Shown here in pieces: positions 1 to 64,000 of a DNA stretch of 64,000 nt (position 1 is the stretch's first letter; every line of letters begins with the position of its first letter). The position numbers were made by a program, and so were the translations under genes. The stretch comes from Leucoraja erinacea. Its lineage: Eukaryota. The stretch lies in contig NC_073386.1 of assembly GCF_028641065.1 (NCBI RefSeq), positions 55,428,001 to 55,492,000 of the forward strand. The letters run 5' to 3'. The notes beneath the pieces were generated by a model. The model was not told the DNA's origin. It saw only the letters and a list, made by a program, of their open reading frames with translations, and did not search any database.

Positions 1-1363
1 AGCTGTTATCAGGCAACTCAACTGTCCTCTCGCCAGCTAGAGAGCAGCCCTGACCTCCAATCTGCTTCATTAGAGACCTTCAAATTGTCTTTACTCTGAC
101 TTTATTGGGCTTTATCTTGCACTAAACGCGACACCCTTTACCCTGTATCTGTACACTGTTGACGGCTTGATTGTAATCATGTATAATCTTTTCGTTGACT
201 GGATAGCATGCAACAAAAAGCTTTTCACTGTACCTCAATTACATGCAACAATAATAAACAAAACTGAAGTAAATTAATTTATCTTCACTTAACCCATACC
301 CATCCGTTCCCTACATATCCATATGCAAAATTCTCTTAAATGCCGCTAGCGGATCTACTTCAATCACTACCCTCGGTCCTTCTTATTTTTGGTACTAAAA
401 TGTACCACATCACAATTATCTGTATTGACATGGATATGCTATTTATTAACTGTTTCTCAATCACCGAGGCATTACATCTTCTGCCAGTCACTGCGTTACA
501 ACACCTTTCACAGCATGGTGAAGATTCTATGCTTTCCTTGCAAACAAAACTTGCTTTTTTAACCCTCAAAAGGACACAAAGTGCTGGGGTAATTCAGCAG
601 GGGTTCATGCAATGTCTCTGGAGAACATGGATAGGTGATACTTTTCAGGTTGAGACCCCCTCCCGCCTCTTCAATTGGGTAAATATTCAAAAATGCTTCA
701 TTGACATTGAATGTACTTTGAGAGTAGAAAGATGCAACAAAACATTCCGAAGGAGGTTGCAATTGGTGTACTGTGTGGGATCAATATGCCTGTGGCTTTT
801 TGATTGATTGTAGACCAGTCACACAAGAAGATAAATGGTGGATGTTGGGGTTGCCTGCATAATCTAATATGCAGTGAGTTGATGCATCAGTTTCTAAGTG
901 AAGGTGAGAAAGTCAACAGCATGGAGTCAACTGATAACTACAGAAGTATACGAGTTATTATAGGAGTGTTTTTGGACCAGTTGAAATTTGGAAGGAGTGA
1001 GTGCTCAAGGGTTGGAACCAAGTCAGACAAAACATATCAATATGTGCTATATCATTGAATTGCAGAAGAAAGCAGCTTTAAATGGGTGGAAGCAACAAAT
1101 GGTGCTAATGATGGACGTCATGTTGCATGTATTCCAACACAAGATTGAACAGGCAAATATCCAAATGTAATACTCAGTGATGAAGCAAAAATTGTACAAG
1201 ATGTTAGTGAGAATACTTGCAGTATTGTGTCCAGTTTTGCTCACTCTGCTATAGGAAATATACCATTAAGCTGGAAAGAGTGAAAAGAAGATTTATGAGG
1301 AAAGGTACAGAGAGCCTCCTGTCTCTTAGAGGTCCAGTGTGTTCTGCAGATGAGACAGACACA

Positions 1364-1616
1364 CCTTCTGGTGACCCCTCTGTTCTCCTTCTGGTGATCC
1401 ACCCCTTCTCCTTCTGGTGATCCACCCCATCTCCTTCTGGTGATCCACCCCTTCTCCTTCTGGTGATCCACCCCATCTCCTTCTGGTGATCCACCCCATC
1501 TCCTTCTGGTGATCCACCCCTTCTCCTTCTGGTGATCCACCCCATCTCCTTCTGGTGACCCCTCTGTTCTCCTTCTGGTGATCCACCCCATCTCCTTCTG
1601 GTGATCCACCCCATCT
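1364..1616. repeat. Minisatellite, 23-bp unit x 11 (CCTTCTGGTGATCCACCCC[A/T]TCT; variant CCTTCTGGTGACCCCTCTGTTCT)
   Basis: Counted directly: 11 head-to-tail units ending 91 bp before the DBT ATG. Confidence 0.95.
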
Positions 1617-1639
1617 CCTGTAGCAGAGCTGCAGCTTTC

Positions 1640-1920
1640 CACCACTGCCCTCCTCAGCCTCTCTGACGCGTGCGCCGTTTTGCGCGTTGAGGTCAGTTCC
1701 GAGTAAAATGGCGACGGTGCGGGCTGTCATGGCCGCGCTGCGGGGCGAGGGGTTGAGAATTCCCAGCAGGAGGACCTTGCTCCGACAGGTACTGACTGCA
1801 CCGCACGGCGTGCATCGACAGCCGAAGCCACTTTGAGAGAAAGAGTGAGATCCTTGGATTGGTGCTGCGCTTGTCCTGGGCCGAGCTTTCCTCCCGGTTC
1901 CGAGCGGTGGTTCTGCCAAC
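1640..1920 (+). promoter_or_regulatory. CpG-rich DBT promoter/exon 1 region; YY1-like AAAATGGCG over the start codon
   Basis: High CpG density against the flanks; AAAATGGCG at 1705-1713; TSS not determinable. Confidence 0.6.
1708..1788 (+). CDS. DBT: DBT exon 1, mitochondrial presequence [27 protein letters not shown]
   Basis: AAAATGG start in a CpG-rich segment; Arg-rich peptide; CAG|GTACTG donor, phase 0 matches exon 2. Confidence 0.85.
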
Positions 1921-4900
1921 TGGGAACTTGGTTGCCTCAGTGAGCAAATTCCATGTTTGACCTAGCTTTAATCTGTCCTTTTTACACCTTGCCCTTCCAT
2001 ATCTCTCGTCCCCCTCTCCCCTGATTCACAATCTGAACAAGGGTCTAGACCCGAAACGTCACCAATTCCTTCCCTCCAGAGATGCTGCCTGTGCTGTTGC
2101 TGAGTTACTCCAGCATTTTGTGTCTGTCTAGTTTTACCTTGTGCGACTTTCTCCTGTACATTGATGGCATCCGGGTGTGGAGCTGAGCTGTCACTGCACA
2201 ATAGTTGTTTCCATTTGTACATAAATTAAGAATCAAATCCAAATCGATCAAGGTCTCTGATCGGAGCGAACTCAAAATCTGTAAACGTCTAGTTTTTTAA
2301 TTACAATTATGCTATGCAAATGACTGCCTCAACATTACCCATCCACTTAAAACTGAACTGTACAGTGTTAAGATTTTGTCTGTAAATCTTTTGTCCTTTT
2401 GTCCTTTGGTTCATTGCATTTCGTTATATGATGCAGGTGAAAAAAATACTTTTTAACTTTTGTCTCTGTGTTATGATTGTGATAAAGTGAAGAACTAATG
2501 AATAGGGGGATGAGAATGTAAGTGCGAGCTGATATAATTGTTAGAAGGAGTACTAGGTTAAAAGGTCAAAATAATAGATACATGAAGAAAAATTGTAAAT
2601 TTGCACGAACTTGTGATCATAGGCGGTCATTAAAGCCACCTGAGACAATGTTTGAACATGGCGTTTTTACTGAGATGGATATGGCAACATTTGGCTGAAA
2701 GGGCACATTAAATTGACCAATTAAGCAACTTTGTTTTGCATTTATTTTATAACTCAGTTTGATCATTGATTAGATTAACCTTTGCAAAATTATATGATAT
2801 TCAAGAAGCTGCAAATAACAAATACAGCAGTCACCCCTTACTCCTACATTAACTAACTTCATTTCAATGTTTGCACTACAGCATGTGTGATTGCACAGTG
2901 GAACACTGAACAGTTGAATAACATTGAAGGTCACCTGATTTGGGATCACGATTTGAGGTCTGGTGATAAATATCATTTCTAATTTATGTGGTGCAAATAT
3001 TAGTAACTTATCAAAGCATTTAATTCAGATCATTTAAAAACTAAGACCACAATTCTGGTGTCTTACGATCTTGTATTGGAGAAGGAGAATGAAATGTTCA
3101 TTTCCACCATTTGAATTATTAATATTTATGTGGAGGTGACATGATGTTAAGAGCTTGCAAGTCTCTTGGCAAGTAACTGACAACTTCAAATGCAAAATCA
3201 AGATTGCCATACTGTCACAATTATTTGAGTACAAACAGACTTTGTAGATACTGCAAGATGATGTCTAGAGCTACACACCTCCTTAATTTGCTCGGTCTTT
3301 TAGTATCTTAAAATGTACTGAAGGAGTATCTTAAATTTGACATATTTCCCTTTATTCTTGCATATCCTTTAGAAAAATCTTCGTTGATTTAGCTTCTAGA
3401 GATAGTATTATGTAGGCAAATAACATCTACAAGTAGGTCTTTGATAAAGTTCCTCATGGTAGGCTGCTGTGGAAAGTTAGATTACATGAGATCCTAGGAG
3501 AGTTAACTGGATGCAGAATTGGTTTCATTGAAGGAAGCAGAGGATGGTGATGGAAGGCAGCTTTTCGAACTGGAGACCCTTGACAAATAGTGCGTCAGAG
3601 AGATCAATGCTGGACTCATTGCTATTTGTGGTTTATATCAACAAATTTTATGAAAATGTACAAGGTACAATTAGCAAGTTTGCAAATAACACTAAAGTAG
3701 GTGTTATCGTAGACAGTGAAGATGGTTATCTTTATTACAGCAGGATCCCGATCAAGTGGGCTGACGAATCGCGAATTAAGTTTAATGCAGAAATGTGCAG
3801 ATATTTCCATTTTGCAAAGTCAATGCAAGGCAGGGCCTCCACATTGAATGATAGGGTGTTGCAGAGCAGAGAGATCTTGGAGTTAGTTCATAGTTCCCTT
3901 AAAATGGCATCACAGGCAGAGGGGGGTAAAGAAGGGTTTTCATTTATTGGCCTTCATCGGTCAGGGTATTCAGTATAGAAGTTGAAACATTGTTACAGTT
4001 GCACAAGGTGTTGGCCTGGGCCTGGCTCTGAGGCACAATGGGGAAGATTGAAGTCACTTTGAGCAATTGTCATCGGAGACTTGTTAGTGTGAGGGGAAAA
4101 ACAGGCGATTCTGTGGCCATAAACAAGACCCTGGATTGATGTGTTGTCTCCCTGGTGCCAGTGTCCAGGATATCTTGAGTAGTTCCAAAACATTCTCAAG
4201 GGGGAGAGGGCCATGTCGATGTGCACGTTGGCGCAAATGACCTTGATACATACCACCGCATGCAGACACCGACGCGCCACCATCAGTCCTACAAGATGTG
4301 TTATGTAGATATCAGAACAAGAATCCTGATGCGGCTATGGTGGTGACTGGGGATTTTAATAAGGCAAACCTCAAAAATGTTATGCCTAACTTCTGCCAAC
4401 ACATCACGTGTGTCACCAGGGGGCAAAGAACGTTGGACCACTGTTACACACCATTCAGGAAAAATGATACAAGGCTGTTTTTCTCCCTCCTTTTGGAAAA
4501 TCGGATCACACTGCCATTTTTTACTGCTGCCGGAGTATAAACAACGGATAGTAATGGAAGCGGCAGTGACGAGGGTCTGACCATTCAGAGGCCATGCGAC
4601 AGGATGCACTGAGTGATGTCGACTGGAATATGTTCCTAGCATGTTCCAGAGCCGTCAGTGAGTTTGCGGAAGCCTTCACTGACTTCATTGCAACAATAGC
4701 CGACAACATCGTCCCCATGGTAAGGATTAGCATCTTTCCTAACCAGAAACCCTGGGTGGACAGGTCCATTCACGTTGCTTCGAATGGACCTGAACTCTTT
4801 TTACGCATGATTTGAGGCGGGCAACAACACCCGTAGCTCGCTGGCTAACAATATCGTTGTCAGCGCGCTGGCTAGCGAGGCTGGAGGGAGTTCCACCGCT

Positions 4901-6104
4901 GGGGATGTGCACACATACTCAGTGTCCAAACACGACGTGAGGAAGCTCTGACGTGTGAACACGAAGAAAGCTGTAGGCCCAGATGGTATATCTGGGCGAG
5001 TACTAAAGTCTTGTGCTAATCAGCTAGCTCCAGTTTTCACCACAATATTCAACCTCGCCCTGGCCAAGTCTTTGCCCCTGCCTGCTTCAAGAGATTCACC
5101 ATTGTACCAGTGCGTAAGTATGCCTCTCCAGCCTGCTTGAATGACTACCGACCAGTGGCCCTCACCTCGGTGGTCATGAAATGCTTCGAGAGGCTAATAC
5201 ATCTGCGTCTTCCTCCCTCGCACCATGGACCCGTTGCTGTTCACATACCGTCAAAACAGATCCACGGATGATGCGGTCTCCCAGGTTTTGCACACTACTC
5301 TCTCTCTCACCTTGACAGCCAGAAGGGGGGCTATGTGAGGATGCTGTTCATTGATTTCAGTTCGGCTTTCAACACCATAGTCCCCACCAGACTTGCTGAG
5401 AAGCTGCTGGAACTGGGACTGAACTGTGTGCCTGGGTCCTGGACTTTCTCACCACCAGGCCCCAGGTGGTCAAGATGGGTAGACATACCTCCAACACCCT
5501 CACCCTGAACTCAGGATCCCCCCAGGGATGTGTCCTTAGCCCCCGACTGTACTCCTTGTACACACATGACTGTGTGGCCAGGTTCAGCTCCAACTTTGTC
5601 ATCAAGTTTGCTGATGACACTGTGGTGGTGGGACTGATCTCCATAACGATGCGAAGGCCTACCTGGAGGAGGTGGCTGACCTGGCACTCTGGTGTCAGAA
5701 CAACAGCCTCCTTTTGAATGTCACTAAAACTAATGAGCTGATTGTGGACTTTAGAAGGGCACAACAACTGAGGATGTACACGCCACTGGGGATAAATGGG
5801 ACTACTGTGGATAGGGTGAACAGCTTTAAATACCTGGGAGTCCACAACATAGAGGAACTGACATGGACAACACACACTGCCGCACTGGTGAGAAAGGCAA
5901 GGCAGCGCCTTTACCACCTCAGGCAGCTGAGGAAATTCAGAGTCTCTCTGAGACTCCTTCAATCCTTCTACTCTGGTGCTGTAGAAAGTATCCTGACCGG
6001 AAACATCTCGATCTGGTTCAGCAACAGCTCTGACCAGTACTCTCAGAGTAGAGGGAGTGCTGCAGAGAGTAGAGTGTTCGGCCGAATGCACCATGGGAAA
6101 CTAC

Positions 6105-6160
<56 letters not shown>

Positions 6161-9100
6161 TGCTGCTGGACCTATACATTAGGGGATGCAGATCCAGAGC
6201 CAACATGATCATGAAAGACCCCTACCACCCCAGCAACGTACTGTTCCAGCTGCGACAGTCAGGCAAGCGCCTCCGCTGTCATGCTGCGAAAACAGAGAGG
6301 ATGAGACGTAGTTTCTTCCCACGGGCCATCAGGACTGTAAACTCTGATTTCACCAAGACGTAATTACTGTTGTGCCTTTTAAAAAATGTAAATACTGATT
6401 CTGTTCTGTTGTTTTGCACAATCCCGCAGGCATTGCCACTTTCATTTCACTGTACATCTTGTATGTGTATGTGACAGATAAAGTTGACTTGACTTGACTT
6501 GGTAAAAAAAGGAATGAGGTTCTGTGGCGTGAATATAGCGAGTTAGGCAAAGCGTGAAAAAGCAGGACCTTTTGGGTAGTAATTTCCAGATTACACCTGG
6601 TGCCACATACTAGTGAGGATAGGAATGGGAGAATGGGACAGATGAATATGGGGCTGAGGAACTGGGATTCAGATTTTTAGACCAGTGGCATCTCTTCCGA
6701 GGGCACAGGTAACCTATACAGGTGCACAACCTTTTATCCGGTGTTCCAGAAACCGAAAAGCTCCGAAAACCGGCCATTTTTTCCAGATGTCGTCTGCGCA
6801 CCAAAGCTCGCGTTTGGCGCCAAACCTGACCCAAAACGACCCACGGTCAACCCAGGTCTGTACTACTGTAGCGGCTGCCTCCTCCCTGGAGAACGGGAGA
6901 CGCTTAAACATCTGTAAATCATTGCTTAAATGTTAGTCAGTTAGTTTGGAGGGCTTTTATGTGAAGGGGGTGAAGGGGTAAACTTTAATTCTTAGTCCCC
7001 TACCTGGTCGGAGAGGCGGGGAGCGGTCAATGCCTTACCGGGTCGCTGTGCAGTAAGCTCCGCAGCGCTGTGGCCGGTGGGGCCGCGGGCGGCGCCGGTT
7101 GTAGCTCCGACCCCGGCAACTCTACCCCTGGCTGCGAGGCGCTCCAAATCCAGCGCGGCCCGCGGCCGGACGCCCCAGCTCCGCAAATGTCGGGAGTCGG
7201 CGGCGTCGCAGCGCTGGGATACCAGCGGGGTGCGGGCAATGCCTTACCGGGTCGCCGTGCGGCAAGCTCCGGAGCGCTGTGGCCGCCGATACACAACATC
7301 GCGGAGCGTCGCTGGATTTGGAGCCGCGCAGCCAGGTGTAGAGTTGCCGGGGTCGGAGCTCCAACCGGCGCCGCCCGCGGCCGGACGGAGCCCCCAGCTC
7401 CGCGGCTCCAAATCCAGCGACGCTCCGCGAATGTTGGAAGAAGGCGGCCACAGCGCTCCGGAGCTTTCCGCACGGCGACCCGGTAAGGCATTGCTCGCTC
7501 CCCGCTGGTATCCCAGCGCTGCGACGCTGCCGACTCCCGACATTCTCGGAGCTGGGACGTCCGGCCGCGGGCCGCGCTGGATTTGGAGCGCCTCGCAGCC
7601 AGGGGTAGAGTTGCCGGGGTCGGAGCTACAACCGGCGCAGCCCGCGGCCGGACGGAGCCCCCAGCTCCGCGAGGTTGGGAGTCGCCGACCAGGTAGTTAG
7701 GGGACTAAGAATTAAAGTTTCCCCCTTCACCCCTACACCACCACCACCACATAAAATCCCTCCAAACTAACTGACTAACATTTATGCAATGATTCTCCCG
7801 GTCTCCGGGGAGGAGGCAGCTGCTCCAGACTTTTCAAGCCGCCCGCGCTACCTACCTAATCTACGCTAAAAATCTTCCATTCTGAAATCCGAAAATGTCC
7901 GAAATCCGACAAGTGTCTGGTCCCAAGGCTTTCGGATAAAAGGTTGTGCACCTGTATAAGAAGGACGGGTTGCACTTGAACTGGAGGGGTATTAATGTTG
8001 CTCCGTGGAAGCGTTTGAACAAGATTGGCAGGTGGAAGGACTGATGGGAAAGACTGCTGGGAAGCAAGAGTAAGTCAGAAAGAAAGGACAGGCAGAGAAA
8101 GATTATTGAACACCGTGAAACTGATTGCCTGAAGTGTGTTTACATCGACTCAAGGAGAATCGTAGGTAAAACGGATTAACTTAAAAGCCTGGATCAGTGT
8201 ATGGAACTATAAACATGGTCATTATGGAGACTTTGTTGCGAGAGGGACAGGACTGGCAGCTCAATGATCCAGCTTTTTGGTGTTTCAGATGTGATAGAGA
8301 TGGAGATAAGAGGTGGTGGAGTTGCTTTACTAATCAAGGAGAATGTCACAGTGGCACTCGGAGGACATACTGGAGAGCCCATCTGCTGAGGTGATACAAG
8401 TTTAAAAAAAAAAAAGGTGCAAACATTCCAATGAGATTCTACTATACACCTCCCAATAGCCAACGGGAGATGGAGGATCAGATATGTAGACGGATTACAG
8501 AAAGATGCAAAAGCAACAGGGTTGTCATATTGGGTGACTTTAACTTTCCCAATATTGACTGGGACTTACATCGTGCAAAAAGCTTGGACGGGGCAAAATT
8601 CATTAGGTGTATCCAAGAGGGTTTCCTGAAATAGTATGTGTATAGCCCAACTTGAGGAAGGTTTATACGAGACGTGATATTGGAAAACAAGTTTGGCCTG
8701 GTGTCTGGTGTTTCAGTAGATGAGCATTTAGAAACATAGAAAATAGGTGCAGGAGTAGGTCATTCGGCCCTTCGAACCTGCACCGCCATTCGATATGATC
8801 ATGGCTGATCATCCAACTCAGTATCCCATCCCTGCCTTCTCTCCATACCCCCTGATCCCTTTAGCCACACGGGCAACATCTAACTCCCTCTTAAATATAG
8901 CCAATGAACTGGCCTCAACTACCTTCTGTGGCAGAGAATTCCACATATTCACCACTCTCTGTGTAAAAAATGATTTTCTCATCTCGGTCCTAAAAGACTT
9001 CCCTCTTATCCTTAAACTGTGACCCTTAGTTCTGGACTTCCCCAACATCAGGAATAATCTTCCTGCATCTAGCCTGTCCAACCCCTTAAGAATTTTGTAA

Positions 9101-12100
9101 GTTTCTATAAGATCCCCCCTCAATCTTCTAAATTCTAGCGTGTACAAGCCGAGTCTATCCAGTCTTTCTTCATATGAAAGTCCTGCCATCCCAGGAATCA
9201 GTCTGGTGAACCTTCGCTATGGCAAGAATGTCTTTCCTCAGATTAGGAGACCAAAACTGTACGCAATACTCCAGGTGTGGTCTCACCAAGACCCTGTAGA
9301 ACTGCAGTAGTCCTTGCTGTCTCCTCCCCTTCCTCAGCCCCCCTGCTGTCTCCTCCCATCCCCCAGCCTTCGGGCTCCTCCTCCTTTTCCCTTTCTTGTC
9401 CCCACCCACCCCCGCCCCCGATCAGTCTGAAGAAGGGCTTCGGCCCGAAACGTTGCCTATTTCCTTCGCTCCATAGATGCACCCGCTGAGTTTCTCCAGC
9501 TTTTTTGTGTAACCTGCAGTAGAACCTCCCTGCTCTTATACTCAAATCCTTTTGCTATGAATGCTAACATACCATTTGCTTTCTTCACTGCCTGCTGTAC
9601 CTGCATTCCTACTTTCAATGACTGGTGTACCATGACACCCAGGTCTCGTTGCACCTCCCCTTTTCCTAATCGGCCACCATTCAGATAATGGTCTACTTTC
9701 CTGTTTTTGCCACCAAAGTGGATAACCTCACATTTATCCACATTATACTGCATCTGCCATGCATTTGCCCACTCACCCAACCTATCCAAGTCACATTGCA
9801 GCCTCCTAGCATCCTCCTCACAGCTAACACTGCCCCCCAGCTTTGTGTCATCCGCAAACTTGGAGATGTTGCATTCAATTTTGGGTTAGTGATCACAACT
9901 CCTTAGGTTTTAACATTATTTTGAACAGGAATAAATCTGGATCTTGGAAGAAGGTACCAAATTGGAGTAACGTGGATTGCAACATTATTAGGCAGGAGCT
10001 TCTCAGAGCAAATCAAGAACAGTTGTTATTGAATAAGACTGCATCTGACATGTGGAAGTTGTTTAAAGGCCAGTTGATCAAAATTCAGGACTGGCATGTA
10101 CCAGTAAGTAGGAGGGATAAGGATGGCAAGGTAAGAGAACCTTGGATAACCAAAGTGATAGAAAATATGCTGGAAGATAAAGGAAACGGAGGTAACATTT
10201 ATGAAGATCAAATCAGACATTCCAATGGGATTATTGAGGGCCATTGAGGCAGATAATGCAAGTAGGAAAGAACTCAAGTGGTGATCAGAAAGGCTACAAT
10301 GGACCATGAAACGTGTTTGTCAAGTCAGATGAAGAAAAGCCCATGGCTTTTTTATAAGTATATTAAAAATGAGGATAACCAGGGAGTAGGTGGGACCCTT
10401 CAACTATAGAGGAGGGAATTTGTGCTTTGAGTCAGGGGTACTATATGAGTACCTTGCACTTGTATTCACCAAGAAGAAGGACAAGGAGGACACAGATCAG
10501 TGTGGATAATGGAATTACTGTGGAACAGATATTCATGATTGGATTGGGAGGGGTGGGCTTGATTCTGTGTGGCATTTGAATGATGATATTGAAAATAAAG
10601 AGTAATAAGGTGAAGCAAAAGAACAATTAAATTATACATGACACAATTAATACACCTTGAAAATTATGTTCTATATACTGTAGGTGTCACTTTCAGCAAA
10701 ATAAAGTGTTTACACAAACTGGATAAAGGCACCACCTAAGGCAACGGAGAATGCAGAATATTTAAAATTATTTCAATGTTTTTATTATGTATGCTGTATT
10801 ACATTGCATAATACAAGAGGGGAATGATTATAGTTTCTGGCTGTTTTCTACTTTTAAGACATTAACCTTTAATAAAATATATTGTAAGAACAATTTACCA
10901 AAACTTGTGATGTGCAGTGATTGGTTAGGTTATTGATAGCAAAGTTTACAAATATAGCATATCCATCCATCATACGAATAGAAATGTGTCCTTCCAACTT
11001 TGATTGCTGGCCAGCAGTTGGAGTCAAATGTTGATCTTGTAGTTAAAACATGGCTGATGCTATTTTGGCAGTGCTAATGAATGGAGTCACTGCTACTCAA
11101 TTAATAGTTGTTTCTCCCAATAACATTTTTATTTTTTATCACTCAGCAACAGAAGTGAATTGCAAATGTAAAATGTCTCTTTTCCCCCTTTCCCAAGTCT
11201 TATAATTGCAAAACTGCCACTGAAGTCATATTGTTACATCTGTTTTTTGTCTCTGTCTTTGCCAGGTATGTGTGCACCATTATAGGTGTTGTAGTAATGG
11301 CCATTTTATGAAGCCAGAATACCTTGTATTTAACAAGTCATCTATTCGACTCAGCATACCGTTGAGAACTTTAAGAACCTCTGCTGGTAACTGAGATGTT
11401 CACTAGTTTCTTGTTAACTCATACTTCAGTCAGATTACTTGGGTCAACTGCTAGCTGACATTTTTATTTCATTTCTTTAGCTGTTAATGGCCAGGTTGTC
11501 CAGTTTAAACTTTCTGATATTGGAGAAGGAATCACAGAAGTTAATGTGAAAGAATGGTGAGTTTATTCCAAATTATGATTTAGGAAAAATTTGTATTGCA
11601 GAATTACTGTGACCAGTAAAAAAAAATGTTTTGTTCATAAAACTGATTTATTGGTTTATTTCTGACAATATACAATTTTACAATATAAGAATGTATCTCC
11701 TCATTTGAATTGTATTTTGTCTGATACAATTGCTAAGAGCTAATGTAATATAGTCCAGGATCATGTGATCTGGTGAAATTATTTTTGTTTAAATTGTATT
11801 GTGAATTTAAATTATGTCTCGTTAAATGTTGTGATTCATAACCAGTGAATTACTTTACAGGACAAACAAGGTGGCATGCGATAAAATCTTTCATATAGTA
11901 TTATGGTGAATGGCACCTTGTGTTAAAGAAAGACAGATGCATTTATTTAGCCTCTTTTATGCCTCAAGATGAATGGACCAAACCATTACACAATCATGGA
12001 GGCACGGTTGAAAAGCAGCCACTGCAAAGATTTTGGTTGAAGAATGTTGGATCAAATATCAGAATAATTTGTTTCCGTTCTCCAAAAATACCAATTAATG

Positions 12101-15100
12101 ACATCTTGGTTTAATATTCATCCCAATAGCTATTATCTCTGAGGTTCAGTGATCCATTAATATCAGTCAAAATTGCGTGTAAATTCCTGATGTGACTCTT
12201 CAAACCTGCAATACTGCATAACAAACCAAGTAGCTTGTAGTACTGAAGTGAAGTCACTGATGTATGTAAAACTTTGACACTTGGACAGGATATAAATATA
12301 TTTTTGACAATTATGGATTCTGCTTGCTCCTCCTCATTACATTCCAACTAATTTTTTTGAAAGTAACATCAAACACTTTTAGAAGATACAAGGAACGGCA
12401 GATGTTGGTTTACAAAAAAAGACACAAAGTGCTGGAGTTCAGCGTGTCGGGCAGCATCTCTGGCGATATTTTGTGTCAGGGCCCTTCGTCAGACTCTTAT
12501 TATTCTGTAATCTTGCGAGGTTTAACGCATTTTTTCTGTTCCTGTATACCAATTGTTGATTTCCTCAGGTCGTCCTACTGTTTTCAAAGTTGATCAACTG
12601 CTTTATGGTTGTTGTCCTTCAACTTGTCTGGAAGTCAGACAGATCCAGTTTACTTCGGGTAACTTTGGGTAACTTCTACAACACCTCCTATCACCCTCCA
12701 CTTGGACCCTGGCTAATCTTTCACTTGTTTCTTCAACCCATCCCCCCCCCCCCCTCCCCATCAAAAATCCTATGATAAGCTTTATAGTTGGTAACTGTGT
12801 ATTTCTTTTGGGCTCACACCTTCTTCTATCAACAACCTGCCTATCAGGGAAACACACCGCCTGAGGTAATCTTTTACCGGCCTCTCTCCCAGTTTTTTTT
12901 TTCAAATCCACTCTTCCACTCCAATCAATGCAAAAAGGGGTTACGGCTTGAAACATCACCTATCCATTTATTGCAGCCTGCCTAACTGCCTTTTACTAGC
13001 TGCCTAACCCACTGAGTTACTCTAGCATTTTATGTCTATCTTTGGTATAAACCAGCATTTGTGGTTCCTTGTTATTACATTTTGACAGCTGCACTGCAAA
13101 GTCTCTTCAGGGAAAATACTTACTTTGAAGAAGTTCTCATCTCTCCAAAGGGAGTTTTGAGAGACCCTCTCCCACCCCCCCCCCCCCCCCCCCCCCCCCG
13201 TAATTCCATTAGTTCTTCAGTTCTACAACCATGTTTTAATCCGGATTCGCTGCCACAGCCTCAACACTTGCCTGCACTGCCATCTTCCGCCTTATGGCTT
13301 CCAACTCTGGTTCCAGACCTCCCAATTTGGACCCAACCCGGATTTCAGGTACCAACAATCAATGCACCTCTTCTCACAAGAGTTCCCCTTCTGCACCCTG
13401 CGTTCCACACTGGCCACCATGCGCTGGCACCAGCAGGCCCCCTTTCTGACTCTCCCCCAGCTCTGGACCTCACTCACTCACACCTGCCATGTACCTCAAT
13501 TTTACTTCATTCTCCGCCAGATCCACATCTTCATTAGACGCTTCCTCGCTTACCTGGTCTCTAGTAAGGATTACGAGCTTTCCTACCAGACCAATCTCTC
13601 CGCTGACAGTCGCTTTCTTCGACAGTCGCTCTCACGACCACCCGCAGGCCCAAGGATTCACCACTAGATCGCATCACACGCTGGATCACCATGGGGCTGA
13701 AACCTACAGCGGCATTGCCGCCAGGAGGAGGAACACTGCCTCTCCAACCTTCACCACCTCCCCGACTGCTCCCAGACCGGTGCCACTGAAGCTGCCTCCA
13801 CCGCCAACCCTCACCACCTCCCTGGCCACTTCCAGGTCAGAGCGACTGAAGCTGACTTCACCACTGGCCATGTCTGCACTCTGTCTTCCCATGGGCCAGA
13901 GTCACTCACTCCGCCCACCAGCAGGCTGGAGATGTTTAATCACCTGAGTTCAAGGCCCAGCTCTAGGTCTGAAGCCTCCACGCTGCTGGCTCCAACAACA
14001 CCACATGGTTTAATTCTCCCACTGACTCACCTGGCTCCTACTGCTCCTCCCTTCCAACAGGGAGCCTCTATAATGGTACTGATGGATCCTGCTGCTCTTC
14101 CCTTTAAACCATGATACCTCTACTACCTCAACCCATACACTACTAATAGCACCTCCCTCCTTCATGAACCCCCATCATTCCATCATGCCTCGCCCAAGCC
14201 TCCTTCCATCCCTCCGTCCCCAGTCCTTACCCCTGTCGTATTTTTACCATCCTCCCTCTTTCCAATACAGAATGGTCAGTTATCACCAGGGGCCTTACCC
14301 TGTACCCCTACGCCCCCACCTCAATAGGTTCTGGCCTGTCATGATGTAAAGCTTTTCTTTGTTGCCACCAGGCCTTTTTCTTTGGGAAGGAATCTTCACT
14401 GTCCAGTGAAGACTCCCGTCTCCAACATTCCTCTTCCTCTTGGACTTCCGCTGCCGGCCTTCTACACTCTCTGGGCCTATTTCTAACTGCCAGAGTTACA
14501 TCACCCATCTTGACTTCTCTACGATCCTTACCCACTCCAGTCTCGCCCCTCTCAACACACAGTCTTCTGTTTATTTCACAACACTCTAGACATTGTCATT
14601 AAACCTGCCGACAGAGACAAAGGTCTCCGACACCTCCCTCACTTTTCTTGATTTCTCTGTCTCCATCACGGGTCAGACTATTGACTGACGTCTACTACAA
14701 ATATACCGACTCCCACGGTCATCTGACTACACTTTCTCCCACCCTACCTCTTGTAAAGATGCTTTTTTTAAAAAAAAATTATTTTTATTAGAAGTACGGT
14801 AAATTACAATCCTACACAACACATATATCTTAATACATTTTTTGTACCGCTTCATTTTTTTTGAGCTTTAAGAAAAAGGTAGAAGTAAGGAAAGTAAAGA
14901 AAGTGCAAGAGAGTCGTGAAGTGCAAGAGTGTTGGGAAAAGAAAGGGGCTTTCTTTTCTCTTGTAAAGATGCTATCCCCTATTCTCAATTCCTCCGGTTC
15001 CGCTGCATCTACTCCCAAGGTGAGGCTTTTCATCAGAGGACATCCGAGATGTTCTCTTTTTTTTTTAAAGTGTTTTCCCCCTGGCTGTCATAGATGGATT

Positions 15101-18100
15101 CCTCGCCCACATCTTTTCTGTGTCCTGTACATTTGCTCTCGCTCCCTCTTCCCTCCAGTCACACCAAGGATAGAGTATTCCTGGTCCTCACCTTTCACCC
15201 CACCAGCCTCCACATCCAACACATCATCCACCGGCATTTCCGTCACCTCCAATGTGATCCCACCACTAGTCACATCTTCTCATCTTTCTGCCTTCTGCAG
15301 AGACTGCTCCCTCTGCAAGTTTGTGGTTTACTCATCCCTTCTCACCATACCCCCCCCCCCCCCCCCCCCCCAGATATTTTCTCCTGCCACTGCAGGAGAT
15401 GTAACACCAGTCTTTGTGCCTCCTCCCTCCCTCCCTCCTCCCCCGACTCCATCCAGGAACTCCAGCAGTCTTTCTATGTGAAACAGAGGTTTACAAGCAC
15501 CTCCTCTAACCTCATCATCTACATTCGGCGTTCCCAATGTGGCCTGTATATCATGCTGAATACTTCCAAGCTGTACCGGATCTCTCGGTTGCTAACCATT
15601 TTAACTCACTTTCCCCCTGGGCCTCTATTACCAGAGTGAAATCGCATGCAAACTGGAGGAACAGGAACAGTAATAATATGTTGCTTAAGTAGCTTACAAC
15701 CCAATGGTATTGTATCATGAGCATTGAATTTTCCAATAGTAGGTAACTTCTACATACACCTCCCTTTCTCTTTCAGCCCAGCCCACCCCACCAAAAAATC
15801 CAACAACAAGCTTTACAGTTTGCAACTATGTATTTCCTTTGTGCTCATACCTGTTTTGATCCAGCCGGGGAACACCCTTGCCTGAGTCATCTGTTGCCTG
15901 TGATTTGACTTGCCCTCTCTTTCATTTTTTTTACTCGCTCCCCCTGCAATCAGCCTGAAGAAGGGTCCCGAGCTGAAACGTCACCTATCCATTTCAGCAG
16001 ATGCTGCCTGACCAGCTGAGTTACTATGGCATTTTGTGTCTATCTTTGATATAATCCAGCATCTGCAGTTCCTTTTTATTTGATCCAGATTACAACTACT
16101 AGGAATCTAAATTTGTTCAGCATTATTTCTTTATTAATATATATTGAGTTACTTCGTTCACCACAATTTTAAAAATGCTTTGTGCTTCCTCTAGAGTGAA
16201 AGATAGTCCATATTTATTAATGTGTAATACATTTCCCCTCCCTTCTCTTTAATATCTCGCTCTGTAAGGGAAGCATGCATACGTTAACTAATTTCTTTAT
16301 TTGTATGCATAGTATGGCATAGTATGTGCAAGCTATTACTTAAAATATAGAAAGACAGAGAGCTCCAACTCTGCTGCAAACCTGCTCGATAACCAAATTG
16401 TGTCCACCGTCTCTGCACACAACTTACTTTCCCATCTATCTGTATATTACCTGCATCTCAACATCTTTCCTATAAGATGGTGCGCGTGACTAAAACAATA
16501 CTCTAAATGTGGCCTCACCAACATTTTATATAACTATAACATGACCTCCCAACCATACTCAATACTCTCTGGTGAAGACCTTTTTGACCACCCTATCTAC
16601 CCGTGACTACACTTTCAAGGAACTATATATATACACTTCTAGATCCCTCTGGTCTACAACACTCCACATAACCCTACAATTCAATGTGTAGTTCCTGCCC
16701 ATGTTACACGTCCAAAATGTAACTCCTCACCTTTTTCTGTATTAAATTCCATCAACAATTCCTCAGCCCACCTGCCTAAATGATCAAGATCCTGCTGCCA
16801 TTTTTTGACAACCATCTTCACTATCTACAATACCACCCACTTTTGTGTTATCTGCTAACTTACTAATCATGCCATCTACGTTCTCATCCAAATCATTGAT
16901 ATAGATAACAAACGGCAATGGGCCCAGCACTGAATCATGAGGCACATTATTAGTCACAGGTTATCTTTTCATTTTATTTTTCTTTCTAGTAATTTATTGG
17001 ACAGCCTTGAATCATCCCAGGCCTGCAGTTAAGGAAATTCCCTGTGAAACACTGGCAAAACAAATTGGTGTCCCTCATTGAGAATATCAGTACAGGTGCA
17101 CAACCTTTTATCCGAAAGCCTTGGGACCAGACACTTGTCGGATTTCGGACATTTTCGGATTTCCGAATGGAAGATTTTTAGCGTAGATTAGGTAGGTAGC
17201 GCGGGCGGCTTGAAAAGTCTGGAGCGGCTGCCTCCTCCCCGGAGACCGGGGAATCATTGTAAATCATTGCATAAATGTTAGTCAGTTAGTTTGGAGGGAT
17301 TTTATGTGGTGGTGGTGGGTGGGGGTGAAGGGGGAAACTTTAATTCTTAGTCCCCTACCTGGTCGGCGACTCCCAACATCGCGGAGCTGGGGGCTCCGTC
17401 CGGCCGCGGGCGGCGCCGGTTGGAGCTCCGACCCCGGCAACTCTACCCCTGGCTGCGCGGCGCTCCAAATCCAGCGCCGCCCGCGGCCGGACGCCCGCAG
17501 CCCCAGCTCCGCGAATGTTGGGAGTCGGCGGCCACAGCGCTCCGGAGCTTACCGAACGGCGACCCGGTAAGGCATTGCCCGCTCCCCGCTGGTATCCCAG
17601 CACTGTGACGCCGCCGACTCCCAACATTCGCGGAGCTGGGGCTGCGGGCGTCCGGCCGCGGGCGGCGGTGGATTTGGAGCACCGCGCAGCCAGGGGTAGA
17701 GTTGCCGGGGTCGAAGCTCCAACCGGCGCCGCCCGCGGCCGGACGCCCGCAGCCCCAGCTGGGAGTTGGCGGCCACAGCGCTGCGGAGCTTACTGCACGG
17801 CGACCCGGTAAGGCATTGACCGCTCCCCGCCTCTCCGACCAGGTAGGGGACTAAGAATTAAAGTTTACCCCTTCACCCCCCCCCCCTTCACATAAAAGCC
17901 CTCCAAACTAACTGACTGACATTTAAGCAATGATTTACAGATGTTTAAGTGGGTCGTTTCGGGTCAAGTTTGGCGCCAAACGCGAGCTTTGGTGTGCAGA
18001 CAACATCCTGGAAAAAATGGCCGGTTTTCTGAGTTTTTCGGTTTCCAGAACTCCGGATAAAAGGTTGTGCACCTGTAGTTCTACTTGGGACTATTTTCCA

Positions 18101-21100
18101 GCCAAATCTAATTCTGTCTTTTAACTTTGTAGCAGCTTTGACCATGAAGCCTCTGTAACATTTCTTATAGCTGTATGTTCCAATATGTTGTACTGATTTC
18201 TTTTTTATGCTTCTAATAGGTACGTAAAGGTAGGAGACGTAGTATCACAGTTTGACAGCATCTGTGAAGTTCAGAGTGATAAAGCATCAGTTACAATAAC
18301 CAGCCGCTACGATGGTGTCATTCGAAAAATTTATTATAACGTGGATGAGACTGCTTTTGTGGGCACAGCACTCGTTGATATAGAAACCGAAGCTGTAAAA
18401 GGTACATCGAACTTGGATGCTGATTGGTGGAGGGAAGAAGTTGGTTACCACTGATTATTTATGTAAAAACATTTGATTTCAGTAGGATGCCAGTATAACC
18501 TGCAATTTGGGAGGATGGATGACAAGTGACAATATAAGTAGAATTAGTAGAATTAAAAGCGAGTTGTACCAGCAGATGGGCAGCATGGTGGCGCTGTGAT
18601 GCTGCCCATCTGCTGGTACAACTCGCTTTTTATGCTGTGATGCTGCCATACAGTGCTTGCAGCCCTGGAGACCCGAGTTCGATCCCAACTACGGATGCTT
18701 CTGTACAGGGTTTGTACGTTCTCCATGTGACGGTATGGGGCTTCTCCGACATCTTCGGTTTTTTCCCACAAGACATACAGGTTTGTAGGTTAATTGGCTT
18801 GGTATAAATGTAAATTGTCCCCAGTGTGTGTAAGATAGTGTTAATGTGCAGATATCGCTGGTCGGTGCGGACTCGGTGGGCTGAAGGGCCTGTTTCCACT
18901 CTGTGTCTCTAAACTAAACTAAACGGTACATACCTACGTGTCCATTGAGGGTATAAATGCATTCAAGAAGACTATTTAAGTGCATGAATAAACACACTAA
19001 TTTTTTAATAAATAAATTACATCCTTAGAAGCGTAAAATGCAAAGGAAAGAACAATTACTATTCCGTATAATTAACTGGTTAGACATCCATAGACGTGCA
19101 GATTTGTAGGTTAATTGGCTTCTGTAAATTGCCCCTAGTGTGTACAATGCATAATTGGGATAACATAGAATTAGTATACGGCTGATTGTTGGTCAGCGTG
19201 GACTTCTTCTTCTTGCGTATGGTGTGCACATCCTAAAGTTGTAGGACAACTTGTTCTATTTGATCTTATTTGATTGTGCACGCCATGTTAATTGCATTCG
19301 TCGAAACAAGGTGGACCACGTGAAGGTTGCAATCTCCCACCCCAGCATGGACTGAGGGGGCTCAAAGGCCTGTTTCCACGGTGTATCTCTAAACTATACG
19401 TGTCTGCCTGCCCAGCATTCATCATGCGACAATCTGCCTATTCCACACATTAATCTAGTAAACCTCCAAATTGTTTTCAATAGATCCTTTCTTAATAAAG
19501 GCCTCCAAGTACTCCAGATGACAAATCACCCATATGCTAACTAACCTTTGTGGTAGTTGACCAAGCAATAAACTGTAGCTTTCCGAATTACTTGCTACAC
19601 TTGTACATTGGCATTTTGCAATATATTCTCTTCATACAATCATCACAAATATTGCATCACAAATCTCTGCAAGTCTCACTATTCGGATAAAGTGCTTTTT
19701 AAAAATTATTTTTCTATCAAACAGAATTTAACATTTCTCACATTATAGTCCATTCCCAGATCTGTATACACTCAATCCATATTGCCTTTGTAGCCTCCAT
19801 ATTTCCTCCTCACAATGATTTCCTGCCTATCTTTGTACTATCAGCACATTTAGAATCTATAACCACTTTGCCTTTGTCTAAGAAAAAGTGAAATACATCT
19901 TGCCAACTCTTTTCTGATATCCATTTAATCCACACAAGTATATTCTGCAATAATCTTTGATGTAGCAACTAATCAAATGCTTTCTGAAAACTAAGCATAG
20001 TGCATCCACTAGTTTTCCTTTATCCACAATGCATATTTTATTTTCTTGTAGAACTATGAATTGGAAAAACATAATTTCCCTTCCATACAATTCCAACATT
20101 GATTTTGTATGATTTGATTTTTTATTTTTATTTCAATAAATATGAAATATTTAATGGTGTATATAATGCTAGCTATTCTGTAGTTTTCAACCTTCTTCAC
20201 CTCCTTTTGATAAAGGAGTTGCATTTAATATTTTCCAATCTAATGGAACATTTCCCGAATCAAGGGAATTTGGGGAAATTGAAAACAACACATCAACAAT
20301 CTTGCAAGCCACCTTTTCAAAATTCAAGGATGAAGTCCTTTAGCACCTAAAGACATCAGCCCATAGCTCCACTAGTTTGCTCAGTATCACTTTCCTGGTG
20401 ATTATAATTGAGTTTCTCCCTCCCAGGTCCAATTTGACCTTTCTAGATTTTTACATGTATCCTCTACAGTGAAGATGCAAAATATCCGTTTGCTTCATCA
20501 GCCAGCTTCTATTTTACCTTTATTAATTTCACACTCACTTTTTATAAGGCCAACACTCACAAACGAATACATTTTAAAATATCACCCTTGTTCTTAGATC
20601 TGAGCACAACTATAGCTTTAATCTATGCAATATGTACTGTTAACTAAGGTGTGACTAGGCCTCATCTTGTCATGTTCATTAACTCTACCAAACAAAATAT
20701 TTCTCCCTCTTTTGAATGTAGCACATTGCCTCTGCTGAGGAATGTAGCTAAAGATTTGGCTGACTCTGTGTCTGGAATACTTTTTTGTGTGGTGGTAAAG
20801 GCCTTCAACAGATGAAGCTGCTTAAACAACCCTTTAAATTGGATTTTTGTCAGTAAAGAGACTGTATCATGGCAACCAATGCTTAGTAAGGGCATTGGAA
20901 GAAAGATCCCAGCATAGATTGTAACCACTAATAACATCTGTTCCACTGAAAGCTTTTGAGACAAAGAGCCTTTCTGTCATGACTGTGATATGTGGTGTCA
21001 TGACAGTGTTTCTACAGTGGGCCCAGTACAGGTGATGTTCATCTTCTGTAATGCAAAAATCTTAGCCGCCCGCCAGAACAATAACTGCCATTGTGATTGA

Positions 21101-24100
21101 TGCCAGATCAATTGGACTGTGTAACTTGGTAAAATTGCTTTTGTAGGATGTAATCATAAATGTAGCAACTTCTAAATTATTCAAGCTTGAAAGGAAATTA
21201 GAGTCATAGCCAGACAGCATGGAAACGGGGCCTTTAATCCAACTCATTTGTGCTGATCAAGGTGCCCCACCCATTTAAGCTAGTCCCATTACCTTTGGCC
21301 CATGTCCTATCCACACTCTATTTTGTACTACATCTCTCTCCACCCTCCGCCCATGCTCCATCACCATGCTCTTCGTGAATAAATGCGCTTCATCTCCTCA
21401 GTATTTCCACCAGTTATTTTAAATCTTTGCCTCCTGGATATTAATATTTTTGCTACGAGATGCAAGTTAAAATTCCCACTATATGCCACGTTTATTTTGC
21501 ATACCACAGAAAGTTAACTCCAGTTTGTCTCCTCTTTCTTCATAAATAAAATTCTTCTGTCCTAGCTTCATCATCATCCTCCTCTATTCTGTCTAGTTTT
21601 GTAACTTTCCTTGTGAAGTGGTGGCCATAACTGCTGATTTACTCAGTTTCTGTCTAATCTCCCTGCTCTACACTTTGTTTTGATTAATGAACGTTTTCTC
21701 AGATACTTCCATAACAATCATTGACTGCAACTTCTGGGTTTAACTTACTCTAGGGTATCTTTAACATCCATCAATAATAATTTTGTACGGCAGACCAAGT
21801 AACCAATGAAACTTATGAAGTGTCTGCCATCTTCCCGATGTAATAATATAGCTTTGCCGTTGCTATCTACAATTGTAAAATCAGGCCCAGTATTTGCACA
21901 GCGAAGTGAGAAGTATTTTAAAACAATGCAATTTGGAAAGGCTCAGGTAGGATCAAATCATAAAAGGGCAAGAAATCTTAACATTATTTTTCTGAAATTT
22001 AGCATAGCAGCAGCAAAAATGATCAACTTCCCTTTGCTTGTGTCATAGCTGTTGTTCCAGAGCAAGATGTTGTGGAAGCACCTGCAGTGTTGAATGAGGA
22101 ACATACTCACCAAGAGATAAAAGGGCAGAAAATACTAGCAACGCCTGCTGTGCGCCGGCTCGCTATGGAGAACAATGTAAGTTACGATATGCTCTGTTCA
22201 TGAGTAGGTACATGTTTATCTCACATTATTCACTTCTGCCGTTAGAATTATAAGGCAGATTTGTTTCAAAACCTTTTCCAGTAAAATAACAAAAATAAGA
22301 GTTTTTGGTTTAATGTTGTAATTTATGTATACAATGTTATTTGCGGTTAATACTCCTCGGCTGCAAGAGAAAAATGACCCTGCAGAAATCCATGAGTTTT
22401 ATGCAAATGTTGCCATGGACACGGAAAGGTATTTAAATACTTGTGTTGTAACTGTTTGAGAAGATACTGCACGTAGAACAGATCCAAACAATGCTGTTCG
22501 TGTTCTTACTTAAATAGTATCTGATTTTTTGTGTGTACTGTAATTGAGGTGATTTACAGGATGTCATTGTTCGTGTATAGCTCTCAACGCTACTAAATCT
22601 CTTGGCTTCATTCAGCTTCCGTTGAATGGCGACAGATGCTTGGTGTTTCATTGTAATTTCAACTGCATTTTAGCAGCTATAAAATACTCGGTCTAGTTTC
22701 ACCAGAATAGCAAGAACAGAAAATACTGGAATTGTAAACGGGATAGTCTCTGACTAACTTTGCAACTCTGGATTCTTCAATTCAGATGATGTGTACACTC
22801 CTTCAGTGTCAAAGATTTTTTTCCGTTCACAGGTGTCCTGTCTGTGCATTTCCAAAATGTTTCAAACTTAAATTTCATATTTGAACTATTTTTTCTCCTT
22901 TTCATTGAAGTAGTTTCTAGTGACGCAGTTGCACTTTTTTTCTCTTTTTAATTTTCAGCTGCCAACATGACAATTAGATTGTTTTTGTTTGTATACGTGT
23001 TATATCGTGGCAGGTCTCTTTTATTATCTCATTTACTATCAGAGAAAAAGTTATATTGTGAAGTTCATATTGTGAAAAATAAATTTCATACAAGGATACA
23101 GTGAATTGCTTGTATCAAAACATCTGGTTATGTTTTGGAAAATCATAGACCTCATTGGATTTCATTGAAAATGATAGACCTAGTTGGATTTCTGCACTAC
23201 TGCTAGCCTGTATATTACATGTTTTCATTTTACAGAGAGGGTAGCAAACAGTATTTCTTCCCAATGCGATTAATGGTCACCATCATTGATGAAAAAGGTG
23301 ACCTGGGCATTTGCACATCAGATATTGCACGACTCTGTTTTTACCTTTTAACCATTTCCTAAAGAATGTTTTAATTTAGTTGGAGATGCGAAGGACAGAA
23401 TGCAACTGCTTGGGGACTAAGAGATTAAATGATAAACAACCTTGCCACTCAATCTCTGTCTTCTTGTATAGAAGCCAAACACTATAGAGATTTATCATAG
23501 ATGACTCTTGTATAGGAAGGAACTGCAGACGCTGGTATAAACCAAAGAGAGACACAAAAAGCTATTCCCTTTCTCCAGAGATGCTGTCTGATAGAAACAT
23601 AGAGAAACATAGAAACATAGAAATTAGGTGCAGGAGTAGGCCATTCGGCCCTTCGAGCCTGCACCGCCATTCAATATGATCATGGCTGATCATCCAACTC
23701 AGTATCCCGTACCTGCCTTCTCTCCATACCCCCTGATCCCCTTAGCCACAAGGGCCACATCTAACTCCCTCTTAAATATAGCCAATGAACTGGCCTCAAC
23801 TACCCTCTGTGGCAGAGAGTTCCAGTGATTCACCACTCTCTGCGTGAAAAAAGTTCTTCTCATCTCGGTTTTAAAGGATTTCCCCTTTATCCTTAAGTTC
23901 CGCTGAGTTACTCCAGCTTTACAGTGCCCTCCATAATGTTTGGGACAAAGACCCATCATCTATTTATTTGCCTCTGTACTCCACAATTTGAGATTTGTAA
24001 TAGAAAAAAATCACATGTGGTTAAAGTGCACATTGTCAGATTTTAATCAAATGTATTTTGGTTTCACGATATAGACATTACAGCTGTGTTTATACATAGT

Positions 24101-27100
24101 CCCCCCATTTCAGGGCACCATAATGTTTGGGACACAGCAATGTAATGTAAATGAAAGTAGTCATGTTTAGTATTTTGTTGCATATCCTTTGCATGCAATG
24201 ACTGCTTGAAGTCTGTGATTCATGGATATCACCAGTTGCTGGGTGTCTTCTCTGGTGATACTCTGCCAGGCCTGTATTGTAGACATCTTTAGCTTATGCT
24301 TGTTTTGGGGGCAAGTCCCCTTCAGTTTTCTCTTCAGCATATAAAAGGCATGCTCAATTGGGTTCAGATGAGGTGATTGGCTTGGCCACTCAATAATTTA
24401 CCATTTTTCTAGCTTTGAAAATCTCCTTTGCTGCTTTAGCAGTATGTTTGGGATCGTTGTCTTGCTGTAGAATGAACCGCCGGCCAATGAGTTTCGAGGC
24501 ATTTGTTTGAATTTGAGCAGATAGGATGTGTCTATACACTTCAGAATTCATTATGCTACTAACATCAGCAGTAGTTTCATCAATGAAGATAAGTGAGCCA
24601 GTACCGTCAGCAGCCATACATGCCCAGGCCATAACACCCCCACCACTGTGTTTCACAGATGAGGTGGTATGCTTTGGATCTTGGGCAGTTCCTTCTCTCA
24701 TCCATACTTTGCTCTTGCCATCACTCTGATATGTTAATCTTCATCTCATCTGTCCACAAGATCTTTTTCCAGAACTGTGGTTGCTCTTTTAAGTACTTCT
24801 TGACAAACTGTAACCTTATCAGCCTATTTTTGCAGCTAACCAGTGGTTTGCATCTTGCAGTGTAGCCTCTGTATTTCTGTTCATGAAGTCTTCTGCGGAC
24901 AGTGGTCATTGACAAATCCACCCCTGAAGAGTGTTTCTGATCTGTCGGACAAGTGTTTGGGAATTTTTCTTTATTATAGAGAGAATTCTTCTGTCGTCAG
25001 TTGTGGAGGTTTTCCTTGGCCTGACAGCCCTTTTGCGGTTAGTAAGCTCACCAGTGCTCTCTTTCTTCTTCATGATGTTCCAAACAGTTGATTTTGGTAA
25101 GCCTAAGGTCTGGCTGATGTCTCTAACAGTTTTATTCTTGTTTCTCAGTCCCATAGTGGCTTCTTTGACTTTCATTGGCACAACTTTGGTCCTCATGTTG
25201 ATAAACAGCAATAAAAGTTTCCAAAGGTGATGGAAAGACTGGAGGAAAGACTAGGTGCTGAGAGCTCTCTTTATCTGTATTAAGGAAATGGGGGGACTAT
25301 GTATAAACACAGCAGTAATTTCTACATGGTGAAACCAAAATGTATAAAAATCCCTTTAATACATGTGATTTTTTTCTATTACAAATTTCAAATTGTGGAG
25401 TACAGAGGCAAATAAATAAATGATGGGTCTTTGTCCCAAACATTATGGAGGGCACTGTATGCGTTGACAGATAACTCTTGTCTAGTGCACAGTCGCATCA
25501 AAGAAGTTTGAATGTTAGGCTGCGGCAAAGTTACCGGTGCTTCTTCAACTTTAGCAAGATTCATGAAAACAATCTTGTGAACATTCACGTGTAATTTAGC
25601 TTCAGTATTTCTTATGCTGAAATATATTTCAGGGAAAGGAATTGGAGATCAAATTAGTTTCCCCAGTGTCAGAACCTTTTGGAGTACTACTGATTCTAAC
25701 TTTAATGCAACTTAATTTCTAAAGCAGAGTGTTCTTTATTTCAGATTAAACTTAGTGAAGTAGTGGGAACTGGAAAAGATGGAAGAATTCTGAAGGAAGA
25801 TATATTGAACTACTTGGCGAAGCAAACTGGTGCCATTTTACCACCTTCACCTGAGATTGTTCCACCTCCTCCAGAACTAGTTTCAACTAAACCTAAAGGG
25901 GCACCGTTTCTACCTAAGCCAATAACTCCAATAATACAATATACGGGAAAAGATAGAACCGAGGCCGTTAAAGGTAAAGTCGTTTTGAATATTCCATATT
26001 TTGAATTTTGTACGTTAAGCAACATTGGAATATGGGCTCACTTCCACAAAATGGTTCTCTCAGTTTCACATGTGGGGATTTATGAATCTTCACAAAAGCA
26101 TTCCTGGAACGTTTCTGCTCCCTTTGAGGTACACAAGAAAATAGCAGAAGTAAGCCCCTCAAGCCTGCCCTTCCCTCCACAATGATCATCGCTGATCTAT
26201 GCTAGCCTCAATTCTTCTGTGCCAATTTCCTTGATTTTTCAAATATTTATCTATCTCCACCTTAAATATATCTAACAATCTGTCTGCTAGAAGAAATTAC
26301 TGTGTACCTCAGTTGTAATAACTGGACTCTCATTTTGTAGCTCTATCCCCTTGAACATCGAAAAGTACAGCATAGAAACAGGCCCTTCGGCCCACCATGT
26401 CTGTGCCGCACATGATGCCAAGCTGAACTCCTCTTGACTGCCTGCACGTGATCCGGTCCCTGAATATCCATGTGCCTATCTAAAAGCCTCTAATTGCCAC
26501 TATCCCATCTACCTCCTCCACCATCCCTGAGAGTATGTTCAAGGCACTCATTGGCCTCTGTGCAAAAAAAAACTTGCCATGCACGTCTTTAAACTTTGCT
26601 CCTTTCACCTTAAAGCTATGTCCTCTGGTACCTGACATTTCCACCCTGGGAGAAAGTTTCTGCATGTCTTTAGGTTTAGTATTATCACGCATACCGAGGT
26701 ATAGTGATGTGCTTTGTATGGCATGCTCTCCAATCAAATAAAGTAATACTACACATAAACACAATCAAGCCAAGTTCCAGTACAATAGATACACCGAAGG
26801 GAAAGATGCAGAGTGCAGAATATAGTTCTCAGTATTGTAGAGTAACATTTCCAGAGACAAGATCCTACAAGTTAGGGGAGAAATGGACTGTATCCTAGCT
26901 TATGGAAGGACCATCCAGAAGCCTGATGAGAGGGAAAGAATCTGTTACTGAATCTCATGGTGCAAGATTTCAACGTGATGGAAGTGGGGAGAAGAAGAAT
27001 TGACCAGAGCAGGACAGGTTTTTTTAATTATGTCGGCTGCATTCCAGAGATGGTGTAAAGTGTAGATGGAGTCAATGGTGGGCGGCCTAGTCTGAGTGAT

Positions 27101-30100
27101 GGACAAGACTATAGCCACGACTCTCTGCAATTTCTTCCGGTCTTGGGCAGAGCTGTTACCAAACCAAGCTGTGATGCAACCCAACAGTGGTGCATCTGCA
27201 GAAGTTTATAAGCGTCATTGGAAACATGCCAAATTTCCTCAGTCTCTTGAAGAAGAGACGTTGGTATGCCCTCTTGCTTTGGCTGTCGTTTCAATGTGGT
27301 TGGTCTACACCAGATCAATGGTAATGGTTTCTCCAAGGAACCTGAAGCTCTTGACCATTTCAACTCTGGCACCATTGATGCAGATTGGGATACGTACTCC
27401 ACCATGCTTCTTAATGTTAAGCCTATCTGTGCCTCTTATAATTTTATATGTTTCTGTCTAGTTGTCCCCCAACCTACGACTTCCTAACTCTTCTACTTAA
27501 TGCACCGACCAATGAGGGCAAGCATTCTTTACGCCTTCTTCACCATTCTACCAGGAGGTTGAGGGGTGATTTTATGGAGATGTTCAAAATCATGAGAGGA
27601 ATAGATCGGGTAGATGCACAGAATACATGGATAGGACAAGTTTAGAGTGATATGGGCCAAACGCAGGCAGGTGGGACTAGGAGAGGTGGGTTATGTTGGG
27701 CGATGTGGGCAAGTTGGGCCACAATGCATGACTCTATGGTGTTGCTACTTTCATGTAGCTATGCACTTGGATCCCAAGATCACTCTCTATATTAATGCTA
27801 TTAAGCGTCTTGCCATTAATTGCACACTTTCCCCTTGCATTCGACTCCCCAAAGTGCAACATTTCACACCTGAGTGCAATCCGCTTACTGCTCTAAGTTA
27901 AACATTCCCAAGTGGCGCCTGTGAATCATCCGACAAGGATATTGATTCACCTCCAATTCAGATGCAACCCATCCCTCTTGCATGGGCTGCGGAACCGGGG
28001 GGGGGGGGGGGGGGCCTGTATTATCCCCCAGTTTTTGGAGGTCGAGCAACAACAAAAAATAATAAATGTGCCACCCTCCCCCCGAGGCAGGTGATCGGTG
28101 ATCGCTCAGCCCCAAAAACATTCCACGGCCCCCGTCTTGTACAGGTCATCTCTGCACCAGAAAAGATCCCTAAGGACCAAAAGTCTGAAACTCTGCTCCC
28201 GATACTAGTCCGTATGATGTAAATGGAAAAGCTGGAATTATAAAATTTGTAAATGATTTTCAAAGGTTTTGTTTTACTGCAGTCACCAAATTTAAGTGGA
28301 TAACAGCTCAGAAAATTTGTATTTTCGAGTTAAATTAGGATTGTTTAGAAACGGTGAGCACATGGAAGTAAAAATCATTGAATATTGTCTCATATTCATG
28401 GTGTATGCAGAACTTTCTAAATTAAACACCAAGCCGACACTTTGAATGTTTGTTTTCTTTCATCACAGGGATACAGAAGGCTATGGTAAAGACCATGTCT
28501 GTCGCACTTAAAATTCCTCATTTTGGTTACTGCGATGAAGTAGATTTAACTTGCCTTGTAAAATTACGAAACGACTTGAAGGTTGTGACAGCTGATAGAG
28601 GGATCAAACTATCTTTCATGCCATTCTTTTTGAAGGTGAGGAAAAACAACAATTTGATCAAAATCGAGTTCCATTGATTGCTTGTTTAAAAACCTCTATA
28701 GAAATTAGAGGAAGCTCTTGTGCTCTCTTGTCTCTTATCTATGTTTCAATCCACTGTGAAACATTACCATTAGTTTCTCAGGGATGAGACTGTACCTAAA
28801 CTTTGTAACTTTTTTCTGATGCCTGAAAGTTTTGATCTGTGAATCAAACAGTCAATGCTCTTACTGACGTCTTGTTATCTGCAATATGCTTGAGGTGTTA
28901 CTTATTTTCTGGTGAATAGAATGTCCTTAACTTAAAATATTGTTTAATTCAATAATTTCACCCGATAATGGCCAGTTTCAGCAAACATATTGTAATAGCA
29001 AAGATAAATTAAAAATGTTTCTGCAGCATATATTCAAGTTATTTTTATCAGGAAATTATAAATTATTACTGAACCTTGCATCATCTGCATCAACGTATTA
29101 TTTTAGTCCAACTACATGAAACTATGAATCCATCCAGTGACAGACGAGATTCCAGAATTTTCTTATAGAATATAAAGTCCAAAAATGAAAATTTGCAGAG
29201 GAATCTTGGGAACTTCGTAATTTCAATAGTCTTTATAAAATCAAAAATTGACCTGTAAAATTGAAGAATTGAAAATTCTGTGTGCTTTATTCCAACAGGC
29301 AGCATCTTTGGGATTGCTACAATATCCTATCCTAAACGCTTCATTGGATGAGGACTGCCAGTTTATAACATATAAGGTATAACTGCATTATATGAGGTTA
29401 ATAAATAAATGTCAACAGCGTTATTTTCTGGGGAACACAGATCATAAAAAATCTTCAATATATAAATGTTAGCCGTATTGCGATTATATCTGAGCATACT
29501 GGCATCATGCTTGGCCAGACATTATGGCTGAAGGGCCTGTACCTCTGATGTACTGTTGTATATTCCGTCAGCTAAGTTAATGTGTTTTGATCAGATGATT
29601 TATTTGCAACAAAATCTGTTGAATTAAATTACAGATTGATTTCTAAGCACACAGTGAGAATTGCAGCCTTGTGCAACCAGTACTTACAAATAGAGATATA
29701 AAGAAGATAAGGCTGAATGTCGGATGGTGGTTGGGGTGGCAGATTTTTTTAAATTTGCATGGACATCTTGATCTTTCGGAACAGGGGCTCTGCGCATCTT
29801 TCTGCAACTGGATCCTTGATGTCCTTCTCAACAGACCAACGTCTGTATGAATTGGCAGCAAACACTTCCTCCTCGATAACCATTAGCACGGGCGTGCTCC
29901 ACCTCCAGCTCTACTCACTCTATGCTCGTGATTGTGTAGCTAGACACAGTTCGAACTCCATCTTCAAGTTTGCCGAAGACCCCACTGTTGTTGGACGTAT
30001 AATAAGATGATGATGAGTCTGAGTATTGGAGGGAGATCGATCGACTGATCAAATGATGCCAGAACAACAACCTTGCTCTCAACATTAGTAAGACCAAGGA

Positions 30101-33100
30101 ATTGATCGTGCACTTTGGACGAGGAAGAATGAGGATCCACAAACCTGTCGTCATCGACAGGATGGTGGTGGAGAGAGTGAAAGGCTTCAAATTCCTGGGT
30201 GTACATTTCTGAAGATCCGAACCGGACCGAGCACATTGATTCAATCATAAAGAAAGCCCATCAGCACCTCTACTTCCTTAAAAGATTGAGGAGATTTGGT
30301 ATGTCAATGAATACCCTCTTGAACTTCTACAGGTGTACAGTAGAGAGCATATTGGATCACGGCCTGGTTTGCAACTCAAACGCCCAGGAATGAAGAAGAT
30401 TGCAAAAGGTGGTGAACATTGCCTGGTCCATCACAGGTACTGACCTCCCCGCCATTGAAGGGATCTCCAAGAGTAGCTGCCTTAAAAAGGCAGACGGCAT
30501 CAACAGAGACCCACACTACAGTGGTCACTCTCTCAGTCCACTTCTGCCATCGAGGTGAAGGTATAGGAGCCTGAAAACTATCACGTCCAGGTTCAGGAGC
30601 AGCTTTTTTTCCAATCAAGAGGCTTTTAAACACTTCAACCTCCAAATAGGCTCCAAGCTTTTTAGACTATATAGACTTGGGCTCATTATTTTTGCATTAT
30701 TATTGTCTTTATTTTTCTGTTTGTTATTTTATATATAGATGTTGAACATTTTTTATTGTTTGCGATGGGTTTTACAGAGTATTATGCTTACATTTCTGTT
30801 TTGCTACTGCAAGTAAGAATTTCATTGTTCCGTTTTGGGACAAATGACAATAAAACACTCTTGATCTTTACTGAGACGTAGCATTTGCAGAGAAGAACAC
30901 ATTGCAACTGTAATGTTTGAATCAGATTACTTATGCCATGAATAATTAATCTAACCAAGTACTGCCGGTGTACTTTCTTTAAAGTTAATGATTAAACAAG
31001 TTTAGAATAGCTTTGTATCCATGGCTACCTTATTTGGCTATTGCCAATGGCCGGCTGCTATTACCTGACCAACCATGTATCCTTGAGAATTAATGTGTGT
31101 ACAGATATCTTGAAATCTCATTAAAATAGTACAACTAATTGCGTTCAACCATTTTGAAGACAGAACGTTATATCGTTTAAAATGCATTAAGTGCTGTTTA
31201 ATGCGCACAGATTTACGATAGAATCCCAGTCTTGCACATTAAGTACTTTTAATGTCTTCTGACTTTAAAAAAAATTACAGTTTCTCACTATCCATAGAAC
31301 CTTTTCTACAGATTAAGATGGAATATAATTCATACATTTTGTTTCGGAGTTTATACATTTATCTGACAAGGTTTTGGCAGAGGAAAACTTGTTTCATTAA
31401 TAATAGATTTTCATTCAGCTATGTTACTTACCATTAATTTGAAATAGCTTTTTTCTTCACCACCAGTATCTAGAAGGAAATGAACAGCAAATTATTGCCA
31501 ATGATAAAGAAAATATACTGAGTGCATTATGTCATTACTCTATATCATGTTTAAAAGAATGATCCTAGTTTGTTTTTTTTTTCTCTTTCGTGACAGTCTT
31601 CCCATAACATTGGCATCGCTATGGATACACAACAAGGTCTGATTGTTCCAGTAGTTAAGAATGTACAGATACTTAGTGTCTTTGAGATTGCAGCAGAAAT
31701 AAACCGGCTGCTTACTCTGGGCTTGGCGAATCAACTGGGGACGAACGATCTAAGTGGAGGGACGTTCACTCTTTCCAACATTGGCACGGTCAGTAAAGTG
31801 TAGTTACAACACCTGTGTACCTCTTTTGCTTTTCTTTTTTATATCCACAAGTTTGGCCAGATTGCAGTTCCTTAATACTGGAAGTATCAAAATTAGGCAT
31901 TATTCTGGTACATACTAGAGCCCACATTTCTTCTTGGTTGTGTCTTTTGCATCTTCGAAAGATTTAAGGCCCTGTCCCACTGTACCAGGTAATTCAAGAG
32001 TTCTCCCGTGATTCGAACTCGGAGAATGTACGTAGCGGGTACGTAGGAGCTCGTGGATATCTCATAGTGGCTCGTAATGCTAACGGCAGGTACTCGGGAA
32101 ACGCGGTAACTCGTGAAGTTTTTCCAACACTGTGAAAAATGTCCAAGAGTAAACAAATACTCGTGATGAACTTACCACGAGTTTGATTTTTTTTTTTTTG
32201 AACTCGGGAGAGCTCTTGGATAAGCTTGCATCGTTGGACAGGGGCTTTATTCTCAGCAGGGTTGTCTCTGTCAGGACTTGGTTGTTGCATCATCTATGTA
32301 CAAAGCAAAAATTGGACCTTTGATTTCTAGTATAAATAAGGAATCATTCAAGTGCTGAGTACCATTCTATCAATTGTAGAGAATATTTCACACAATATTA
32401 ATGTGGAAGTGAGATGCCACTTCAAAGGGAGAGGTGCAAAAGCTAGCTGCTGCATTATTTGAAAAAGCAAATCCATAATTGTTCTAATTTGTAATTGAAG
32501 TCTCAGTGCCGCTATGACGCTTCCTGATTGATGAAGCAACACCTCCAATACTTTCCCCTTCCTTTCTTTCACACCTGAAACATTGAAACCCTGAAAAGTT
32601 GAGCTGCCAGCCATTTCCCTCCTGCAACCATGTTTCCGCAATGTCTCAACATTATAGTCCAAAGCAATGATTCAGGCTTTGAGTTCATCGGGTTTCCCCA
32701 CAATACTCCTTGCATTGAAATAAAAACACTTTGGCCCATCAGCGTCACTCTATTCATTCACCTCTCCCTGCCTGTCCTTCTTTGGAGACTTACTGATCCT
32801 ATCCTCCATGTTCCCATCACTACTTCCAATTGCTGACCTACTACTGTGGTTCCCGCTGCCCTGCCTTCATCAATCTTGGTATTGAGTAGACAATAGACAA
32901 TAGGTGCAGGAGTAGGCCATTCGGCCCTTCGAGCCAGCATCGCCATTCACTGTGATCATGGCTGATCATCCACATTCAGTACCCCGTTCCTGCCTTCTCA
33001 CCATATCCCCTGACTCTGCTATCTTTAAGAGCACTATCTAACTCTCTTGAAAGTATCCAGAGAATTGGCCTCCACTGCCTTCTGAGGCAGAGAATTCCAC

Positions 33101-35161
33101 AAATCCACAACTCACAACTCACTGGGTATAAATGTTTTTCCTCATCTCCATTCTAAATGGCCTACCCCTTATACTTAAACTCTGACACCCCCCCCCCCCC
33201 CCCCCCAACATCGGGACCATGTTTCCTGCCTCTAGCGTGTCAAATCCCTTAATAATCTTATATGTTTCAATAAGATCCCTTCTCATCCCTCTAAATTCCA
33301 GAGTATACAAGCCCAGCTGCTCCATTCTATCAACATATGACAGTCCCGCCATCCCGGGAATTAACCTGGTGAACCTACACTGCACTCCCTCAATAGCAAG
33401 AATGCCCTTCTCAAATTTGGAGACCAAAACAGCACTCAATACTCCAGGTGTGGTCTCACTAAGGTTCTGTACAACTGCAGAAGGACCTCTTTGCTCCTAT
33501 ACTCAACTCCTTTTGTTATGAAGGCCAATATGCCATTTGCTTTCGTCACTGCCTGCTGTACCTGCACGCTTACTTTCAGTGAGTGAAGAACAAGGACCCT
33601 CAGATCTCTTTGTACTTCACCTTTTAGAATAGTATAGAAGTTGGGACATGGTGCAACAGTTGTATAAGACATTGGTGAGGCCATGTTTGGAGTATTATAT
33701 TCAGTTTTGGTCACCCTGCTATTCAGTTTTGGTCACCCTGTCGCCCAATGTAGCTGAGATAGAGTTTGGGGATAGCGCCAGTGTTTGCCTGGAACAGGGA
33801 TTGTTCGATGTACCCTACAAAGAGCCAGGCATAGCTGGGGCCCATCCGAGTATAAATAGAGCTTTATACTTGTTCTGCCTGGTAAATGATAGGAAATTTA
33901 CCAGGCAGAATTCTTCTTCTTGTGTATGGTGTGCACAGCCTAAAGTAGTTTTGGTGATTAAGTTAATGTAACAAACAAGATTCCACCAGCTTGATCATAC
34001 TTGTTTCACATGATGGCTTATACAATGTTGGCTAAGGTACTGACAAACTAAATATAAATGTGTTGACAGTGTCACAGCAGTCCTACTGTTGGTACTGTAG
34101 CCACGTGCCTAGTGTTTCATCTTGCCCGTAATGATTATATAATGGGATAAGTGTGTGTGCCCATGTTTTGTCCTTTAACAGTTCAAAAAACACAGTCCAA
34201 CTGATAGTGACATTTCTTTTATTTAGCTATTTGAATTAAGCTAGTTGAATGCACATTAAATCATTACTGTGTGATATTTGTCTGTTTGCAGATTGGTGGC
34301 ACCTATGCTAAACCTGTTATATTACCTCCAGAAGCTGCTATTGGAGCTATTGGAAAGATACAGGTAAGGAAATGGTGTTATTAAACGTGTAGAAATTGCA
34401 GGCTCGAGCAGACATAAAAAGGAGATGGCAGGGTGAAGCATGTAGGGTGAACCAGAGGCAAGCATGGACAGAGCATTGGGGCAACTACCCCAAAGGAGTA
34501 CGCAGCAGTAATTGGCCACAAGGTGATTGGAAGTGGTGTGTGAAGAAGCTCAGGGTGATGAGTCAGTGCACCAGGTGGGGTGAAGCATGAACAGGCTGCA
34601 AAGGTTGCATGAAGCAAGAGCAAACCTCACATGCAGCAGAGAGGAGAGGAGAGCAGAGGGAGCAGTATGATTTGGCGAGGATCTGGCTGGCCAATTCAGT
34701 GAAGATCCGGCAGACTTGAACGGGTGATGGCCCAGCAGACCTAGTATGGTTAACCAGGAACAAGGATGGACAGAGCAAAGTGGCAACCGACCAAGGAGTG
34801 CATGACAGCAATCAGTCGTGGGGTAAAGCAGAATAGGATTAGCGTGGATAGGTGTAGAGTGGCATGAGCGTGTTGGGCAAATGACTGCTTTCTGTGCTGT
34901 AAGATAGGATTAACACAACTGCAGTTTGCAAAAAAATTATTCTTCAACTTTTCCCACTGACTTCCCCTAATTTCTGACTGTATTACTCTTTAGGTTCTCC
35001 CCCGATTTAATGACAATGGTGAAATAATCAAGGCTCAAATCATGAATATTAGCTGGTCAGCTGATCACCGGATTATTGATGGTGCAACTATGGCCCGTTT
35101 TTCAAATCTTTGGAAATTTTACTTGGAGAATCCCGCAACCATGCTGCTCGACTTAAAGTAA
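1708..35161 (+). CDS. DBT: DBT, E2 subunit (dihydrolipoamide branched-chain transacylase) of the BCKDH complex; full spliced CDS, 11 exons, 1494 nt, 497 aa
   Basis: join(1708-1788,11266-11386,11481-11556,18220-18401,22049-22176,25745-25973,28469-28635,29299-29376,31597-31788,34292-34363,34994-35161). All introns are GT-AG and phases are compatible. Contains the lipoyl motif [13 protein letters not shown], the subunit-binding motif [25 protein letters not shown] and the catalytic [10 protein letters not shown]. Confidence 0.97.
3430..4015 (+). mobile_element. Decayed CR1 LINE, reverse transcriptase fragment
   Basis: Remnants of [15 protein letters not shown](DD)TKVG and LYKVL in shifting frames. 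Confidence 0.8.
4247..6500 (+). mobile_element. 5'-truncated, frameshifted Rex1/Babar-type LINE
   Basis: [63 protein letters not shown]; 3' (GACTT)n tail. Confidence 0.85.
6719..7954. mobile_element. Non-autonomous TcMar-Tigger (Tigger4/Zombi-like) element with palindromic GC-rich interior, copy 1
   Basis: 22-bp TIRs CAGGTGCACAACCTTTTATCCG with TA on both flanks; one end (..TTATCCGAAAGCCTTGGGACCAGA..CGGATTTCGG) resembles recalled MER46/Tigger4 ends; no transposase. Confidence 0.85.
9311..9513 (+). mobile_element. Solo Penelope-like terminal-repeat insertion with 9-bp TSD, containing a minimal hammerhead motif
   Basis: CTGCAGTAG duplicated at 9302-9310 and 9514-9522; same repeat as the PLE ends near 12920 and 15945. 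Confidence 0.75.
9423..9458 (+). ncRNA. Putative minimal type I hammerhead ribozyme
   Basis: CTGAAGA-A-GGGC(TTCG)GCCC-GAAA-CGTT: CUGANGA and GAAA core, 4-bp stem II, palindromic ACGT stem III; stem I is weak; activity untested. Confidence 0.6.
11266..11386 (+). CDS. DBT: DBT exon 2 ([19 protein letters not shown]...LRTSA)
   Basis: Pyrimidine tract + CAG acceptor, G|GTAACT donor; resembles human ICVRYFQTCGNVHVLKPNY. Confidence 0.88.
11481..11556 (+). CDS. DBT: DBT exon 3 ([26 protein letters not shown])
   Basis: Start of lipoyl domain; TAG acceptor, TG|GTGAGT donor; preceded by a 94-bp intron. Confidence 0.96.
12385..16080 (+). mobile_element. Decayed Penelope-like element (RT + GIY-YIG) with direct terminal repeats and an inverted partial repeat at the 5' side
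   Basis: RT remnants [20 protein letters not shown] and [12 protein letters not shown]; GIY-YIG region [19 protein letters not shown]. Direct repeats at ~12660-13080 and ~15740-16080 each carry a degenerate hammerhead; inverted copy at 12385-12495. Confidence 0.8.
14764..14957 (-). mobile_element. Short 5'-truncated A-tailed retroposon 3' end inserted in the PLE
   Basis: 16-bp TSD CTCTTGTAAAGATGCT at 14748-14763 and 14958-14973; AATAAA and A-rich tail on the minus strand. Confidence 0.75.
16380..16960 (-). mobile_element. Decayed CR1 RT fragment
   Basis: Reverse complement gives [37 protein letters not shown]. Confidence 0.75.
17093..18075. mobile_element. Non-autonomous TcMar-Tigger (Tigger4/Zombi-like) element, copy 2, inverted relative to copy 1
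   Basis: Same 22-bp TIRs and TA flanks (17091-17092, 18076-18077); the GAAAGCCTTGGGACC end is on the left here and on the right in copy 1. Confidence 0.85.
18220..18401 (+). CDS. DBT: DBT exon 4, lipoyl-lysine domain
   Basis: [39 protein letters not shown]...; TAG acceptor, GTACAT donor. Confidence 0.97.
18578..18925 (+). mobile_element. tRNA-derived HE1/V-type SINE (related copies at ~19085-19400 +, 41540-41740 +, 46670-46960 -, 56655-56915 -)
   Basis: Box-B-like GAGTTCGATCCC, V-domain-like TTTGTACGTTCTCC..TTCTCCG..CGGTTTTTTCCCACA, CR1-like GAAGGGCCTGTTTCC and (CTAAA)n tail. Confidence 0.75.
19205..19342 (-). mobile_element. ~140-bp (GAA)n-tailed short retroposon (second copy 49681-49820 +, fragment ~33911-33945)
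   Basis: The two copies align over their length; flanked by the near-duplication CAGC(G/A)TGGACT inside a host SINE. Confidence 0.7.
22049..22176 (+). CDS. DBT: DBT exon 5
   Basis: [39 protein letters not shown]; TAG acceptor, GTAAGT donor. Confidence 0.95.
23591..23898 (-). mobile_element. CR1 3' end, same subfamily as 8729-9020
   Basis: Near-identical to 8730-9015; (AGAAACAT)n tail; inserted in a PLE-type repeat. Confidence 0.88.
23922..25457 (-). mobile_element. Tc1 (DD34E-type, IR/DR) transposon with frameshifted transposase
   Basis: TIRs CAGTGCCCTCCATAATGTTTGGGACAAAGACCCATC.. with TA flanks; inner repeat at ~24111; transposase pieces [64 protein letters not shown]. Confidence 0.93.
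25745..25973 (+). CDS. DBT: DBT exon 6
   Basis: [36 protein letters not shown]...GKDRTEAVK; CAG acceptor, GTAAAG donor. Confidence 0.96.
26680..27410 (-). mobile_element. Rex1/Babar-type LINE 3' fragment
   Basis: [22 protein letters not shown] on the minus strand. Confidence 0.75.
28469..28635 (+). CDS. DBT: DBT exon 7
   Basis: [28 protein letters not shown]...[10 protein letters not shown]; CAG acceptor, GTGAGG donor. Confidence 0.97.
29299..29376 (+). CDS. DBT: DBT exon 8
   Basis: [26 protein letters not shown]; CAG acceptor, GTATAA donor. Confidence 0.96.
29750..30870 (+). mobile_element. Rex1/Babar-type LINE 3' fragment
   Basis: [29 protein letters not shown] and [17 protein letters not shown]; tail GACAATAAA..CTTGATC. 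Confidence 0.8.
31597..31788 (+). CDS. DBT: DBT exon 9
   Basis: [24 protein letters not shown]...[11 protein letters not shown]; CAG acceptor, GTCAGT donor. Confidence 0.97.
31967..32246. mobile_element. PIF/Harbinger-type MITE
   Basis: Imperfect TIRs AGGCCCTGTCCCA / TTGGACAGGGGCT with TTA on both flanks. Confidence 0.7.
32886..33625 (-). mobile_element. CR1 LINE 3' part
   Basis: [15 protein letters not shown] and [13 protein letters not shown]; (AGACAAT)n tail. Confidence 0.88.
34292..34363 (+). CDS. DBT: DBT exon 10
   Basis: [24 protein letters not shown]; CAG acceptor, GTAAGG donor. Confidence 0.97.
34994..35161 (+). CDS. DBT: DBT exon 11, catalytic His motif and stop
   Basis: [55 protein letters not shown]; AATAAA at 35350. 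Confidence 0.97.
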
Positions 35162-35969
35162 ATGGAGGTGATTGATGCACGGCACTTAAGACAGACAGAC
35201 AGCTTCGAGCAAAGGGCATTTGCTGTTGTTTACATGTAATTAAGTGCACTTGTAATCTTCCCTGTAATGTTTTGTATTCTGAACAGTAATGTGCTTAAGC
35301 CACATTGTATTCTGTAGAGGTTACAGTAGGTTAGAGCTCTTTCAATAATAATAAATGGTGGAAGGGATACAGTTGGTGAAAGGTGAGGTTTATCGTGAAT
35401 ACTGGTTAAAGTAGTAACCTGTTAGGTCATCTCCATACCACCCCAAATCCCTCTAACAATAATAGGTCATTGTGGAACTTTGACAATTGCAGCATCTGTT
35501 TTAAATGCATAAGCAAAGGCCATGACCCATATAAACACGATTGTTGTCTAATGTGGCTTCTATAATTGATCCTTGAGCACTGGAAACTATTGTAAGCTAT
35601 CAAAATATGCTCATCCCTGTTACATAATGGATGCATAAATTGTCCCTTGTACAGTTTTACAAATTATGAAATGTTAGAGATATACAGAACCATAGGATAC
35701 TTATTCAACTGCACCGTTGCAAACACTAATAATTCTGCAGTATTAAAGTTTAGGAGGAAGGAAGTATATGGTAATCAGGGGGTTAATATAGTTTTATTAA
35801 TGACTGTTTCCTGGTTCTGATGACATGAAAAACACTGTATTCCAACTTTAATTTTAAAAAGGTACAAACATCATGTGCATAATATTCTGATCTCCAAAAG
35901 GTTAGTTACAATAAACATTTACTGTGATATATCATTTGAATTTTATTTCAACTTGTCATGTTTTCAATC

Positions 35970-36665
35970 TCTGGGTGGAGCCCGTAATGGCCGCCTCGCC
36001 AACAGCCCATTGCGTCCCTTCTCTGTTTTTATTATTTTAAGTATGTCTTTAATGTATGTTTCAATGTTTCTAGGTTAGTTTATGTGGGGGGGAGGGGGGG
36101 CGGAATACAGAGAAACTTTTTTTCAGTCACTTTCCTCGACGGAGATGCGATTTTCTCCGTTTCGCATATTCGCCCACCCCCCCTAACAACTTGGATTGGT
36201 GCGGCCTTTCCTGGAGACCGGTCTGGAGCTTCAAGCCGCTGGCGCGGTGAGAACTTGCCATCGTGGAACGGGTGATCCTTTGCCGAGGGTCACCAGAAGA
36301 AGAGCTCCAACCACGGGGCCTGTGGACTTTAACACCGTGAAGCCTGCGGTCTCCGGTAAGAAGTGGCCGATTCGGGAGCTCCATGCCGCGGAGTGTTGCA
36401 ATCTGTCCCGTCGCCGGGTTTCAATCATCCCGACAAGAGGGCCTGGACATTGGACCGTCGGCAGTGGCGAACTGCGGAGGGTTCAAGGCCACAACCACGG
36501 TGAACAAAGAGGAAGATGACTGAACTTTGTTGCCTTCCACTGTGGTGGATGTTTATGTTAAATTTTATTTTATGTGTGTATTGTGTTCTTTTCAACTTAC
36601 TATGGCTGTATTTCACTGTACCTTAGTTGGTTAAGTGACAATAAACGCAAACTTGAACTTAAACA
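35970..36665 (+). mobile_element. GC-rich non-autonomous retroelement with a Rex1/L2-like 3' tail, downstream of DBT
   Basis: CpG-rich block in AT-rich DNA ending TTCACTGTACC..GTGACAATAAA..(AACTTG)n like the LINE tails at 220-260 and 43860-43895; no ORF; boundaries approximate. Confidence 0.5.
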
Positions 36666-38975
36666 ATTTGTAGCATTCCTTTTGTATAAGACTTGAATAA
36701 AATATACTTTGCATCTACAGTACATGTATAGTTAATAAAGAGGACGTGGAGAACAACGAGATTGGAGTAGGGAATACTAAAATGCTAGGGTAGTTTGAGA
36801 TCAAGGTCCTGGTGGTGTTGGTCTTCAAGAGCATTAAGGTGTATAAATTCTCAGGACCTGATAGGATCCATCCCATGTTACTGAGGAGAGGGGCCTCAAT
36901 GAGGAACTTTGTATCTTCTCTAGAAACAGCGAGGTCCCAAAGGACTGGAGAGTAGCTAAAGTGGTGCCTTTGTTTAAGAAGGGATGTAGAAATATTCAGG
37001 TAAGTGAGTCTGGCATTTGTGGTAGGGAAGCTTTTGGTAGGGGATTCTCGGAGAGGTGAACAAGGAACTGCAGCTGTTTGTTTAAATAAAAGACACACAG
37101 AGTAACTGAGTGTAGTCCTGATGGGGTACAAGGGAGAGAGGGGGAGAAAGGGAAGGTGGGGGGTCGTTACATAGAACAATACAGCATATTAACAGGCCCT
37201 TCGGCCCACAATGTTTGTGCCAAACATGATGCCAAGCTAAACTGATCTCATTTGCTTGTACATGATCCAGAGCCCTCTATTCCCTGCACATCCATGCCTG
37301 TATCCAAAAGCCTCTTAAATGCCACAGTGCTTTTCAGGCCCCACCATTCTGTGTAAAAAGATTTGCCCCGTACATCTCTATTGAACTTTCCCACTCCCAC
37401 CTCATAGTATTGGACATTTCCACCCTGGCGAAAAACGATTCTGACAGTGTACCCTATTCTATGCCTTTCATAATTCTATATACTTCTATTAAGAAGAAAA
37501 AGTAAAAACATTGAAGCAAGTTGAACAAAAATGAAAGCTATAACTAACTATTGTACTTGGCTGGATGTAAAAGTGAGCCTAAATGAAATTTATGTTTATC
37601 TAACATTACGTTGAGTTTCATTTTCTTGCACCAGGACAGATTCCATAGTGTTTGGTTCAAAACCTTATGCAGCGTTAAAGCATTTAAGATTTAGCAATTA
37701 CATTTGACAAGCTCAATGTACTTAAATAAATCACACTGAAACATACCAATGTGTTGGAAAATTCTCTGTGCATTTTTAAGTAAAAGATTTGGCAATTGAC
37801 CTCAGCCTGCCTTGTTGCTCAAGTGTCTGCTGATAAAATGAGATGCATATTGTTAAATAGTTTATATTTGAAGGATTTCTCTACTTGTGGACCAACTCGG
37901 ACATTACAATTTATCATTGTCAATTGACTTGAACATTAGCTGTTATTGGCTGTGATTATAGAGCAACATCTGCATAGAAACCTCGGAACAAAACCACTAG
38001 TGATCCAATGGTTAACATAAAGGTAACTGCTTATGCTCTTGAAAGAATAAGGTGCAGGAGGAAATCAGCATTGACTCAGAGAGTCACAACGCATGAGTAA
38101 CTACTGTGGAAACAGGCGCTTCGGTCTAACTTGCCCACGTTGACCGACATCTACACTAGTCCCATCTGCCTGCGTTTGGCCCATATCCCTCCAGGCCTAT
38201 CATATCCATTTACCGTTCTAAATGGTTGTTAAACATTGTGATAGTACATGCCTCAACTACCTCCTCTGGCAACGCGTTCCATACACCTGCCACACTTTGT
38301 GTAACAGAGTTGCCCCTCGGGTTCCTATTAAATCTTTCCCCTTTCACATTAAACCAATATCCTCTGGTTCTCGATTCCCCTACTCTGGGTAAAAGACTGT
38401 GCATCAACCCCTTAGATCTTTCCCCATTGTCATTTTCGACAATTCCAATTATATCTGCATTGGACTGCATAATAATACAATTAATACTATAGATACCTGG
38501 ACGCGTTTGTCGACTAGTTCTGTACTAGTTTGGCATGCGTTACCAGGGTTTAAAATCCATGGAGTAAGTGTTCAGGCTGGAGAGGAAAGGTCAGACTAAG
38601 GCACTTGGACGGTTGACTGTGTGAGCAGCGAGCTAGCTGGGTTGCTGAAATAAATACATTGCTGTTCTCGGGCCGCGAGATCGGTTTCTGTCAAGTGTGC
38701 CCTCCAACTATAGACGGAATCCGAAGATTCCTCCTTGCAGTCTGGAGACCTGTCAACCCCCGGAAATCTCCGCGTAGGCTGATCAACTGGACAGTTGCTG
38801 CTGCGACCGCCCAGGTTGGCTCTGTGGAGATTTACAACGCGGTTAATCCTACCCCTGTTAAGGGCACAGCGACATTTGACTTGCACCGTTCCAGTCGGAG
38901 AACTGCTCAGTGCTTTCTCTCTCTCTCCCTCTCTCTCTGTATCCCCGCCGCGGTCGCCTGCTTTTCGAGAGAGCA

Positions 38976-39578
38976 ATGGGAAGCCACGGTTTCGGCGAGA
39001 CGGAAAGATTGAAGAAGTGTAAGAGTTTCCAGGAACTCCGTGTGGCCAAGACGCAGAGCGCCCTGCCCCGCAAAGGATGGGGTTCGGTTCTAGCGGGCAG
39101 CGAGATGCAACGACAGCAGAGCAGGTTGCCGGCCAAGAGGGACAAGGAGAAGAGGCGTCAGGACCACCGGACAGTACAGAGCCAGCGCTCCAAGCCCGGC
39201 ACCAGCAGCACCAGGCTAGCCAGTCCCACTGGGAACATGTACGAGCCCCGACCCGCCAGGTCCTTCTCGGCGGTGGAAGCCCGGGCTGCGATGCGCTCAG
39301 TGCTGGAGGCCAAGCTGAACGGTGCCAAGTATGAGCCCCAGGGCTCTGCGCTGGCGGCCGTGGAACTGGCCGAGTGTGTGAAGAAGGCAGTGAAAGCTTT
39401 GGGTTACGAGAGGTACAAGATCGTGTGCTACTTGGTGCTGGGGGCGACGAGGCCCTCTGGTCTCTCGTGTTCCAGCAGAGCCGTGTGGAGTCCGGCCGTC
39501 GACACCTATGCTGAATTTTGCTTCCAGAACGATTCGCTGTTCGCACTCTGCCTGGTGTTTGCCTTGTACCACGAATAA
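38976..39578 (+). CDS. Intronless Tctex-1 domain protein (dynein light chain Tctex-type, DYNLT/TCTEX1D-like), 200 aa
   Basis: Uninterrupted ORF with a good Kozak context (GCAATGG). The C-terminal ~110 aa has Tctex-1 hallmarks (VLEAKLNGAKYEP..LAECVKKAVKALGYERYKIV..SRAVWSPAVDTYAEFCFQNDSLFALCLVFALYHE). CpG-rich; AATAAA at 39756. Paralog identity is not resolvable by eye. Confidence 0.88.
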   Translation: MGSHGFGETERLKKCKSFQELRVAKTQSALPRKGWGSVLAGSEMQRQQSRLPAKRDKEKRRQDHRTVQSQRSKPGTSSTRLASPTGNMYEPRPARSFSAVEARAAMRSVLEAKLNGAKYEPQGSALAAVELAECVKKAVKALGYERYKIVCYLVLGATRPSGLSCSSRAVWSPAVDTYAEFCFQNDSLFALCLVFALYHE

Positions 39579-41779
39579 CGTCCCGCAAGCTCTTGCAAAT
39601 CATGGAAATCGTTTGAAAAATCGAAGAAATTCTTATCGCCCGAAAACTGCGAGAAAAAAAAATCAGGATTAAGGCTCCAACCGGAGACTCTTTCAGATAT
39701 TGAGCGCTTGAAGGACTATCCAATGGTCGTCTAATTACAGTAGGACTTGCTAGTTAATAAAGCTAACAGTCTAGGGGCATGTTAGAGAATGGATACAGAG
39801 AGACTGCTGAGACACAAGAGATCAAACAGAAAGAATGAAACACTGTAACCGGGTTGTTATTCACCTAGCGCCCAGTCTGTTATCAGAAATGCAAGTTTAA
39901 ATTTCACACAAATTCAGTTGCCATTTGTTATTTCTCCATTTATTGTTCATCCTTTGCATTTAAAAAAAGTTAATTCATCTCAGCGTTTCCTCTGTTTTCA
40001 CAAATCCACGATTTCTGTAACGAAACCCAAAGCGTTTAGTGAAATGTCGGAGCTCCATCGCAACCTTAAATATTTAAAATCTACCCCTGTGAATCACGTG
40101 AGTTGAATGTTTTCTTGAAAAAAGAATGCAGAGGTCATGCCATTTGATTTGCTATTTACATTTTCTTCTTCAGATCTGCCTAAGTTTCACTCCATTTCTA
40201 TCGGGCTTGTGCCAATTGGCCAGAGTAGCTGCAACCTGGAATGATTCATTGATTCTAACTGTCACATGTATCAAGATGCAGTGAATGCTTTGTTTTGAAT
40301 ACAACACGGTAAAATCATACAGCAGACCAACTAGGCAGTACACAAGAGTCGCCATGTTTCTGGCACCAACATAGTTTTATCTTTTGCTAGCAGAAGCGAT
40401 CCAGGTCCCCCCTTCCATCTATGCGACCACCCCCGGCAGGGAGCTCTCGGCAGCGCAGATCCCCTTCTCGTTTGCGATGATCAACCTTGCTCTCGACAGC
40501 CTCTTCGCTCTCGATTGTCCACCTCATTCTCGACAACTCGTGCAGAAGGGCAGTCATCAAATGCAGTTAGTTTCACGTACAAAGATATTCTCTACTGTTG
40601 CTCCAGTGTTCCCTGATCAAATGAAGACGGTGTAGCCAATAAAGAGGATCTCGCCATACAAGATTCAAGATTCAAGATTCAATTTAATTGTCATTTGGAC
40701 CCCTTGAGGTCCAAACGAAATGCCGTTTCTGCAGCCATACATTACAAACAAATAGACCCAAGACACAACATAATTTACATAAACATCCATCACATCGCTG
40801 TGATGGAAGGCCAAAAAAACTTTTGATACAGAGTTTGCTGGTGCTTTAAACTAGAATAATGGAGAGATAGAACAGGAACAGACGCTTCGGCCCACAATTT
40901 CTGTGCTGGACATGATGCCAAGCTAAACTAATTTTAGTTGCTTGTACATGGTCCATATCTCCCCATTCCCTGCACATCCATGTGCATGTCTAAAAGTATT
41001 TTAATGCCAGTATCATATCTGCCTCAACCAGCACCTACTTAGGCAATGCTTTTATTTTGTGTAATATAATATTGTGTACTGTACCCTATAATGATCAGTT
41101 TTGTTTCACTTTATGAGTTGTTGTTATCAGTTCCAGTAGGCACATTGCATGCTGAAAGAAATCACAAATATTTAACAGTTTGTTCCCAACCCAACCTATT
41201 TTAGAGTCATAGATTGATGCAGTGTGGAAACAGGCCCTTCGGCCCAACTCTCCCCCACTAGCCAACACGTAAAATCATCAACTATTCTATTTATTTCAAA
41301 CAGTGCACATATTGTATTGTGACTGACATTTTTATTTTTTGAACAAGTTATTTGAAGAACTGCTCACAACAAGACCAATTAATTTAATTGGATTAATTGG
41401 TTAATTTGTAGTTTGGTTAACTACAAAATTGACTTCCAAGATATAAAGATTTTGAACAATATATATTTATTAAGAGACAACATTTTCCACCTTATTCATT
41501 AATGCTACACAATATTTACAATATTTGTTGGTTAGATGGCACAGGTGCGGAGCTGGTAGAGCCTGGGTTCAACCCTGACCTCGGGTGCTGTCTATGTGGA
41601 GTTTGCATGTGACCACTGGGTGCTTTGGTTTCCTCCCACATCCCAAAGACATATGGGTTTGTAGTTTAATCCACCTCTGTAAATTGCCCCCCTGTGTGTA
41701 GGGAGTGAATGAGGAAGTGGGATACCATAGAACTAGCATGAACTCCTTGACCACTGCTACATAACCACCAAAAATGCAT

Positions 41780-43900
41780 AGCGTTCCATTCTCACACCGC
41801 CCTTTGGTAAATCTGATCACCTGGGTGTACTTCTACTCCCTGTTTACAAGCAGAAACTGAAGCGGGAGGAGATGGTGCAGAAAGTCAAGCAGCATTGTTC
41901 GGAAGAAACAGATGACACCATTTGCGACTGCTTTGAGTTGGTTGACTGGTCCGTGTTCAAGGAATCTGCAGCTAACCTAGATGAATATGCCACTGCTGTC
42001 ACAGACTTGATGAGCAAGTCTAAGAGGACTGTTTAGTAAAGAAGATGTTAGGTGTATTCCCCAACGGGAAACCATGGATGATCTGTGAGGTTCAGTCCAG
42101 GGTGAAGTCCTATTCTGCAGCATTCGTCAAATGATCCTGTGTGGTACAAGAAATCTATTTAAGTCCTTTGCAGAGCCATTAAGATTGCCAAGAGGGAATT
42201 CTGCGCTAGATTGGAGACTTGAGGCAATGAGTATACAATTATACCTGTAGCTTGTGGCAAGGCTTGCACACAATAACGGGCTACAAAGCGAAGGCGAACA
42301 GTATCATGGCAGCAACAGGTCCCATCTCAATAAACACAATGTGTTCTACGCCCACTTTGAACAGAAGGTCGGTGGTGGATTGCTACTCGCAGCAGCCAGT
42401 CTCGGATGCACCTGTGCCAATGGTTACTGTGGCGTACATAGGATGGGCCTTCCTGAGAGTGAATCTAAGCAATTGGTGTCTCTGACCACATCCTCAGGAC
42501 CTGTGTGGATCAGTTAGCAGAGGTATTCACTGACATCTTCATACTCTTACTACTCCAGTCAAAGTTCCCCACCTGCTACAAATAGACTATTAGCATCCAG
42601 GTACCGAAGAAGAGTAGCGTGCCTCAATGAGTATTTCCCAGTGGTTCTGGAATCCATCATCAGGAAGTGGTTTAAGAAATTAGTGAAGGTGCATATTAAC
42701 TCCAGCCTCCCAGTCAGCCTTGATCCACAGTAGTTTGCTTACCGTCATCCACAGTAGACGTCTTTCCCCCGTCCTAAACACACCTCTGAATACCTGGACA
42801 ACAAGGACTCCTATGTTAGACTCTAATTTATCGACTATAGCTCTGCTTTCAACACTTTAATCCCAACCAAACTCATCTCTAATTTCCTGGTCCATAAAGA
42901 ATCAGCTCCCCTCTTTGCCAACTAGATCCTTGACTTTCTGAGCCACAGACCTCAATCAATGAGGATTGGTGACAACACCTCCTCCACAATTAATCTCAAT
43001 GTGTTCTCAGTCCCCCTATTTTATTCCCTATATACTCACAATTGTACGGCCTAATCCGGCTCTAATTCCATCTACAAGTTTGTGGGCAACACCACGGTGG
43101 GGACCAAATCACATACAATGACGAGCACAGGGAGCAGATAGAGAACCTAGCGATATGGTGTCAGGACACTATCCTCTCCCTCAATGTCAGCAAGATGAAG
43201 GAGCTAGTTATTGGCTTCAGGAAGCATCTGCATCAATGGTGCAGAAGTGGACATGGCCAAGAGGTTTCCTTGAGGTTAATATTACCTGTCGTGGACCAAC
43301 CACACTGATGTGATAACCAAGAAGGCAGACGACTCAGTCATTTGTTTCCTGAGGAGCCTGGGGAAATTTGCCATGGTCTCCAGCTACTCTTACAAACTTC
43401 TACAGACAGATGCACCATAGACAACATTCTGTTGGATCCTAGCACAGCTTGGTTTGCCAACAGCTCTGCCAAGACCAAAATAAATAGCAGAGTTTTAGAT
43501 GTACCCCAGTCCATCGCATAGATCGGACTTCCCATCATTGACTCCATGTGCCAACAGTCAAAGACTTGTCCCACCCCGGTCATTCTTTCTTCTCCCTGCT
43601 CCCGTCTAGCAGAAGATGCAGAGGTTTGGAAGCTCGCACCACCAGACTAAGGAACAGCTTGTTCCATGAGCGAGAGCATTATCCGATTCACCTCTACCCC
43701 ATTGCGGACATTGGTCTTTGTGTATGGAACTGATGCGCGATAATGCTGAGAACTGGATGCTGCAATCTGTATCTCCTCCTTTACTCTCTCTATTGTACGA
43801 GTTTGAATTGATTTTACCTATTCTGTGTATGATATATCTGATCAGTTTGGACAGCAAAGCTTTTCACTGTACCTCATTAAATGTGACAATATTAAACACA
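41780..43900 (+). mobile_element. Decayed Rex1/Babar-type LINE
   Basis: DCFELVDWSVFK, LWQGLHTITGYK and YVRLLFIDYSSAFNT-like motifs; 3' tail GTGACAATATTAAA. Confidence 0.78.
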
Positions 43901-44029
43901 ACCTGTGGCACTAAAGTATGTGTTTGAATAAATACTAAACAGCGGAAGACGACGCAAAACGAGATCTGTGATTAGCATCCAGTGCGTAAAAAGCCGGTTC
44001 CCCGGATCAATTCTCGGTGGCCGGGCGCT

Positions 44030-44190
44030 CGGCCAGTTGCCGTGTCTTTGTTTGAGTCATGGGTTATATTTAGACGGGCATTGCATGTGGCCTTTGGATC
44101 ACTACTACATGGAGCCGATCTAATGAGGAGCAAGCGGTTGGTTCACTGCGAGCTGCAGCCGCCGGCCGGGACACGGGTAGGGTTGTAGGT
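44030..44190 (+). promoter_or_regulatory. Candidate muscle promoter/non-coding first exon of LRRC39
   Basis: CpG-rich unique DNA with an exact MEF2 consensus TTATATTTAG (44064-44073), AP-1 TGAGTCA (44053-44059) and E-box CAGTTG, followed by a possible donor CGG|GTAGGG. Confidence 0.4.
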
Positions 44191-44257
44191 TTCATGTCAC
44201 CAATTGGAGGGTTCAGACAAGGGGCACGATTAGTCGCGGATGGGAACGGCAGCGAGC

Positions 44258-45670
44258 GGGGGGGGGGGGGGGGGGGGGGGGCATTGGATGGGGGTGCCGG
44301 AGGGGAGGAGGGGGAGAGGGGAGAGGGGAGGGAGGAGGGGAGAGGGGGAGATGGGGGAGGGTAGAGGGGAGAGGGTAGATGGGAGAGGGGAGAGGTGAAG
44401 AGTGGAGAGGGGGAGAGGGGGAGAGAGGGGGAGAGGGGGGGGGAGGAGGGGAGAGGGCAGAGGGGAGGGGAGAGGGTAGATGGGAGAGGGGAGAGNNNNN
44501 NNNNNNNNNNNNNNNNNNNNNNNNNNNNNNNNNNNNNNNNNNNNNNNNNNNNNNNNNNNNNNNNNNNNNNNNNNNNNNNNNNNNNNNNNNNNNNNNNNNN
44601 NNNNNNNNNNNNNNNNNNNNNNNNNNNAGGGAGAGGGGGAGAGGGGAGACGGGGAGGGGGGGAGAGGGGGGAGAGGGGGAGTGGAGAGGGGAGAGGGGCG
44701 GAGTGAGGAGAGAGGGACGGAGTGAGGAGGGGGGACGANNNNNNNNNNNNNNNNNNNNNNNNNNNNNNNNNNNNNNNNNNNNNNNNNNNNNNNNNNNNNN
44801 NNNNNNNNNNNNNNNNNNNNNNNNNNNNNNNNNNNNNNNNNNNNNNNNNNNNNNNNNNNNNNNNNNNNNNNNNNNNNNNNNNNNNNNNNNNNNNNNNNNN
44901 NNNNNNNNNNNNNNNNNNNNNNNNNNNNNNNNNNNNNNNNNNNNNGGGGGGGNNNNNNNNNNNNNNNNNNNNNNNNNNNNNNNNNNNNNNNNNNNNNNNN
45001 NNNNNNNNNNNNNNNNNNNNNNNNNNNNNNNNNNNNNNNNNNNNNNNNNNNNNNNNNNNNNNNNNNNNNNNNNNNNNNNNNNNNNNNNNNNNNNNNNNNN
45101 NNNNNNNNNNNNNNNNNNNNNNNNNNNNNNNNNNNNNNNNNNNNNNNNNNNNNNNNNNNNNNNNNNNNNNNNNNNNNNNNNNNNNNNNNNNNNNNNAAGA
45201 GAGAGAAGGAGGGAGAGGAGAGAGAGGGGAGGGGAGAGGGGGGAGAGGAGGGGGGAGAGAGGGAAGGGGGGAGTGGAGGGGGGGGGAGGGGGAGAGAGGG
45301 GAGAGGGTAGAGGGGAGGGGGGGAGAGGGGAGAGGGAGTGGTAGAAGAGGGGGAGAGGGGGAGAGGGAGAGGAGAGGGGAGGGGGGGAGGGAGAGGGGGG
45401 GGAGAGGGGGGGAGAGGGGGAGAGGGGGGGGAGGAGGGAGAGGGAGAGGGGGGGAGAGGGAGGAGAGAGGGAAGGGGGGGGTGAGAGGGGGGGGGGGAGG
45501 GGGAGAGGGAGGAGAGGGGGAGGGGGAGAGAGGGGAGGGAGAGGAGGGGGGGGGAGAGGGGAGGGGGGAGGGGGGGGAGAGGGGGGAGGGGGGGGAGAGG
45601 GAGAGAGGGAGAGGGGGGGGAGGGACGGAGGAGGGACGGGGGAGAGGGGACGGGGAGAGGGGGGGGGAAG
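44258..45670. repeat. Polypurine (G/GA-rich) low-complexity tract with three assembly gaps
   Basis: Almost only G and A on the + strand; N runs at 44496-44627, 44739-44945 and 44953-45196. Confidence 0.9.
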
Positions 45671-45810
45671 CGGCGGGTCCCGCCCGGTGGTGGTGTTGGT
45701 GGTGCTTGGAGGGGCTCGGGCCGCTCCCTCTGTCTCTCACTCTCTGTGCCGCTCATTGCTCTGTGCGCTGCGCTGCCTGCAGCCTGTCCCTGCACTGAGC
45801 ATCGTGAAGC

Positions 45811-62815
<17,005 letters not shown>

Positions 62816-63084
62816 ATATCACAGTCATGAAACAAATGCTGGATTAAAATAAAATGCAAAGCTACGTTTATTTATGTAAAATTGGCTGGATTCTTTGAAA
62901 TTGTGAAATTATGACCTGCAGGAACTTTGCTGGTGTGAATCATCAATAAAACACAACAAAGGAACACTCCACACCTGCATTTAATTCTTGTCACTATAAG
63001 CGGCAGAAACAAGGAAAATTGCCTAGATAACAAATAAAGCACACTGTTGCTGACAGTTCACAACTCTTCGATGACCAATGAATC

Positions 63085-63286
63085 TTACTTAACAGTCCTC
63101 ACCGTTTGTTGAATTGTTGGAGAGGGAATAGCTGTAAGCAGGACATTTTCCAGTGAGACGCTGGGACTAGTGTAATACTGCACAGCAGAATCAAATCCTT
63201 GCTGCTGCAAATACCAAATGCGACCTTGGTCTATCAACCGCTTGCACATGTGTCCCACGTGTTCTCGTTCCCCCGTGGTCAGCGTT
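63085..63286 (-). CDS. TRMT13: TRMT13 (tRNA:m4X methyltransferase, CCDC76), last coding exon; rest of gene beyond the window
   Basis: Reverse strand reads TLTTGEREHVGHMCKRLIDQGRIWYLQQQGFDSAVQYYTSPSVSLENVLLTAIPSPTIQQTVRTVK*, matching the recalled TRMT13 C-terminus (CKLLIDQGRIQYLQQKGF..QYYT..VSLENVLLTA); TTTGCAG acceptor; minus-strand AATAAA at 62867-62872. Confidence 0.93.
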
Positions 63287-64000
63287 CTGCAAAGGATTTA
63301 CATTTTTTTTTAAAAAGTGATCAGTTGAAAAGTAAAATAGTGATTTACATTTAAAATGCAATGACAGTTCCTGTCTCTAGTAGCTCGTCTTGCATTGTGT
63401 GATGTTGCAACAAAACAATTTAGTTCAAATATCTGAGCTTTCCATTTGCTCATCGCGAGGAACTGAAATTCTGGAGTGGATCTGTTCAGGTAACTGTTTC
63501 TTTTTTAGTTAAAATATTCTTTATGGGATATGGATATTATTGTGAAGGGCAGTATTTTTGAATTGTTGTAACTGATGTGGCAAACATGCTTACACAATAC
63601 CTTGGGGTAGGAATTTTGTTCCTAATCGAGAGCTTAAGTGTCTTTGAGGTAATGATATTCCCATGAACTATGGGGAAAGGCAGAAGAATGTGGGTTTAGA
63701 CAATGTTATTGAAGCAGATTGAGAGATGCTACATTACCATAACACCATAGATCATAAGACATAGGAGCAGAATTAGGCCATTCGGCCCATCAAGTCTACT
63801 CTACCATTCAATCATGGCTGATCTATTTTTCCCAAATAACTCCATTCTTCTGCCTTTCCCCATAATCTTTGACACCCTTACGAATCAATCTCCGCTTTAA
63901 AAATACCCCATGTCTTGGCCTCCACAGCCGTCTATTGCAATGCATTCCATAGATTCACCACCCTCTGGCCTCCCCTCCCCATCTTCATTTGAAAGGTACA

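What the first reader, a model, noticed from the sequence alone, without database searches (positions are those of the whole stretch)
38976..39578. Intact intronless Tctex-type dynein light chain gene between DBT and LRRC39
Seen: an uninterrupted 200-codon ORF with a good Kozak context, its own CpG-rich surround (~38650-39650), a downstream AATAAA, a basic low-complexity N-terminal ~85 aa and a complete Tctex-1 domain. Known: in mammals DBT and LRRC39 are neighbours, and I recall no Tctex gene between them. The domain mixes features of several paralogs: LVFALYHE resembles DYNLT2/TCTE3, NDSLF and GYERYKIV resemble DYNLT2B/TCTEX1D2, and the intronless CDS resembles DYNLT4/TCTEX1D4. Inference: a lineage-specific retrogene, or an old DYNLT paralog lost in mammals, plausibly ciliary or sperm-related. 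Retained CpGs and an open frame amid decayed repeats argue against a dead pseudogene.
Basis: partly seen in the sequence, partly recalled or inferred. Interest (0 to 1): 0.7.

Follow-up and report, generated by a model that had tools for sequence, protein, structure and literature searches.

The report
Dynein light chain lost in amniotes
This is an intact, transcribed skate gene for a Tctex-type dynein light chain that is none of the six kinds known in humans; it is shared with sharks, many fishes and amphibians, is likely lost in reptiles, birds and mammals, and likely works in the motors of cilia or sperm tails.

Summary
The ORF is real: 200 codons, single copy, Tctex-1 domain (E 8e-21), 3.8 kb after DBT, upstream of an LRR gene, with its own strand-specific RNA in 2 of 3 raw RNA runs. 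It is neither a skate retrogene nor a pseudogene. Orthologue-like proteins occur in sharks, rays, coelacanth, lungfish, amphibians, bichir, sturgeon, bowfin, eel, shad, characins, catfish and zebrafish; they form one clade (100/100). The skate has separate DYNLT1, 2, 2B, 3, 4 and 5-like genes elsewhere, only 28-33% identical in the domain (DYNLT1/3-type 16-21%), so RefSeq's names '2B' and '5-A' are wrong. No named amniote or euteleost member was found, and a 2023 synteny screen lists the Xenopus orthologue as absent from amniotes in one supplementary row. The clade groups with 21 non-vertebrate-like proteins (98/100), but AU tests reject only DYNLT5 as its sister. Likely role: a tissue-restricted LC2-class light chain of a ciliary or flagellar dynein (inferred, untested). 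Verdict: an overlooked old paralogue of a known family; modest interest.

The parts
38976..39578 (+). Single-exon coding sequence of a 200-aa Tctex-type light chain (P0001)
   Evidence: single copy in the genome
38976..39233 (+). Basic, predicted disordered N-terminal tail (residues 1-86, net charge +13); fast-evolving; no RVxF and no [RK][RK]x[ST] motif in this protein
39234..39575 (+). Tctex domain (residues 87-200): two helices and four strands; clade-invariant residues include C165, S167, R168, D176, E180, N185, C192 (49 of 49 vertebrate members aligned)
38501..40000 (.). CpG-rich surround (o/e 0.72-0.94); likely holds the promoter and 5' end, start site not mapped
   Evidence: no RFX or FOXJ1 site above background
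38920..40124 (+). Stretch covered by strand-specific RNA reads, separate from DBT (zero depth at 37715-37955 and 38438-38919 in run X19)
39756..39761 (+). AATAAA; RNA continues past it, use as poly(A) signal not shown
34994..35161 (+). Last coding exon of the upstream DBT-like gene (neighbour, and strand control for the RNA lay)
54979..59682 (+). LRR exons of the downstream gene (LRRC39 by recall and position; neighbour)

Best explanation
This is an intact, single-copy, transcribed gene for a Tctex-family protein that forms its own jawed-vertebrate clade apart from the skate's six named DYNLT-like genes, is likely lost in amniotes, and likely acts as a tissue-restricted light chain of a ciliary or flagellar dynein. 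Shown: frame, domain, fold, RNA, clade, separate loci for the named paralogues. Inferred mechanism: like DYNLT2B and algal LC2, its domain would pair with a DYNLT1-type chain as a domain-swapped heterodimer; the edge strand would clamp the N-terminal segment of a dynein intermediate chain at the base of the light-chain tower; the basic disordered tail would be a flexible, lineage-variable contact or regulatory arm. Its distinct loop and strand residues (loss of the usual Gln at 161, Glu180, Cys165, Cys192) would give it a partner preference different from DYNLT2B, 4 and 5.
For: Domain and fold: (best structural matches are Tctex chains of axonemal dyneins and the DYNLT1:DYNLT2B crystal; 27-34% identity to LC2/2B-class chains against 11-21% to Tctex1-class chains). 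Clade: 25 of 25 and 12 of 12 vertebrate rows on one branch, 100/100. Constraint: domain 79-90% identical across 11 sharks and rays against 40-64% for the tail; 65% to coelacanth, 48-55% to amphibians; two copies kept in Xenopus laevis and in paddlefish. Named paralogues lie elsewhere: DYNLT2B-like on C14, DYNLT2-like on C8 about 23 kb from a DUF4209 gene, DYNLT5-like and DYNLT4-like on C10 (the VSFSGLPL motif of L001 matches the DYNLT4 motif printed in PMC3654263). RNA. Loss: no named amniote among the 12 representatives at E<=1e-30 (11 named, 1 unnamed), the 51 hits or the 25 hits; PMC10416458 Table S1 row 1800 lists XP_004913533.1 (= P0201) with orthologues in Danio and Latimeria and in none of the amniote columns. 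Heterodimer precedent: passages of PMC10987677.
Against: No direct sign of ciliary function: tissues of the RNA runs are not given, no RFX or FOXJ1 site above background, and the tail lacks a conserved PKA or RVxF motif. DYNLT4 and DYNLT5, equally close in sequence, are themselves 'not well characterized' and Tctex chains also work outside dyneins (PMC8754002). The clade has lost Gln161, kept in 104 of 118 other Tctex rows, which could mean it no longer binds intermediate chains. RNA depth is low (1.7-4.7 in X19). The word-based searches are leaky: one search returned only 7 of its own 14 query rows, one search returned no shark, and chimaera and gar were not seen either. The published screen has false positives (it lists sass6 as lost in placentals).
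Confidence: 0.5

Rival explanations
1. Same old paralogue, but it works outside axonemal dynein: a cytoplasmic dynein cargo adaptor or a dynein-independent dimerisation hub, as reported for DYNLT1 and DYNLT4.
For: Altered loop and edge-strand residues against all other Tctex rows; no ciliary promoter motif; PMC8754002 describes non-dynein roles of light chains; PMC3654263 describes DYNLT4 as a PP1 and endoglin partner.
Against: Closest solved relatives are all axonemal or dynein-2 chains; no RVxF motif in 49 of 49 tails; RNA is absent from one run with good DBT depth, which fits a restricted tissue.
Confidence: 0.3
2. It arose in early vertebrates as a duplicate or retrocopy of DYNLT4, DYNLT2 or DYNLT2B and diverged fast; the grouping with non-vertebrate proteins is an artefact. 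This concerns origin, and is compatible with either function.
For: AU tests do not reject sisterhood with DYNLT4 (p 0.19), DYNLT2B (p 0.19) or DYNLT2 (p 0.16); long stem (0.72); DYNLT4-like is also single-exon in its coding part and lies on the same contig C10.
Against: The free tree joins it to 21 other proteins at 98/100 and 100/98; shared signature: Gln161 not among the commonest residues in either group and Glu180 in 24 of 24 and 18 of 21, against 13 of 118 others; two of the 21 are named, both from ribbon worms. DYNLT5 as sister is rejected (p 0.0012).
Confidence: 0.25
3. It is the plain orthologue of DYNLT2B or DYNLT5, as the RefSeq names say.
For: Automatic names of the hits.
Against: The same clade is named 2B, 5, 5-A, 5-B and 4 in different species; the skate's own 2B-like (C14) and 5-like (C10:34.8 Mb) genes are separate and multi-exon, and only 33% and 32% identical to it.
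Confidence: 0.02
4. It is a recent skate retrocopy or a pseudogene.
For: No intron in the coding sequence.
Against: Conserved from sharks to frogs; no parent above 37% identity; strand-specific RNA. A true processed copy in this genome looks different: a truncated piece on C18, 52 of 56 bases identical to the DYNLT1-like exon.
Confidence: 0.01

Closest known systems
DYNLT2B / TCTEX1D2 (dynein-2 and inner arm I1/f) and Chlamydomonas outer-arm LC2
   Same: Tctex fold, LC2/Tctex2 class, best sequence and structure matches
   Different: About 30% identity; separate multi-exon orthologue on C14; long basic tail; different loop and strand residues
DYNLT4 / TCTEX1D4
   Same: Disordered N-terminal tail of about 90 aa plus domain; single coding exon in the skate; same contig C10
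   Different: 33% identity; no RVxF-like motif; separate locus at C10:17.9 Mb
DYNLT5 / TCTEX1D1
   Same: Source of most automatic names; same contig C10
   Different: 32% identity; multi-exon; rejected as sister group (p 0.0012)
DYNLT2 / TCTE3
   Same: N-terminal extension; the skate DYNLT2-like gene also has Glu at the position of 180 (alignment)
   Different: 28% identity; multi-exon gene on C8 near a DUF4209 gene
Xenopus tropicalis LOC101735200 (XP_004913533.1), zebrafish LOC110438299, coelacanth LOC106704240
   Same: Same clade; listed together as present in fish and absent from amniotes in PMC10416458 Table S1 row 1800
   Different: Only automatically annotated; no paper found that names or studies them. 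Linking the zebrafish and coelacanth gene ids to my protein hits is inferred.

Membership tests
Tctex-1 family (PF03645) | Pfam profile above curated cut-off | tested here: met
   74.6 bits against 22.8; orthologues 77-81 bits
Tctex-1 family (PF03645) | Two helices followed by a beta sheet, matching solved Tctex chains | tested here: met
   Model of the coelacanth orthologue, most of the domain at pLDDT 88-97, one strand region 54-71; Foldseek E 2e-10. The model of the skate protein itself was poor (mean pLDDT 47).
Tctex-1 family (PF03645) | Domain-swapped dimer with a Tctex partner | not tested
Dynein light chain (function) | Binds a dynein intermediate chain or co-purifies with a dynein | not testable with these tools
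   Needs pull-down or axoneme proteomics
DYNLT2B orthologues | One-to-one orthology: no other, closer gene in the same genome | tested here: not met
   C14 gene is the close match to human DYNLT2B (E 2.8e-9 over one 45-aa exon)
DYNLT5 orthologues | Groups with DYNLT5; no separate DYNLT5 locus | tested here: not met
   AU p 0.0012; separate locus C10:34.8 Mb; the DYNLT5 label of that locus rests on tree position and recall
DYNLT4 orthologues | RVSF-type motif region; no separate DYNLT4 locus | tested here: not met
   No RVxF in 49 of 49 tails; separate locus L001 carries the motif region
DYNLT2 / TCTE3 orthologues | Multi-exon gene beside ERMARD (linkage recalled); no separate locus | tested here: not met
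   Separate locus C8:24.39 Mb about 23 kb from DUF4209
Retrogene | Identifiable intron-bearing parent, poly(A) remnant or target-site duplication | tested here: inconclusive
   No close parent and no poly(A) tract after the AATAAA; an origin older than the shark-bony fish split would leave no such marks
Genes lost in amniotes | Absent from amniote genomes at the syntenic place | tested here: inconclusive
   Absent from protein searches and from a published synteny screen; amniote DNA could not be searched here

The most novel reading that the evidence does not exclude
The gene is the vertebrate member of an old bilaterian Tctex subfamily, separate from all six human kinds, with its own binding strand, that specialises one axonemal dynein of sperm or motile cilia in water-living animals and was lost twice, in amniotes and in euteleost fish; with the second unnamed paralogue on C39, the ancestral jawed vertebrate had at least eight Tctex chains.
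Probability: 0.25. Interest if true: 0.6.

Novelty: new member of a known kind. Interest (0 to 1): 0.35.

Why it matters
The consensus dynein nomenclature counts six Tctex paralogues from the human set (PMC8754002). A seventh that frogs and zebrafish keep, hidden under wrong automatic names, matters for reading ciliary and sperm proteomes and knockouts in those models, and it gives a ready test of how dynein light-chain make-up changed when amniotes arose. It is not a new mechanism, gene loss in amniotes is common, and the loss was already flagged by a machine screen in one supplementary row.

Tried and rejected
dN/dS could not be computed: no orthologue DNA was held; domain-versus-tail protein identity was used instead. 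Synteny in other vertebrates could not be searched directly. Promoter scan for RFX, FOXJ1, MYB and CRE sites gave nothing above background. A conserved PKA or PP1 motif in the tail was sought and not found. AlphaFold of the skate protein with the 18-row shark alignment was poor. The Atlas gave only generic Tctex clusters and could not take two further queries. The look-up of sequencing runs listed no holder on record as RNA; evidence comes from laying raw reads. The tree held a faulty DYNLT2B-like row (409 aa); it was corrected, which uses 61 rows chosen by me from the stored proteins (12 vertebrate clade, 21 sisters, 28 others). Only the best 150 of 1836 representative hits were listed. Logan contigs that carry the protein may be DNA and were not counted as expression. 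Earlier findings of the scan: none. Paper searches for a description of this paralogue found none in main texts; subscription papers are not covered, and supplements were searched for one paper only, so other tables, including the bioRxiv supplement with Dbt-region maps, may list it.

Full report
Observation. The window holds one open frame at 38976-39578 (+) that gives 200 aa. Residues 102-195 match Pfam Tctex-1 at E 8.3e-21. The start has purines at -3 and +4, an AATAAA lies at 39756, and the surround is CpG-rich (o/e 0.72-0.94 against 0.46 for the window), though other stretches reach the same values. The gene lies 3.8 kb after the stop of a DBT-like gene and upstream of LRR exons, all on +. 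The name LRRC39 is recalled and fits the Dbt-Lrrc39 linkage stated in passages of 10.1101/2024.08.30.610562. The organism is a skate by its nearest database proteins (Amblyraja radiata differs at one residue).

Expression. Raw reads were laid on 34100-41300. In the stranded run X19 the five bins from 38920 to 40124 have depth 1.7-4.7, all on the same strand as DBT (23-32), with zero depth at 37715-37955 and 38438-38919, so this is a separate + strand transcript and not read-through. The single-cell run X13 has sense reads at 39402-40124 (0.5-2.7). Run X15 has DBT at about 40 and nothing on the ORF. So 2 of 3 raw runs show it, at low depth; tissues are not given. Contig pieces of X1 (RNA only guessed) cover 38947-39093 and 39654-39898; the second crosses the AATAAA. 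No joint inside the ORF is among the 15 of 118 joints shown.

Relatives. A word-based search gave 17 hits of 703 candidates: the gene's own cluster, 15 sharks and rays (62-78%) and coelacanth. A full HMMER scan of 50% representatives gave 1836 hits, 12 at E<=1e-30; the ten new ones are from tailed frog, newt, conger, bowfin, lungfish, reedfish, cavefish, zebrafish and a catfish, one unnamed. A wider profile gave 51 hits of 1542 candidates, adding sturgeon, paddlefish, shad and many frogs; Xenopus laevis and paddlefish each keep two copies. The coelacanth domain alone gave 25 hits of 68: itself, 22 named amphibians, two unnamed. None of these names is an amniote or a euteleost. These word searches are leaky (7 of 14 query rows returned; no shark; chimaera and gar unseen), so the weight lies on the full scan and on the published screen below. 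The domain is 79-90% identical among 11 sharks and rays while the tail is 40-64%; 65% to coelacanth, 48-55% to amphibians, 40-54% to ray-finned fish. RefSeq calls members of this one clade 2B, 4, 5, 5-A or 5-B.

It is not one of the six named paralogues. The genome has one copy, with no other match above 37%. Pfam searches of the genome (20 matches of 26 candidates at E<=10) and exon reading found separate genes: DYNLT2B-like on C14 (exon match to human DYNLT2B), DYNLT2-like on C8 about 23 kb from a DUF4209 gene (the link to ERMARD is recalled), DYNLT5-like at C10:34.8 Mb, DYNLT4-like at C10:17.9 Mb (motif region as printed in PMC3654263 passages), and three DYNLT1/3-type genes. Domain identity to the first four is 28-33%. 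In maximum-likelihood trees the vertebrate members form one branch at 100/100 and join 21 further proteins at 98/100, to the exclusion of all other skate Tctex genes. Two of the 21 were looked up and are from ribbon worms; the other 19 are unnamed. Both groups lack the Gln that 104 of 118 other rows have at position 161, and have Glu180 (24 of 24, 18 of 21, against 13 of 118). With only 119 columns, AU tests reject DYNLT5 as sister (p 0.0012) but not DYNLT4, DYNLT2B or DYNLT2 (p 0.19, 0.19, 0.16). The separate identity of the gene is therefore firm; its deeper origin is likely but not settled.

What is in print. PMC8754002 (sections 14-15 and passages) counts six human Tctex genes. Searches for this paralogue by name, accession or gene id found no main-text description. 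However, PMC10416458 (abstract, passages and supplement rows) lists the Xenopus tropicalis orthologue XP_004913533.1 (LOC101735200, chr 4) in Table S1 row 1800 among frog genes present in fish and absent from placental mammals, with zero in the marsupial/monotreme, bird and reptile columns, orthologues in Danio and Latimeria, and none in tilapia, medaka, fugu or chimaera. That screen uses homology plus synteny within 5 Mb and has false positives (sass6 is in the same table). It is independent support for the loss, and it lowers the novelty.

How it most likely works. The model of the coelacanth orthologue has a disordered tail and a confident Tctex fold, with one strand region unresolved as a monomer; Foldseek's best matches are Tctex chains in axonemal structures and the DYNLT1:DYNLT2B crystal, 27-34% identical for the LC2/2B class against 11-21% for the Tctex1 class. 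DYNLT2B forms a domain-swapped heterodimer with DYNLT1, and each edge strand is predicted to bind an intermediate chain (PMC10987677 passages). A Tctex2-related outer-arm chain is sperm-specific in Ciona and phosphorylated at motility activation (PMC4427456 passages). By analogy the protein likely pairs with a DYNLT1-type chain and clamps an intermediate chain of a ciliary or flagellar dynein in a restricted tissue, its basic tail (net +2 to +15 in all 49 members) acting as a flexible arm. None of this is tested: no dimer prediction could be run, no ciliary promoter motif stands out, and the tail has no conserved PKA or RVxF motif. A role as cargo adaptor or dynein-independent hub is the main rival.

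Verdict. A real, constrained, transcribed gene; an old jawed-vertebrate Tctex paralogue beyond the six human ones, misnamed in databases, likely lost in amniotes (about 85% on the evidence here) and perhaps again in euteleosts. New member of a known family, interest 0.35.

Noticed in passing
L002 (G000:C39:11361524-11361868, +): A second unnamed, long-branched Tctex gene whose whole domain lies in one last exon after an AG acceptor; groups with none of the six named paralogues. PMC10416458 Table S1 row 1307 lists another frog Tctex gene (XP_002942890.1) as absent from amniotes and present in chimaera; whether it is the orthologue was not tested.
   Followed up: partly
L006/L007 (G000:C26:28.78 Mb, -): A third intact-looking multi-exon DYNLT1/DYNLT3-type gene besides those on C8 (38.3 Mb) and C13 (23.6 Mb); humans have two.
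   Followed up: no
L005 (G000:C18:5354968-5355081, -): 5'-truncated processed copy of the DYNLT1-like gene: runs on in frame past the exon end, 52 of 56 bases identical to the C8 exon.
   Followed up: partly
window:35162-36570: DBT 3' UTR extends at least to 36041 by a contig and probably to about 36570, with a polymorphic-looking replacement at 36154-36302 in reads of three runs.
   Followed up: no
window:6750-8000 and 17000-18000: GC- and CpG-rich tandem-like repeats of related sequence inside or near DBT.
   Followed up: no
window:38596-39603 (-): A 335-codon antisense ORF overlaps the gene; no minus-strand RNA over it in the stranded run X19, likely a by-product of the GC-rich third codon positions (GC3 0.76).
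   Followed up: partly
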